From Sedimentisphaerales bacterium (GTDB lineage: Bacteria > Planctomycetota > Phycisphaerae > Sedimentisphaerales > SM23-30): a DNA stretch of 64,000 bases. The notes below the pieces were generated by a model. It did no database searches. It was not told the origin of the DNA and worked only from the letters and a program-made list of their open reading frames with translations. Every line of letters begins with the position of its first letter. Positions within the stretch are counted from its first letter, which is position 1. A program made the translations under genes and the position numbers. The stretch is taken from assembly GCA_963663965.2 (NCBI GenBank), contig CAXXFK010000027.1:1-64000 (forward strand), written 5' to 3'. Positions 1 through 64,000 of the stretch are shown one piece after another.

Positions 1-1602
1 GGCGAAGGCAAGACCCTCATGGCCCCTCTGGCGGCATATCTGCACCATCTGGGTCATTATGATAAATGTTGCCATATCGTTACCGCTAATGAATACCTTG
101 CCGAACGCGATGCCCGCTGGATGGAACCATTTCTCAAAGGGTTGGGACTCTCTACTGGATTTATCGTCCCAAATCAAAGCGGCGTAGAAAGGGCACGCGC
201 CTACCAGCATGATGTAGTTTATGCCACATCACGTGAAATCGTCTTCGATAGCCTGCGTGAACCCGTTCGAAAAAAACGAACTCATAGTGCCGACGCCATA
301 CTCCGCCCCCAGATCGATCAGGAGTTAAATCCATCTTATGACTTTGTCATTGTTGATGAGGTTGACAGCGTTCTGGTTGATCAGGCCCGCAGCCCGTTGT
401 CGCTCGGCACTGACAGCGGCTCGTCGCCCCAGATTGAATTGTATCGTCATGCCGACACCGTTGCCGGCCAACTGGTCCGGGGCCAGCATTACCGTCTTAT
501 GCACGATGATCGCAGTGTAGAATTAAAGGATGAAGGCAAAGCTGAGGCCCGGCGACGCGCCGGTAACGCCCTGCGACTGCTGCCAGTAGGCCACAAATGG
601 GAACGATACATCACCTGCGCCCTGGCTGCACGCTATATCTATAAAGCCGATAATCATTATGTCGTACGTAATGGCCGTGTTGTGCTGATTGATGAATCCA
701 CCGGACGCATGCTGCCCGGCCGCCAACTGCCTGACGGAATCCACCAGGCCATTGAAGTCAGAAACGGCCTCAATCCCTCCATTGAAGTCCGCGGTGCTTA
801 CCAGACCACATTTCAGACTTTTTTCCGCAAATACGAGAAAATTGCCGGCATGACCGGTACGGCTACTATGGCTTCAATGGAATTCCTCTCCGTCTATAAT
901 TTGAAAATTGTCCCGATTCCACCCAACAAACCGACCCAACGCAACTATCAGGGTGATCTGGTCTACCGTAACCAGGAAAACAAGCACAAAGCATTGTTAG
1001 ATAAAATTGCTGAAATTCACGATACCGGCCGCCCGATTCTGATCGGTACCGGATCGGTCAAAGAATCGGAATTAATCGGGCAAATGCTCGAGGCGCGCGG
1101 ACTCAAGCACGATATCTTAAATGCCAAAAATCATGCCCGCGAAGCCGAAATCATCGCCGACGCCGGCCAGTACGGCCGCATTACCATCATCACCAACATG
1201 GCCGGCCGTGGTGTCGATATCAAACTGGGGCCCGGTATCGCCGAAATGGGCGGCATCTTTCTCTTGAGTACCGACCGTCTGCCTTTCCGGCGACTGGACT
1301 GGCAACTCATCGGCCGTATCGGTCGCCAGGGTGATCCCGGCGATTGCCTCTATTTCCTCTCTCTGAAAGATGACCTGTTACGCAACGCTAATCGCAAAAT
1401 GATTACTCGTCTGCGCAACGCCTCGCGCGCCCATCGGCACGCACCCGTTGAATCCCCCAAAGCAGTCAAAGTCTTCGACAACATTCAGAGGCATTACGAA
1501 AAAGTCACCACCCGCCAACGCAAACGCATGTACCAATATGAAAAACACCGCGAAAAAATGAAAGACCAGGGCCTTTGGGAAGATTGGATGGATATCCGCT
1601 AA
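1..1602 (+). CDS. secA: SecA-family ATPase (short SecA paralogue), 5'-truncated by the window
   Basis: The frame is open from base 1 (GEGKTL Walker A). SecA motifs: VTANEYLAERDA, IVDEVDSVLVD, GMTGTA, ILNAKNHAREA, TNMAGRGVDIKLG, QLIGRIGRQGDPG. The C-terminus is much shorter than in canonical SecA. Confidence 0.9.
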   Translation, partial: GEGKTLMAPLAAYLHHLGHYDKCCHIVTANEYLAERDARWMEPFLKGLGLSTGFIVPNQSGVERARAYQHDVVYATSREIVFDSLREPVRKKRTHSADAILRPQIDQELNPSYDFVIVDEVDSVLVDQARSPLSLGTDSGSSPQIELYRHADTVAGQLVRGQHYRLMHDDRSVELKDEGKAEARRRAGNALRLLPVGHKWERYITCALAARYIYKADNHYVVRNGRVVLIDESTGRMLPGRQLPDGIHQAIEVRNGLNPSIEVRGAYQTTFQTFFRKYEKIAGMTGTATMASMEFLSVYNLKIVPIPPNKPTQRNYQGDLVYRNQENKHKALLDKIAEIHDTGRPILIGTGSVKESELIGQMLEARGLKHDILNAKNHAREAEIIADAGQYGRITIITNMAGRGVDIKLGPGIAEMGGIFLLSTDRLPFRRLDWQLIGRIGRQGDPGDCLYFLSLKDDLLRNANRKMITRLRNASRAHRHAPVESPKAVKVFDNIQRHYEKVTTRQRKRMYQYEKHREKMKDQGLWEDWMDIR

Positions 1603-1674
1603 ATCCGATGATTAGCTCATACGGGTTCGGATTCATCGGATTAACAGCATGAATCTAATCCGCTTAGTGCCCGG

Positions 1675-3453
1675 TCAGGCGTCGATTCGAATATCATAAA
1701 TCCGCATCTCAACCGAACTATTCCCATTAAAATGGTTGATCACCGGCTCGTATACCAACGAAAAACTCTCCGCGTCGATCAGTTTTTTCTCCCACTTGGA
1801 CAGATTGAATCCCACCGCTCTCAGCATGGCATTCCCGCGCGTCTGCATCGTATCCTTAGCGGTAACAATCAACGCCAGATGGTCCCCCCGGGCGCCCATC
1901 TTTTGAGGTGGTTTCACCAGTTTTAAACCGCTTGACATCAGTAAAACACTAGGATTCCCCGCACCAAATGGCCCCAGATTGTAAATCGCCTGCACTGTAG
2001 CCATATCCAGATCTGCCAGTGCCACCTGGGCATCTATCGACATTATCCGTGTCAAATCCCCTTCCTCAAAGTGATCGAGCGCATACTGATTAAAGGAGTG
2101 TCTCAATGGCTCAATCTGATCGGCGCGGCACGTCAGGCCGGCGGCCATGGCATGCCCCCCGAAACGAATCAGAAACTCCTGACAACTTTGTAATGCTTTA
2201 AAAAGATCGAATCCCTGCACCGAGCGCCCCGACCCCATGCATTTTTCTGCACCTTCCGCAATCACCAGGGTCGGACGGTTAAACTTGTCCACGATCCGAC
2301 TGGCCACAATTCCGATCACGCCCGGATGCCAGTTTTCTCCGCTGACGACATAACCACGCCATTTACTTTGGTCCATACCCAGCTTCAGAATCTGATTGAT
2401 CGCCTCATCGGCGATATCCTTTTCCACCTTCTGGCGCTGACGGTTCTGGGCATCAAGATACGCCACAATTTCGGCAGCACGATGTTCATTGGATTTCGTA
2501 AACAGCTCGACCGCTAATCGTGCGTGCCCCATCCTGCCCGCCGCGTTCAAACGCGGCGCCAGCTTAAAACCGACATCCTCGCTATTGATCTTTCCATTGG
2601 ATACCCCCGCCCCTTGCAGTAAAGCCCGCACACCCGGATTAGCACTGTTCAACAAGGTCTGCATCCCAAATGAGGCAATAATCCGGTTCTCCCCCACCAA
2701 AGGCACCACATCGGCCACTGTACCCAGCGCTGCTAATCCAGTGGCGAATATCAGGTATTCCCGAAATTCATCGGTCACCTTATCCCGTCCGCAAAAGTCC
2801 TGGCTCAAGGCCCATGCCAGCTTGAGCGCCACTCCCGCGCCGCACAAATGCGGATTGGCGTATTTCTGACCGGGCAAATCCGGATGAACCGTGATGGGCG
2901 CCGCGGGCGTCTCCTCTTCCAGTTTATGATGATCCGTCACAATAATATCCACACCTAATTCCCGGCCCCTGTCAATCACTTGCCGGGCATTAATGCCGCA
3001 ATCGATACTGATGATCAATTGTGCCCCCTGGCCGGCCAGATGCTCGATCGCCTCCAGGTTCAGGCCATAGCCCTCATCGATACGATGTGGCACATAATAA
3101 TCGACATCATAACCCGCCAGCTTAAAACATTGCCACAGGATCGCCACCCCTGCAATCCCATCCACATCGTAATCGCCGTATAGTACCACCTTCTCCCTGT
3201 CAGTCATGGCCTGGCGGATCCGTTTTACCGCCGGCCGGACCCCGATCAGACACTCCGGATCGATCAGGTTCTTGAAACTCGGACGAAGAAACTCCCTGGC
3301 CCCATCGACCTCCGCAATACCCCTGTTATAGAGCAGTTGGGCCAGCAAAGGCGATACCCGCAATTGTCTGGCCAGATCTTCGCGTTCCTCCCACGCTGGC
3401 ATGACCTCCCAGTTGCTGCTTTCTTGCGATTTCTTTCTCATTCTTGCCATCAT
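1675..3453 (-). CDS. recJ: Single-stranded-DNA-specific exonuclease RecJ
   Basis: YGDYDVDG, DCG, TDHH (DHH), LGTVADVVPL, PRLNAAGR and FGGHAMAAG motifs. Confidence 0.97.
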   Translation of the reverse strand: MMARMRKKSQESSNWEVMPAWEEREDLARQLRVSPLLAQLLYNRGIAEVDGAREFLRPSFKNLIDPECLIGVRPAVKRIRQAMTDREKVVLYGDYDVDGIAGVAILWQCFKLAGYDVDYYVPHRIDEGYGLNLEAIEHLAGQGAQLIISIDCGINARQVIDRGRELGVDIIVTDHHKLEEETPAAPITVHPDLPGQKYANPHLCGAGVALKLAWALSQDFCGRDKVTDEFREYLIFATGLAALGTVADVVPLVGENRIIASFGMQTLLNSANPGVRALLQGAGVSNGKINSEDVGFKLAPRLNAAGRMGHARLAVELFTKSNEHRAAEIVAYLDAQNRQRQKVEKDIADEAINQILKLGMDQSKWRGYVVSGENWHPGVIGIVASRIVDKFNRPTLVIAEGAEKCMGSGRSVQGFDLFKALQSCQEFLIRFGGHAMAAGLTCRADQIEPLRHSFNQYALDHFEEGDLTRIMSIDAQVALADLDMATVQAIYNLGPFGAGNPSVLLMSSGLKLVKPPQKMGARGDHLALIVTAKDTMQTRGNAMLRAVGFNLSKWEKKLIDAESFSLVYEPVINHFNGNSSVEMRIYDIRIDA

Positions 3454-3528
3454 GGCCGATATCGATCCTCAGGCATCCTGCCTGCCTTGCGTTATACGAG
3501 CTACTGTCTTCCAAGAGATTGGCGGCTA

Positions 3529-4308
3529 TCAGTTAAAATAATTCACGGCATTCTCAAACAGGGTAAGGCCATCCGGCTTCTCGATTGCCTCCCGCGTCCA
3601 GCGGGGATGGTTGGTGCGATGGACAAACCGCTCCGGGTGGGGCATCAGCCCCAGTACACGTCCGGTCGGATCACACAATCCGGCAATATGATCGGTTGAA
3701 CCATTCGGATTTACCGGATAACCTCCTGACTGTCCCTGACTGTTGACATACTGAAATGCCACCTGACCGGCAGCTTTCAGCCGGTCCAGTACTTCAGGTG
3801 TCTCAAAACAGACTTTCCCTTCGCCATGGGCCACGGGCAAATAGATCCGACGTTTCTGGTCGATAAAAACGCAACGATCCGTTTTCGGCTCCAGGTATAC
3901 CCACCGGTCTTCATACCGGGCCGAATCGTTATGAGTAATCGTCGCCTGTTGCCGGCCCGCACCATCGGCCTCTTCTAACGCCGGTAGCAATCCCGCCTTG
4001 ACCAGCACCTGAAAGCCATTGCAAATCCCGATAACCAGCTTATCAGTATGGATAAACTCTTTCACCTCGTCATGAAAATGATGCACCAGCTGATTGGCAA
4101 GGATACGCCCAGCGGCAATATCGTCCCCATAACTGAATCCACCGGGAATCGCCATCACCTGATACTGCTTGAGAATGGCCGGCTCTTCAATCAGCCGGTT
4201 CACATGATAACAATCAGCCTGCGCGCCTGCCAGTTCAAAGGCGTAGGCGGTTTCCATATCGCAATTCGTCCCGGCTGATTTCAATATTAATGCCTTTACT
4301 TGTGCCAT
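3529..4308 (-). CDS. purQ: Phosphoribosylformylglycinamidine synthase subunit PurQ (glutaminase)
   Basis: PGGFSYGD, GICNGFQ, AHGEG, NPNGS and MPHPER motifs. Confidence 0.97.
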   Translation of the reverse strand: MAQVKALILKSAGTNCDMETAYAFELAGAQADCYHVNRLIEEPAILKQYQVMAIPGGFSYGDDIAAGRILANQLVHHFHDEVKEFIHTDKLVIGICNGFQVLVKAGLLPALEEADGAGRQQATITHNDSARYEDRWVYLEPKTDRCVFIDQKRRIYLPVAHGEGKVCFETPEVLDRLKAAGQVAFQYVNSQGQSGGYPVNPNGSTDHIAGLCDPTGRVLGLMPHPERFVHRTNHPRWTREAIEKPDGLTLFENAVNYFN

Positions 4309-4336
4309 AATTCCTCAAATTTCTAACAAGTCTGTT

Positions 4337-7231
4337 TTACCAGTTCAATGGCGCCTGCCATTTTTCTTTTAACGTTTCTATCGATTGGTTGACCACCTCG
4401 CTCTGACAATACCGAATGACCAGCCGGCCGCTCTGATCCACCTGCCCGATCGTCGTCATCGGCACTGCACCACATAAACAGGCAAACATATCGAAATCCT
4501 GCGGATCGATTTCCAGTAAATACCGGGAGGGCGTCTCACTGAAGAGCAGTTGATCCACGCGCCTGACTGTCTCCGCAGCCGGCGCCTGTTCCAGCTCGAC
4601 CTGCAATCCCAGTCCGCCGGCGAACGCCATTTCCGCCAGCGCCACTGCCAGCCCGCCTTCACTGCAGTCGTGACACGACAACACCAGACCCTGGGAGATC
4701 GCTCGTGCGACCGTCTGGGCAGCCGCCGGTCCCGTCAGGGTATCCACCCTGGGTACATTGCCACCCAGCTGACCTTGTTGCCGATAATAAAGACTGCCGC
4801 CCAGTTCGTTGCGGGTCTCGCCCACCACTACCAGCAGATTGCCGGGCTTTTTCAGATCCATCGTCACACAGCCATTTACATTATTGACCAGCGTCATGGC
4901 GCTGATCAGCAATGTTCCCGGAATACTGATCGTCTCACCGGTCTCTGTTTTGAATTCGTTATTCAGCGAATCTTTACCGGAGACGAAAGGCGTCTCATAA
5001 GCCATCGCGCCATCGTAACAACCGCGCGCGGCCCGGACCAGACCCGCCAGCCGATCTGGCTTGTCGCAATTCCCCCAGCAGAAATTATCCAATATCGCAA
5101 TCCGGTCATAGCGTCCACCCACACAGATCACATTTCGAACGGCCTCATCGATCGCCGCCATCGCCATCCAGTAAGGATCGATATCGCTGTATTGCGGACA
5201 GATCCCACAGCCAATGGCCAGTCCCAGATCCTTATCCAGCCGTGGCCGAACCACCGCCGCGTCACCCGGCCCGTCATTGGCAATTCCCACCAACGGCTTA
5301 ACCGAAGATCCACCTTGCACCTCATGGTCATATTGACGGATGATCCATTCCTTGGAAGCCACATTATAATCCCCCAGCATGACCGCCAGCTCATCGTTGT
5401 AATTGGTCTTCTCCTCCAACTCCGGTTCGGCATAATGCTTGTTTCGCCAGATTGCCTTACGGGTATAACGCGGCAAGCCCTCGTGCAGAAATTCCATATC
5501 CAGCTGCCCGACAGTCTGACCTTCATAACGCAACTCAAGCTTGCCCTGGTTGCCAAATACCCCGATCACAGTCGCCTCGACATCTTCACCGGTAAAAATC
5601 GCCTGGATGCGTTCCAGTTGATCCTGAGGAACCGCAATCACCATGCGCTCCTGCGCCTCGCTGATCCAGATCTCGGTATAGCTCAAGCCATCATATTTCA
5701 GCGGCACCTTCTCAAGATCTACCACGGCCCCAATCTTGCTGCCCATTTCGCCAATCGCGCTACTCAAACCGCCCGCGCCGCAATCAGTCACTGCCACATA
5801 CAGTCCTTCGTCCCGCGCCTTTAACAGGGTGTCCAGTACCTTCTTCTCCGTAATCGCGTTACCAATTTGAACCGCGTGCGAAAACAGATCTTCATGCTCA
5901 TGGGTCATCTCGCCGCTGCTGAACGTCGCCCCATGAATCCCGTCTCGACCGGTACGCCCCCCCACTACCATAATCAGGCAGCCTTCCTGCACTTCGCCAA
6001 AACACTTATCGCGCGGCATAATTCCAATATTGCCACAATACACCAGCGGATTGCCCAGATAGCGATCATCGAATAACACCGCGCCATTTACCGTCGGGAT
6101 TCCCATCCGATTGCCGTAATCGCGGACCCCACTGACCACGCCCTTCATAACCCGGCGCGGATGCAGAACGCCCGCGGGCAACTCATGGATGTCCATATCC
6201 GGCGGGGCGAAACAGAAGATATCCGTATTGGCGATCGGTTTGGCCCCTAATCCGGTTCCCATCGGATCACGGATACAACCGCCAATTCCCGTCGCTGCCC
6301 CGCCATAAGGCTCAATTGCCGAGGGATGATTATGCGTTTCCACCTTGAAACAAACCGCGTAATCCTCATCGAACTCCACCACCCCGGCATTGTCTTCAAA
6401 TACCGAGATCGTCCAGGGCTTGTTCAGGTCAAAGGTCGCCTTGGCGATATAACTCTTCAAGATGTTCTGGACCGTCTCCGTCGAAACCACATTACCCTCG
6501 GCGTCCAGAGTCGTCAACTCGATCGTACCGCGAAATGTCTTATGGACACAATGTTCACTCCAGGTCTGGGCCAGCATCTCCAGTTCCACATCGATGGGAT
6601 CACGCCCCAACTTGCAAAAATAGCTCTGTATCGTTTGCATCTCTTTCAGATTCAGAAACAGGTCGTTCTGCTTGCTCAACGCGAGCAATGCCTCATTGTC
6701 CAGATCTCGCAGTGGAACGGTAATAATCTTGAGTTGATAAGGTTCGATATGAATTTCCGGCTCATCAATATCACTGTCATACATAACCGTTTCGATACAA
6801 TCGTTGGCCAATATCTTATTGGCAATCAATTGCTTATCCAACTCGCTCAATGACCCCGTTACAAAATATTTTCGACCGGTACGCACATAATCAACCTGTA
6901 TTCCCATATCGGCAATCGCCATGGTTGCCGATTCGGCCACCGGATCGGTCACACCCGGTTGTAAATGAACTTCAAACAGGGTCACAGGATCCTTCGTATT
7001 CGAGCACTCAGACTTGCCGGTTACATAGGTTTCATTGACCGGATCGGCCAGCAATTCCGCCGCGATGCGATCCAACTCCGCCGGGGTTAAGTCTCCCCCA
7101 ATAAAAAACAATCGTACCGATTGTACGTCAGTCACGCTATGAATGCCCAGTTGCTGAATATTAGCTAATACTTCATGACCCTGGGCATCGAAAAATTCCG
7201 GTTTATAGGTAACTTCAATGCGATAGTTCAT
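4337..7231 (-). CDS. purL: Phosphoribosylformylglycinamidine synthase PurL with N-terminal PurS-like domains
   Basis: QTWSEHCVHK, KVETHNHPSAIEPYGGAATG, DCGAGGLSS, SEAQERM, SGKDSL and HDCSEGGL motifs. The first ~150 aa resemble two PurS repeats. Confidence 0.96.
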   Translation of the reverse strand: MNYRIEVTYKPEFFDAQGHEVLANIQQLGIHSVTDVQSVRLFFIGGDLTPAELDRIAAELLADPVNETYVTGKSECSNTKDPVTLFEVHLQPGVTDPVAESATMAIADMGIQVDYVRTGRKYFVTGSLSELDKQLIANKILANDCIETVMYDSDIDEPEIHIEPYQLKIITVPLRDLDNEALLALSKQNDLFLNLKEMQTIQSYFCKLGRDPIDVELEMLAQTWSEHCVHKTFRGTIELTTLDAEGNVVSTETVQNILKSYIAKATFDLNKPWTISVFEDNAGVVEFDEDYAVCFKVETHNHPSAIEPYGGAATGIGGCIRDPMGTGLGAKPIANTDIFCFAPPDMDIHELPAGVLHPRRVMKGVVSGVRDYGNRMGIPTVNGAVLFDDRYLGNPLVYCGNIGIMPRDKCFGEVQEGCLIMVVGGRTGRDGIHGATFSSGEMTHEHEDLFSHAVQIGNAITEKKVLDTLLKARDEGLYVAVTDCGAGGLSSAIGEMGSKIGAVVDLEKVPLKYDGLSYTEIWISEAQERMVIAVPQDQLERIQAIFTGEDVEATVIGVFGNQGKLELRYEGQTVGQLDMEFLHEGLPRYTRKAIWRNKHYAEPELEEKTNYNDELAVMLGDYNVASKEWIIRQYDHEVQGGSSVKPLVGIANDGPGDAAVVRPRLDKDLGLAIGCGICPQYSDIDPYWMAMAAIDEAVRNVICVGGRYDRIAILDNFCWGNCDKPDRLAGLVRAARGCYDGAMAYETPFVSGKDSLNNEFKTETGETISIPGTLLISAMTLVNNVNGCVTMDLKKPGNLLVVVGETRNELGGSLYYRQQGQLGGNVPRVDTLTGPAAAQTVARAISQGLVLSCHDCSEGGLAVALAEMAFAGGLGLQVELEQAPAAETVRRVDQLLFSETPSRYLLEIDPQDFDMFACLCGAVPMTTIGQVDQSGRLVIRYCQSEVVNQSIETLKEKWQAPLNW

Positions 7232-8115
7232 CAGGTGGGTAATTCCTTACGTTTCATTTTCTGCTCTACCAGATGGTCGCGTTTGATACGCGCGACTTCC
7301 AGCATCTGGTAGATTGATTCCGATTTGCGTTCTTTTAACACAGTCTGTACTGCGACCAGTTCGGAGATCAGTTTGTCGATTCCTTTGGCCGTATTATCCG
7401 CGTTCGCCATCAGGATGTCCCGCCAGACATTAGCCGGCCCGGATGCGATACGGGTTGTATCCAGAAATCCCTTGCCGCAGAATAATGTCTGATCCGGCAT
7501 GGAGATATTAATCAAGGCCATCGCCAGCACATGCGGCAAATGACTGATGTTGCCAACCACTCGATCGTGAATTGACGGCGTCATCTCACTCACACGCATC
7601 CCCAGCAATTCCCAGAACTCCCACAACAAAGCAACCGCTTCCGGAGATGATTTGGGCGTGGGTGTCAAAATACAGTTTGCATCCTGAAACAGATCCGCAC
7701 GCGCGTAATCCACTCCCTGCTGTTCAGAACCCGCCATCGGATGCGATCCGACGAAATGCACCTCCCTGGACAGGCTCTGCCGTGCCCAGCGAACCGGTAA
7801 TACCTTGGTACTGCCCACATCGGTAATCACCGCGCCGGGTTTCAAAACAGGGGCGATAACTTTAAATTGTTCTGAAAAAGTCCCGATCGGACTGGCTAAA
7901 ATTACCAGGTCCGCATCTTTGACTGAGTCAGCCAGTTCGTCAAAAACCTCATCCACGGTATCTAGACTTAACGCCTTGTCACGGGTCTGCTTACGATGAC
8001 TCCAACCCAGACGCCGGACATGGGGCAACACACTGTCTATCGCAAGTCCCAGCGATCCGCCCAGTAAACCTAAGCCTATTACGGTAATATTTTTTAAGCC
8101 TTTACATACCAGCAT
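7231..8115 (-). CDS. tyrA: Prephenate/arogenate dehydrogenase
   Basis: GLGLLGGS Rossmann motif, DVGSTK, HPMAGSE, SHLPH and DTTRIA. Its stop codon overlaps the purL start. Confidence 0.92.
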   Translation of the reverse strand: MLVCKGLKNITVIGLGLLGGSLGLAIDSVLPHVRRLGWSHRKQTRDKALSLDTVDEVFDELADSVKDADLVILASPIGTFSEQFKVIAPVLKPGAVITDVGSTKVLPVRWARQSLSREVHFVGSHPMAGSEQQGVDYARADLFQDANCILTPTPKSSPEAVALLWEFWELLGMRVSEMTPSIHDRVVGNISHLPHVLAMALINISMPDQTLFCGKGFLDTTRIASGPANVWRDILMANADNTAKGIDKLISELVAVQTVLKERKSESIYQMLEVARIKRDHLVEQKMKRKELPT

Positions 8116-8419
8116 GTTATATTTTCTAATTCATTACATTACTTTTGCTGATAGACTAGTGTCACCCGGGCCGAAAGTCAATTTTTTTCTTGCTTTAGCA
8201 TCTTGATTTCGCTAATATTACCTTAACAATAATAAAACAGAATGGTTGGTTTCATCATAAACTCCTATACATTATTTTGATGAAACTGATTCTTTGAATA
8301 TGCCGACATGAGTGATAGAATGTTTGGTACCGATAATACTATATCCCTTTGTCTGTTAATAGACGCTGGATTATTTCGTTTAACCAACCTGCGTTAACTC
8401 AAACTGCGGAAAAAGAAAG

Positions 8420-9529
8420 ATGAAGAAGAAGCAGCGAAAATCGAAAAGCGAATCCGTCATTGACCAGCAACCGATTCCTGAGGAATCGCCGGCTAAAAAG
8501 GTGCAATATCTTGAGTTCGAAAAACCACTGGCGGATTTAAACAAACAGATCGAAGACCTGAAAAATCTGCAAAAAGCCAAGGGTATCAATTACGCCCCCG
8601 AAATTCGCGAACTTTATAATAACCTCGTTAAACTCACCACCAAAATTTACGATCACCTCACCGCCTGGGAGATCGTTCAGGTCTCCCGTCATCCCGCCCG
8701 GCCGTTAATGACCGACTATCTGGAATTGATGGTCAAGGACTTTATGGAACTGCATGGTGATCGTACCTTTGGTGATGACAATGCCATTATTACCGGCTTT
8801 GGCCGGATCGGCCGGGAAAAGGTCCTTGTCGTCGGCCACAACAAAGGCCGCGACACCAAGGAACGTATCCGCTGCAACTTCGGCAGCGCCCATCCTGAAG
8901 GCTACCGCAAAGCGCTCCACAAAATGAAAATCGCCGAAAAATTCGGCTTGCCCATTGTCTGTCTGATTGATACGCCCGGCGCTTATCCCGGTATTGGCGC
9001 TGAAGAACGCGGCCAGGCCCAGGCCATCGCCGTCAATATGATGGAAATGGCCCGGATCCGTGTCCCGATTCTCTGCCTGGTGATTGGAGAAGGCGGCTCA
9101 GGTGGTGCGCTCGGCATCGGTGTCGGTGACCGTACCGCCGTCATGCAATACGCCTACTATTCCGTCATCTCCCCCGAAGGCTGCGCCGGTATCCTCTGGA
9201 AAGACGGCGCCCAGGCCAAACTGGCCGCCGAAGCCCTCAAACTCACCGCCAAGGATCTCCATCGCCTGGATATTATCGACAATATCATCACCGAACCACT
9301 CGGCGGCGCCCATCGCAACCCACACGAAGCAGCCCACAATCTGGAAGACTATGTCATCAGGACCTTGCGCGAACTCAAACGGCTCAAACCCGATGTCCTG
9401 ATCGAAAAACGCTATCAGAAACTCCAGAAAATCGGCAAATTCACTCTCGAATCACCCAAATCAAAACGCGTCCCCACCATCGAAATCCCCGCCGCCCCAG
9501 CAGAAACCCCTGCCGCGGTTAAAAGCTAG
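8420..9529 (+). CDS. accA: Acetyl-CoA carboxylase carboxyltransferase alpha subunit
   Basis: LEFEKPL, ELHGDR, PEGYRKA, IDTPGAYPG, GEGGSGGA and EPLGGAHR motifs. Confidence 0.97.
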   Translation: MKKKQRKSKSESVIDQQPIPEESPAKKVQYLEFEKPLADLNKQIEDLKNLQKAKGINYAPEIRELYNNLVKLTTKIYDHLTAWEIVQVSRHPARPLMTDYLELMVKDFMELHGDRTFGDDNAIITGFGRIGREKVLVVGHNKGRDTKERIRCNFGSAHPEGYRKALHKMKIAEKFGLPIVCLIDTPGAYPGIGAEERGQAQAIAVNMMEMARIRVPILCLVIGEGGSGGALGIGVGDRTAVMQYAYYSVISPEGCAGILWKDGAQAKLAAEALKLTAKDLHRLDIIDNIITEPLGGAHRNPHEAAHNLEDYVIRTLRELKRLKPDVLIEKRYQKLQKIGKFTLESPKSKRVPTIEIPAAPAETPAAVKS

Positions 9530-9873
9530 ACTCTCACTAATAGTATTGCCACATAATACCAGCGGGCATATTGCGGGATTTGTCCTTAGCATGATATACT
9601 GATTGCAGCACCTCCTCTGGAGCGATTCACAAGGGTAACGTTTTTTCTCATGAATCAAAATCTGCTTTAAAGCCAGTTGATGGCTGTTGTTATAGCTATA
9701 TTTTTTGACGTTGGCTTCGTTTCGTTTGGTAATGGTATTCGCTGCGCTCATGGCTTTTTTCCTTTCTCTTTTGCGAGAAAACCTGTCGGTACGGCTCGGA
9801 GAGGCGGGGGTTAATTTTATCACGCTGAACTCCGTACGTTATTATTGAGCGTGGGCGGTGGCCGGCCTGTGTT

Positions 9874-10539
9874 TTAGTAGTGACGGCATTGGAGGGTGGT
9901 GTCGGTTGGGGTGTCCTGGGAATTTTCTGCCAGCGTGAATTGTTTTAAGTCATTGTTATAATTGTGGTTATAGTCGTAAATGCCGACATTGGGTTCGTTT
10001 CGCATTGGAGGGTAATCGGATTGGGTTTCCCGATAGATCGGGATTTCGCTGTGCTCAACGTTTAGTGTTGGTGGGCTTTCGGGTTCGTTGTCTGGTTCGG
10101 GGGTGGCGTTGGGGTCGCATTGGATGACGGGGGTGATCTGGTAGCCGGCTTCGAAGAGGATTTCTTTGGATTGCTGGATGATCTGCTGGTATTCCAGGTC
10201 GGTGGGCGGGCCATCGGGGAGGCAATCTTTGAAGGAGTTGGAAACGGTGATGAATTGCTGGATGAGTTGGGCAGTAGCGCGGCGGGCGGTGACGTTGTTG
10301 TCGGAGCGGGACTGGACGACGAGCCGTTGGAGGGCCTGGTGGCCGGCGCGGGTGGCGCGGAGTTTGTAGTCGCGGCGGTCGTAGGCGATGAGGCCGGCCA
10401 GTTCGCAGTGGTAGGAGTGGGTGTCGATGATATATTGATGCTGGCGGCGGGTGGTATTGATGGTGGCGAGGAACAGGTTGTTGATTTCGGGGCGGTGGTA
10501 GTATTGGGCGCGGGCGAGAATTTGCATGGAACGATTCAT
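9874..10539 (-). CDS. Hypothetical protein (221 aa) with a C-terminal RNEPN motif
   Basis: ATG at 10539 is preceded by a GAGGTG RBS. The same start and RBS are conserved in a second, decayed copy at 12191. The longer ORF from 10923 runs through the repeat array and is probably spurious. Confidence 0.55.
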   Translation of the reverse strand: MNRSMQILARAQYYHRPEINNLFLATINTTRRQHQYIIDTHSYHCELAGLIAYDRRDYKLRATRAGHQALQRLVVQSRSDNNVTARRATAQLIQQFITVSNSFKDCLPDGPPTDLEYQQIIQQSKEILFEAGYQITPVIQCDPNATPEPDNEPESPPTLNVEHSEIPIYRETQSDYPPMRNEPNVGIYDYNHNYNNDLKQFTLAENSQDTPTDTTLQCRHY

Positions 10540-10685
10540 GGATTCACCTCTTATTCTGTAGAACAAATTAAAAAAACATTCTGAGTTTGACCGTTGGTGG
10601 CCGACTGTTGGGATTATAGGTTGTATTTCAATAATAGTCAAATAAATAATAATATTAATTGCAATAAATACATAATATAAGAAAA

Positions 10686-10951
10686 TTTCACCGTGAAGTA
10701 AGTGAAGGGAGTGAAGAAACAGCCGGAGAGATGAGAAATATATAACGGCCGATAAAACCGCAGATCCCGATGTACATCGGGACAGATAGACGCAGATAAA
10801 AAACGTGGTTAAGTAATTGATAAATAATAAGATATAACCACTGAAAGACACAGGGCGGTCAAGCCGCAACCAAATAAGAAATAGTTCACACAAAGCCGCA
10901 AAGCCACGAAGATAAACAGCCATTTAGACAGGATCACAGGATCAACAGGAT
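10686..10951 (+). repeat. Mosaic repeat array 1 (module order C-A-B-F-D)
   Basis: GTGAAG x3 (10686), GCAGAT x3 (10756), AACCACTGAA (10836), CAAAG-type x3 (10885) and ACAGGAT x3 (10923), separated by AT-rich spacers. Confidence 0.85.
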
Positions 10952-11400
10952 AAAAAGTTCGGGACCATTAAAATATCTTGTAAGATGAAGTAATTACTTC
11001 GCTTATAAAACATAAGAACAAAAAGCTTGCTAAGAAAACAAAGAAATAAAGGATTGTAGTACAGAGGGTGCGGATTTTACTGATATTATTGCCCGGTTGA
11101 TCTTCTCAATTGTTCATAGTATGATCAGGTAGGAACCGCCGAATGAATACGCCCTGAAGCGGGAACTCTGAACGGCTTATGAACAGGTACCGAGATGTGG
11201 TGGTTATGGCGGGAAACCCATAAGGAATTTCACTATTGCTGATTGATATTCAGATAATAATGCCATAAAATATTTCTTTAATTGTATATGACACCAGTGA
11301 GCGGCGTTTTTGGCCGTAAACTCACTAGAAATTTATCATTGATTTAACGAGTGGCAACATAGCAACCCTATTCTATAAGATCACACCTTCGTTTTTACGA

Positions 11401-12087
11401 ATGCCCGCCAAAAAGCTGTTTTTCTGGGGCAGGAAGCGGTATTGCCCGGTCTGCCAGAGCGGGGTCAGGCGATTTCTGGATTCGGGTCATCCGCCCCGGC
11501 CCGATATTCGATGCCCGGTCTGCTTTTCGCTGGTTCGACATCGGTTCGAATGGTTGTTTTTTTTGAAGCGCACCACTCTGTTTGACGGCCGCCCCAGGAA
11601 GATTCTGCATGTGGCGGCTGAAGAAAACTTCGAACGACAATTCAAGCAGTATCGCCAGTTCGAGTATCTGACGGCCGATCTCTACCAGGCCAATGCCATG
11701 CTCAAAATGGATATTACCGATATCCAGTTTCCCGATAACAGTTTCGATGTTATTATCTGCAATCATGTCTTTGAACATGTCGAAGATGACGTTCAGGCCA
11801 TGCGGGAGTTTAACCGGGTGATCAGGCCGGAAGGCTGGATTATCATCTCCGTGCCGATTACCGCAGAACGCACCTTTGCAGACCCCAACGCGAAAACGCC
11901 CGAAGATCGATTGCGAATCTATGGCCAGGAAGATCATGTACGCCAATACGGCCTGGATGTGGAAGAGCGGCTAGCGCAGGCCGGCGGAAAGGTACAGGCC
12001 GTCTATCCGGCGGACTTCCTGACGCCCCAAATGGCTGAGCGGTGCCGGACGGGTGGAGAGCCGTTGTTTTTCTGTAAAAAATGCTGA
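11401..12087 (+). CDS. Class I SAM-dependent methyltransferase (Methyltransf_11-like) with N-terminal CxxC..CxxC
   Basis: CPVC...CPVC, ILHVAAE, MDITDIQFPDNSFDVIICNHVFEHV and RVIRPEG. Confidence 0.85.
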   Translation: MPAKKLFFWGRKRYCPVCQSGVRRFLDSGHPPRPDIRCPVCFSLVRHRFEWLFFLKRTTLFDGRPRKILHVAAEENFERQFKQYRQFEYLTADLYQANAMLKMDITDIQFPDNSFDVIICNHVFEHVEDDVQAMREFNRVIRPEGWIIISVPITAERTFADPNAKTPEDRLRIYGQEDHVRQYGLDVEERLAQAGGKVQAVYPADFLTPQMAERCRTGGEPLFFCKKC

Positions 12088-12191
12088 ATGATATTTTGGG
12101 TACCAGGTTGGCCAATTGACGCAGTTAGTATTGATTGATGGTGGCGAGGATAGTATTGGCCGCGGGCGAGAATTTGCATGGAACGATTCAT
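12085..12191 (-). pseudogene. Truncated, decayed second copy of the 9874-10539 gene
   Basis: MNRSMQILARGQYY here versus MNRSMQILARAQYY in the first copy. The upstream region 12144-12490 aligns with 10492-10850. An internal deletion is followed by loss of similarity. Confidence 0.65.
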
Positions 12192-12340
12192 GGTTTCACC
12201 TCTTTGTCTGGAGACCAAATTAATAAAAAAATACTTTGAGTTTGACCGTTGGCGGCCGACTGTTGGGATTATAGGCTATATTTCAATAATAGCCAAATAA
12301 AATATAATATTATATGGAAATAATACGTGATATGAGAATA

Positions 12341-12950
12341 TTTCACCATGAAGATATTGAAGGGCATGAAGGGAAGAGGAAGAATTAACAGCCGGTTTAT
12401 CCGCAGATGGACTCAGATGGACACAGATAAATAAAGATATAAGTTATTAAAAAAAAAGAAGATATGACCACGGAACACACGGAACACACGGAAGAAATCA
12501 GGGATAAGTTATTGAATTTGAAAAGAAGGTATGGGCAAGAGATTTATTGAATAAGCGAATAAGGGTGGCTGCGCCACGATTTAAATTATTAAAGGCAGGG
12601 GTTAACCACGAAGCGCCTGCGGCTTCACGAAGGGTGTCCTCCTGAGGCGGATCTTTCGACCTACGGCGCTACACGAAGGTTAAGAAAAAAATATAACGGC
12701 CGTTTGAACCGCAGATGGACGCAGATGAACGCAGATAAAAAATGATTTAAGTAATTATAATAAAATAACTTAGAACCACGGAAAAACGCGGAAAGACACT
12801 GAAGAAGAAAATAAAATACATTATCACCGTGGAGTAAGTGGAGGGAGTCCCGATGAATATCGGGATAAATTCCGGAACGGGTGGGGAATGCTGGGAGGGG
12901 GAAAAGTGGCTGGGGTTGGGTGGGGAATGGTGTGGGGGTTGGAGTTGGGG
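12341..12950 (+). repeat. Mosaic repeat array 2 (C-A-B-G-A-B-C-palindrome-G-tract)
   Basis: Modules at 12341, 12399, 12466, 12602, 12707, 12774 and 12822; palindrome at 12848-12865; G-runs at 12879-12950. Confidence 0.85.
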
Positions 12951-13197
12951 TATAAAAGAATTGACAGGAAATGCTATCGGTGTAAGATTTTATTTTGAAT
13001 GGCGTTATGGAATTGAGTGTTTTGAATTGGAACATTTTTTGGAGTGGATGGCATGGTTAAGAGTGTTTTCAAACAATCGGAAAAGACGGCCAGCGATAGT
13101 ATCAGAGGGGAAATCAATAAACCCAATATCAACGTTTCAGTCATGGGAGGAATTTATTGTTTCACTCAATGGCAGGTGTTTATTTCGCGTTTTACAT

Positions 13198-13226
13198 TTG
13201 CCTCCTGTGGATTCATGATATATACT
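13198..13226 (+). promoter_or_regulatory. Sigma70-type promoter for the ncRNA-abiF unit
   Basis: TTGCCT (13198-13203), 17-nt spacer, TATACT (13221-13226). Confidence 0.7.
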
Positions 13227-13232
13227 ATGGGT

Positions 13233-13291
13233 AACACACCTGCCGCACCGCTCCCCGTATTGGGTGACGTGCATCATGGGCAGGTTTTTTT
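13233..13291 (+). ncRNA. Putative AbiF-associated structured RNA (candidate antitoxin) or terminator-like leader
   Basis: Nested stems ACCTGCC/GGCAGGT, GCAC/GTGC and CCC/GGG followed by T7. It lies between the promoter and the GGAGG RBS of an Abi_2 gene. Confidence 0.65.
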
Positions 13292-13315
13292 ATGCGCAAT
13301 GGGGCGGAGGCCGGT

Positions 13316-14224
13316 ATGAAGCAATATAAGCAAACTTATTCCAAGCCCTGGCTCTCTTTTGCCGATCAACTGCAATTATTACAGAGTCGCGGTCTGGTCA
13401 TAGCTGACCATCAACAGGCGGAAGCGTTTCTGGCGCATATTAATTATTATCGCTTCAGCGGTTATTGTCTGGCATTTGAATCGAAACGGCATACATTTCA
13501 ACCCAATACCTGTTTTGAAAATATCGTTGCCGCCTATGAATTTGACAGGCGACTACGGAGTCTTATTGCCCAGGCTACGGCTGTCGTCGAGATCGATATC
13601 CGCACAGTTATTGCTCATCATTTCGGCAGTCGGTACGGCGCTTTTGGCCATACTCAGGCAGGGAATTTCTTTAAAAAATTTGATCATGGGCAGTGGATTA
13701 TAAAACTTCAAGAGGAGGCGGACAGGTCGCGAGAACCCTTTGTCGAACATTTTAAAAACAAATACCAAGAATATCCGGATCTGCCGATCTGGGTTATTAC
13801 CGAAATCATGTCCTTTGGGTCACTTTCGAAAATGTTCAGCGGCATGAACAGGGCCGATCAGCGATCTATTACTCAGCAATATCGACTTCAACCTTTTGTC
13901 ATGAGTTCATGGCTGCATCATCTGGTTTATATTCGCAATATCTGCGCCCATCACAGCAGACTCTGGGACAGGATCTGGGCCATTAAGCCGGAACTGCCCG
14001 CCGGGAAGAACTGGCAGCCGCCGAGCTTCAATAACAACAACCGGGTTTTCACTACGATCGTAATTTTAAAATATCTTCTAGATAAATGCCCGGTTATGGC
14101 CGGCTATGCTAATGACTGGAAGTTGGATATACAGGACTTGCTGGGCAATCTTCCGGCGGCCCGTAACGCCGACAATCTTCTGGGATTGGAAACAAACTGG
14201 CTGGAACATCCGCTCTGGAATTAA
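13316..14224 (+). CDS. Abi_2 (AbiD/AbiF)-family HEPN abortive-infection protein
   Basis: KPWLSFADQLQLLQSRGL, INYYRFSGY, YEFDRRLR, LPIWVITEIMSFGSLSK and the HEPN RxxxxH motif RNICAHHSRLW. RBS GGAGG at 13306. Confidence 0.92.
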   Translation: MKQYKQTYSKPWLSFADQLQLLQSRGLVIADHQQAEAFLAHINYYRFSGYCLAFESKRHTFQPNTCFENIVAAYEFDRRLRSLIAQATAVVEIDIRTVIAHHFGSRYGAFGHTQAGNFFKKFDHGQWIIKLQEEADRSREPFVEHFKNKYQEYPDLPIWVITEIMSFGSLSKMFSGMNRADQRSITQQYRLQPFVMSSWLHHLVYIRNICAHHSRLWDRIWAIKPELPAGKNWQPPSFNNNNRVFTTIVILKYLLDKCPVMAGYANDWKLDIQDLLGNLPAARNADNLLGLETNWLEHPLWN

Positions 14225-14280
14225 GGGGAATCATTTTGACAATCAAAACGATAAATAATGGGCTTATCATCAATAACCCA

Positions 14281-14990
14281 GGGCGGTCAAGCTGATTCAA
14301 AGAAGAAATAGTTCACAAAAAGCCGCAAAGATATTTTGAAGGTTAACAGCCATTTAGACAGGATCATCACGATAGATCGGGACTTTCAGCCGATTGACAG
14401 GATTTAATGGGAATTTATATAAAATATAACAGCTGTTTGAACCGCAGATGAACGCAGATAGACGCAGATGAAAACTGGTTTAAGTAATTATAATAAAATA
14501 AGATAGAACCACGGAAAAACGCGGAAAGGCACGGGAGGGGGAAAAGTGGCTGCGCCACGGGTTAAGTTTTTTAAAGGCAGGATTTTACCACAGAGGTTAG
14601 GAGGGCACAGAGGATGGCTGAGGGGTTATTATGGAACAGGGAAGAATAAAGCATTTTAGACAGGATCACAGGATATACAGGATTAAATGGGAATTCATAT
14701 AAAATATGACGGCCGTTTGAACCGCAGATGGACGCAGATGGACGCAGATAAAAGATTAGTTAAGTTATTGAAATATAATAAGATAGAACCACGGAAAAAC
14801 GCGGAAAGACACGGAAGGGGAAAATAAAATTCATTTTCACCGTGGAGGAAGTGAAGGGAGTCCCGATGAATATCGGGATAAATTCCGGAACGGGTGGGGA
14901 ATGATGGGAGGGGGAAAAGTGGCTGGGCCTGGAGTTGATTTTTTGAAGGCGGGGATTTACCACAGAGGTTGGGAGGGCATAGAGGGTAAT
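14281..14990 (+). repeat. Mosaic repeat array 3 (F-D-A-B-E-D-A-B-C-palindrome-G4-E)
   Basis: Modules at 14312, 14353, 14440, 14507, 14584, 14655, 14720, 14787, 14835 and 14956. The D-A-B block is duplicated internally in tandem. Confidence 0.85.
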
Positions 14991-16056
14991 GGCCGGGGGT
15001 TATTAACCGTATCTAAACAAAGCTGCAAGACAACTGATTTTATACATAGTCAAAATGGATATAGTCAAATAGTCGAATGATCTTGGGGGAATCTGAATTT
15101 CGGTTTATTATTAGTAATGAAAAAAATGAGATTGAATCTAATTTAAGTTGGGTTAAAATATCTTTATGAAGGTTATTTCAATTTTTACGAGAATCGATTA
15201 ATGAAAGGAACTAACATATTGGTCGCAGACAATTTTAAATATCTTAAATATTTACTTATCTCGATAGATTAAATAAGAGGTAAATAATGCCCAATCATTG
15301 GGATGAGGAAATATTTCATAAAGTTTTAGATCAACTATGCAAAGGTGATCTATATTTATTTGCTGGTGCTGGTCTATCAATGATAGCAGGAATGCCAAGT
15401 TGGAATACTTTAATTGGGAAATTCGCTGATGCGTACATAAAACAAGCTGTAGATCAGGGGCTAGCTGAAGATATTAAAAGGATGGCTAAGGATGATGGTT
15501 TGGACACTAGGGATCGTTTGGGTATTGTCTCGCATCTCATAGGCCTCGGCAATAAAGGCCAAGACGATTTAGCCAATATTTTAAGTGATTCTTTAAAGAT
15601 TACAAATTATCAAGCTCTTGAAATTCATGAAAAATTACTTAAGCTACCTTTCAAAGGGTATATTACCACGAATTATGATTTATGTTTTGAAGAAGCAACA
15701 AAAAAATATAATTGCCAGTATGAATTAATTGGCAACCGTTGGTTTGTATATCCGAAGCATCAATGTGCAAAAACTGATATTGAGGATCTACTTGCTAGCG
15801 AAATGTCCAATTTTCTCTTGCATATGCATGGTTGTCTTGAACATGAAGGTAGAGAAGATTTCGAAAATATTATTTTATCACCCGAACAATATTCGAAGCA
15901 CTATATTCGCGAACCTATGATAAAAAGAATTTTTGATCAAATGTTATTAAAACACATTTTGATACTTGGATGTAGTATGTCAGACCCATGGTTTATGCAT
16001 GAATTTCTAAGTATTAGAGGTGGAGAAAGTTTAAACAATGTACCCCTCCCCATTGT

Positions 16057-16983
16057 CTAGACAAAAATATTGACTTTCTTAGATGGAGTTATCGCCACGG
16101 TGGGGGCTGTCGCCCCGGAAGGAGCCCGGAGGGCGACTGGAGGGGCGACAGCCCCGGCGAACACCTCGGCCGGGGTAAGGTATCCCAGGGCCTCGTGCAG
16201 CCGTTCATGATTGTAAAACTCAAAATAGCGGCCCAGGCCTAACACCGCCTCGGCCACCGTCTGGTAATCTCGCAGATAGACCTCCTCCACCTTGACCGAA
16301 CGCCATAACCGTTCGACAAATATGTTGTCAAATACCCGGCCCCGGCCATCCATGCTGATTAAAATCCCGGCATCTTTCAAGGGCCGGATAAAATCCACTG
16401 ATGTAAATTGGCTGCCCTGATCCGTATTGAAGATCTCCGGGGTGCCCTGGCCCAGCGCCTGCTCCAACGCCGATACGCAAAAATCGGCCTCCAGCGTGAT
16501 CGAAACTTCCCAGCTTAACACATAACGGCTGAACCAATCCATGACCGCCGTTAAGTACACCCAGCCCTGAGACATGCGGATATAGGTAATATCGGTCGAC
16601 CAGACCTGGTTCGGCCGGGTAACCACCACCCCATCAAGCAGGTAGGGATAAATCTTGTGGGCCGGGTCCGGTTGGCTCAAATGCCGCTTAACGCGCGGAT
16701 AAATCGCTTCTAAGCCCATCAGCCGGAGCAAACGGCGCACGCGCTTCGGATTGACGATGTGGCCTTGACGACGCAGCCACTGCGTCATCTTGTCAACCCC
16801 GTAACAAGGGGTTTTGAGGTATTGTTCATCCAATAGCCGCATCAGACTCTCATGGTACTCCGTGTCCCGGCAGGGACGATAATAGTAACTACTGCGGGCC
16901 AGGCCCAGCAGTTCACACTGACGATCGATCGGAATCCGGGGATGGCCCGGCTCTATCGCCAGGCGCTTCTGCTCAAGTGTCAA
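16057..16983 (-). CDS. IS3 transposase OrfB (rve DDE domain)
   Basis: WSTDITYI, FNTDQGSQF, DNIFVERLWRSVKVE and YNHERLH. Confidence 0.95.
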   Translation of the reverse strand: MTLEQKRLAIEPGHPRIPIDRQCELLGLARSSYYYRPCRDTEYHESLMRLLDEQYLKTPCYGVDKMTQWLRRQGHIVNPKRVRRLLRLMGLEAIYPRVKRHLSQPDPAHKIYPYLLDGVVVTRPNQVWSTDITYIRMSQGWVYLTAVMDWFSRYVLSWEVSITLEADFCVSALEQALGQGTPEIFNTDQGSQFTSVDFIRPLKDAGILISMDGRGRVFDNIFVERLWRSVKVEEVYLRDYQTVAEAVLGLGRYFEFYNHERLHEALGYLTPAEVFAGAVAPPVALRAPSGATAPTVAITPSKKVNIFV

Positions 16984-17263
16984 GCCCGGATTTTTTTTTA
17001 AGCCAGTCCAACTCCATCGTGAGTTGGCCGATCTGCTGATATAACTGATCCACCAAAGCCTGCTGCTCGCGCTGATCCTGGTGGCGCCTCAGAGAAAAGA
17101 TCTCCGGCAAGGCATTCAAAAGCTCCTTTTTCCACTGGGTAACCTGAGTCGGGTGTACCTGGTAAACCTTGGCCAACTCCGCCAGCGTCTTGTCGCCCTT
17201 CAGGGCGGCCAGGGCCACTTTCGCCTTAAACTGGGCACTGTGATTTCGCCGTTTGCCTTTCAT
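16973..17263 (-). CDS. IS3 transposase OrfA (HTH)
   Basis: HSAQFKAKVAL...LYQQIGQL..ELDWLKKKS. An A9 slippery run at 16991-16999 could drive -1 frameshift fusion to OrfB. Confidence 0.93.
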   Translation of the reverse strand: MKGKRRNHSAQFKAKVALAALKGDKTLAELAKVYQVHPTQVTQWKKELLNALPEIFSLRRHQDQREQQALVDQLYQQIGQLTMELDWLKKKSGLDT

Positions 17264-17560
17264 TAAAACTGTCTCCTGAATACGAATTATTCAATCGGTT
17301 CAGGCGGCAATTCCATCTAAAAATCACCGTTTTTTTGTCCAGTTTTTGGGGAGTATTATACAATAGGAGAAATAGAAAAGAATGCTATATCGTCGAACTT
17401 TGCCAAGAAAATACTAACCTATATGAGAGGCATAAAGAGATTACTTATGGAATTAAATATCAGAAAATACAAGACAGAGAAAATGGTTTAAAAAATATGA
17501 TCAATGAATTATATGATGAATACGCAAAAAGAACTTCAGGTATAAGCAAGGGAATTGCTG

Positions 17561-20434
17561 ATGGCAGCGAACTACTTTAATAGGCTATTTAAACTTTTTT
17601 CGCTATCAGAATTGGAAAATCCAACACCAGATAATTCAACTATGTGGTTTGAGTTATTGGATGATAACCCCAATTTACAGCGAGAAGCATATTCGGCTAA
17701 TAAGAATCCAGCCTGGTTAAGTCATTTTGTTGAAGCCGGTCTTTTTACGCAAATCCCAAATGCAGAAAAAGAGGGTGACAATACGATTTATCGTAGATAT
17801 TTACCTTTAATTTATTTAAAGAATATTGCCAGCCAAGAGCCAGAGGCCGTTGTAGAGATTATCAATACGATCAAAACCGATAATATTCTGGATCATAAAA
17901 CCTGTTTGGAAGCGATTAATGAAATGCCTGCGGATATTGCCATAACGGCTATGCCATTTATTGACAGTCTTTTTTCGAGTTTAAATAAGATTGATAATTT
18001 GTTTCATGGAGATGAAATAAATAAATTGATAGGAAAGTTGAGTTCTGATTATCCTGAGGTCGCATTTAAATTAGCAGGTTATCTGATTCAATTTAAATCG
18101 GAAAGCCACAACTGGTATGAAGATAATACGAAATTAGAGAAATACTGGATTAAAGAATATATGCAAAAGCACTATTCCAAATTATGGCCAGTTGATCCAG
18201 TCAGAGGATTTGTGCAACTGGTTGATTTGATGTACGGTCATATCATTGATAGTAAGCAGACCGTTGAAGATGGGGATAAAACAACTTATTCTAATGCTTA
18301 TATACCAGATATAACAAACTCTGAATATTACAAAGATAACCCGATTAATATTATCATCAGCACTTTACATACCATCGGTGAAAGTTTGATAGCAGATATT
18401 GAAAAAGGGTTGTTTGCAATTGGTTATTTACTTTCGAAAGAAAAAGTGTTGTTTAAAAGGATTGTATTAACGCTTTTGGCTAAATCGCCCAACCATGATT
18501 TATTTAATTGCCTATTAGATTCCCTGATCATTGAACTGCTTGATAAAAATCGGCTTCGCCGATTTAAAAGAGAGCTATATGAGTGTGTCAATCAAAAACA
18601 TACGGTTCTGAGGCAAGAAACTTTAGATAAGATCAAGAATCAGATCAATATAATCGCTTATGACGACAAGGATCGAGAGCGTTATATTAATAATATTAAA
18701 GAATATGAGAGAAGAGATGTTGCCGATGAAGAATTACTGATTGACGAAGGGCGTTGCAGGGCACGATATTTTTATCCATTCAAGGAGGTGTTTAAAGAGG
18801 AATATGAGAAATATAAAACGATGGGGCAAGGTTCGGATGATGATTTTAAACCCAGGCCTCCATTTTCGAGTGGTATACGAGCGGTAAGCGGCGATGAATT
18901 CAGTCCTATTAAAAAGGATGATTTAATAGATAAATCTTTTTCAGAAATTATAAATATTATAAGTCAGTCCGAAAAGTGGCCTGAACCAAGAATGGTCATA
19001 GGCGATTCTTCTACGATTGAATTCGTAAGACGAGTTTTTAATAGTGTAGTCAGTCAAAGGGCAGATGAATTTGTTAACCTTAGTCAATCAGACATCGAAA
19101 GCATTCCATCCGATTTCATCTCGAGTTATTATGATGCGCTAGTGTTTTGTAATACGCTAGATTGGAAGAAAGTTGAGGATCCGGAAAAATTTATTAATTT
19201 AGGATTTATCTGTTTAGACAAAGATGAAATAAAGTTAGAAGATGTCCTGCTGAGCTTGTTTAGGATTTATGATAAAATTATTGAGGGTAAGGAGCCCGTA
19301 TTGATTTTGGATCAAGAAAAAGCAGTATCTATGCTTGAATTAGCACATAAATGTTTATCATTAGATTACAAACAGGTTGAATTTGATGATGCTTTGGCTA
19401 CCGGTCTCAATGACGCGAGAGGGCGGGCGGCCAGCTTGACTATTAAACTGGCATTGCGATTAAAGAACCAAAATCCGAATGATTATGAAAAAAGCAAATT
19501 CAGAAGTAAACTAATAGAAATATTGGATTTCATATTAAATCAATTGGGCGATCATGATGAAATCACGCAGAACTTCGGTCAGTATTTTATCAATATCTGC
19601 TGGCTGGAAGAGGATTGGGGCAGGGAAAATGCCAATAGAATATTTAATGATTTGGCAAATGCCGCATGGAAAGTTCATTTGAAATATGGTCGTTGTTCCC
19701 GGATCACGTTTGAGATAAATAAACAGCGCTATCAGGAAACTTATCGAATTATGAAATTGCACGATAATGGATTCAGCCATGACGGAATAGAGAATCATAT
19801 CATGCAAGCTTACTGGCAAGGATGGATTGATGTTGATGATCCAATCATTGCAGATATCAACCATTTACCGGCTCAAATGCTCAATAACTGTGCCGATTAT
19901 CTAGGGACTGGTTTTCAATTTATTAACAAGGGTGAAGCGCCTGAAGGGGCTTTAGAACGAGTTAAGAAATATTGGGAGTTCCGAATTGGTGAGTTGGAAA
20001 AAGAAGCCGATCATGATCGCTTAGTTGTTGAACTTAAAGCGTTTATGGAATGGCCAGAGAATAATCCATTTGATGTTGATTATTTATTCGACATGCTGAA
20101 TAAAACGATTGTTTTGTGGCATGAAGATATGAAAGACATGTGGGGAGCGCGGGCCTTTAAGGATTATCTGATAGATCATTTTGAAGAGCATCCAGAAAAG
20201 AGCATAGAATTGCTGTTAAAATTTGCGAAAATAAAACAGGGTTGTGATAATTTGCGGATGAAGACGATTGAATTACAAGAGATGCTGAATGCGATTGCTG
20301 ATCATCCAGATAAATACGGTCCGGTAGTGGTTGAGAAGGCATTAGAGTTGTGTGATCGGATGGGAGAAATGGAAACACAGGCGTATATGGATATTTATAA
20401 GAGACTATTACTGATAGTTGGTAGTGAAGAATAG
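17561..20434 (+). CDS. Large, likely alpha-helical protein coupled to the SIR2 gene; candidate defence sensor/partner
   Basis: 957 aa from ATG 17561, AT-rich, overlapping the SIR2 stop by 20 nt. No catalytic motif recognised. Confidence 0.75.
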   Translation: MAANYFNRLFKLFSLSELENPTPDNSTMWFELLDDNPNLQREAYSANKNPAWLSHFVEAGLFTQIPNAEKEGDNTIYRRYLPLIYLKNIASQEPEAVVEIINTIKTDNILDHKTCLEAINEMPADIAITAMPFIDSLFSSLNKIDNLFHGDEINKLIGKLSSDYPEVAFKLAGYLIQFKSESHNWYEDNTKLEKYWIKEYMQKHYSKLWPVDPVRGFVQLVDLMYGHIIDSKQTVEDGDKTTYSNAYIPDITNSEYYKDNPINIIISTLHTIGESLIADIEKGLFAIGYLLSKEKVLFKRIVLTLLAKSPNHDLFNCLLDSLIIELLDKNRLRRFKRELYECVNQKHTVLRQETLDKIKNQINIIAYDDKDRERYINNIKEYERRDVADEELLIDEGRCRARYFYPFKEVFKEEYEKYKTMGQGSDDDFKPRPPFSSGIRAVSGDEFSPIKKDDLIDKSFSEIINIISQSEKWPEPRMVIGDSSTIEFVRRVFNSVVSQRADEFVNLSQSDIESIPSDFISSYYDALVFCNTLDWKKVEDPEKFINLGFICLDKDEIKLEDVLLSLFRIYDKIIEGKEPVLILDQEKAVSMLELAHKCLSLDYKQVEFDDALATGLNDARGRAASLTIKLALRLKNQNPNDYEKSKFRSKLIEILDFILNQLGDHDEITQNFGQYFINICWLEEDWGRENANRIFNDLANAAWKVHLKYGRCSRITFEINKQRYQETYRIMKLHDNGFSHDGIENHIMQAYWQGWIDVDDPIIADINHLPAQMLNNCADYLGTGFQFINKGEAPEGALERVKKYWEFRIGELEKEADHDRLVVELKAFMEWPENNPFDVDYLFDMLNKTIVLWHEDMKDMWGARAFKDYLIDHFEEHPEKSIELLLKFAKIKQGCDNLRMKTIELQEMLNAIADHPDKYGPVVVEKALELCDRMGEMETQAYMDIYKRLLLIVGSEE

Positions 20435-20717
20435 AGATACAGGATTGTATTGGAAATTGTAAGTTTAAATCACTACGCAACTGGCTTTTACCCATGTTAA
20501 TGAATGGACAAGTAACTGTGGTATGATAGAAATAGATAAAGAGGTGATACGATGCCAAGAAACATCAGTTGGGATTTTCAGGAGTATGAAACAGGATAGT
20601 GAAAAAAATCAGGAAAGATGCCAACGAGAAAAACGAGTTAACCGAAGCCGAAAATGGATTTAAAACGTAATCGATTGTTGTTCTGATCGAGATTGATATG
20701 GTTAAAAGATGGATCGT

Positions 20718-20815
20718 CACGGACTTTCACGGACCGACACGGACTTTCACGGACTGGCACGGACATTACCCGGACGAACACGGACAGTTGCGGACGGACG
20801 CGGACTGGTACGGAT
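20718..20815 (+). repeat. Tandem repeat of CACGGAC-NNN, about 10 units with a 10-nt period
   Basis: cacggacttt cacggaccga cacggacttt cacggactgg cacggacatta cccggacgaa cacggacagt tgcggacgga cgcggactgg tacggat. Confidence 0.9.
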
Positions 20816-21460
20816 ATGCATCGGTTGGCGTGGGCCGTGATTAAGAGAATTGGATGAGGTGATGATGGCTGGCGATGAACATGGATTTATATTACCCCAT
20901 GGCGGGTATCGGAAGTTGAAGAGTTTTCAGATTGCCCGGCTGGTTTACGATGTAACGGTGCGGTTCTGTGAGCTTTATATCGACCGATTCAGCCGGACGA
21001 AGGATCAGATGGTGCAGGCGGCACGGAGCGGGGTGCAGAATATCGCCGAGGGTAGTGTGGCGAGCGGGACTTCGAAGAAAACGGAGATCAAACTGACCCA
21101 GGTGGCACGGGCCAGTCTGGAAGAGTTGCGGCTGGATTATGAAGATTTTCTCAGGCAGCGGAATCTGCCGAAGCTGGAGGCGGACGATCCGATATTGATG
21201 CGTTTTAAAGCGATGCGTTGCGCGACACTGGAACAGATACAGGCGTGAGTGGCGCGGGAGTTAGAGGGAGCAGGGAAGGACACGGACGAAAACCTGTCCG
21301 TGCAGGTCGGTGAGAGTCCGTGTGGGTCGGTGGGATCGGCGATGCTAGCGGCGAATGGGGCGTTGTCGCTTTTGAACCTGGTTGACCGGTTGCTGGGTCA
21401 ACAGATCAAAAGGCTGGAAGAGGATTTTCTGGAGCATGGGGGTTTGCATGAGCGTATGTA

Positions 21461-23288
21461 GAGCCTGTCCGTAGCTTTAACCCTATAGATTTCAAAAGAT
21501 TATGTAAAAGAGTCGGAGTTATAGCGTGCTATTTTGGGTCAAAACCGTAAAATAGGTGTGTTATAAAATGTTTTGCGAATCATTTTTCCTTAAAAAAGGG
21601 AACACACCTATGCCAGAGATTTTACCCGTTCAGCAGTTGTTTGACAAAGGTATTCCGGAAGAATTTGGCTGTCTGGAGTATCGCCAGGAACGCCAGCAGT
21701 TGCTGGCCATGGACCAGATCATCCGCCACAGCGATCTGGAGCAGTTGTTTCTCCAGTATTTTCTCGACAAAGCTTACGCTGAAATGGCCATCGAGCACTT
21801 TGGCACTGACACGCCGGTTAAATTAACCCATACGGATCGCATGAATATTCGTGCCCAGGCCGTTTGGGCGTTACGGATGTCGATCCTGCGTAAGCGGCTG
21901 GGTTTGTCGTTGCGTAAATTTGCCGTGGCCTTGTCTCATAGCGAACTGTATCAGTGGTTTTGCGGCATTAACCGCTTTGATCTGCCTCGGATCCCCGGCA
22001 AAACCAGAATCAACGAGTTGGAAAACGCGCTTTCGCCTCAGTTAATCGCTCAGGCGGAAGAACTGTTTTTTCAAGTGGCCCAGGGTTCGGTTGTTTTGGA
22101 GGCCCCCCTGGATTTCAGTCAGGCTTATTTTGACTGTACCTGCATTGGCGCCCACATTCATTATCCGATCGACTGGCTGCTGTTTAGAGATGCGACCCGT
22201 ACCTTGATGAAGGCGACGGCCCGTATTCGTAAAGCCGGGATCCTGTGTCGCATGCCTTGCGAGCCGGCTAAGTTTATTTCAAACATGAATAAGCTCTGCA
22301 TGGAGATGACCTATGTTAACCGCAAAAAGGGCGCGAAAAAACTGCGTAAAGCGGTTTTGCGAAAGATGAAAAAACTGATCCGGCGGGTCTTGAATCATGC
22401 GGAAAATCATCTGAAAAACCTGGAAAACCACTGGAAAAAGGCCGATATCGCTCTCGGTTCCGTCCGGCAAATCGTCAAACAGATTACCGGCGTGACCTGT
22501 CAGTTGGCCGCCGTGGTCAGGCAGGCTCACGAACGCATGATCGGCGAACGCAAGGTTGCCAATCCAGACAAGATCTTGAGCCTTTACGAGCCGGATATCC
22601 ATGTGATCGTGCGCCGCAAGGCCGGCGCGGAGACGGAATTTGGCAACCAACTTTATCTGGCCGAACAATCCAATGGCTTAATCATGGACTGGAAGTTATT
22701 TCGTCAGCAAGGTCCCAGCGATGAAAAAATGCTTAAAGCCAGCCACCGGCGTATGGAAGAGAAGCTTGGTAATCAAGTCAAGCTGTTGGCCGGCGATCGG
22801 GGCTTCGACAGCGCCGGGAATCGCCAATACATGGAAAGTCACGATATTTTTAATGCGGTTTGTCCGCTCAGCCCGGCCTTGCTGAAGGAAAGGCTTCAGG
22901 AAGAGCCGTTCCGGCAGGCTCAGACTCGCCGCAGTCAGACCGAAGCCCGAATCAGCATCCTGAGCCATGGTTTTTGCGGGGCGCCCATGAAACAAAAAGG
23001 CTTTGATCACCGCCAAGTCCATATGGGCCTGAGCATTTTATCGCACAACCTCTGGGTATTGGCCAGAATTAAGCTGGCTCAAGAGGAAGAACGGGAAAAA
23101 GAACGACAAAAAGTGGCTTAAAACCACCCCGGCTTGCCCTGTTTATGGGGCTACTATGCGCAGAAATCGGAAAATCACCCGCTGAACGAAAATAACCTGG
23201 ACACCAGCCGTCATCTACTGATGATACGATTCAAAATCAGTCCTCCCAAAACCGCGGCTCACAAAATCCAAGAATTGCGGACAGGCTC
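21461..23288 (+). mobile_element. IS5-like (IS4 superfamily DDE) insertion sequence, 1828 bp, 6-bp target duplication TATGTA
   Basis: Terminal IR GAGCCTGTCCGTA versus the reverse complement GAGCCTGTCCGCA. TATGTA occurs at 21455-21460 and 23289-23294. Confidence 0.9.
21610..23121 (+). CDS. DDE transposase (IS5-like)
   Basis: FDCTCIGAHIHYPIDWLL, KILSLYEPDIHVIVRRKAGAETEFG, AGDRGF and RRSQTEARIS. Confidence 0.88.
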   Translation: MPEILPVQQLFDKGIPEEFGCLEYRQERQQLLAMDQIIRHSDLEQLFLQYFLDKAYAEMAIEHFGTDTPVKLTHTDRMNIRAQAVWALRMSILRKRLGLSLRKFAVALSHSELYQWFCGINRFDLPRIPGKTRINELENALSPQLIAQAEELFFQVAQGSVVLEAPLDFSQAYFDCTCIGAHIHYPIDWLLFRDATRTLMKATARIRKAGILCRMPCEPAKFISNMNKLCMEMTYVNRKKGAKKLRKAVLRKMKKLIRRVLNHAENHLKNLENHWKKADIALGSVRQIVKQITGVTCQLAAVVRQAHERMIGERKVANPDKILSLYEPDIHVIVRRKAGAETEFGNQLYLAEQSNGLIMDWKLFRQQGPSDEKMLKASHRRMEEKLGNQVKLLAGDRGFDSAGNRQYMESHDIFNAVCPLSPALLKERLQEEPFRQAQTRRSQTEARISILSHGFCGAPMKQKGFDHRQVHMGLSILSHNLWVLARIKLAQEEEREKERQKVA

Positions 23289-23491
23289 TATGTATCAGGC
23301 CAGAATCGCAGCGAGAAACCGCCAAAACCAACCCAAAAAGTAATTTAACCGAATCGGTTATCAGCAAGCGGGACGTACATTCTTAACTAATACTTGAAAG
23401 CAAGGAATAAAAGCGGTTATACTCCGTTGTGTATGGATAGCGATATGTTAAGACTGGTTAAAATGTGATCATCAAGCAGAAGGATAGTGAC

Positions 23492-26179
23492 ATGAAGGTA
23501 TTGAGCGGTTGTTTGTTCGTGGCGGGACTGGTATTGACGCAATTGGCGAGTTGGGGCGCGGCGGCGGAGGGCGCGGGGTTGCGGGTGGTTGATTTGCGGT
23601 GTGAGCATCTGGTTGATCCGCTGGGGATCGATAAGGCGGCGCCGCGGTTCAGTTGGAAGGTTGAGAGTGACCGGAACGGGACGACGCAGGGTGGGTATCA
23701 GATTCTGGTGGCGAGCGAGCGAGCACTGCTGGATGAGGATCGGGGTGATTTATGGGATTCGCAGCGGGTTGAATCGCGGGAGTGTGTGTTAGCGCCCTAT
23801 CGGGGTAAAGCGCTGGGCAGCGGGCTGGCGGGATACTGGAAGGTGCGGGTGTGGGATGGCCAGGGAGAACGTTCGGGCTGGAGCCCGGTTGGACGGTTCA
23901 GTATTGGATTGCTGCAGGAAACCGACTGGCGGGCGGACTACATCGGGTTTCCGACGGAGGCCGGACAGCGGGAGTGTCCGCAGGTGAGGCGGGCGTTTGA
24001 GATTGAGCGGTTGGGAGCGCCGCTATTCCTGTATGTGAACTCGCTGGGGTATCATGAGGTCTATCTGAACGGAGTAAAGGTTGGGGATGGGGTATTGACG
24101 CCGGCGGTTTCGCAGTTTACCAAACGGTCGCAGGTGGTGTGTTACGATATCAGCGGGCAGGTGAAACAAGGCAGGAACGATCTGATGATCTGGCTGGGCA
24201 GCGGCTGGTACACCGAGGGTGTGCCGGGCGTGGTGCACGCGGGGCCATTGGTGCGGGCGCAACTGGAGCGGGTTGCGGGCGGCAAACGGGAGATGCTGGT
24301 GGCGACCGACAAAGACTGGTTTGGACGGGTGAGCGGGTATCAGCGTCGGGTGAACTGGCAGCCTCCGGTCAAATTTGGCGGCGAGAGGCTGGATGGGCGG
24401 CTGGCGCGGATGGATATGAACCTGGGGGAAGCGGCCGGACGGTCGTGGCGGCCGGTGACGGTGGTGTCGGCGCCGGAGCATCAGGCAACACCGCAAATGG
24501 TGGAATTGAACCGGATCAGCGAGACGATCCGGCCGGTAGAGATCAAAAAAATTGGCGATGAGATGTACCTGGTGGATATGGGGAAATGCCTGAGCGGATG
24601 GTTTGAGATGACGTTCGGGCCGCTGACGAAAGGGCATGAGATTACGCTGGAATATTGCGATCATCTGGAGAGCGATGGCAAGTGGGTGAATCAGAACCAG
24701 TGCGACAGTTATATCGCCGCGGGTGAGGGTGTGGAACGGTTTAGCAACAAGTTCAATTACGTGGCTTTCCGGTATGTCCGGATCAGTCATCTGCCGGAGG
24801 CGCCCCGGGCTGAATCGATGCAGGCTTCGCTGATTCATACCGGGTATGAAGCCGCGGCGGGGTTTGAATGTTCCGATCCGGAGATGAACCGGATCCATGA
24901 TATGATTTTTTATACGCTGCGCTGCCTGAGCCTGGGCGGGGATCTGGTGGATTGTCCGCATATCGAACGGCTGGGCTATGGCGGCGATGGCAACGCCTCG
25001 ACGGAGACGGCCCAGACCCTGTTTGACCTGGCGCCGCTGTATGTCAACTGGCTGCAAGCCTGGGGCGATTGCCAGCGGGACGATGGCGGGATGCCGCATA
25101 CGGCGCCGAATCCATGGAAAGCGGGCGGCGGGCCGTACTGGTGCGGATTTATTATTACGGCTTCGTGGCGGGCCTATCAGCATTATGGGGACAGGGGTGT
25201 GCTGGAACGGTTTTATCCGGCGATGCAGAAATGGCTGGGGTATGCCGAACGCTATTCGCCGGAAGGGTTGCTGAAGCGCTGGCCGGATACGGATTACCGC
25301 ACGTGGTACCTGGGTGACTGGGCGACTCCGACGGGTGTGGATCAGAAGGCGCAGGATTCCATCGATCTGGTGAACAACTGTTTTATGGTGGTCTGTTACG
25401 ATACCATGGCGAAGATCGCTGCGACGCTGGGAAAAACAGCAGAGACCGATGGATATCGTCAGCAGGCGGATACCCTGAAGGAACTGGTTCATAAGACGTA
25501 TTACGATCCGGCGTCGAAAAGCTACGGGACGGGAACCCAGATTGACCTGGTGTATCCGATGCTGGCCGGGGTAGCGCCGGGGGAACTGGCGGCGGGTGTC
25601 CGGGATAAGCTGATGGCGGATACGCAGCAGAAATGGAACGGGCATCTGGCCTGCGGGCTGGTGGGGATACCGGTGTTGACGGAATGGGCAGTGACCAACG
25701 GGGAAGCGGACTGGATGTATGGGATGCTGAAGCAGAAAGGCTATCCGGGCTATCTGCATATGCTGGACAGCGGCGCGACGAGCACCTGGGAACACTGGAA
25801 CGGGTCGCGAAGCCGGATTCACAACTGTTATAACGGGATCGGGTCGTGGTTTTATCAGGCGCTGGGCGGGATCCGGCCGATGGCGGATGGCGCGGGCTAT
25901 CGCCGGGTGCTGATACAACCTCAAGCTGCAAAAGGAATTACATGGGTCAAGGTATTTAAGGAAACGCCTTATGGCCGGTTGGGAGTTGACTGGGAGATGG
26001 AGGATGCGGCCATGGCGCTGAGCGTTGAGGTTCCGGTGGGGATGGAGGCGGAAGTGGCGATACCGGCGGGCGTGGGCCGCTATCGGCTGAATGGGCAGGA
26101 CTATGAGGCGGGCAAGGATGCGAAAATGATCGGCGTGCCAAGCGGGAAAAACCGGATCGAGTATCGAATGCAGGAATGA
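23492..26179 (+). CDS. Secreted alpha-L-rhamnosidase, glycoside hydrolase family 78
   Basis: Signal peptide, LRCEHLVDPLGID..PRFSW, VDCPHIERLGYGGD, YLGDW, GATSTWEHW and SRIHNCY. Confidence 0.9.
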   Translation: MKVLSGCLFVAGLVLTQLASWGAAAEGAGLRVVDLRCEHLVDPLGIDKAAPRFSWKVESDRNGTTQGGYQILVASERALLDEDRGDLWDSQRVESRECVLAPYRGKALGSGLAGYWKVRVWDGQGERSGWSPVGRFSIGLLQETDWRADYIGFPTEAGQRECPQVRRAFEIERLGAPLFLYVNSLGYHEVYLNGVKVGDGVLTPAVSQFTKRSQVVCYDISGQVKQGRNDLMIWLGSGWYTEGVPGVVHAGPLVRAQLERVAGGKREMLVATDKDWFGRVSGYQRRVNWQPPVKFGGERLDGRLARMDMNLGEAAGRSWRPVTVVSAPEHQATPQMVELNRISETIRPVEIKKIGDEMYLVDMGKCLSGWFEMTFGPLTKGHEITLEYCDHLESDGKWVNQNQCDSYIAAGEGVERFSNKFNYVAFRYVRISHLPEAPRAESMQASLIHTGYEAAAGFECSDPEMNRIHDMIFYTLRCLSLGGDLVDCPHIERLGYGGDGNASTETAQTLFDLAPLYVNWLQAWGDCQRDDGGMPHTAPNPWKAGGGPYWCGFIITASWRAYQHYGDRGVLERFYPAMQKWLGYAERYSPEGLLKRWPDTDYRTWYLGDWATPTGVDQKAQDSIDLVNNCFMVVCYDTMAKIAATLGKTAETDGYRQQADTLKELVHKTYYDPASKSYGTGTQIDLVYPMLAGVAPGELAAGVRDKLMADTQQKWNGHLACGLVGIPVLTEWAVTNGEADWMYGMLKQKGYPGYLHMLDSGATSTWEHWNGSRSRIHNCYNGIGSWFYQALGGIRPMADGAGYRRVLIQPQAAKGITWVKVFKETPYGRLGVDWEMEDAAMALSVEVPVGMEAEVAIPAGVGRYRLNGQDYEAGKDAKMIGVPSGKNRIEYRMQE

Positions 26180-26290
26180 TAGGTTAGCAAAAAAACAGCA
26201 ATTATTCATTAACGCCATTATTCCTATTGGGTATAATAGAAAAAGACGGCTGAAATCCGGAACTTTTTCATTTGATCCAACAGGAGGTTT

Positions 26291-27328
26291 ATGATGATGT
26301 TACTACGCGCGCAGGTATCGATGGTTGTGTTGGCTGGTATGGCGGTGTCATTAAGCTGGGGCCAGGGGATGGTGGCAGATCACCGGTGTGTGGATATCAA
26401 CCGGATACCGCAGGCGGCGATCGATCTGGCGCGGGAGCAGCTGCACATTGCTTATGGGCATACATCACATGGCTCGCAGGTGACAGACGGGATGAGTGGA
26501 TTGGTGGCGTTTGCCAATAATGGCGGACGAGGGTTGGAACTGGCATCGAACAGTTTTGCCTGGAATAATGGCGGGAACAATGGCGCGCTGGATTTGCATG
26601 ACTATGCGATGAGCGGCGATGTAGGGTACTGGCCGCAATGGCGGGACGCGACGGTAGCGTATCTGGATAATCCGGTCAACGCGGATGTGAATGTGATCCT
26701 GTGGTCGTGGTGCGGGCAGGTGACCAGTAAATATACCAATGGCAGGTTATATAGCGAATATCTGGCCCCGATGGACACATTGGAGAAAGCGTATTCGGGG
26801 GTGACTTTTGTTTACATGACCGGGCATGTGGATCATGATCAGGACGCGGCGAATAAGGCGGCCAATCAGGCGATCCGGGATTATTGCGCGGCCAATCATA
26901 AGGTGTTGTATGACTTTGCCGATATCGAGTGCTGGGATCCGGATGGTAATTTTTACGCGTATCCGGCTGACAGCTGCAATTATTACACGGCAGAGGGTGT
27001 GAAGCTGGGAAACTGGGCGCTGGAATGGCAGGCGAGTCATATTGAAGGCGGAGACTGGTACCGGTGCGGTGCGGCGCACAGCCAGCCTTTGAACGCCAAT
27101 CAGAAGGCTTACGCGGCCTGGTGGCTGCTGGCGCGGCTGGCAGGCTGGGGTGGCTACAGCGATCAGAATGTGGATGGCCGAACGGACCTGGAAGATGTGG
27201 CGGTATTGGCAACGAACTGGCTGGGTGGCTCCCCCACCGCTGATATTGCGCCGGAACGTCGCGATGGGAAGGTTGATACGCTGGATCTGGGTGTGCTGGT
27301 GGAAAACTGGCTGACTGGTGGTAATTAA
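26291..27328 (+). CDS. Secreted hypothetical protein with a C-terminal dockerin-like motif
   Basis: Signal peptide; YGHTSHGSQ, WSWCGQ and CGAAHSQPLN; C-terminal repeats DQNVDGRTDLEDVAVLATNWL / DGKVDTLDLGVLVENWL. Confidence 0.75.
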   Translation: MMMLLRAQVSMVVLAGMAVSLSWGQGMVADHRCVDINRIPQAAIDLAREQLHIAYGHTSHGSQVTDGMSGLVAFANNGGRGLELASNSFAWNNGGNNGALDLHDYAMSGDVGYWPQWRDATVAYLDNPVNADVNVILWSWCGQVTSKYTNGRLYSEYLAPMDTLEKAYSGVTFVYMTGHVDHDQDAANKAANQAIRDYCAANHKVLYDFADIECWDPDGNFYAYPADSCNYYTAEGVKLGNWALEWQASHIEGGDWYRCGAAHSQPLNANQKAYAAWWLLARLAGWGGYSDQNVDGRTDLEDVAVLATNWLGGSPTADIAPERRDGKVDTLDLGVLVENWLTGGN

Positions 27329-27372
27329 ATCGAAAAACAGTACAATTCTGATTCCGTTTGAAAGGATTCATT

Positions 27373-28074
27373 ATGAAAGCGTGTTATACGATTATCATGG
27401 GTTGTATGATGTGCGTGGCAATCGGATGCAGCAGTTCGAACGAGCCGGGTTCGACGGCGGGTCAATGGCAGGAGGATTTTGACCTGAGTAACAGAACGCT
27501 GGTGAGCAGCGGGCGGAACCGGTATTTTATTCTGGAGCCGGGCTTTCAGCTGGTATTGGAAGGCGGCGATGAAAAACTGGCGATCACGGTACTGGATGAG
27601 ACGGAGGTGGTGGATGGGGTGACGACCCGGATCGTGGAGGAACGGGAATGGAATGATGGAAAGCTGGTGGAGGTATCGCGTAACTACTTTGCCATGTGCG
27701 AGAAATCGGGCGATATCTTCTATTTTGGCGAGGCGGTGGATGATTATCAGGATGGCCAGTTGAGTGGCCATGGCGGCGCGTGGCGCGCAGGTGAGAAAGA
27801 CGCCAGGGCCGGCCTGATCATGCCGGGAACCGCAACGGCAGGCCAGAAATATTATCAGGAGATGGCGCCGGGCGTGGCGATGGACCGGGCCGAGGTGATC
27901 CGTGTTTCGGAGACTTTCAAGACACCGGCGGGTATCTTTGAGCAGTGTCTGAAAACCCGGGAAGGGACCGCGCTGAATCCGCTCGAGAAAGAATATAAAT
28001 ATTACGCGCCGGGGATTGGATTAATCCAGGATGGGGATATGCTGCTGGTCAAACAGGGATTTGTTGGCCAGTAA
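27373..28074 (+). CDS. Hypothetical lipoprotein
   Basis: Lipobox-like AIGC; conserved-looking NYFA..GDIFYFGEAVD and YYAPGIGLI. Confidence 0.75.
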   Translation: MKACYTIIMGCMMCVAIGCSSSNEPGSTAGQWQEDFDLSNRTLVSSGRNRYFILEPGFQLVLEGGDEKLAITVLDETEVVDGVTTRIVEEREWNDGKLVEVSRNYFAMCEKSGDIFYFGEAVDDYQDGQLSGHGGAWRAGEKDARAGLIMPGTATAGQKYYQEMAPGVAMDRAEVIRVSETFKTPAGIFEQCLKTREGTALNPLEKEYKYYAPGIGLIQDGDMLLVKQGFVGQ

Positions 28075-28112
28075 TGCAATATCTAACCAATGGGTAATTG
28101 CCAGTTACCCTC

Positions 28113-29405
28113 CTATAGATGCCAGGGGGCACGCATCGGAGTCGTGAGGTATTTGGCGGCCATGGGGTGATCGGTGATCGTTTCGGTTTTGGGATCCCAA
28201 TGGAACCGGGCGCCGCCAAAGCGCATGGATATATTGAGTAAATGGCAGATAATGGCGGTATGGCAACCGACATGCACCGGGGCCATGGTTTGGGCGCGGG
28301 ACTTGACGCAGTCGAGGAAATTGCGATGGTGACTGGGAGTGCGGCCCAGGTGGATTTCGCCGGGCATAATGGTTTCGTTCAGCAAGCGGGGATCGCTGGC
28401 TTCCAGGTTACCGCCGTGGATATGGATGAAGACCCAGCCATCGTCACCCACAAATTTGATCCCACGCGGTTCATCATGCGTTCCGATCATCTTAACGCCG
28501 TTGGCATAAGTGCATTCAAACCGGAAATTAAAATAGGTGTTGTACATATTGCTGTCGGGTAATTCTCCATAGGCCTCGTATTCCACCGGAACGGTATCGT
28601 CCGTATTGTTGCCAAGTTGTCCCAGGTCGATCACGTGCGCCCCGCGGTCCGTCATCTCGCCACCGCCGTAATCCATGATAAAGCGCCAGTAAAAATGACA
28701 GCGCTTGGGGTGATATGGCTTATACGGCGTCGGTCCCTGCCAGAAATTCCAGTCCAACTCGCCCGGCGGCTCCGTTGATACATATTCGCCCAGATCATTC
28801 AAAATGGCAAGATGATGAGGTTCCGTCGTGGGCAGATTGACAATCATTTTGCGCAGCCGGCCGATGCGGCCGTTGCGAACCAGTTCGCAGGCATAGCGGG
28901 CCATGGCGCGGGAACGTTCGTGGCTGCCGGTTTGAAAGACCCGTCCATAACGCTGAACCGTATCGCGTACGGCGATGGCTTCGGCGATGGTGTTGGTCAG
29001 CGGTTTTTCGCAGTAGATATCCTTGCCGGCCTTGGCGGCGGCGATAGAGATCAGTCCATGCCAGTGGTCCGGAGGACAGATGCAAACGGCATCGATATCG
29101 GAACGGGCGATGATCTCGCGAAAATCACGGCAGGTCTTGAGATCTTCGCTATGATAATGATCGCGAACCATGACGCGGGCCTGTTCAAGGTGCCCGGCAT
29201 CGACATCGCAGAGAGCGACCACCCGGCAATCGGTGTGCGGAAGGAAATTGCGGATATTGTTGCACCCCTGGCCGCCCAGACCGATACCCGCCAATTGGAT
29301 ACGGTTGCTGGGGGCATTGGCGCCGAAAACAGTTTGAGGAACAATAGCAGGCAGACCGATAGCTGCCGCGGCCGATGATTTGAGAAATGTTCTGCGATCA
29401 ATCAT
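28113..29405 (-). CDS. Tat-exported Gfo/Idh/MocA-family oxidoreductase
   Basis: DRRTFLK Tat signal, IGLGGQG, PPDHWH, YCEKPL and DRGAHVID. Confidence 0.92.
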   Translation of the reverse strand: MIDRRTFLKSSAAAAIGLPAIVPQTVFGANAPSNRIQLAGIGLGGQGCNNIRNFLPHTDCRVVALCDVDAGHLEQARVMVRDHYHSEDLKTCRDFREIIARSDIDAVCICPPDHWHGLISIAAAKAGKDIYCEKPLTNTIAEAIAVRDTVQRYGRVFQTGSHERSRAMARYACELVRNGRIGRLRKMIVNLPTTEPHHLAILNDLGEYVSTEPPGELDWNFWQGPTPYKPYHPKRCHFYWRFIMDYGGGEMTDRGAHVIDLGQLGNNTDDTVPVEYEAYGELPDSNMYNTYFNFRFECTYANGVKMIGTHDEPRGIKFVGDDGWVFIHIHGGNLEASDPRLLNETIMPGEIHLGRTPSHHRNFLDCVKSRAQTMAPVHVGCHTAIICHLLNISMRFGGARFHWDPKTETITDHPMAAKYLTTPMRAPWHL

Positions 29406-29698
29406 GGTCGAATCTCTCCAATTGGAGTTCTTGTTTTTAACCAGATACTGAAACTTGGAACGCTTTTGATAATATACCATACGCAATCCAATGTCGAATT
29501 ATTTCATTAAATGGGCTAACTGATTGAATCAAAAGCAATACGGATTTCTGATGTATCGTCCGACAGATCCAGTAATTAGTTGTTTTGGGATTCGTCTTAA
29601 GATATAATGCTACTTTGCGGTGTCGGCCTGCGGCACTGTTGCTTCTGTAATTTTATATTTCACAGACATTTACATTTAACAGAAAGAGTTTTGCCGGC

Positions 29699-30880
29699 AT
29701 GTTTATTCCGATAGGCACCGACAACCCGCTACGTAAGAGCCCTACCGCCAACTATTTCTTGATATTCGCGAATTTCGCGATCTTTTTCATTACGTACCAT
29801 CCACATCTTGACTCGATGGGCCACTTGTCATCAGTCAGAAATTCGGTTTTGCCGTTTGAATTGAATCCGGGCGCTCCCATGCTGCATCAGTATATCACCT
29901 ATGCCTTTCTGCACGCGGGCTGGATGCACATCATTGGCAATATGCTGTTTTTGTATATTTTTGGCAATAATGTGAATGACAGACTGGGACACCTGGGATA
30001 TCTGCTGTTGTACCTGGGCGGCGCGGTATTCAGTGGTCTGGGCCATTCACTGGTCAGTGACAGTCCGGTGCTGGGCGCTTCGGGGGCGGTGGCCACGGTT
30101 ACCGGGGCCTATATGGTGCTGTTTCCCAAGACCTATATTAATGTACTGTACGTACTGCTGTTTATCGGAACCATTGAGGTGCCGGCGGTCTATTTCATTT
30201 TGTTTAAGCTGATTATTTTCGATAATGTCCTGCCGCATTTCAGCGCGGAAAGCTCAAATATTGCCTATAGCGCGCATCTGGCGGGATATTTATATGGCAT
30301 CACCATTCCTCTGGCGTTACTAATCTTCAAACTCCTGCCGCATAGTCATTATGATCTATGGGCGCTGGTGAAACGATGGAAACGCAAGAAGGAGTTCAAT
30401 AACGTCGTGAGCAGTGGATACGACCCATTCCGGGGCACGTTTGGTGTCCGGAAGAAGGTCAAAGCCAGGATCAGAGATGGTTCAGCCGAGTTAACCGAAG
30501 ATGAGTTGCAGCAACGCAGGGCGGCGATATCGGAATCGCTGACACAAACCGACCTGGAATCGGCGGCCCGATTGTATCTGGAATTATTGACTCTGGATGA
30601 TCAACAGACCATGCCGATGCAGCAGCAACTGGATATTGCCAACAAACTGGCCCAGAATGAAGATTACTCCAACGCGGCGCGCGCTTACGAGCTGTTTGTT
30701 GGAGCGTATCCATCCTATCCGAGAATGGAGCAAATCCATTTGATGCTGGGGTGGATATACAGCCGGTACCTGAAGAACAAAGCTGACGGTTTGAAATACC
30801 TGAAGCAGGCAGTGGAAAAACTGTCCGATTCCAATCAGATCGCAATGTGCCAGGCAGAGATCGAACGGCTGGAAAAATAG
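29699..30880 (+). CDS. Rhomboid-family intramembrane serine protease with C-terminal TPR-like domain
   Basis: FLHAGWMHIIGNM, GASGA and AHLAG motifs; helical C-terminus. Confidence 0.9.
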   Translation: MFIPIGTDNPLRKSPTANYFLIFANFAIFFITYHPHLDSMGHLSSVRNSVLPFELNPGAPMLHQYITYAFLHAGWMHIIGNMLFLYIFGNNVNDRLGHLGYLLLYLGGAVFSGLGHSLVSDSPVLGASGAVATVTGAYMVLFPKTYINVLYVLLFIGTIEVPAVYFILFKLIIFDNVLPHFSAESSNIAYSAHLAGYLYGITIPLALLIFKLLPHSHYDLWALVKRWKRKKEFNNVVSSGYDPFRGTFGVRKKVKARIRDGSAELTEDELQQRRAAISESLTQTDLESAARLYLELLTLDDQQTMPMQQQLDIANKLAQNEDYSNAARAYELFVGAYPSYPRMEQIHLMLGWIYSRYLKNKADGLKYLKQAVEKLSDSNQIAMCQAEIERLEK

Positions 30881-31021
30881 TCAAGCCGCTTTCTGAGATA
30901 TGAATAGCCCAATCATTAAGATGAATGATGAGAGCGTTTCCTTAATTCCGGGAAGCACAACAACGGGGCTAATGGATTTGATTCAAGCCATAAAACTAAC
31001 ACCCATTTGGAGTAACGATAT

Positions 31022-32095
31022 ATGCAGGTAGCATTGTTCGGATTGTCCCAATCCGGTAAAACAACACTGTTTACAGCGCTGACCGGACACCATCCCGATC
31101 CGGTGGCGGCGGCGACACCGGGGCACATCGAAAAAACCATTGTCAAGGTGCCGGATCCGCGCCTGGATAAACTGACCGAGATGTATAAACCCAAGAAGAC
31201 GACCCACGCGACCATCGAATTTCTGGATCTGCCGGGCCTGGACTTTACCAGTGAAGGCGGCAAACAGGAGTCGCGCCGCACCATCGCCCAGGCGCGTCAG
31301 GCGGACATGCTGGTGGCCGTGGTGCGGGCATTTGCCAATGATTCTGTCATGGCGTATAAAAACCGGATCGACCCGGCGGGCGATCTTGACGAACTGCAAT
31401 CGGAAATGTTGATGGCGGATATGGAATCGGTTGCCAATCGCATCGAAAAACTGGAAAAATCGGTCCGCAAGCCCTCCAAAACCCAGGATAAGGAAAAGCG
31501 CGAACTGGAACTCATGATGCGCTGTAATGAGAAGCTGGAGAAGCTGGAGCCGCTGGCCGGTGTGATCGAAAACGCCGATGAAGAAAAAATCGTCAAGAGT
31601 TTCGGATTTCTGACCATGAAACCGCTTTGTATCGTATTGAATATCGGCGAAGATCATTTGCAGGAAGCGCCGGCAGTGGAGATCCCCGGCAATATTCCCA
31701 TGATCCCGCTGGCGGCGGAGATCGAAGCGGAACTGGCTTCGCTGGACGAGGCGGATCGCGGCGCGTTTCTGGACGACCTGGGAATTAGTGAAATCGCCCG
31801 GGATAAGTTGATTAATCATTGCTATACCGATTGTAAGCTGATTTCGTTTCTGACCGCCGGCGAAGATGAAGTGCGTGCCTGGACGATTCCTTACGATTGC
31901 CCGGCGGTTGAGGCGGCCGGCGCCATCCACAGCGATATCCAACGCGGCTTTATCCGTGCGGAGACGGTCAGCTATGAGGATCTGATGGCCTGCGGTGATA
32001 TGAAAGGCGCCAAAGCGGCCGGCAAAGTACGCCTGGAGGGCAAAACCTACCCGGTAAAGGATGGCGATATCATTAATTTCCGGTTTAATGTCTGA
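31022..32095 (+). CDS. ychF: YchF/OLA1-family ATPase (Obg family)
   Basis: GLSQSGKTTLF, VPDPRLD, DLPGL, EVRAWTI, AGAIHSDIQRGFIRAE and RLEGKTYPVKDGDII. Confidence 0.92.
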   Translation: MQVALFGLSQSGKTTLFTALTGHHPDPVAAATPGHIEKTIVKVPDPRLDKLTEMYKPKKTTHATIEFLDLPGLDFTSEGGKQESRRTIAQARQADMLVAVVRAFANDSVMAYKNRIDPAGDLDELQSEMLMADMESVANRIEKLEKSVRKPSKTQDKEKRELELMMRCNEKLEKLEPLAGVIENADEEKIVKSFGFLTMKPLCIVLNIGEDHLQEAPAVEIPGNIPMIPLAAEIEAELASLDEADRGAFLDDLGISEIARDKLINHCYTDCKLISFLTAGEDEVRAWTIPYDCPAVEAAGAIHSDIQRGFIRAETVSYEDLMACGDMKGAKAAGKVRLEGKTYPVKDGDIINFRFNV

Positions 32096-32120
32096 TAGCA
32101 GTCAGGAATCAATTTCAGTT

Positions 32121-32837
32121 ATGATCGTTCGATATCTAAAATGGTGTACTCCATCGGGATTGCTGAACTGGTATGGCAACCTTAAAAAGCAACAGGCCGT
32201 CCAGGCGCAAGATCGTAAGGCCGCCAGATTGATTGAAGCCTATCTGGCCGGACATGATGAAGCCCGGCTGCAACTGGGCTGCGGCCCGAATCTGATGACC
32301 GGCTGGCTGAATACCGATTATGATGACCGGGAAGAATCGGTGGCATTTCTGGATTGCACCCAGCCGTTTCCGTTGCCGGACAATCGCTTTCATTATGTGT
32401 TTTCCGAACATCTGATCGAACATCTGGACTATACCGACGGTTCTCATATGCTGCGGGAGGCGTACCGGGTGTTACGGCCGGGCGGCCGGTTGAGAGTAAC
32501 GACGCCAAATTTCAACTTTTTGATTGCGTTATGTCAACCGGATAAAAGCGAGCTGCAGGAACGGTATATTCAATGGTGCGCGGAGAAATGGCCGGGCGTT
32601 CATCAGCCGGAAGATGTGTATGTCGTCAATAACTTTTTCCGGGACTGGGGCCATCGATTTATTTACGCTCCCCAGGTTTTGTGTCAGGTCTTGGAACAAA
32701 TTGGTTTCAAAGACATCCAGATTTTACGAGCTGGGCAAAGTGATGACCCGAATTTAAAGAGCCTGGAAAAACATGGCACCATTATCGGTGATGATTTTAA
32801 CGATCTGGAAACGTTTTCCGTGGAAGCCGTTAAATAA
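32121..32837 (+). CDS. Class I SAM-dependent methyltransferase
   Basis: LQLGCG, GWLNTD, FSEHLIEHL and RVLRPGGRLRVTTP. Confidence 0.85.
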   Translation: MIVRYLKWCTPSGLLNWYGNLKKQQAVQAQDRKAARLIEAYLAGHDEARLQLGCGPNLMTGWLNTDYDDREESVAFLDCTQPFPLPDNRFHYVFSEHLIEHLDYTDGSHMLREAYRVLRPGGRLRVTTPNFNFLIALCQPDKSELQERYIQWCAEKWPGVHQPEDVYVVNNFFRDWGHRFIYAPQVLCQVLEQIGFKDIQILRAGQSDDPNLKSLEKHGTIIGDDFNDLETFSVEAVK

Positions 32838-32871
32838 GCCCCCCTTTTGCCAATCACAGGGATAGTCATTT

Positions 32872-34131
32872 ATGAAAGCAACCATCATCGGCATAGGCGA
32901 TGAACTCATACTCGGCCAATCCATCGATACCAATTCGGCCTGGCTGGCCGGCCATCTGACCGCGATGGGTTTTGACATCACCGAACATATTACCCTGGGC
33001 GATCATCTGGCGGATCTGGTTGACACCTTGCGGCGTTGCTGTGCCTCTTCGCAAGTCGTCATCGCCACGGGTGGTCTGGGCCCCACGGAAGATGACCTGA
33101 CCCGCTTCGCGCTGGCGGAACTTTTAGGCTGTGAATTGAAACCAGATCCGGAAGCGCTCCGTCAGATCGCAGCCGTATTCCAGCGGATCGGACGGCCCAT
33201 GACCCAGGCCAATCAAGTCCAGGGTTTGATACCTGCTAAAGCCAGTATTATCGCTAACCGTAACGGGACCGCGCCGGGATTGCAGGCCCAATGGCAGGAT
33301 TGCCGGCTGTATTTCATGCCGGGGGTTCCCGCGGAAATGAAAGAGATGTTCGAACATGCCATCCAGCCGGACCTGACTGACTGGATGAACCGACAGGGCC
33401 GGCCTGATATGCTGGTTACCCGTCTGCTCCATACCTGCGGCGAGGGCGAATCGAATATAGGCGCCGCGCTGAAAGATCTGATGCGACGCGGGGCCAATCC
33501 GACCGTCAATACGACCGCTAAAGAAGGTGTCGTCACCGTCCGGATCAACGCACGGGCTAACAGCGAAGAGGCGGCCCGTCAACTGATTCAACCGATTGAA
33601 GCCGATATCCTTCAGCGGATCGGCACGTATGTCTTTGGCTTCGATCAGCAGACCATGCAAGAAGTGGTCATCGACACTATGCGCTCCCGTAACCTGACCC
33701 TGACTGTGGCGGAAAGCTGCACTGGGGGCTTCCTGGGACAAACCCTTACCCAGGCGCCGGGCAGCAGCGATGTTTTTCATGGCGGATGGATCTGTTACAG
33801 CAACACACTGAAAATGAACCTGCTGGGGGTTAACCCGGATGACCTGGACCAGCATGGGGCTGTCAGTGAACCGGTGGTTTTACAACTGGCGGCCAATGCC
33901 CGTTTAAAATCCGGCGCTGATCTGGCGCTGGCCATCAGCGGTATCGCCGGACCGGGAGGCGGCAGCGAAGACAAACCCGTGGGAACGGTGTGGATCGGTC
34001 TGGCCTCGCCGCAGGAAACCCAGGCATACTGTTTTCATTTTATCGGAGACCGGGAACGGATCCGAATACGGAGTGTGAATATGGCGTTACAGCTGCTTTA
34101 TCAATATCTCAACCGGAAGCCGGTGAATTGA
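32872..34131 (+). CDS. cinA: Competence/damage-inducible protein CinA (MoCF-like plus PncC NMN deamidase domain)
   Basis: IGDELILG..DTNS, TGGLGPTEDD, PGVPAEM, AESCTGG and SGIAGPGGG..KPVGTV. Confidence 0.93.
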   Translation: MKATIIGIGDELILGQSIDTNSAWLAGHLTAMGFDITEHITLGDHLADLVDTLRRCCASSQVVIATGGLGPTEDDLTRFALAELLGCELKPDPEALRQIAAVFQRIGRPMTQANQVQGLIPAKASIIANRNGTAPGLQAQWQDCRLYFMPGVPAEMKEMFEHAIQPDLTDWMNRQGRPDMLVTRLLHTCGEGESNIGAALKDLMRRGANPTVNTTAKEGVVTVRINARANSEEAARQLIQPIEADILQRIGTYVFGFDQQTMQEVVIDTMRSRNLTLTVAESCTGGFLGQTLTQAPGSSDVFHGGWICYSNTLKMNLLGVNPDDLDQHGAVSEPVVLQLAANARLKSGADLALAISGIAGPGGGSEDKPVGTVWIGLASPQETQAYCFHFIGDRERIRIRSVNMALQLLYQYLNRKPVN

Positions 34132-35059
34132 TCCGCATCTTACCACCATGATACCAGTTAAAGAAGCGGTTCATTCCGGGCAGGCGAATCCGGCTGAAAT
34201 ATTCGATTTTTTCCCGTAACGATAGATAGCCTCGATACCGACGATACAATTCCCAACCCCGATCCTCCTGATTGGACCGGCACAATTCTTTGATATAACT
34301 GCCAATCCGCCTTAAGGTAAAATGGATGATATCCGACCGCCAGGGCTGATCTTGCGAGTCTTGCAAGTGTTCATCCAGCATCTGACAAATCGTATGGATC
34401 CGGTCGCTGAACTGCATGATATCGTTGGCGCTGCCGGAACGGCCAAAATCATAATGCACCAGGGGCGCCGATAGGTATCCGATCCGGGGATCGGTTCGGG
34501 CGATCCGCAGCCACAGATCGGTATCTTCGCCAAAGTGGCGGCCGACCCGAAACCCCCCCACCTGATAAAACAGATCTTTACGAATCAGCAGGCAACTGGG
34601 CAACACTACCACACCCTGATCATCCAATTGGTAAAAAGTTAGAATTTTGCCATCACGGGGCGATTCGGATCCGGCCGGATGGCCGGGCAGTACATAAGCA
34701 CAGGAAATCCAGTTGAGATCAGGTTGTTCTTTAAGGAAATTCAGCTGGGCCGCTATTTTTTCCGGCAACCAGCTATCATCGGCATCCAGAAAAGCGATCC
34801 ATGTTCCAGTGGCCGCTTCGACCCCGGCATTGCGGGCAGCGCTGACACCGCTGTTTTCCTGGTAAAGATACCGAACCTGATCGCCATAACCTTTTGCGAT
34901 ATCAACGGTTCGGTCGGTCGAGCCATCATCTACAATAATGATTTCATCGACCGCCATCGTTTGACTCAAGATGCTATCCAGCGCCCGGCCAAGATAATCC
35001 TGAACATTCCAGGCAGGCACGACAACGCTGACAGGGAGATGATCACTTTGGGACTTCAT
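34109..35059 (-). CDS. Glycosyltransferase family 2
   Basis: SVVVPAWN, VDDGSTD, ARNAG, FLDADD and GEDTDLW. Confidence 0.92.
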   Translation of the reverse strand: MKSQSDHLPVSVVVPAWNVQDYLGRALDSILSQTMAVDEIIIVDDGSTDRTVDIAKGYGDQVRYLYQENSGVSAARNAGVEAATGTWIAFLDADDSWLPEKIAAQLNFLKEQPDLNWISCAYVLPGHPAGSESPRDGKILTFYQLDDQGVVVLPSCLLIRKDLFYQVGGFRVGRHFGEDTDLWLRIARTDPRIGYLSAPLVHYDFGRSGSANDIMQFSDRIHTICQMLDEHLQDSQDQPWRSDIIHFTLRRIGSYIKELCRSNQEDRGWELYRRYRGYLSLREKIEYFSRIRLPGMNRFFNWYHGGKMRINSPASG

Positions 35060-36038
35060 AACCTCTCATCTTATTGAAACTTTGGATTTTTTCCAGCCAT
35101 TTCCGGCTTTGCGATGAGCCGGGCGCGATCAGACGGGTAAAAACCGCCATGGCCCAGCGATACGACCCGGGTAACAGGCGGCGATAGCGTTTTAAAAGCT
35201 GCCGCATTTTAGCCAGTTCACCCGCCTGATAATATTGACTGACAAACCGCCGGATATTTCGATCTACAAATCCCCGGACCCCATCATAACAGCCATGCCG
35301 GCCGGCCAGTTCCAGATGTTCATCAAACAGTTCGCACATCACCCGCACTTTTTCATCATCCTGAGTCGCCACGGTCAGGCTGTCGGGGCGGAATTGATGG
35401 TACAGGACCAGTGGTTCACAAACAAATCCAAACTGGGGCCAGCGATAGGCAATCCGCCACCACATCTCGATATCTTCGGCAAAACGCAGGCCTTCCCGAA
35501 AGAGTCCAACCTGATCGAAAACCTGGCGGGCAATCATCATGGTGCTGGGCGGCCACCAGATATAGGATAGGTTGGCCAGAAAAAACGATTCGAACCAGTC
35601 CTGGCCGCGGGTAATCGCCCGGCAATAGTCTACCGGTTTCATCAGGCTTCGGTCGCCGGTCGCCACATTCAGCATTTCGTGATTACAACTGCCCCAGACC
35701 AGATCCGGATGAGCCAGCAGGCTGGTCAGTTGTTTTTCCAGCCGCTCGGGAAACCACTCATCATCACCATCCAGCAGCGCGATCCACTGACCGCTGGAAG
35801 CCCGAATACCAGTATTGCGGGCGCCGGGCAAACCGCGATTTTCCTGATAGAGATATCGCACCCGGTCCGGGTCGTAGTTTTGAATAATCCGGGCGGTTTC
35901 ATCCGTTGAGCCATCATCCACCACAATAATTTCCGTATCGGGCCAGGTCTGGGCCAACGCGCTTTCGATCGCGTTACCCACATAGGCCTCGATATTATAG
36001 GCAGGGATAATAATGCTGACCCTGGGATACTTATTCAA
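35043..36038 (-). CDS. Glycosyltransferase family 2
   Basis: SIIIPAYN, VDDGSTD, ARNTG, LLDGDD and AEDIEMW. The likely TTG start overlaps the upstream stop. Confidence 0.9.
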   Translation of the reverse strand: MNKYPRVSIIIPAYNIEAYVGNAIESALAQTWPDTEIIVVDDGSTDETARIIQNYDPDRVRYLYQENRGLPGARNTGIRASSGQWIALLDGDDEWFPERLEKQLTSLLAHPDLVWGSCNHEMLNVATGDRSLMKPVDYCRAITRGQDWFESFFLANLSYIWWPPSTMMIARQVFDQVGLFREGLRFAEDIEMWWRIAYRWPQFGFVCEPLVLYHQFRPDSLTVATQDDEKVRVMCELFDEHLELAGRHGCYDGVRGFVDRNIRRFVSQYYQAGELAKMRQLLKRYRRLLPGSYRWAMAVFTRLIAPGSSQSRKWLEKIQSFNKMRGYEVPK

Positions 36039-37074
36039 GCGACTGCCCCCCTTTTTCTGCAAACGCTTCACGTTTTTTCCGCTCATCACTCAAGATGATT
36101 TTATTTATCCAGTCACCCATTTGCCACAACCGCTTTTTACCCAGCGTAAACTGGATTCTCAGGTTGATCAGGAATGGAAAGATCGCCAGCAGGCTTAACA
36201 GGCATTTTACTTTGAAAGAAAGCAAGTGACCAAACCGGGCATGAAGCCGACGCACCCAATCCCACCGGGATAATCGGATACACTCACAGAGATTATGCCC
36301 GATCAACATCGTGAAAAACTGACGAATAAACTCGGCATGTTCAGGATACCGCCGCGCCATCCAGAGGTGTCTGCGGTACATCGATGTCATATGAGGAAGC
36401 CGGCCGGCAATCGGCTGGGAGGAGATATTGGCCTGGTGAAAATGATAGACTGCCAGCGGCCGGTTGATATAGCCGATTCGCGGGGCCAGATAGGCCAGCC
36501 GTAGATAGAGGTCCAGATCATGATTACACTTCTGAGTAACGCGAAACAAGCCGGTCCGCAATAATAACGAACGACGCACGATCAGGACAATGGTATAGGC
36601 CCAGGCCCGGAAATACAAGGCTTGAAATACACTGTCAAAATAGTCTTTGCCATTCAGCAAAGCCGCGGCAATCCGGGGATCCAGATCCAGTGACCCATCC
36701 TGACGTTCCAGGGCGCTCGACACCCAGTCCAGCTCCGGATATTTTCGTAATAAGGCCATCTGGCATGCCAGTTTGTCCGGCTTCCAGACATCGTCGGCAT
36801 CCTGATAGGCAATCCATTCATAACGGGCGGCACAGGTTCCGGTATTGCGGGCGGCGGCGGCGCCACGGTTGGATTGATAAAGATAACGCACCCTGCCGCC
36901 ATAACTTTCGACGATGGACCGGGTTTGATCCGTCGAGCCATCATCGACGACAATCACTTCATCAGGAAGCAAGGTCTGGTTCAAAATACTATCGAGACAA
37001 CGGGCGATCGTTTTTTCTCCGTTGTGAACCGGCACGATGACACTGATTCCAGTTTTGTCATTTTTATTCATCAT
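36031..37074 (-). CDS. Glycosyltransferase family 2
   Basis: SVIVPVHN, VDDGSTD, ARNTG and QDADD. Confidence 0.92.
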   Translation of the reverse strand: MMNKNDKTGISVIVPVHNGEKTIARCLDSILNQTLLPDEVIVVDDGSTDQTRSIVESYGGRVRYLYQSNRGAAAARNTGTCAARYEWIAYQDADDVWKPDKLACQMALLRKYPELDWVSSALERQDGSLDLDPRIAAALLNGKDYFDSVFQALYFRAWAYTIVLIVRRSLLLRTGLFRVTQKCNHDLDLYLRLAYLAPRIGYINRPLAVYHFHQANISSQPIAGRLPHMTSMYRRHLWMARRYPEHAEFIRQFFTMLIGHNLCECIRLSRWDWVRRLHARFGHLLSFKVKCLLSLLAIFPFLINLRIQFTLGKKRLWQMGDWINKIILSDERKKREAFAEKGGQSLE

Positions 37075-37126
37075 TTGGAGACATTCAGTTACTAGTTAAA
37101 ACAACGGAAGTCAACTCCTTCAGTTG

Positions 37127-37327
37127 GAGCCCCTAACAAAATGAGTTTTCTACTACGGCCGGCTGCAAAAGTGGTCCGCGGCGTTCTCGGGACCCAACAT
37201 CCTCGACAACCCATATGAGGGTTGCCTGCGGGTGTTTGATCCCTGCGGCCCACCTGAGGCGGATCTTCGACCTTGCTGACCACTTTTTCGCTCGGTCTCA
37301 CCACAAAAATCATTTTGTCAGGAACTC
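37127..37327. mobile_element. MITE-like element (201 bp) with 23-bp imperfect IRs and 3-bp duplication TTG
   Basis: GAGCCCCTAACAAAATGAGTTTT versus the reverse complement GAGTTCCTGACAAAATGATTTTT (19/23 identical). TTG occurs at 37124-37126 and 37328-37330. Internal inverted pair AAAAGTGGTC/GACCACTTTT. Confidence 0.75.
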
Positions 37328-38478
37328 TTGGTCTTATCGGCTATCTGCAGTAAAACGGTTTCCAATTTGATCATCTGTTTTTCGGCATTAAAGTCCTGCT
37401 CGATTTTTAACCGGGCGGCCAGCCCAAACTGCTGTCTCAGATCGGCATCCCGCGCCAGCTGTGCCATACTATCTGCCATCGCCACACTATCGGTTTGTTC
37501 CACCAGAAAACCGGTGCGGCCATGATCGATCAGATCCGGGATCCCTCCGCAATGGGTGGATACCACGGGCAAGCCACAGGCGCATGCTTCCGCGATGGAC
37601 ACCGGCGACCCTTCGCGGACCGTCGAATGCTGCAGGAAAACATCCGCATATTGCAATGTTTTCTTCATCTCCGGATGGGGAAGCATCCCGGTAAAAATAA
37701 TCCGGTCTGCGATTTGGAGCTGATGGGCCAGTTGTCGCAGGTTATCCAGTTCCGGTCCTTCCCCAATCAGGGTCAGTTGAGCGGAGACATCCGCTTTCTG
37801 CATCATCAACGCAAAGGCTTTCAGGGTATAATCCAATCCTTTGATGGGAATCAGACGCGACAAGGTGACAAACCGGATGGCGTCGGTTTGAGGTTTGTCA
37901 GCCACCGGGCAGAATTCCTGGATATTAACGCCATGCGGCAGGCAATGAAGGCCTTGTTCCTGCGCGCCCAGGTCCCGCAGAATGGCGCGATGATGCATAC
38001 CGGTATGAATAACAGCCTGGAAATATTTCAGATTGTGCCGTAAGGCGTCCTGATACCGGGGGTCTTCCCCGGGCATCCGATCGACATCATGCCCCAGGAA
38101 ATAGACCGCTATCGGGATCTTCAGGCTCCGGGCGGCCGGTAAAATCCTTAATCCGATCGGACCATACTGACACAGGATCACCTGCGGCCGGGTTTGTTTC
38201 AGATAGCGCCGGATAGCACGATGATCACCACGATATCCCCAGGGATTACGCGTTCTTTTAATCTGCCATTCATCGATCTTTCTCTGCCAGCGCGTTCGAT
38301 CGGGCAGTTGGTTCATATCGATAAGCTGGGTGGGTATCCCGTCCAGAGGGTATAGCTGCCGGTTTTTGCAGGACCAGGTCAGCAGAGACGGACTGAGTTG
38401 ACGAAAAGCCAGCAACTGCCGCCACATCCAGACTTCGGACACCTCTCCAATTGTATCACAGATAAAGCCTAATTTCAT
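37318..38478 (-). CDS. Glycosyltransferase family 4
   Basis: SRLIPIKG, GEGPE and EGSPVSIAEACACGLPVVSTHCGGIPD (EX7E motif). Confidence 0.92.
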   Translation of the reverse strand: MKLGFICDTIGEVSEVWMWRQLLAFRQLSPSLLTWSCKNRQLYPLDGIPTQLIDMNQLPDRTRWQRKIDEWQIKRTRNPWGYRGDHRAIRRYLKQTRPQVILCQYGPIGLRILPAARSLKIPIAVYFLGHDVDRMPGEDPRYQDALRHNLKYFQAVIHTGMHHRAILRDLGAQEQGLHCLPHGVNIQEFCPVADKPQTDAIRFVTLSRLIPIKGLDYTLKAFALMMQKADVSAQLTLIGEGPELDNLRQLAHQLQIADRIIFTGMLPHPEMKKTLQYADVFLQHSTVREGSPVSIAEACACGLPVVSTHCGGIPDLIDHGRTGFLVEQTDSVAMADSMAQLARDADLRQQFGLAARLKIEQDFNAEKQMIKLETVLLQIADKTKSS

Positions 38479-38526
38479 TAGTACACATCCACCGGAAGAG
38501 CGATATCGAATCTCCCCTGCTCTTCC

Positions 38527-39540
38527 TTATATCTTCATCATTCTTCGGAACAGCCATTCCACCGCCTTAGTAACTGACCGCTTGCGTCTTACAAAGCTGA
38601 TATCGATACCGGTTAAGACCGCATCGAACGGAAACAGGATCAAAATCAACATCAGTGCCTTTTGCATCATACTGGTCGCTTCCGGATAACTGGACAGTAA
38701 CGAACCCACCCCGCGATAGAAGCGATGCACATACATGATATACATGAATTGACGGATTTTTTTCCGGATAAATCCTTCAAATTCTTTGTGCTTGTCAAAT
38801 GCCTGCGAGAGTCGGCGATGCCGGCGAATCAGAACATGGCGTTTTTTCAGGTCGAAACGATAAACCCGGGTAATCCCCCCCGTTGTCAGATGGCGATAAA
38901 TTGCCAGGGGCCGGTCCAGATAGCCAATCTCAGGATAACGATAGGCAATTCTTAAAAACAGATCGGTATCGTGAGCCCATTTCTGGCCGTGACGGAACAA
39001 TCCGGTTTCATAAAAAATATTGCGTTTAACCATCAGGGAGGTGGTCAGCGGGTAGATTCCCGCGCTATAGGCCTGGAAAAAATCAGCGACTTTTCCCGAT
39101 TCCAGCGCGTAACGGCCGGCCAGTTCCTCCTTGAAAGACCGCTGGTGATTATCCCTGGAATACTGGATCGTGTAATTGGTACAGATCCATTTGAGATCGG
39201 GATATCGCTGAAGGGATTGAATCTGACAGGCCAGTTTATCCGGCAACCAGAGATCGTCGGCATCCAGAAACGCAATCCAGTTACCGCGAGCCAGTTTGAT
39301 CCCGGTATTCCGGGCGGCGCTGCCACCGGCGTTTTCCTGGTAATGATACCGTACCCGGGCTCCATAACGCCGGATGACCGCTTCCGAATCGTCCGTGGAA
39401 CCATCGTTCACGGCAATAATTTCCAGCGGCGGCGCGGTCTGATTCAATACGCTTTCAATAGCCGAACCGATCGTGCGCCCGGCGTTATAAACCGGAATCA
39501 CCACACTCACCTGAATGGAATTTGAATTCAAAACTGACAT
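38527..39540 (-). CDS. Glycosyltransferase family 2
   Basis: SVVIPVYN, VNDGSTD, ARNTG and FLDADD. Confidence 0.92.
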   Translation of the reverse strand: MSVLNSNSIQVSVVIPVYNAGRTIGSAIESVLNQTAPPLEIIAVNDGSTDDSEAVIRRYGARVRYHYQENAGGSAARNTGIKLARGNWIAFLDADDLWLPDKLACQIQSLQRYPDLKWICTNYTIQYSRDNHQRSFKEELAGRYALESGKVADFFQAYSAGIYPLTTSLMVKRNIFYETGLFRHGQKWAHDTDLFLRIAYRYPEIGYLDRPLAIYRHLTTGGITRVYRFDLKKRHVLIRRHRRLSQAFDKHKEFEGFIRKKIRQFMYIMYVHRFYRGVGSLLSSYPEATSMMQKALMLILILFPFDAVLTGIDISFVRRKRSVTKAVEWLFRRMMKI

Positions 39541-39661
39541 ATCAATACACGGTACTACATAAAACTGGTCGGTCTGATTCCTTAAGGATTGGGTTCAAGT
39601 TCTGGATAAAACGCCACCCAGCCTACTCAAATCCCCGGTCGAACTGAAAACCAGGCAATCG

Positions 39662-40375
39662 TCAGGATTTCCTCAAAATCAGGGTATAGGCATTGTGAAT
39701 TGTCCATTTAATTTTCAGCCATTTATCGATACGGCGCGATACGTGAAGCAGGAAATCCACCATTTTTACCTCAGAGGTTCTGAAAGGTTCATTATGGTAT
39801 TTACCGTAACGAAAAACCAGTTTTTCGACGCGAAACCGTTCCGAAATAGGATCAAAACTGGGATTGGCCATTTCCTGGCAGAGACAATTGATGATAACCG
39901 TTGGATTATACGGCTTGATATGATCCATATTATCGTAAAAGCCATCCCACAGAATGGGAGTACTCACCATCAAAATGCCATCCTGATCCAGCACCCGGTC
40001 GATCTCCTTTAATAACCGGATTAAATCCGGATATTTCAGATGTTCAATTAAATGGCTGCAATGAACCATTGAGACGCTGTGATCATCGAAGGGCAAAGGT
40101 TCCGGCGCGATATAATGGACCGTTTCAGGATAGCGTGTTTTTAACGCCTCCACCGCAACGGGATTACCTTCCAGGGGATAAAGCCGGGTGTACTTATCCC
40201 TTAACTTCAAGTGATCCAGAAAACTGCCATCACCCGAACCGATATCCAGAATAACCGCCTGAGGATCCTTTGGCAGATAATCCACCGCCAGTTCATAAAA
40301 AGAGTCGCGCGGCCGGCTGAATCGCTTTCGATACTCCCATTCAGTTTTCCAGGTTTGATACCAGTTCTTCATCAT
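39662..40375 (-). CDS. Class I SAM-dependent methyltransferase
   Basis: ILDIGSGDG, LPFDDHS, CSHLIEHL and RVLDQDG. Confidence 0.88.
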   Translation of the reverse strand: MMKNWYQTWKTEWEYRKRFSRPRDSFYELAVDYLPKDPQAVILDIGSGDGSFLDHLKLRDKYTRLYPLEGNPVAVEALKTRYPETVHYIAPEPLPFDDHSVSMVHCSHLIEHLKYPDLIRLLKEIDRVLDQDGILMVSTPILWDGFYDNMDHIKPYNPTVIINCLCQEMANPSFDPISERFRVEKLVFRYGKYHNEPFRTSEVKMVDFLLHVSRRIDKWLKIKWTIHNAYTLILRKS

Positions 40376-40463
40376 TTATAAACCAAATTTAGAAATCCAG
40401 AGAATAAAACAATTCACCCGGATAGCGGGCGGTCCCACTGATCCGGATTAAAATAACGATTCC

Positions 40464-41759
40464 TCAGGTTCCCGAACCGGCATTCAGTTGCCATTGCGTA
40501 TCGACCCGGAATAATCCTTTGGAGATATAAATACCCAGGTTGGAATTATCCACCATGAATTCCAGGCAATTTTTGACAAAATCATACGCCGGATTCTTTT
40601 CATTATTACCCACCCAGACCGAGGCATAATATTTCCCATTATTGAACCGGTTGTTGGCCAGTTTCACCCGGATTCGATTGACGCCTGCTTTCAGGTGCAT
40701 CACCTGATTGTCATCGGTACTGACCATATGCACAATGCGTGAATCGTAAAGATCTCGGATTGAAATGGCAACCATACAGACGATGGATTGAGAAGCCTGA
40801 ATTTCGACATCAAAGACAATGTCGTCCCCCCCTTTAAAAAAGCCGCAATTCCGGCCTTCGGCATCCCGGATCGCCGCCTGACGCACAAAAACAACCGGCG
40901 GACGCTCGACAATCTCTTTACGATCACCCAGAAAGACTTCGCCCTGCCGCGATTTTTCGATCATACTGGAAAGGTAATTCGGCACGATATCGCCGGTTAA
41001 TCCCATTTCTTTCACCCGGCCCTTTTCCAGCCAGACACAATGCTGGCACAGATTTTTGATGGCAGCGATATTGTGGCTGACAAACAATACGGTTCGCCCT
41101 CCTTTGACAACATCTTCCATTTTTCCCAGGCATTTAGCCTGAAACTGGATATCGCCGACCGCCAGCACTTCATCGATAATAATAATTTCCGGTTCGAGAT
41201 GCGCCGCCACGGCGAAAGCCAGACGGACTTTCATGCCGCTGGAATAACGTTTGACTGGCGTATCCAGAAATTTTTCGATCCCGGAAAAGGCGATGATATC
41301 ATCGAGTTTTTTCTCGATTTCTTTCTTGCGCATCCCGAGAATGACGCCATTGAGAAAGATATTTTCCCGGCCGGTCAATTCGGGATGCATCCCGGTTCCA
41401 ACCTCCAGCAGGGAACTCACCCGCCCCTGAATCCGCACCTGGCCTTCGGTCGGGGTGGTGATCCGGGACAGAATTTTTAACAGGGTGGACTTACCGGCGC
41501 CGTTGGCGCCAATAATGCCAACCACTTCGCCGGAGCGGATTTCCAGATTGATCTCTTTCAGGGCCCAGAGCGATTGGCTTTCAAAGGCGTCCTGGTCCGG
41601 ATTCGCGGCGCAGGCAGTAGCCCTGCGTAAAAGCTTTTTTGGAAGATCACTGACGACCTCGCGGAAGTTCCGGGTCAGGTTGGCCATCTCACCCAACCGG
41701 TATTGCTTTCCCAGATTTTCTATTTTTATGACTATCGGACTTTGCATACTTCTCGACAA
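40464..41759 (-). CDS. Polysaccharide ABC exporter ATP-binding subunit (Wzt-like, with C-terminal domain)
   Basis: GANGAGKSTLLK, LLEVGTGMHPELTGREN, YSSGMKVRLAF, DEVLAVGD and VSH. Confidence 0.93.
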   Translation of the reverse strand: MSRSMQSPIVIKIENLGKQYRLGEMANLTRNFREVVSDLPKKLLRRATACAANPDQDAFESQSLWALKEINLEIRSGEVVGIIGANGAGKSTLLKILSRITTPTEGQVRIQGRVSSLLEVGTGMHPELTGRENIFLNGVILGMRKKEIEKKLDDIIAFSGIEKFLDTPVKRYSSGMKVRLAFAVAAHLEPEIIIIDEVLAVGDIQFQAKCLGKMEDVVKGGRTVLFVSHNIAAIKNLCQHCVWLEKGRVKEMGLTGDIVPNYLSSMIEKSRQGEVFLGDRKEIVERPPVVFVRQAAIRDAEGRNCGFFKGGDDIVFDVEIQASQSIVCMVAISIRDLYDSRIVHMVSTDDNQVMHLKAGVNRIRVKLANNRFNNGKYYASVWVGNNEKNPAYDFVKNCLEFMVDNSNLGIYISKGLFRVDTQWQLNAGSGT

Positions 41760-41786
41760 TATCTCATGATCAACAGGTAACGATTT

Positions 41787-42629
41787 TCAAACGATATCGG
41801 CAAACACCTGTTCGGTCCTGTTAAAATACCATAATCCCAGGCTTAAAGCAACTACCGTAAACGGTAAGCCCAGTAGAAACCCTTGCCATGGTATCGTCTG
41901 CCATTCGGTTGTGTAGGGGCTCAGAAAACACCAGCGGTGCAATTCGATCAGGCCGGCCATGGGATTGAGATGATACAGAATCCGCAGGTTTTCCGGGATT
42001 TTGCTGGAAGGCGCTATGACCGATAAGAACATCCAGATTTGTACGATAAAAGGTACTACCACACTGATATCACGGTATTTTACATTGAGAGAAGCAAAAA
42101 ACATCCCAATCCCCATTGCGTTAACAAAAATTAACAGATATATGGTGGGTAATAAAAGAACCAATTCCCATTTTTGCGGGTAAAGTTTCAAACCCATTAA
42201 TATCACAAACATCACCAGCAGGGAGATCAGATAATCGACCAATTTGGACATACTGCTGCTCAATGGCAGAATAATCCGGGGAAAATAAACTTTGGTCAGC
42301 ATCCCGGCGTTCACTACCAGAGAACTGGTTGAGGTGACCATACAATTGGCAAATAACTGCCATGGCACCAAACCAACGATATAAAAAGCAAACGGATTGG
42401 TACCCGCCGGCGACAGTTTACCTATTTTGCCAAAAATCGCACCAAATACCAGCATCTGGATGACCGGGACCAAAACAAACCATAAAAATCCAAAAAGTGT
42501 CTGTTTATATCGTATCTGAATATCACGCAGTGTCAAAAAATACATCAGATCACGGAAATGCCAGAGCTCTTTAAAATCAAAAAAGCGATTTCCACCCGGC
42601 TTAATAATCAGACTGGTATTTTCCATCAA
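41787..42629 (-). CDS. Polysaccharide ABC exporter permease (Wzm-like)
   Basis: RDIQIRYKQT, KVYFPRIILP, LNVKYRD, LNPM and FADIV; multiple hydrophobic segments. Confidence 0.93.
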   Translation of the reverse strand: MMENTSLIIKPGGNRFFDFKELWHFRDLMYFLTLRDIQIRYKQTLFGFLWFVLVPVIQMLVFGAIFGKIGKLSPAGTNPFAFYIVGLVPWQLFANCMVTSTSSLVVNAGMLTKVYFPRIILPLSSSMSKLVDYLISLLVMFVILMGLKLYPQKWELVLLLPTIYLLIFVNAMGIGMFFASLNVKYRDISVVVPFIVQIWMFLSVIAPSSKIPENLRILYHLNPMAGLIELHRWCFLSPYTTEWQTIPWQGFLLGLPFTVVALSLGLWYFNRTEQVFADIV

Positions 42630-43094
42630 AAAAGAATAATCCGTATAATATTGTTAAATATATAGTTACGTTACAGACAGAACGATAGTAACAACAAAAA
42701 ACTCTAACCTATGTTTCCATACATTTCTGTCGAGTGATAACTGACATTATATAACATACGCTTTAGTTTTATTATCACAAAATAATTTATTCCTTAATAA
42801 AACAGGTTATATCTTATGCAGGCTAATTTACTAGAAAAAACGTGAAAAAACGTCATTTAGCCTTGACTATAAAGGGTGTATCGTTTAATTTGGACCCGAT
42901 GATTATTAAGCCATGTTGTTTTTTCGCAAACATGGTGGTATAATATAGTAGAAAACCTGCTATTATCATCATTCCTTAAAGTTCGATCGCTCTGGCGAAA
43001 GTCTCTGTGTTAGAGATTTATGCAATTATACAATTCCTACTTATATTCGCTCGCCAGGGTAAAATTGTTCCATTATTTTTTTGGAGGTCTTATC

Positions 43095-44063
43095 ATGAGA
43101 CACAGAAAAGGTTTTACTCTTATCGAGCTGCTGGTTGTTATCGGCATCATCGCCCTGCTGGTATCTATTCTGATGCCCGCATTGGGTCGCGCTCGCGAGC
43201 TGGCCAAGCGTGTACAGTGCGCCAGTCAGGTGAACGGTATTCTGAAATCCATGGTTCTGTATGCCAATGACAACCGTGGCGCGTTCCCGCAGGCCAAAGG
43301 TAATGTGCTTGCCAACCATTTCTTTGGTAACTTTGTGAATCAGGCAGTCAGCCAAGATGCATCGGTTAACAACGAGCCCTACAGCCCTGGTTATGCCAAC
43401 CTGTCATGGGGTAGTTGGGGCGCACACAGTCGCGGTACCGTGAGCGGCAGCTTGTACCTGCTGATCAAGTACACCGACCTGGTGCCCAAGATGTTCGTTT
43501 GTCCCAGTTCCAATGACAAACCGATGAACATGGAAGATGCCATCCGTCTGCAAGTTGCTGGCCCGGCCGGTGAAGTCGTTGAAAACTGGACCGACCTGTG
43601 GGATTTCAAAAACCAGGACTATCTGAGTTATTCTTACAATGACCCATGGTATCGTTCTCTGGATGACTCTTCTTCCTCGGCCCTGGCCGTATTGGCCGAT
43701 GCCAACCCCGCGTTTGATACCACCACCGGCGCATATGATCCTGATGCCGGTAATACCCCCCGCTGGTGGCCCAACACGGATCTGCCCAGCGTTGGTTCCT
43801 GGACCGACAATGAAGGCGGCAATATCCGTCATGGTAACACCAACAGTCACAACACCGAATGCCAGCAGGTTGGTTATGCTGACTCGCACGTGAAGAAAGA
43901 AGAAAAACCCATCGTCGGTATTGGCGAAGACAACATCTACTCTTCCTGGGATGCTGCCAACACCTATCCGAAGATGGTCGGATTCTGGGCCGTTGCCGGT
44001 CAGGCCGATATGTATCGCGGCAGAACTTCTGCTGATATGAACGATTCGTTCCTGGGTCAGTAA
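43095..44063 (+). CDS. Prepilin-type N-terminal cleavage/methylation protein (planctomycete H-X9-DG-like family)
   Basis: [36 protein letters not shown] and [22 protein letters not shown]. Confidence 0.9.
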
Positions 44064-44087
44064 TTACTGAACTGACTTTTTAACAAC

Positions 44088-44124
44088 AAAAAACCGGCGG
44101 TAGATTTATCGCCGGTTTTTTTTT
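44088..44124 (+). terminator. Intrinsic terminator
   Basis: AAAAAACCGGCGGTA-GATT-TATCGCCGGTTTTTTTTT. Confidence 0.85.
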
Positions 44125-44147
44125 ATTGCTTCATTTTAGAGAACTTT

Positions 44148-45662
44148 ATGACGACACGGATCTGGGCAACAATATGTCTCGTACTGGCGGTTATCGTTAA
44201 TCCGTATACGGTCAGAATCGTTTTTGCCAGCTATTGCGGAGACGATTTGGAGACCAGCCGGAAAGCAATCATTCTCCTGTTTCAATTCATGACAGCTTTG
44301 TCAGGATTGATGCTGATACGCCCGCAAAAGACCCGGTCTTTTTTTGTCAGGCATAAAAAACTGTTTTTTTCGATCATCCTGCTGTTCCTTATCCTGGGGC
44401 TGTTCGAACTGTTTTCCATGGCCGCTTTATATGTTTTCAGTGAATACAAGCATATCCATTTCAAACCGGTTTTAAAGAACAGTATATCCGAAATAACCCG
44501 GACATATATTCAAAAGGCGCTGGCGGACGATTCCAGCTATTACCGTTACGATCCCTATCTTGGCTGGTCCATCAAGCCCATGGGCCAGATCCGTTTCGAC
44601 GCCGATGACAATGGCGAACCGGCTTACGATTACCATGCCAATTCGATCGGAATTCGCGCCAATCGGGAGTATCCCTTACAACCGGAACCCGGTAAGATTC
44701 GCATTTCGACGTTTGGTGATTCATTCACCCATTGCGATGAGGTAGATGACTTGAATACCTGGCAGCAGCAACTGCAACAACTGGACACCTCCCTGGAAGT
44801 TGTCAATGCCGGATGCGGCGGTTATGGACTGGATCAGGCCCTGTTAAAATACTATTCATTGAGAAAACTTATCAAGAGTGACATCGTGTTGATCGGGTAT
44901 ATGACCGAGAATATCAACAGAAACATCAATACATTCCGGCCCTTTTATTACTCTGACACCAACATGCCCTTTTCCAAGCCAGTTTTTACTCTGGAAGATC
45001 ATCAGTTGCGCTACGTCAGGAATGTCCTGGACAGCCGGGAGAAATTAATCGCCTTTTTGGACAATCCCACCCCTTTTCTGGTTGAGTTAGAAAAAAATGA
45101 TTATCATTATCACTGGCGTAGTGAACATACCTGGCTGGATGCTTCCTCACTGGTCAAACTGGGTAAAACCCTTAAACAGGAATTTGGCGATGACTATATT
45201 TACCGATCCACATCACAACCCTGGCAATTGACACTCAGTCTCTTTCAGCAATTTTTCACACAGGTCCATCAGGATAACGCCTTGGCGGTGGTGGTTATGA
45301 TCGCCAGCAAACCGGTTTTTCAAAGCCCCAGGTACCGGTCCAGATACGCCGCGTTTTTCAAAGATTTCGAATCCCGGGGCATTTTATTCATCAACCTGGC
45401 CGACGAGATGCAATCCATGGCCGATCAGGACATTGACGGTCTGTTTCAAAAACAGGGGCATTACTCGAGTCAAGGCAATGCCCTCGTGGCGCGTATTATC
45501 CATAACTACCTGATCAATAAACAGTTACTGGATGAAAACGCACGCCGTTTATGGATTGAAAAATCGCAATCGGCTCAAATCAATATCAGCAATCTCAACG
45601 ATATTTTAGCAGACGTCTCCATTCCTCCGGCTTCAATCGAATCGGCCGGCAATCAACCTTGA
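44148..45662 (+). CDS. Membrane-anchored SGNH/GDSL-like hydrolase
   Basis: N-terminal transmembrane helices, FGDSFT, NAGCGGYGLDQ and GHYSSQGN. Confidence 0.78.
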   Translation: MTTRIWATICLVLAVIVNPYTVRIVFASYCGDDLETSRKAIILLFQFMTALSGLMLIRPQKTRSFFVRHKKLFFSIILLFLILGLFELFSMAALYVFSEYKHIHFKPVLKNSISEITRTYIQKALADDSSYYRYDPYLGWSIKPMGQIRFDADDNGEPAYDYHANSIGIRANREYPLQPEPGKIRISTFGDSFTHCDEVDDLNTWQQQLQQLDTSLEVVNAGCGGYGLDQALLKYYSLRKLIKSDIVLIGYMTENINRNINTFRPFYYSDTNMPFSKPVFTLEDHQLRYVRNVLDSREKLIAFLDNPTPFLVELEKNDYHYHWRSEHTWLDASSLVKLGKTLKQEFGDDYIYRSTSQPWQLTLSLFQQFFTQVHQDNALAVVVMIASKPVFQSPRYRSRYAAFFKDFESRGILFINLADEMQSMADQDIDGLFQKQGHYSSQGNALVARIIHNYLINKQLLDENARRLWIEKSQSAQINISNLNDILADVSIPPASIESAGNQP

Positions 45663-45688
45663 CGGCCAGGGCACTGCTAACGATTCAG

Positions 45689-46483
45689 TTATAATCCCAG
45701 CACATCCGCCATGTTATAATATCCCGGTTGTTTTCCGGCCAGCCACTGGGCGGCGCGGAGGGCGCCCCGGGTAAAAGTGTCGCGGGAATGGGCGCGATGT
45801 CGAATTTCCACGGTTTCTCCCAGGGCCGAATAAAGGACGGTATGTTCCCCGACGATATCGCCGGCCCGCACGGCGTGCATGCCGATCTGACCGGATTGAC
45901 GCAGGGCGTCCCGGCCTTCCCGGCCATGATCCAGACACCCCGGCCAGGGACGATCAGTCGCGGCGGCGATCTGGCGGCCCAGTTCCAGCGAGGTGCCGCT
46001 GGGGGCATCCTTTTTAAACCGGTGGTGGGCTTCGACAATCTCGATATCGTAATCCGGACCCAGACTGCGGGCGACCTGGCCCACAAGTTTGAACAGCAGA
46101 TTAACTCCTAAACTCATATTGGCGCCCAGCAGAACCGGAATCTTTTCCGCCGCCTTTTTCAGCATCTCGATATCGGCGTCATCCAGTCCGGTCGTTCCGA
46201 TTACCACAGGGATCTGATTGTCAGCACAATACGGAATCCATTTGCGGGTTCCGGCAGGCAGGGAAAAATCAATCATGACTTCCGGCTTCGATCCGGTAAT
46301 CGTATCGGTCAAGGCAACTCCAGAAGGACCGATTCCGGCAAGTACGCCGGCATCCTGTCCCAGCAGGCCGCCCTCAGCACAATCCAGCGCGGCAACCAGT
46401 TCGAAGTTACCCGACTCTTTGGCAAAGGCCATGAGTTTGCGGCCCATTCGGCCACCCGCACCATTTATGGCTAATTTTATCAT
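45689..46483 (-). CDS. dapB: 4-hydroxy-tetrahydrodipicolinate reductase
   Basis: GAGGRMG, GTTG, EAHHRFKKDAPSGT and RAGDIVGEH. Confidence 0.97.
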   Translation of the reverse strand: MIKLAINGAGGRMGRKLMAFAKESGNFELVAALDCAEGGLLGQDAGVLAGIGPSGVALTDTITGSKPEVMIDFSLPAGTRKWIPYCADNQIPVVIGTTGLDDADIEMLKKAAEKIPVLLGANMSLGVNLLFKLVGQVARSLGPDYDIEIVEAHHRFKKDAPSGTSLELGRQIAAATDRPWPGCLDHGREGRDALRQSGQIGMHAVRAGDIVGEHTVLYSALGETVEIRHRAHSRDTFTRGALRAAQWLAGKQPGYYNMADVLGL

Positions 46484-46496
46484 GATTTGCTCTCGG

Positions 46497-47846
46497 TTAT
46501 TTTTGGGTTAACACTTTAATAATGGCGGCCAGATCGTTATCGACCTCGACCGGTTTATTGGAAAATTCAGTTCCTTTTTCAATATGGTAGTTTACCGTCG
46601 CACCGGGATCTTTCAACTGATGGCCGGTCAGAATACAGACCACCCGTTCATCCGGGCCGATAATCCCCTGTTGCCGCAACAGTTTCAATCCGGCAACCGA
46701 CGCGCCCGAGGCCGGTTCACATCCCAGGCCCCAACGCCCCACTACCGCTTTGGCATGGAGAATCTCTTCATCGGAAACCTCACGCACCACGCCATTGCAT
46801 ACCTCTAATGCCCGCAGACATTTTTTCAGATTGACCGGGCGGGATATCTCAATCGCCGTGGCAATCGTATCAGGTCGATAGCCCCGGGCATCCAGATCGG
46901 CAAAATAAGCGTCTATCGAGGTTTTGTCAACACGACCTTGATTGTATCGAATTTTTCTATTTTCATAGAGATCAAACAGGGTATTGGCCCCGCTGGCATT
47001 AATTACTGCCAGACGCGGTACGCGATTGACCAGACCCAACTCTTTCAGTTCCATAAATGCCTTGCCAAAAGAACTGCTATTGCCCAGATTGCCGCCGGGA
47101 ACCACAATCCAGTCCGGCACTTCCCAGTTCAAACCTTCCAGCACGCGGTACATAATGGTTTTCTGACCTTCCAGACGGAATGGATTCAATGAGTTCATCA
47201 GGTAAAGTTTTAAATCCCGCGCCACATCTTTCACCTGACGCATACAGTCATCAAAATCCCCGCGAATCTGGACCGTCCGGGCGCCAAAATCCAGCGCCTG
47301 ACTCAGTTTACCGTAGGCAATCCGGCCGGATCCAATGAAAACCGAACAATCCATCCCGCAGGAATGGGCATACACGGCCATTGACGCGGAGGTATTGCCC
47401 GTGGAGGCACAAACGACATGTTCTGCCCCCACCATACGGGCATGCGAAAACGCGCCCGCCATACCATTATCCTTAAAAGAACCGCTGGGATTCATGCCTT
47501 CATACTGCAAAAAAACCCGTGCGGAATTACTGCCGACATACTTGGCCACACCGTCATTGCACTGCAGCAGGGTCTGGCCTTCGCCGATGGTAACGCAATA
47601 GCGTTCATCACAGAAAGGCAGCAGGTTGCGAAAACGCCAGACACCGGAATGATTCAACGGAACCCGCCGGGTACTCCAGCGATTCTCAAACCATTTTAAG
47701 TCTTTGGGTGGGGATAACTTATCCCAATCGTAAGCGGCATCGAGCAGATCACCGCACTTCGGACAGGCAATATGCGTCTCTTCAACTCCGTAAGTCGATC
47801 CACAATCGATATTTATACACTTTTGCCAGACTGCCTTATCGTTCAC
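46497..47846 (-). CDS. thrC: Threonine synthase
   Basis: [10 protein letters not shown] (PLP lysine), [26 protein letters not shown] and TGHQLKDP. Confidence 0.93.
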
Positions 47847-48095
47847 GAGTCTTCTCCATGGTTATCTTTAATGTCCTATCAGGTAATAAGTTGGCTATTT
47901 TAGCATAAAACCCAAACGCGTCAAATCATCTCTTGAATCTGTTATAATTCTTCAATATCTTGAATAAAATTGTAACAGTCTCGCATCTTCTCCGTCTAAT
48001 AATTAAAGTTCTCCCATAATATCATTAATATAAAAACAGCCGTCAGACAAGATAACCCATCAAGTCATAACCTATTTTTGGAAAAGGATCTCATC

Positions 48096-50360
48096 ATGAA
48101 ACGTGTTAGTCGCATCCGTCTTCTCGTCGCCGTATTGATTATCGTATCCTGTTGCCTGCATCCGGTATGGGCTCAGGTCAGTCCGGCGGAAGAATTGATG
48201 GCCGGCCTGCCTGAAGATACTTTGGCCGCCATTGCGACCAGTGGTGGACACGCCCTGCAGGCGCCATTTGAACAAAGTTACCTGGGAAAATTCTGTACCG
48301 ATCCCGGTATCAAAGCCTTTAAACAAAACCTGTTTAATTCGGCCAAATCCTTCATTCTTAAACAAGCCGCTCAGGATGAACCGCAAGCCATCGAAATGAA
48401 AATCAGCCAGGGCCAGGCGATCCTGAAAAAAATACTGGAATATCCGATAGCGATTGGTTGCGGGCAAAACCCTGCCAATGAGACCCTTCCCGTCTATCTT
48501 TATGCTATCTTTGAAACCGCTCACGATCCGGCAGGCTTTCAAGACATGCTGAATCGTCTTTATGGACTGGTTGGCCTGAACGAACAGGCGCTGACGGAAT
48601 TAACCACTCAAATGGAGATCGGCGGCAATGCCTTTACTGTTTTTGTCAAAGATGAAAATGACAATTTTCCCGGACGATTGAGTTATGGCAAAATAGGCAG
48701 CCGGTTTATGATTGCCCTGGAACCGGAACCGGGCTTTGTCGCCACCAAACTCAGCGGCATAACCGGCCAGCCATTAAAGAAAAAACTCTCGGTTTGTAAA
48801 GGGGACAACGATCTCTGTATGGTCTATCTGAATACCGCGGATATCCGTAATTTTATCTACACCCTGGTGGAAAAAGAAGCCAAACCCGGAGATTTCAGCA
48901 AACTGAAACAAATTGTGTCCATGCTCGGTCTGGACCAGACGGGCGACATGGTCAGCCGAAGCGGTTTCAGCGGCAAAAGTCTGGTCAGTGATTCCAGCTT
49001 TGAAATCCGCATGACTGGAACGGGCCTGACCGGTCTGCTAAAGCCTGTTGATGACAGCCTGTTAAATTATATTGATGAAAAGGTAATGGATGTCAGCCTG
49101 ATCAATATCGATCTGGCTCATCTTTATCGCACGGCCGATCAAATCATAAAAACGGTTGCCAGTGAAGCCGACTATCAGGAGTTTCGAAATGGCCTGGCAG
49201 AAATCGAAACCCTGACCGGGATCAATGTCGAAGCCTTTCTTAAATCAGTATCCGGTCCCATGATGGTAAGTTCTTATAGTATTGGATCGATCCCGGAGGC
49301 ATTCAGTGGTGGGATTGCCGCCGTGATTCAATTAAACGATCCGGTCACTTTTGAAAAAACCATGAATACCCTGGGCAAGCTCATCCAGACGAAAGTCGCG
49401 GAAGAAAACCAGCAGATGACCTTCTTGATGATCCAGGACCAGGAAATTAACGGTCACGTTTACCACAACTGGACCATTCCACCCTTAGCCATGGCCCAGG
49501 TCATGCCCTGCTGGACCATTGTCAAGAACCGCATGGTCCTGGCGAGCAACGCCGCGCTCTGTCAGATTACTGCCGAACAAATCTCCGGTGATCGCGCGGT
49601 TGAAAAGCCACTAGTGCAATCATCTAAATTCAAAAATGCCACGGGCAAATTGCCGGCCAACCTGATCTCATTGAGTTATACCGACAGCCGGCAGATGATG
49701 CGGAATATGAAAGATGTCCTGCAAATGATACTCCCAATGGCCTCCATGGGACTCTCCAAAGAAGGGATCTCCATTCCGGCCGTCTTACCCGTCATTGATC
49801 ATTTAATTGTCGATTTTGAACCGATGGTCTCTTATAGCTGGATGGATGCCAATGGCGTTTATTCCCGCTCGCGCGGCCCGATCCCAGCCAGTGACGGCCC
49901 GGTCCTGATTGGCGGAACGGCCATGGGGATCGGCATTCTGATGCCGGCTTTGGGGCGTGCCCGCGAAACGGCAAAAACTGTCGTTTGCATGAATCAATTA
50001 AAACAAATTGGCATGGCCAGTTTCATTTATGCCAACGACCATCAAGGCAAATTTCCCCCTGATCTTAACGCGTTGGTTCGGGAAGCCGACCTGAGTCCCA
50101 AAGTGTTTATCTGTCCCGCCACGAAAGATGGTCCTGATGATTGCTCTTATGTCTACCGGGGCGCTGATCTGGATGATTCCAGTTCGGCAATGATGATACT
50201 CGCTTATGACCGGCAAGGCAACCATCGAGACGGAAACCGCAATGTCCTGTTTGCCGATGGCCATGTACAGAAAATGACCGAAGCGGCATTTATTCAGGCG
50301 GTCAATGAAGATAATGAAATTCGAAAAAACAAAAATCTGGCCGAAAAACCGGCAGATTAA
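48096..50360 (+). CDS. Secreted protein fused to a C-terminal pilin-like H-X9-DG module
   Basis: Signal peptide; C-terminal [42 protein letters not shown]. Confidence 0.8.
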   Translation: MKRVSRIRLLVAVLIIVSCCLHPVWAQVSPAEELMAGLPEDTLAAIATSGGHALQAPFEQSYLGKFCTDPGIKAFKQNLFNSAKSFILKQAAQDEPQAIEMKISQGQAILKKILEYPIAIGCGQNPANETLPVYLYAIFETAHDPAGFQDMLNRLYGLVGLNEQALTELTTQMEIGGNAFTVFVKDENDNFPGRLSYGKIGSRFMIALEPEPGFVATKLSGITGQPLKKKLSVCKGDNDLCMVYLNTADIRNFIYTLVEKEAKPGDFSKLKQIVSMLGLDQTGDMVSRSGFSGKSLVSDSSFEIRMTGTGLTGLLKPVDDSLLNYIDEKVMDVSLINIDLAHLYRTADQIIKTVASEADYQEFRNGLAEIETLTGINVEAFLKSVSGPMMVSSYSIGSIPEAFSGGIAAVIQLNDPVTFEKTMNTLGKLIQTKVAEENQQMTFLMIQDQEINGHVYHNWTIPPLAMAQVMPCWTIVKNRMVLASNAALCQITAEQISGDRAVEKPLVQSSKFKNATGKLPANLISLSYTDSRQMMRNMKDVLQMILPMASMGLSKEGISIPAVLPVIDHLIVDFEPMVSYSWMDANGVYSRSRGPIPASDGPVLIGGTAMGIGILMPALGRARETAKTVVCMNQLKQIGMASFIYANDHQGKFPPDLNALVREADLSPKVFICPATKDGPDDCSYVYRGADLDDSSSAMMILAYDRQGNHRDGNRNVLFADGHVQKMTEAAFIQAVNEDNEIRKNKNLAEKPAD

Positions 50361-50384
50361 GCTCTTTTTTCTTTTTTTATCCAG

Positions 50385-50414
50385 AACCGCATGGGTGGAC
50401 TATGCGGTTTTTTT
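50385..50414 (+). terminator. Putative intrinsic terminator
   Basis: AACCGCAT...ATGCGGTT followed by a T-run. Confidence 0.6.
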
Positions 50415-50617
50415 ATGGCCTGAAGTGATTAGCCATTTCATGCGAACCCATGAATCCGGACAAGGGGTATTCATCTGCCGACAGGAACCCTGATGAGCCA
50501 GTAACCGTTAAAATCGAGTTGATCAAATCTCTGAAACTGACCTATTGACAAGCATGATACCGGATGGATATGATTTCTGCCTTGTTTGACAATAATCTAT
50601 TTTTAAGGATCACTTGT

Positions 50618-51103
50618 ATGCTGTCGTATTGTCTGAAATGTGCGGCACAGAATCGATCCTGCTGCCAGCATGTCCATGTTTATATCACCCAGCACGATAT
50701 CGATCGTATTAATCAGTGGGGTGAAACCGGTTGTTTTTCTACCCTGATGTCATTATCCGGTGACTATGCGGATGACAGCGATGATCCGGGTTGGAACCGT
50801 TTAACCACCAACCAGTCCGGTCAGCGCCGGGTCATCTGCCAGCAATCCAATGGCGATTGCTATTTTCTCACCCCTGTCGGCTGTCGATTACCCTCTGCGA
50901 TCAGACCGCTGCTGTGCCGGATATATCCTTATTCCTTCCGGGCAGGCCAGCTATGTGGTATCAGTTTGGATTGTCCGGTATCCTTGCAGCCAGACTGGCA
51001 GCAACTATTGGAACTCACTGAAATGAAAAGAGAAAACGCCATTCAATGGCTTGCTCAACTTTATCAGGAGATTTATGATCAAAACCGGATGTTGCCGGTT
51101 TAA
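50618..51103 (+). CDS. YkgJ-family cysteine-cluster (Zn/Fe-chelating) protein
   Basis: CxxC..CC, CYFL...GC..RPLLCRIYP. Confidence 0.8.
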   Translation: MLSYCLKCAAQNRSCCQHVHVYITQHDIDRINQWGETGCFSTLMSLSGDYADDSDDPGWNRLTTNQSGQRRVICQQSNGDCYFLTPVGCRLPSAIRPLLCRIYPYSFRAGQLCGISLDCPVSLQPDWQQLLELTEMKRENAIQWLAQLYQEIYDQNRMLPV

Positions 51104-51193
51104 CAGATCCACTGCGCAATTTTCCTTTAAAAAACCGGTAATACCGCTATAATGATGTACTTTGAATATTTTCACCCATAGTCATGATTTAAC

Positions 51194-52105
51194 TTGAGGT
51201 ATTACAACGAGTTGAGTAAGAAGAAACTGCCAGAGCCATCCCAGACCGGTAACCCGCCGGAAGAGACAGATCAAAACCTTGATGCCACCGAAGGGCCTGA
51301 CCGCTGTACCGATATGGAGGAAAAGGTTGAAGATCTGAATGATTCTCAATCCCCTGATCTGGAAACATCCACTGGCCCGGAATCCAGCGATGATCAAAAT
51401 AATCAGCCCGTCTCACAGGAGAATCATCCGCTTGAGATTACCATTCAATCGGTCATAGAAGCGGTTTTATTTGCCACTGATGAACCTGTTACCCCCCATA
51501 AACTGGCCGAAATTGTGGGAGCGGGCGGTATTCGTGATGTCAAAGACTGCATTAAGGAACTCAATAAGAAATATGAAACGATTGGCTCCGCTTTTCGAAT
51601 TGAACATATAGCCAATGGTTATCAAATGCTGACATTAAAAGAGTTCAATCCCTGGTTGAGCAAATTGATTAAAGTCCGCAGTGAAAGTAAATTGACCCCG
51701 GCAGCCTTGGAAACCCTGGCAATTATCGCCTATAAACAACCCATTATGCGGGCTGAAATCGAAAATATCCGTGGGGTAGCCGCAGGTGAAATGGTTCGTC
51801 AACTGATTGATAAAGGGCTCGTTAAAATTACCGGTCGAGCCGAAGAATTGGGCCGCCCTCTCCTTTACGGCACAACTAAAAAATTTCTTGAGATTTTCGG
51901 ATTGGGTTCGCTTAAAGACCTGCCTAATCCAGACGATTTTAAACAGGCGCGCAAGGAATTGAAAAAGGATCAAGAGACTGACACCGAGTTTTCCGATAAA
52001 TCAGATAATGCTGATGAGGACAAACCAACCGATATCCGGCCGCGCAATGCAGAGGATCAGACTCAATCAATCGCCCCTGTCGAAAGCAATCATCCTGAAG
52101 AATAA
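51194..52105 (+). CDS. scpB: SMC-Scp complex subunit ScpB
   Basis: IEAVLFA, LTPAALETLAIIAYKQPIMRAEIENIRGV and GRPLLYGTT..FL..FGL.SL.DLP. Both termini are acidic and low-complexity; the start is uncertain. Confidence 0.93.
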   Translation: MRYYNELSKKKLPEPSQTGNPPEETDQNLDATEGPDRCTDMEEKVEDLNDSQSPDLETSTGPESSDDQNNQPVSQENHPLEITIQSVIEAVLFATDEPVTPHKLAEIVGAGGIRDVKDCIKELNKKYETIGSAFRIEHIANGYQMLTLKEFNPWLSKLIKVRSESKLTPAALETLAIIAYKQPIMRAEIENIRGVAAGEMVRQLIDKGLVKITGRAEELGRPLLYGTTKKFLEIFGLGSLKDLPNPDDFKQARKELKKDQETDTEFSDKSDNADEDKPTDIRPRNAEDQTQSIAPVESNHPEE

Positions 52106-52148
52106 GCCGCCTGGTTATTATAAGTGTATTATATTGGAGTGGTTATAT

Positions 52149-53234
52149 ATGTCTAAACAAACCTGCCCCCTGCCGGGCACGCTCGGAAAACTCAGTCAAA
52201 CACTGTTCGTAACGCTATCCTTTAGTCTGATTTTGGTTCTCTTATCCGGTTGTACCCACCCTTTACTGACAAACCCGTCTGCTCCGGATACCGTGTTGAA
52301 TGTCCAGCTTCAGGTTCGCGTTCAGCAGGTTATCACATCAGCAATCACCCTTGACGATCCGGTATTACGATGCCATTGTCTGGAAACACTCGGCGCCTGG
52401 AACGAAATTGACACCCATCCCCTTATCCGGCGATACCTGACGGATACTGTTCCGGCGGTGCGCTATAGCGCGGCGATTGCCTGTGGCGATGTCCGTGACT
52501 ATACTGCCCGCCCGATTCTCACCAATTTATTACAGGATGAAAATATCTCAGTCAAACTGGCCGCCGGTTATGCCCTGGAAAAAATGGGGGACGACCGGTT
52601 CGGCGCCTGGTTTGACAGCGTTTTATTTGGCAGCGATGAACAGTTTGCCTGCCAGGCCTGTCTGCTGCTAGGGAAACTGGGCAATACCAAATCCCGAATG
52701 AACAGTCAGGCAAAACTCTGGGAATTACTGAAGAAAAAAAACCTGATCGCCCCGGTTCGCTTGCAGACGGCTGAAGCGCTGGCCATGTTAAAGGATGAAA
52801 AAGTCATCGAAAATCTTCTGGCTTACGCGAGTAGTGGTTATGCCGATGATCGGATGATTGCCATATCTGGATTGTCTCATCTGCGCCATATGCCCGAGGC
52901 TTACGCCATGTTAACCGTTCTGGCGGAAGACACGCAAATCGAAGTCCAGCTGGCGGCGATACGGGCGCTCGGCAATACCGCCACCGAAAAGGACATCCAA
53001 ACCGTTTTAAGCGGGTTGGAATACATCAGCGCCGACAATGATCCGGCTTCCACGTTACGTGTGCGCGGTCTGGCTTTACTGGCGCTGGGCAGTCTCAATC
53101 GTAACGAAGACAGCGGCCGGTTGTATCAGGCGATGCTGGCCAATGATTCTTATCTACGCGTCATCGCGGCGCGCGCTACGGTTGACTATCTTATAAATAT
53201 CAACAAACCCGCATTTATTCCCCCCACCCCCTGA
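52149..53234 (+). CDS. HEAT-repeat lipoprotein
   Basis: Lipobox LLSGC; repeated VRxxAAxALG-type helices. Confidence 0.8.
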   Translation: MSKQTCPLPGTLGKLSQTLFVTLSFSLILVLLSGCTHPLLTNPSAPDTVLNVQLQVRVQQVITSAITLDDPVLRCHCLETLGAWNEIDTHPLIRRYLTDTVPAVRYSAAIACGDVRDYTARPILTNLLQDENISVKLAAGYALEKMGDDRFGAWFDSVLFGSDEQFACQACLLLGKLGNTKSRMNSQAKLWELLKKKNLIAPVRLQTAEALAMLKDEKVIENLLAYASSGYADDRMIAISGLSHLRHMPEAYAMLTVLAEDTQIEVQLAAIRALGNTATEKDIQTVLSGLEYISADNDPASTLRVRGLALLALGSLNRNEDSGRLYQAMLANDSYLRVIAARATVDYLININKPAFIPPTP

Positions 53235-53245
53235 CATTTAAATCA

Positions 53246-54286
53246 ATGTACTCTAAACTGATTCTATATGTTGCCCTGGCGCTTTCGATCTCGTTTCTGT
53301 GTTCCCTGCTGGAATCGATCATTCTGAGTGTCAGCCATGCCTTTGTGATGGCAAAAATCAAAAAACACCCCCATGCCGGTAAAATCCTTAAAAAACACAA
53401 GGATCACATCGACCGCCCGCTATCAGCCATTCTGACGATGAACACAATCGCCAACACACTGGGGGCTGCCGGAGTGGGCGCGGAAGTGAACCATCTCTGG
53501 GGCAACCAGGCGTTTGCTATCGCATCTATTATTTTAACCGTTGCCATTCTGGTTTTTTCTGAAGTCATTCCCAAAACCATTGGAGCGGTTTACTGGAAGC
53601 GTCTGGCATTACCGGCTGGCTATGTCATCCAGTTCATGGTATCAATTCTGGGCATACCTGTAGCTTTATTAGAAGCGATCTCTCGATTGATATCCAGGAA
53701 CAGAAGCCGTATCTATTTTTCTAGAGAAGAGATGATGGCAGCGGCCGAACTGGGTGAAGACCAGGGCACCCTGCATATGAATGAAACGAGAATTATTCAT
53801 AATATTCTGTGTTTACGCAATATACGCGTCAAAGATATTCTGACTCCCCGTTCTGTTTTACTGGCGTTTCAAAAAGACAAAACGATTATGGAAATCGTGA
53901 AATTCAACAGCCCCATTCGTTTCAGCCGTATTCCGGTTTATGGCAAGAATCTTGATGACATCACCGGGCTGGTGCATCGCTATAAAATATTGCAGGCGTA
54001 TTATGAAGGGCGTGGCAACCATTCTGTTGCGACACTGGCGCGCGATATCCACGCTATTCCCGACACAAAATCTGTCGCAGACACTCTGGATGAATTTATC
54101 AAACGCCGGGACCATATGTTCCTGGTTATCGATGAATATGGCGGTACTGCCGGCATTATTACACTTGAAGATGCCATTGAAACCCTGCTGGGAGTTGAAA
54201 TCGTCGATGAATTCGATACAGTTGAAGATATGAGAAAATACGCATTGACCCAATGGCAAATACGGCAAAAACAGCGTCGTGAATAA
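53246..54286 (+). CDS. CNNM/DUF21-CBS domain membrane protein (hemolysin/CorC-like)
   Basis: SFLCSLLES, SEVIPKTIG, TPR, FSRIPVY and VIDEYGGTAGIITLED. Confidence 0.9.
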   Translation: MYSKLILYVALALSISFLCSLLESIILSVSHAFVMAKIKKHPHAGKILKKHKDHIDRPLSAILTMNTIANTLGAAGVGAEVNHLWGNQAFAIASIILTVAILVFSEVIPKTIGAVYWKRLALPAGYVIQFMVSILGIPVALLEAISRLISRNRSRIYFSREEMMAAAELGEDQGTLHMNETRIIHNILCLRNIRVKDILTPRSVLLAFQKDKTIMEIVKFNSPIRFSRIPVYGKNLDDITGLVHRYKILQAYYEGRGNHSVATLARDIHAIPDTKSVADTLDEFIKRRDHMFLVIDEYGGTAGIITLEDAIETLLGVEIVDEFDTVEDMRKYALTQWQIRQKQRRE

Positions 54287-54367
54287 TCCACCCCCTTACC
54301 CCCGCCCCCTTGCACTAAGCAGTATTCCAAAAAAGCATTAAATCTCATATTGGGACACCCAGTTCTC

Positions 54368-54826
54368 TGTGGATAAAATGTGGATAACTTATTCCGACAT
54401 TGTGGAATATTGATATTTATTAAAGTTTTTTAAAATCTCACATATCAATAACACGCCGCTAACATTCATAAACTCAATATTTAAATACAGTTAAGACTTC
54501 TTTGCTGATAATTTTCGTTTATCGGACGGATATTTTACTCCGATAATTGTGGAAATTTGGATAAGGGAAAAGATATCAAGATTCAGGAAAAATGGAAAAA
54601 GGATTGTGGATAACTTCTGAATAAGTCACCTTGGATGGCCCTGTTAAGGTCTGTCCAGAACAGGCCGGTCTTTAATAATTAACGATTAACCTCTCAAAAC
54701 GCCACTTTTTTTTTGAGCAAACCTCAATTTATGACTATGATGTTTCTAAAGAAAATGTATTGCATCTACTACAGGTATTATAATTAACAATAACCGTAAC
54801 GGATACTGCTGGTTATTTGAGGATAA
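54368..54826. promoter_or_regulatory. DnaA-box cluster; candidate oriC or DnaA-regulatory locus
   Basis: Perfect TGTGGATAA at 54368, 54379 and 54605. Degenerate boxes at 54401, 54548, 54556, 54616 and 54818. All lie in a ~550-bp AT-rich intergenic region. Confidence 0.7.
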
Positions 54827-54839
54827 ATAAAGATTAGAT

Positions 54840-57800
54840 ATGAGTCAAAAAGGATTTACTCATCTTCATGTCCATAGCGAATACAGTTTGCTGGACGGCG
54901 CGGCATCGGTCAAAAAATTAGTCAAACAATGCCAGAGCCTGGGCATGGAATCGCTGGCCCTGACCGATCATGGCAATATGTACGGCGCCACGGCCTTTTA
55001 CAGCGCCGCCAAGAACGCCGGGATCAAACCCCTGATTGGCATGGAGGCATATATTGCCCCCGGTTCACGATTCGATAAGGATTCCAAAGGCATTTCCGAA
55101 GCTGCGTATCACCTGCTGCTGGTGGCGAAAGACCTGCAAGGCTATCAGAACCTGATCAAGCTGTCGACCCAGGGATATACCGAAGGCTTTTATTACCGGC
55201 CGCGTATCGATTTCGATTTATTAACCGAGTATAAAGAAGGATTGATCTGTACCACCGCCTGTCTGGGCGGAGAAATCCCCTCGCTGTTATCCAATGGCCA
55301 GTTCGAACTGGCTGAAGAGATCGCCAAAAAGTATCTGCAACTCTTCGGCGACGAGAACTTCTTTATCGAACTGCAATGGCACTGCGATGACCAGAATGCC
55401 ATTACTCCCCTGCTGGCGGACCTGGCGAAAAAAGTGGGCGCGCCCATGGTCGCCACCAACGATGTCCATTTTCTGGAAGCCGCCGATTATCGCGCGCACG
55501 CGGTCCTGACCTGTATCAGCACCGGCAAGACTATTGAAGATGAAAAGCGGATGGTCTATCCGCCGGAACTGTACCTGAAAAGCCCTGAAGAAATGCGGAT
55601 CATGTTTCCTCAATGGCAGGAAGCCTGTGATAACACCACATGGATTGCCGAACGCTGCAATGTGGAAATCGACTTCAAAACCCGCCATGCCCCCACCTAT
55701 CATCCGCCCAAGGGCAAGACCGACGATGAGTATCTCGAAGAACTGTGCATGAAGGGTCTGAAAAAACGTTATGGCAAACTCACGCCCGAAGTCAAAGACC
55801 GCATCGAACACGAACTGAAAGTCATCAAGGCCAAGCACTTTTCCAGTTACTTTCTGATCGTCTGGGATTTTGTCAATTTCGCCAGGCAGAACGGTATCCC
55901 GGCCAATCCGCGCGGCAGCGGCGTCGGCACCCTGGTGGGTTACGCCCTGGAAATCTCCCACGTCGATCCGTTGCGTTATGGGCTGCTGTTCGAGCGGTTC
56001 ATGGACCCGGAACGTAACGAAATGCCCGATATCGATATCGACATCTGTCAGGATGGCCGGTCCCAGGTTATCGAATACGTCCAGAAGAAATACGGCCACG
56101 TCGCCCAGATTACCACGTTTGGAACCATGAAGGCCCGCGCGGTCATTCGCGATGTCTGCCGGGCCATGAATGTACCGCTGGCCGAGGCGGATAAACTGGC
56201 CAAACTGATTCCGGAGGATCTGGGGATCACCCTGGAAGAGGCGCTGGAAAAAGAACCGCGCCTGAAGGAATGGTACGATGGCGACTCCAAAGTGCATGAC
56301 GTGGTGGAAATCGCCAAGCGGCTCGAGGGCCTGACCCGGCATTGTTCGGTTCATGCCTGCGCCGTGGTGATTGCCGATGAACCGCTGACTAAATTCCTGC
56401 CCTTGTATGTCATGCCAGGCACCAGCGACCTGATTACCCAGTTTGACGGACCGCTGGTGGAAAAAGTGGGCCTGTTGAAAATGGATTTTCTGGGACTGCG
56501 TACGCTTTCGGTTATCGAACGCGCCCGGAAACTGGTCCGCGAAAACAAAGGCATCGACGTCAACCCCTATGAGGTTGATTTAAAAGATCCCAAAACCCTC
56601 GAACTGTTCTGTGCCGGCAGAACCCGCGGCGTATTCCAGTTTGAATCCGGTGGCATGCAGGAACTGCTCCAGAGCATGAAACCGGACCGGATCGAAGATC
56701 TGATCGCCGCCAACGCCCTGTACCGGCCCGGCCCGATGACCCTGATCCCTGACTACAACGCCCGCAAGCACGGCCAGCCCTGGTCCAGTCCTCACCCGAT
56801 CATGGAAGAGGTCCTGAAGGAAACCTACGGGATTATGATCTACCAGGAACAGGTGATGCAGATCCTGAACCAGCTGGGCGGCATGCCGCTGGCCCGCGCG
56901 TATAAACTGATTAAGGCGATCAGCAAGAAAAAAGAAGACATTATCAACGCTGAGTCGGGCAATTTTATCGATGGCTGTGTCGAAAAAGGCATCAAGCGCG
57001 CCAAGGCCGAAGAGTTGTTCGCCCTGATCCAGCGTTTTGCCGGTTATGGTTTCAACAAAAGCCATTCAACCCAATACGCCATTCTGGCGTTCCAGACGGC
57101 CTATTTCAAGGCCCACTACCCCACCGAATTCATGGCCGCCCTGCTGACCTATGAAATGGGTTCGATCGATAAAGTGGCCGAATACATCGAAGAGAGCCGC
57201 CAGCTGAATATCCAGGTTCTGCCGCCCGATGTCAACGAAAGCAATACCGACTTCACGGCCATCTATAAAAAGGCTCGGAAAGGCGCCGATCCGGAAACAA
57301 CAGAAACAGAACCATCCAGCAATGGTTTTAAAGCCAAAGGCGAAAGTATCCGGTTTGGACTGGCCGCGGTAAAAGGCGTGGGCACACGGGCCGTGGAAGA
57401 ATTGATCCGGGCGCGCGACGAAGCCGGGCGATTCGAAAACATTTATCACCTGTGCCAGTTTATCGACACCCGCGTGATTAACCGAGGCGCATTGGAAGCC
57501 CTGATCAAAGCCGGCGCCATGGACAGCCTGGGCGGCAGCCGGCCCCAACTGCTGGCAGCCCTGGATGACGCCATTACCGCCGGCAACAAAATCCAGCAGG
57601 ACCGGAGGATGGGCCAGATGAATCTGTTTGAAATCTTCGACTCAAATGCTGAGATCAAACAGGATGCCGTTAAAATGCCCAACGTGGCGCCCTGGCCCGA
57701 ATCGCTCATGCTGCAATACGAAAAAGATGTATTGGGCATGTACGTCACCTCGCACCCACTGGCTCAATATGCCGAACGGATCCACTATTACAGCACGGCC

Positions 57801-58475
57801 AATACCGGCAATCTCAGCGAAAAACCGGCCAATACCGAAGTGATCATCGGCGGCATTGTTTCACGGGTTCGCTACACCTTAACCAAAAAGGGCCGCGGCG
57901 CGGGCTCCCGCATGGCCATGATTACGATGGAAGATCTTAACGGTACTGTGGATGGCGTGGTATTCCCCGATACCCTGGCGCTATATGACCACCTGATCCA
58001 GCCGGACAAAATGGTTTTTCTACGCGGCATGATCGATACCCGCCGTGAAAATCCTTCCATCCGGATCAACGGCGTTTACGACATGACCCGGGCGGCGGAA
58101 GAACTCACCCATTCGGTCTATATCCAACTGACCGATGACCATATCCATAATCCGTTTCTCCACAAAATTAAGACCCTGATCACCACCCACCCGGGCCGCT
58201 GTCCGGTTTATGTCGGTGTCAGTACCGACCAGAATCTCCGTGTCATCATCCAGCTGAAAAACGGAGTCATGCCGGACAACGAATTCTGCCGCAAGCTGGA
58301 CAGCCTGGTCTCTCATGACAATTACCGACTGCTGCGACCCCATGACAAACTGAACGGCAATACTCTGCTGAAAAATGGAAACGGGAAAACAGACAAGTCA
58401 CAATCCGCAAATCCTGAACCACTCGAAGCGGATTCCCCGGAAACCGTATTGATGGCTGATGATACTATTCTGTAA
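54840..58475 (+). CDS. dnaE: DNA polymerase III alpha subunit
   Basis: PHP motifs HLHVHSEYSLLDG and TDHG; RGSG, PDIDID, LLKMDFLGL and FAGYGFNKSH; C-terminal OB fold. No intein seen. Confidence 0.98.
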   Translation: MSQKGFTHLHVHSEYSLLDGAASVKKLVKQCQSLGMESLALTDHGNMYGATAFYSAAKNAGIKPLIGMEAYIAPGSRFDKDSKGISEAAYHLLLVAKDLQGYQNLIKLSTQGYTEGFYYRPRIDFDLLTEYKEGLICTTACLGGEIPSLLSNGQFELAEEIAKKYLQLFGDENFFIELQWHCDDQNAITPLLADLAKKVGAPMVATNDVHFLEAADYRAHAVLTCISTGKTIEDEKRMVYPPELYLKSPEEMRIMFPQWQEACDNTTWIAERCNVEIDFKTRHAPTYHPPKGKTDDEYLEELCMKGLKKRYGKLTPEVKDRIEHELKVIKAKHFSSYFLIVWDFVNFARQNGIPANPRGSGVGTLVGYALEISHVDPLRYGLLFERFMDPERNEMPDIDIDICQDGRSQVIEYVQKKYGHVAQITTFGTMKARAVIRDVCRAMNVPLAEADKLAKLIPEDLGITLEEALEKEPRLKEWYDGDSKVHDVVEIAKRLEGLTRHCSVHACAVVIADEPLTKFLPLYVMPGTSDLITQFDGPLVEKVGLLKMDFLGLRTLSVIERARKLVRENKGIDVNPYEVDLKDPKTLELFCAGRTRGVFQFESGGMQELLQSMKPDRIEDLIAANALYRPGPMTLIPDYNARKHGQPWSSPHPIMEEVLKETYGIMIYQEQVMQILNQLGGMPLARAYKLIKAISKKKEDIINAESGNFIDGCVEKGIKRAKAEELFALIQRFAGYGFNKSHSTQYAILAFQTAYFKAHYPTEFMAALLTYEMGSIDKVAEYIEESRQLNIQVLPPDVNESNTDFTAIYKKARKGADPETTETEPSSNGFKAKGESIRFGLAAVKGVGTRAVEELIRARDEAGRFENIYHLCQFIDTRVINRGALEALIKAGAMDSLGGSRPQLLAALDDAITAGNKIQQDRRMGQMNLFEIFDSNAEIKQDAVKMPNVAPWPESLMLQYEKDVLGMYVTSHPLAQYAERIHYYSTANTGNLSEKPANTEVIIGGIVSRVRYTLTKKGRGAGSRMAMITMEDLNGTVDGVVFPDTLALYDHLIQPDKMVFLRGMIDTRRENPSIRINGVYDMTRAAEELTHSVYIQLTDDHIHNPFLHKIKTLITTHPGRCPVYVGVSTDQNLRVIIQLKNGVMPDNEFCRKLDSLVSHDNYRLLRPHDKLNGNTLLKNGNGKTDKSQSANPEPLEADSPETVLMADDTIL

Positions 58476-58524
58476 TTGAGGGCAATTCGCCCGGTAATAA
58501 CCACGTTTCAAGGAGTTTTAACCC

Positions 58525-59259
58525 ATGCAAAAAATGATCCTGCCTTTGTTGTTCCTCGCGTTTTTCATTTTCATCGGAGGCTGCCAATCGGTAAAACCAT
58601 CCTGGCCCGTTGAACCCGGCCAATACGCGCTGCAATTTACCGGCGCCCAGGACTACACCTACAATTACCTGCTCCACCTGCCGGCCGATTACGGCAAAGG
58701 CAAAAAGAAATGGCCCCTGATGCTGTTCCTGCATGGAGCCGGCGAACGCGGCGACGATGTAAAAGTGCTTGAAGTCCACGGCCCACCCAAACTGGCCGCG
58801 CAAGGCAAGGATCTCCCCTTTATCATCGTCTCCCCGCAATGCCCCACCGGCCAGTGGTGGACGGCCCGCACCGAATCGTTAATGGCCCTGGTAGATGAAA
58901 TGATCGCCCGTTATAACGTCGATGAAACCCGTGTCTATGTCACCGGTCTCAGTATGGGCGGCTTTGGTACCTGGCAGCTGGCCAGCCAGTATCCCGACCG
59001 GTTTGCTGCGGCGATCCCCATCTGTGGCGGTGGAAACGCGTTCCTGGCCCGCACCTTGAAAACCGTCCCGATCTGGGCGTTTCACGGTGGCAAAGACAGT
59101 GTCGTACCGCTATCCGGCTCAGAAACCCTGGTCGAAGCTGTTAATAAAGAGGGCGGCGACGCTAAACTGACGGTTTATCCCGAAGCCGGACATGACTCCT
59201 GGACCGTCACCTATGAAAATGATGAAATCTATAAATGGTTATTAAGCCATCATAAATAG
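58525..59259 (+). CDS. Alpha/beta-hydrolase lipoprotein (predicted peptidase/phospholipase-carboxylesterase)
   Basis: FLHGAGERG, TGLSMGG nucleophile elbow, FHGGKD and GHDSW; lipobox IGGC. Confidence 0.88.
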   Translation: MQKMILPLLFLAFFIFIGGCQSVKPSWPVEPGQYALQFTGAQDYTYNYLLHLPADYGKGKKKWPLMLFLHGAGERGDDVKVLEVHGPPKLAAQGKDLPFIIVSPQCPTGQWWTARTESLMALVDEMIARYNVDETRVYVTGLSMGGFGTWQLASQYPDRFAAAIPICGGGNAFLARTLKTVPIWAFHGGKDSVVPLSGSETLVEAVNKEGGDAKLTVYPEAGHDSWTVTYENDEIYKWLLSHHK

Positions 59260-59290
59260 ATTCCTTTGGGTAATCTGTTACAAAGCATTC

Positions 59291-59327
59291 AGGGCGCCTC
59301 AGGGAATCATATGAGGCGCCCTTTTTT
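59291..59327 (+). terminator. Intrinsic terminator
   Basis: AGGGCGCCTCA...TGAGGCGCCCT followed by a T-run. Confidence 0.8.
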
Positions 59328-59348
59328 ATTCTGAGAAGGGATTGGACC

Positions 59349-61292
59349 ATGAAAAAATACCTGACGCAATTGTCGTTATTTTGTGTAATCGTTGCAATTT
59401 TTTCGACCTCGCAACCCTGTTGGTCAATCCCATCTGAATATTTCGCCATTCAGGTCGTCGATGACACCACCCGCCTCGGCATCCCCCTGGTCGAATTGCG
59501 CACGGTGAACGAGATATGCCATCTTACCGACAGCAACGGCTGGGTGGCGTTTCTGGAGCCGGGCCTGATGGATCAGGAAGTATTCTTCTATGTCTCCAGT
59601 CCCGGCTACGAATTTCCTGCTGATGGCTTTGGTTATCATGGTAAACGACTCAAGGTCCGGCCCGGCCAACAGGCCACCATTGCCATGAAACGCATCAATA
59701 TCGCCGAACGGCTCTATCGCGTCACCGGACAGGGAATCTATCGCGACACGGAACTGCTGGGCCACCCCACCCCGATCCCTCATCCCCAACTGAACGGCCA
59801 GGTTGTCGGTCAGGATTCGGTCCAGAACGTCTGTTATAGCGGCCGGTTGTTCTGGTTCTGGGGCGACACCTCCCGGCCGGCCTATCCCCTGGGTCAGTTT
59901 TCCGCTGCGGGCGCGACCACCCCCCTGACCATCAATCCGGCTGATGGCATAGATTTGAGCTATTTCGTCGATGAAAACGGCTTCAGTAAGAAAATGTTCC
60001 CGCTACCCGGCGGCGGTGTTGTGTGGATCGACGGCATGATCACCGCACCGGACGACCAGGGCAAACGTCGCATGTTGTGCCATTTCTCCCACCGTGAGAG
60101 CCTGTCCAAAGAACTGGACTCCGGTTTTGGTGTTTTTAATGACACAAAAGATATCTTCGAACCAGTCTATCAGCAAAAGGAGCCCTCACTGCCATTCGAT
60201 GCCCTGGGCCCCGCCATTCCCATGCAGGTCAATGGCCGACGCTACTGGTATTTCACTGTTCCATTTCCAGCACGTGTTATAGTACGCGTTCGTGACACTC
60301 TGGCCGAGGCTGCCAATCCTGACAGTTACGAAGTCTTTGTTCCCGAACCATTTGCCCGGACCGGCGCCACCGACCGATACCAATGGACCAACTGGGGTGA
60401 CATGACGAAAAAATATGCCGGCCGCGACTCGGCCCGTCAGGCCCTGCAAGGCTTCGTCAAACCTTTCCGCCTGATCGATATCGAAACCGGCAAACCCATT
60501 ACACCCCACGCCGGATCGGTATACTGGAATCGGTACCGCGACAAATGGGTTATGATCTTCAACCAGATCGGCGGCGAGCCATCCATCCTGGGCGAAGTGT
60601 GGTACGCCGAATCCGATACCCCAACCGGCCCCTGGGGTTATACCCGGCGCATCGTAACGCATGATAAATACTCCTTTTATAACCCAAAACACCATCCATA
60701 CTTTGATCAGAATAACGGCCGCAAAATCTATTTTGAAGGCACCTACAGTATCACCTTCTCCGGTCGGCAAGGCCCACCCACACCGCGCTACGATTACAAT
60801 CAGGTCATGTACAGCCTGGACCTGGCCGATCCCCGGCTGGCGCTGCCTGAAGCCATTTACGAAATCACCAAACCCAACGGGTCCGCCGCTTATCTCAATG
60901 GCCGACAAGTTCGCAAACTGAAAAAGTTCAACGAAGTCACCCGGGTCGCCTTCTATCTCTGGCCGGCCAATCGCGATACCCATTCCAGCCGCGAGCATCT
61001 GACCGCCCTTATCCAAACAGACCCCACCGGCCCCCTGGCACTCGCACCAGTAAATAGCCAGCCACCCAAAACTCGATTCATCGGCCATGCCCACACCCTC
61101 GAAGGCGACCATCCCTCCCTCCGCCAACTCTTCCAGGTCAATACCCAATCGAAGGCCGCCGTTTACCGCACTGACAATGACCTCAATGATACCACCACCA
61201 ACATCGCTCCCCACCCACTCTGCAAAGTCTTCGCCATCCCCGGCGATCCGCTCCTGTTCGACTGGGCGCCTCAACAAATAGACACAGAATAA
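59349..61292 (+). CDS. Secreted hypothetical protein (possible beta-propeller/carbohydrate-active)
   Basis: Signal peptide; RLYRVTGQGIY, WFWGDT, YSFYNPKHHP, FEGTY and PRYDYNQ. Confidence 0.75.
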   Translation: MKKYLTQLSLFCVIVAIFSTSQPCWSIPSEYFAIQVVDDTTRLGIPLVELRTVNEICHLTDSNGWVAFLEPGLMDQEVFFYVSSPGYEFPADGFGYHGKRLKVRPGQQATIAMKRINIAERLYRVTGQGIYRDTELLGHPTPIPHPQLNGQVVGQDSVQNVCYSGRLFWFWGDTSRPAYPLGQFSAAGATTPLTINPADGIDLSYFVDENGFSKKMFPLPGGGVVWIDGMITAPDDQGKRRMLCHFSHRESLSKELDSGFGVFNDTKDIFEPVYQQKEPSLPFDALGPAIPMQVNGRRYWYFTVPFPARVIVRVRDTLAEAANPDSYEVFVPEPFARTGATDRYQWTNWGDMTKKYAGRDSARQALQGFVKPFRLIDIETGKPITPHAGSVYWNRYRDKWVMIFNQIGGEPSILGEVWYAESDTPTGPWGYTRRIVTHDKYSFYNPKHHPYFDQNNGRKIYFEGTYSITFSGRQGPPTPRYDYNQVMYSLDLADPRLALPEAIYEITKPNGSAAYLNGRQVRKLKKFNEVTRVAFYLWPANRDTHSSREHLTALIQTDPTGPLALAPVNSQPPKTRFIGHAHTLEGDHPSLRQLFQVNTQSKAAVYRTDNDLNDTTTNIAPHPLCKVFAIPGDPLLFDWAPQQIDTE

Positions 61293-61529
61293 ACAACATC
61301 CCAGCAATCTGATTCCGGTGCCACGCTAAGTCAGCTCATACGATTCTCCGGTTATTGTAAGCGTGCTCTATCTTGCGATAGCCTTCAATCGTCTCAACCT
61401 GAATTCCTGCCGCCCCTCATTCTTTTGCAGCATTTTTTAAATGGCTGATATAGTCATTCCGAAAGACAAAAATCGCCCCGGGTTCCAAGTTCCGGAGCGA
61501 TATACACGCATGGTACAACCCGTATTACT

Positions 61530-64000
61530 TTACTTAGCAGGTATATTTTTACGGACACCAAATTCCAATTGAACCGGTCCGATCAGACCCGATTCAACCA
61601 GCGGCGAATTTGCCTTATAATGTTCCCAGGCGACAAATGTCTTCCGCTGCGTCTCTGGGCGCGGTTCGCCCTCCAGCAGCCAGTCCGGAATGACCTTTAA
61701 TCCCCCACCCTGATTCGCCGGGTTGCTCCATACGCAGGTATCAGGATATTGAATGTCGCCAATCAGACGATTCACCCACAGGTTCGTCACTCGCACTTCA
61801 AGTTGGTTGCCTTTCGCTTTGAGCAGACCGGAGACATCAATTTTGAAAGGAGGCTTCCAGAAAATCCCCAGGTTTTTCCCGTTAACGATCACCTCGGCCA
61901 TCACCTGAACATCTCCCAGATCCAGACACACGGCTTTGTCTTTGCCCAGCCTGCCCGCAGGCACATCAAATTGCTTGCGATAAACGGCCGTCCCAGAGAA
62001 ATGCTTGATGTCAGGATGAGAATGCCCGGTCCACGAGATCAGCTTATCCAGCGTAACTTCGGACGGGGCGCCCCAGCCGTCTGGAAAATGCAGCGACCAG
62101 TTTCCGCTCAGATCGATCGGTTTCGGCACAGATGCCACTTTCACAGTATTCTGCTTCCCATCAGCGCTTACCAGTTCATAGTCGCCGGCTTCCCACGCCG
62201 TCAAAAGGGCCCCGTTCTTTGAAACGGCCAATTCAGCCGGTGGAGCCAATGGCGTGACAACCTCAAAATCTTCCGGCAGGATCAAAGTTTCTTTTTCGTT
62301 AACGATTTTGGTAAATTGCTTCTCATCCAGTGAATAGGTAATCCGCAACTGTTTAGGGGTGCCCCGGGCCGGATCGCCTGCCAGCTCGTTATTGGCGACT
62401 ACTTCAAGGCGATTATTGACTACCTGTTTTTGCAGTTGTTCGGTCACATCCACCTGTTTATCCTTATCGCCGTCAGCAGTTCCGTACACCGCCTGATGGA
62501 TTTTCAAGATTTTGGGGGTTGGAGCGGATATTTTTTTACCGGTTCCCTTATCCAACCGGGCTACCTCTGAATAAGTCATCATCTTCAGCGACTTGTCAAA
62601 GACCACAAAGCACGAATCCGCCGGCCCCATAAAGAGCTTAACGGCCGTGCGTCCGTCTGGGGTAGCATAGCAAAGCGGAGCCTGCTTGATGGTCCCATGA
62701 TACGGATCCCACAGTTGCGGCGTTTTTCCATCGTTACGAAAAATGGCTTCGACATACTGCGGGATCTCCTGCTGGTTACTCAAGAAATAAACATCCACAG
62801 ACCCGGCTTTACGATGAATCCATTCAAATCCATTGCCCGGATAGAGCGTTTGTGCCGTGACTTCGCCGATGTTCAGCTCCACATCCGGCTGGATTCGCAT
62901 CGACGCCAAAACCGGCTCCAGCGTATCGGTCCAATAGACGGTTCCTTTTCCAAAAGCATGTTCGGTCACATCCTCGCCGTTACAGGGGCCCCACATCTCA
63001 TCGGCCAGTTTTCTGACCTGTTGGTCGCATTGGGGATAGTTCTGCAAACCGGGCGCGTGGGAGGGTTTTGCCCAGACAACATGTCCCCCCTGGCGAACCA
63101 GGTCATACACCTTTTTCAATACTTCCGGCCGCACCGGTTCATTCGGCATGACCAGCAGGCGGTATTCCATCAGTCCCGGCAGGATCAGCCGTCCGTTTTT
63201 CACGGTCAGTTTCATCAGTGTCTGATTCGAGCAGGTATCATAATCATATCCAGCCGGCGGAACCGGTTTCATGTCTTCACGATTGGTGAAAGACTGTGGC
63301 GCATTTTCGCCGGCATAATAACATAAGTCCGCCTGGAAGATTCCTTCCTGCAGCATATACTGGCAACGAGCCAGATAGGCCATCCATGCCCGGCCCTGTT
63401 CGTACCAGGTATTGTTGCGATTATTCTGGAATCCGTGCGGCCCCATCGTCATACCCGGCAGCACATCCATCCACGGTTGATGAGCATAGGTATGGAAGAT
63501 GAAACGGTTAACACCCTGACAGAAGAAATAATCCCCCTGCGCCTTTAAATAATAGGGATGATTGACAAAAGCGGCCTGTGCCTGACCGGCGGTGAACGCC
63601 TCGGCGCCCACGAAACGGTTGCCATGCGTATGGGCCGAAGAAGCCGCCATTTTACCGGAGGCATGATGCCATCTCATTTCGCGCCGGGCCCACCATTCGC
63701 CCATGGGCACATCGGCCCATCCGGCCACATCAAAATCATCAAAATTGCCTGATTTCCCGCCATAGGGTTCGATCGAAAGCAGCATCCCGTTTCGGTGACA
63801 CATTTCGGCAAAATGGCCGAAGTAGTTTGTGGACATCAGATTCGCGATCACTCGGCGAAAATCCCAGAGGAAACGCTCAGTGATATCCAGGTTCTCCACC
63901 ACCCGACCCGTCAGGGCCGGCAGATACCCTTTCAAATCATATCCCATCTGCTTTTTGAATTCGTTCTGAAATCCGTCGGTCCGGTTCTGCTGGCCCACTT
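61530..64000 (-). CDS. Alpha-L-rhamnosidase-like glycoside hydrolase family 106, 5'-truncated by the window
   Basis: PMGEWW, ASSAHTHG..GAEAFT, GVNRFIFHTYAHQP and YLARCQ..LQ.G; C-terminal beta-sandwich VTNLWVNRLIGD..SGLIGPV. Confidence 0.88.
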   Translation of the reverse strand, partial: VGQQNRTDGFQNEFKKQMGYDLKGYLPALTGRVVENLDITERFLWDFRRVIANLMSTNYFGHFAEMCHRNGMLLSIEPYGGKSGNFDDFDVAGWADVPMGEWWARREMRWHHASGKMAASSAHTHGNRFVGAEAFTAGQAQAAFVNHPYYLKAQGDYFFCQGVNRFIFHTYAHQPWMDVLPGMTMGPHGFQNNRNNTWYEQGRAWMAYLARCQYMLQEGIFQADLCYYAGENAPQSFTNREDMKPVPPAGYDYDTCSNQTLMKLTVKNGRLILPGLMEYRLLVMPNEPVRPEVLKKVYDLVRQGGHVVWAKPSHAPGLQNYPQCDQQVRKLADEMWGPCNGEDVTEHAFGKGTVYWTDTLEPVLASMRIQPDVELNIGEVTAQTLYPGNGFEWIHRKAGSVDVYFLSNQQEIPQYVEAIFRNDGKTPQLWDPYHGTIKQAPLCYATPDGRTAVKLFMGPADSCFVVFDKSLKMMTYSEVARLDKGTGKKISAPTPKILKIHQAVYGTADGDKDKQVDVTEQLQKQVVNNRLEVVANNELAGDPARGTPKQLRITYSLDEKQFTKIVNEKETLILPEDFEVVTPLAPPAELAVSKNGALLTAWEAGDYELVSADGKQNTVKVASVPKPIDLSGNWSLHFPDGWGAPSEVTLDKLISWTGHSHPDIKHFSGTAVYRKQFDVPAGRLGKDKAVCLDLGDVQVMAEVIVNGKNLGIFWKPPFKIDVSGLLKAKGNQLEVRVTNLWVNRLIGDIQYPDTCVWSNPANQGGGLKVIPDWLLEGEPRPETQRKTFVAWEHYKANSPLVESGLIGPVQLEFGVRKNIPAK

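Follow-up and report, generated by a model that had tools for sequence, protein, structure and literature searches.

Integrons place a divergent gene with its promoter at the head of their arrays and defence genes behind, and the region described below is arranged likewise. The small dispersed repeats of Nostoc attributed to Elhai et al. 2008 reportedly carry tiny palindromic inserts within tandem repeats, a likeness by description alone that we take as a lead. The REP, REPIN and BIME sequences that go with RAYT (TnpA-REP) comprise, in the accessible parts of PMC3116915 and PMC6006769, hundreds of short intergenic repeats of several types, as do the modules of this study. The TAACTGA repeats of Beggiatoaceae, in the accessible part of PMC4679880, are likewise sets of short direct repeats that have expanded between genes in one lineage and are almost never inverted. 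The GxxExxY protein family (TIGR04256; PF13366, PDDEXK_3) is entered as function unknown in the accessible part of PMC3424549; our literature search, in which coverage of subscription journals was thin and supplements were excluded, returned no paper tying it to repeats, and a search for a solved structure of a relative returned none. Here we analyse arrays whose co-oriented, one-armed modules match the ends of GxxExxY genes and hint at a so far undescribed type of very small mobile DNA.

Organization of the array region

The window, by which we mean the whole 64,000-nt stretch analysed (contig CAXXFK010000027.1 of a Sedimentisphaerales bacterium), holds three array blocks among the following features.

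9680..9830, minus strand: one member of a second family of dispersed repeats (NEPN-coding type), located by BLAST
9874..10539, minus strand: orphan ORF of 221 aa, divergent from array block 1
10613..10641, minus strand: sigma-70-like promoter of the orphan ORF, TTGACT-17-TATAAT, 11 of 12 consensus positions matched
10685..10956, plus strand: array block 1, with C 10685, A 10756 (palindromic insert), truncated B at about 10836, F/G 10881, D 10921
11401..12087, plus strand: class I SAM-dependent methyltransferase (Pfam Methyltransf_11), single copy
12131..12333, minus strand: second orphan-gene copy, a 5' remnant with promoter (12268-12296)
12340..12870, plus strand: array block 2, with C 12340, A 12394, B 12461, interrupted G at about 12602-12678, A 12702, B 12770, truncated C at about 12822
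13292..14224, plus strand: abortive-infection gene of the AbiD/AbiF family (Pfam Abi_2; PADLOC AbiD), hairpin and T run in front
from 14308, plus strand: array block 3, first half, with F/G 14308, split D 14351-14408, A 14435, B 14503, E 14582
to 14990, plus strand: array block 3, second half, with D 14654, A 14715, B 14783, C 14834, E 14955
15287..16060, plus strand: SIR2-domain anti-phage gene, 5' part, interrupted by an IS3 copy (about 16057-17360)
20718..21332, plus strand: four-helix-bundle gene (20850-21248; TIGR02436) with framing repeats

The modules are real: all seven unit types were recovered at the positions first noted or a few bases away, all on the plus strand. HMMs trained on copies from the whole genome distinguished 19 modules in 10685-14969 where about 22 had been noted, the remainder being truncated or interrupted. 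B10836, G12602 and C12822 are readable in the sequence but truncated or split by short palindromic inserts, and short inserts also lie inside A10756, D14353 and C14835. Genome-wide, HMM hits at 14 bits or more numbered 304 as against 6 in the reversed genome, while pattern matching by regular expression found 212 as against 4 in a block-shuffled genome; counts so far above both controls exclude chance. The 304 modules form 134 clusters, 132 of them intergenic, and part of block 1 (10840-11065) alone has more than 20 copies across the genome. As originally predicted, this is not CRISPR, there being no constant repeat with unique spacers, and the spacers are themselves repeated genome-wide.

Other parts of the first description required correction. 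Unit periods are 8-10 nt (A 10, B 9/10, C 9, D 8/9, E 9, F/G 8), under one helical turn except in A, so that the supposed phasing of the trimers at about one turn fails. The analogy with iterons or lambda attP arm sites falls with this period and with the absence of a Rep protein or phage integrase from the scanned set of 20 ORFs (1-30880). The SIR2 gene is present as described, but what had been called an operon is a gene cut by the IS3 copy, the ORF at 17555-20434 probably being its remaining part. No second copy of the methyltransferase gene was found in the genome, the RNA upstream of the Abi gene had no relevant Rfam match (E<=0.5), and block 3 folded no better than its shuffles (z -1.33), with no stable fold.

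An orphan gene heads blocks 1 and 2

Blocks 1 and 2 each start behind a copy of the orphan gene and its promoter, an arrangement that the first reading of the sequence had overlooked. The gene occurs in 17 copies in the genome, its ORF reaching 261 aa in 8 other copies; the promoter is present in all 17 (at most 2 mismatches), and module C lies about 45 nt upstream of it in 13 of the 17. Across 10 copies the ORF has a pN/pS of 0.32. An overlapping plus-strand ORF (10120-10584) was rejected, its pN/pS being 0.76 with stops in 2 of 10 copies. The orphan ORF had no Pfam or NCBIfam match; a protein search gave 3 matches, all apparently from this genome itself, a profile search gave 5 (2 own and 3 weak partial), and none of 300 genomes of the class matched, leaving no convincing relative outside this genome. 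Its Atlas scores fell below 0.9 and its AlphaFold model had a pLDDT of 36.9. These results speak neither for nor against the orphan protein as the recombinase. In several copies the second repeat family (84 BLAST hits at 41 loci) is linked with the orphan gene at its 3' end, and it forms tandem arrays of about 300 nt in L014.

Modules match the ends of GxxExxY genes

A suggested link between the modules and GxxExxY genes was borne out, in that the modules match the forward ends of such genes. In other genomes, 75 of 110 GxxExxY loci have a forward module ahead of the gene and an inverted one of matching type behind it, against a background of 58 loose matches over 224,937 bases of distant sequence; same-type forward and inverted flanks recur in 51 of 80 further loci. 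The layout is found across phyla, and the repeat type follows the protein clade: units ending in GAT belong to A/D, those in GAA to B, and those in RAG to C/E/F/G. Relatives of the C-flanked protein have E/G flanks (58 of 58 typed) and relatives of the B-flanked protein B flanks (50 of 51 typed). Nearest-neighbour proteins agree in type for 54/54 B, 62/62 E/G/C and 9/9 A/D, figures that are not independent trials, related proteins inheriting their labels by descent. Type F was met at one GxxExxY locus only. The modules resemble protein-recognition sites, as had been proposed.

The family is present in 94 of 121 genomes of the order, and the exact B pattern in none of the 120 other genomes of the order. 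This genome has five GxxExxY genes, representing all three clades and all lying outside the window; three of them sit between direct same-type modules. Among relatives of the B clade, hairpins often occur on both sides of the gene (forward modules downstream in 36 of 80, inverted ones upstream in 25 of 80), and two genes of the present genome retain forward arms alone, on both sides. Other genomes hold gene-less hairpin doublets of the matched type. Nested A>B..<B<A hairpins in L150, L174 and L207, beside an (A-B)x5 tandem in L165, explain the order of A followed by B, which holds throughout the window (5 of 5) but in only 20 of 50 cases genome-wide. Within the window, the four-helix-bundle gene lies between inverted CACGGAC tandem repeats of its own, with 38-nt arms that are 84% complementary, and is an intact two-armed case of a similar layout.

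Strand polarity and missing inverted arms

At most 8 of the 304 modules in this genome keep an inverted partner. With the leading strand deduced from GC skew, which switches often in this 42-contig assembly, the G-rich strand, taken as the leading one, bears 126 of the 134 clusters, largely irrespective of gene direction. When skew was taken from third positions of opposite-strand genes alone, 122 of 131 clusters fell on that strand, as against 60% of genes. A second genome (G121) shows weaker polarity at 60/75 (40/46 in a first set of windows and 20/29 in a second). The second repeat family (33/41) and the orphan gene (15/16) share the polarity in the present genome, which may thus be a genome-wide trend. 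Mutational erosion is an unlikely source, because the G-rich strand has an AT skew of -0.016 and the modules are A-rich. Remnants of lost inverted arms showed no excess over controls (39/253 downstream, 35/253 upstream), so that arm loss and one-ended insertion are not told apart by this comparison, and a search for a pair of empty and filled sites found none.

Cargo and flanking sequences

The original prediction read the arrays as a combinatorial code for capturing or shuffling cassettes, and of this the recognition-site character and the tie to GxxExxY stand; the code is not supported. Modules are spread genome-wide in their 134 clusters; flanks have barely reassorted, with 1 four-gamete quartet across all seven types; of the 19 duplicated segments that are not orphan copies, none has a module at both its ends; and no inverted copies were seen to close the cargo of the window. 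Neighbours are mixed, 34 of 55 Pfam-assigned downstream genes being neither defence nor mobile and the other 21 being defence, toxin or mobile in our own grouping. In eight family genomes the tyrA-accA order is conserved, and an array directly after accA, or the cargo of the window, occurred in 0 of 8 in the DNA fetched. Y1/RAYT-like genes near some arrays were set aside as partners: of 11 Y1 matches, 5 were inspected, of which 3 had their own, different inverted ends, 1 had a single G module upstream and 0 were framed by modules.

Discussion

We hold it reasonably probable, from sequence comparison, that the modules are cognate end sequences of GxxExxY (PD-(D/E)XK fold) elements and that the arrays are BIME-like mosaics of one-armed REPIN-like elements; module mobility and binding by GxxExxY are what we infer from this. 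A GxxExxY protein would bind its cognate triple repeat and, acting in trans, spread REPIN-like hairpin units, which would insert into one another as well as into intergenic DNA rich in AT. Long palindromes produced in this way would be unstable at the replication fork and lose the origin-distal arm, leaving co-oriented mixed arrays; replication-biased, asymmetric deletion of palindromes is described in the accessible part of PMC1851657. Arrays would then be copied with neighbouring DNA through duplication and gene conversion, notably the unit of orphan gene, promoter and C-A-B head, with crossovers favoured within shared modules. The defence genes between blocks would be passengers of a permissive island prone to recombination, rather than cassettes whose ends are set by modules.

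An active alternative, which we judge unlikely, is fork-coupled one-ended integration, in which a trans-acting GxxExxY (or orphan) protein places single ends, alone or together with adjoining DNA, beside modules already present on one replication strand, making the arrays a gene-capturing, reordering platform; this refines the original prediction. Strand polarity, the lack of traces of inverted arms, the three GxxExxY genes between direct modules and the share of defence, toxin or mobile genes downstream all suit it, and IS200/IS605 elements use the lagging-strand template (accessible part of PMC6006769). Homology between arrays stops at module 3' edges for 87 of 376 ends, where modules make up 7% of bases (about threefold the expectation), and for 8 of the 19 duplicated-segment rows both copies terminate inside a module on one side. 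However, 221 of the 376 3' ends lie outside modules, an IS110 insertion accounts for one module-end junction, no segment ends in modules on both sides, the flanks yield the single four-gamete quartet, and the orphan ORF belongs to no recognisable catalytic family in Pfam, NCBIfam or profile searches.

Retention of solo repeats as regulatory DNA or leader-RNA binding sites seems to us improbable. Although clusters are overwhelmingly intergenic, 96 of 131 point to the next gene, module C keeps its place upstream of the orphan promoter, and a regulatory precedent is proposed for the TAACTGA direct repeats (accessible part of PMC4679880), orientation fits GC skew in 126 of 134 clusters and gene direction in 89 of 134, following skew in 40 of 45 amid opposite-strand genes. 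Distances to start codons vary widely, downstream genes share no function, and the exact B pattern is missing from the rest of the order.

We give equally little credence to enzyme-free relics, that is, former GxxExxY ends multiplied by duplication and gene conversion alone with their orientation to replication kept. Long shared array segments, tree-like flank combinations and the same polarity in other repeat families agree with this, but many modules have unique flanks on both sides, type-matched hairpin doublets exist elsewhere, and all three cognate clades are kept here.

Collapsed or mis-joined repeats are a very improbable source, for although no read record crosses the whole region and contamination is 5.43%, module copies differ mutually, unitigs link cargo to block edges without mismatch, and mixed arrays also occur in G008 and in unrelated genomes. 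Contigs from a public run, which may be the source sample, are identical over 12861-14526 (Abi gene and start of block 3) and 11558-12190 (methyltransferase and orphan remnant); joints in the run contigs were rejected as evidence of rearrangement, since they fit other copies of the repeats.

Beyond the preferred reading of cognate ends in one-armed mosaics lies a broader possibility that we regard as doubtful: that GxxExxY proteins act as the enzymes of a widespread class of miniature mobile DNA not yet described, three protein clades reading three repeat classes and inserting or resolving them in one orientation at the fork. The arrays of this genome would then be active places of landing and crossover through which defence and toxin genes arrive, the orphan gene, palindromic inserts and IS110 riding along on the same sites. 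GxxExxY is very common, and the match of three protein clades to their repeats supplies specific, short candidate substrates; the strand polarity gives a sharp prediction on fork coupling. In this genome the arrays may mark sites of defence-gene uptake, and they mark an IS110 insertion site.

Comparison with known systems

Against integrons, the window has no tyrosine recombinase (the head ORF being without Pfam or NCBIfam match) and no folded attC-like site, and its cargo is not delimited by one site per gene. The TAACTGA repeats are a single heptamer, mostly near start codons upstream, for which no partner enzyme is proposed in the accessible part of their report, whereas the modules have seven types, mixed arrays and an orientation set by GC skew. 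With GxxExxY loci the modules share the flanking repeats, of which the window has the ends only. The likeness to REP, REPIN and BIME sequences, as set out in the accessible parts of their reports, extends to a tie between each type and a flanked gene, to doublets that form hairpins, to single copies interpreted as remnants, to mosaic clusters and to use as IS-element targets. The modules depart from REP in being non-palindromic triple tandem 8-10-mers, not palindromes repeat by repeat. They depart from REPINs in that singlets dominate, in direct arrays with strand polarity, doublets being found in other genomes. Their partner is a PD-(D/E)XK protein and not a RAYT of the HUH/Y1 type. If GxxExxY mobilises its repeats, it would thus be a REP/RAYT-like system built on a PD-(D/E)XK nuclease in place of an HUH enzyme.

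Triple-repeat modules in the window and across the genome

Features of the window:
9874-10539 (-), orphan open reading frame, divergent from block 1
10685-10956 (+), array block 1
12131-12333 (-), 5' remnant of the orphan frame, at the head of block 2
12340-12870 (+), array block 2
14308-14990 (+), array block 3

All seven unit types of the original prediction (A to G) were present where it had placed them in the window, which belongs to contig C27 of the 7.24-Mb source genome G000, and every one lay on the + strand. HMMs built from genome-wide copies recovered 19 distinct modules at 10685-14969 (+) out of the roughly 22 proposed, the remaining three being truncated or interrupted (split) by short palindromic inserts. 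The proposed phasing at about one helical turn became a measured unit period of 8-10 nt, and the supposedly constant A-then-B order was found in 20 of 50 cases genome-wide. Regular expressions matched 212 modules in G000 versus 4 in a shuffled genome, and the HMM scan of the whole genome, a suggested check, yielded 304 versus 6 in the reversed genome; these controls exclude chance as the source of the modules, which are real.

The 304 modules grouped in 134 clusters, 132 of them outside called genes, 73 with several modules and 2 with mixed strands, and the spacers between modules were also repeated in G000. Because the exact B triple, with 28 copies in G000, was absent from the 120 other genomes of the order, its expansion is lineage-specific. 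The A/H-type pattern occurred in all five genomes tested (2 to 141 copies), and a search for A followed by B retrieved 62 loci in other phyla.

Same-type framing of GxxExxY genes

The suggested link to genes of the GxxExxY family (PD-(D/E)XK fold) was borne out by framing with modules of one type: the modules are repeats that frame these genes. With the G000-trained HMMs, 20 of 110 GxxExxY loci had an upstream module in forward orientation paired with an inverted module downstream, and in all 20 the two were of one type. Looser two-unit patterns found both flanks at 80 of the 110 loci, 75 of them same-type, as well as a forward module downstream at 14 and an inverted module upstream at 12. Relatives of the B-flanked G000 protein (n = 80) carried B at 50 of 51 typed loci, while relatives of the C-flanked protein (n = 80) carried E or G at 58 of 58, counts that are not independent trials since related proteins share repeat labels by kinship. 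For a tree, the 137 proteins were reduced to 70 by random thinning of groups E, B and G; it resolved three clades, A/D(/H), B and E/G/C, over all of which the five G000 genes are spread; none of the five lies in the window. In G008, a genome of the same taxonomic family as G000, a GxxExxY gene is surrounded by a mixed, co-oriented array. The association with the gene family is shown, and its proteins would act on the modules; PF13366 is listed with function unknown in an extract of PMC3424549, and a literature search found no description of GxxExxY-linked repeats. At C30:140600-140680 of G000, an A module precedes a sequence that by eye resembles the start of another, cut-off GxxExxY gene.

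At 20718-21332 of the window, the four-helix-bundle gene has both arms of such a layout intact, built from a repeat type of its own: about ten CACGGAC-like units precede the gene and inverted copies follow it. The same layout, with a different heptamer, was seen at C42:224568 of G000.

Crossover points and the proposed shuffling code

A dedicated code for capturing or shuffling cassettes, as originally proposed, was not evident. Flank-class combinations were tree-like, with a single four-gamete quartet, and 83 of 958 duplicated segments touched modules in both copies; dropping the orphan-gene rows left 19, partly redundant, and in 8 of these one of the two ends fell inside a module in each copy, while in none did both ends do so. 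Homology between arrays ended at module 3' edges, which make up 7% of bases, in 87 of 376 cases and elsewhere in 221, and its 5' ends fell at modules in 35 of 300, barely enriched; modules do serve as crossover points in some cases. Pfam matches were obtained for 55 of 110 downstream frames. By our own grouping, 21 of these belong to defence, toxins, mobile elements or GxxExxY, and the remaining 34 have other assignments, among them SAICAR synthetase, malate/lactate dehydrogenase and RNase R. The proposed comparison of the accA interval was made with family members: the window cargo, single-copy in G000, was absent behind accA in eight family genomes.

The orphan head gene and other elements in or near the arrays

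The starts of blocks 1 and 2 each lie some 45 nt upstream of the divergent orphan frame's promoter, which is close to consensus, and this shared head accounts for both starting C-A-B. Its promoter/5' region has 17 copies in G000, 13 of them adjoining a C-A head; eight copies are full-length, each of 261 aa, and with a pN/pS of 0.32 the frame is under purifying selection. No convincing relative was found outside G000, and no usable structure model was obtained.

The arrays are rich in tiny palindromic inserts (window 10766-10781, 12850-12865, 14861-14876, ~10854, ~12565 and ~14548). Within 100 nt of clusters lay 20 of 26 CCCGAT-n-ATCGGG inserts, 25 of 31 of the GGGCGG-GCCGC type and 20 of 29 of the GGCTGCGCC type, where about 0.2 would be expected for each. 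Both copies of one IS110-family element sit at the same position inside a type C module (G000 C30:154339-155999, locus L251, and C23:62749-64409), making this module a candidate natural target of the element's bridge RNA. A 4.2-kb duplicated unit (C11:17833-22050 = C30:155983-160216) begins at a C-A head and holds, besides an array, genes for an RHS-core/Tox-REase-7 protein and a Y1 transposase; the same head precedes an AHH nuclease gene at C22:70047-74750. Y1 genes on C30, C11, C22 and C28 (e.g. L251:8363-9043) are RAYT-like, with their own inverted ends, and score below the NCBIfam RAYT cut-off.

A second repeat family (window 9680-9830; L014:1500-5500; 84 matches, 41 loci) forms tandem ~300-nt arrays in which small palindromes abound; the product of the gene downstream of these arrays carries a NAIKHG motif at its N terminus. 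At 13225-13300 of the window, a hairpin and T run immediately upstream of the AbiD/F gene are possibly its RNA antitoxin; an Rfam scan gave no match. The SIR2-domain defence gene at 15287-20434 is broken by an IS3 copy, and the 959-aa frame behind it had weak Cas1 scores in PADLOC and no Pfam match.

Missing inverted arms and strand polarity

At most 8 of the 304 G000 modules had an inverted partner within 600 nt, and two B-clade G000 genes are flanked on either side by retained forward arms, at places often occupied by hairpins in relatives. Other genomes contain gene-less hairpins as well as nested A>B..<B<A hairpins, the latter at L150, L174 and L207, and L165 holds an A-B tandem repeated five times; loss of one half of a nested hairpin would leave A then B at fixed spacing.

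Of the 134 clusters, 126 lay on the G-rich strand; agreement with the local coding strand was lower, at 89 of 134. The G-rich strand carries 60% of G000 genes, and when it was assigned from third codon positions of opposite-strand genes only, 122 of 131 clusters still lay on it. Other results counsel caution over this polarity. In another genome, G121, 40 of 46 solo modules were biased this way where windows had been picked by B, and 20 of 29 where they had been picked by A. The second repeat family (33/41) and the orphan gene (15/16) are likewise polar, and two G000 IS families are not clearly so (5/8 and 6/9). GC skew changes sign many times within contigs C1, C20, C25 and C28 and along G121, which suggests frequent inversions or mis-joins. 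Replication-biased asymmetric deletion of palindromes, as excerpted from PMC1851657, predicts module polarity, as does lagging-strand transposition in the excerpted text of PMC6006769; remnants of lost inverted arms were sought in G000 and none was found, so either process may have produced the polarity.

Comparison with known systems

The Beggiatoaceae TAACTGA direct repeats are, in the part of PMC4679880 that describes them, solo and intergenic, as are the G000 modules. In the excerpted account of PMC3116915, REP/REPIN/BIME systems work in like manner; however, the module units lack palindromic form, G000 has few doublets and the partner protein falls outside the HUH enzymes, which places the modules outside that group. 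We conclude that they are a new form of enzyme-associated miniature repeats.
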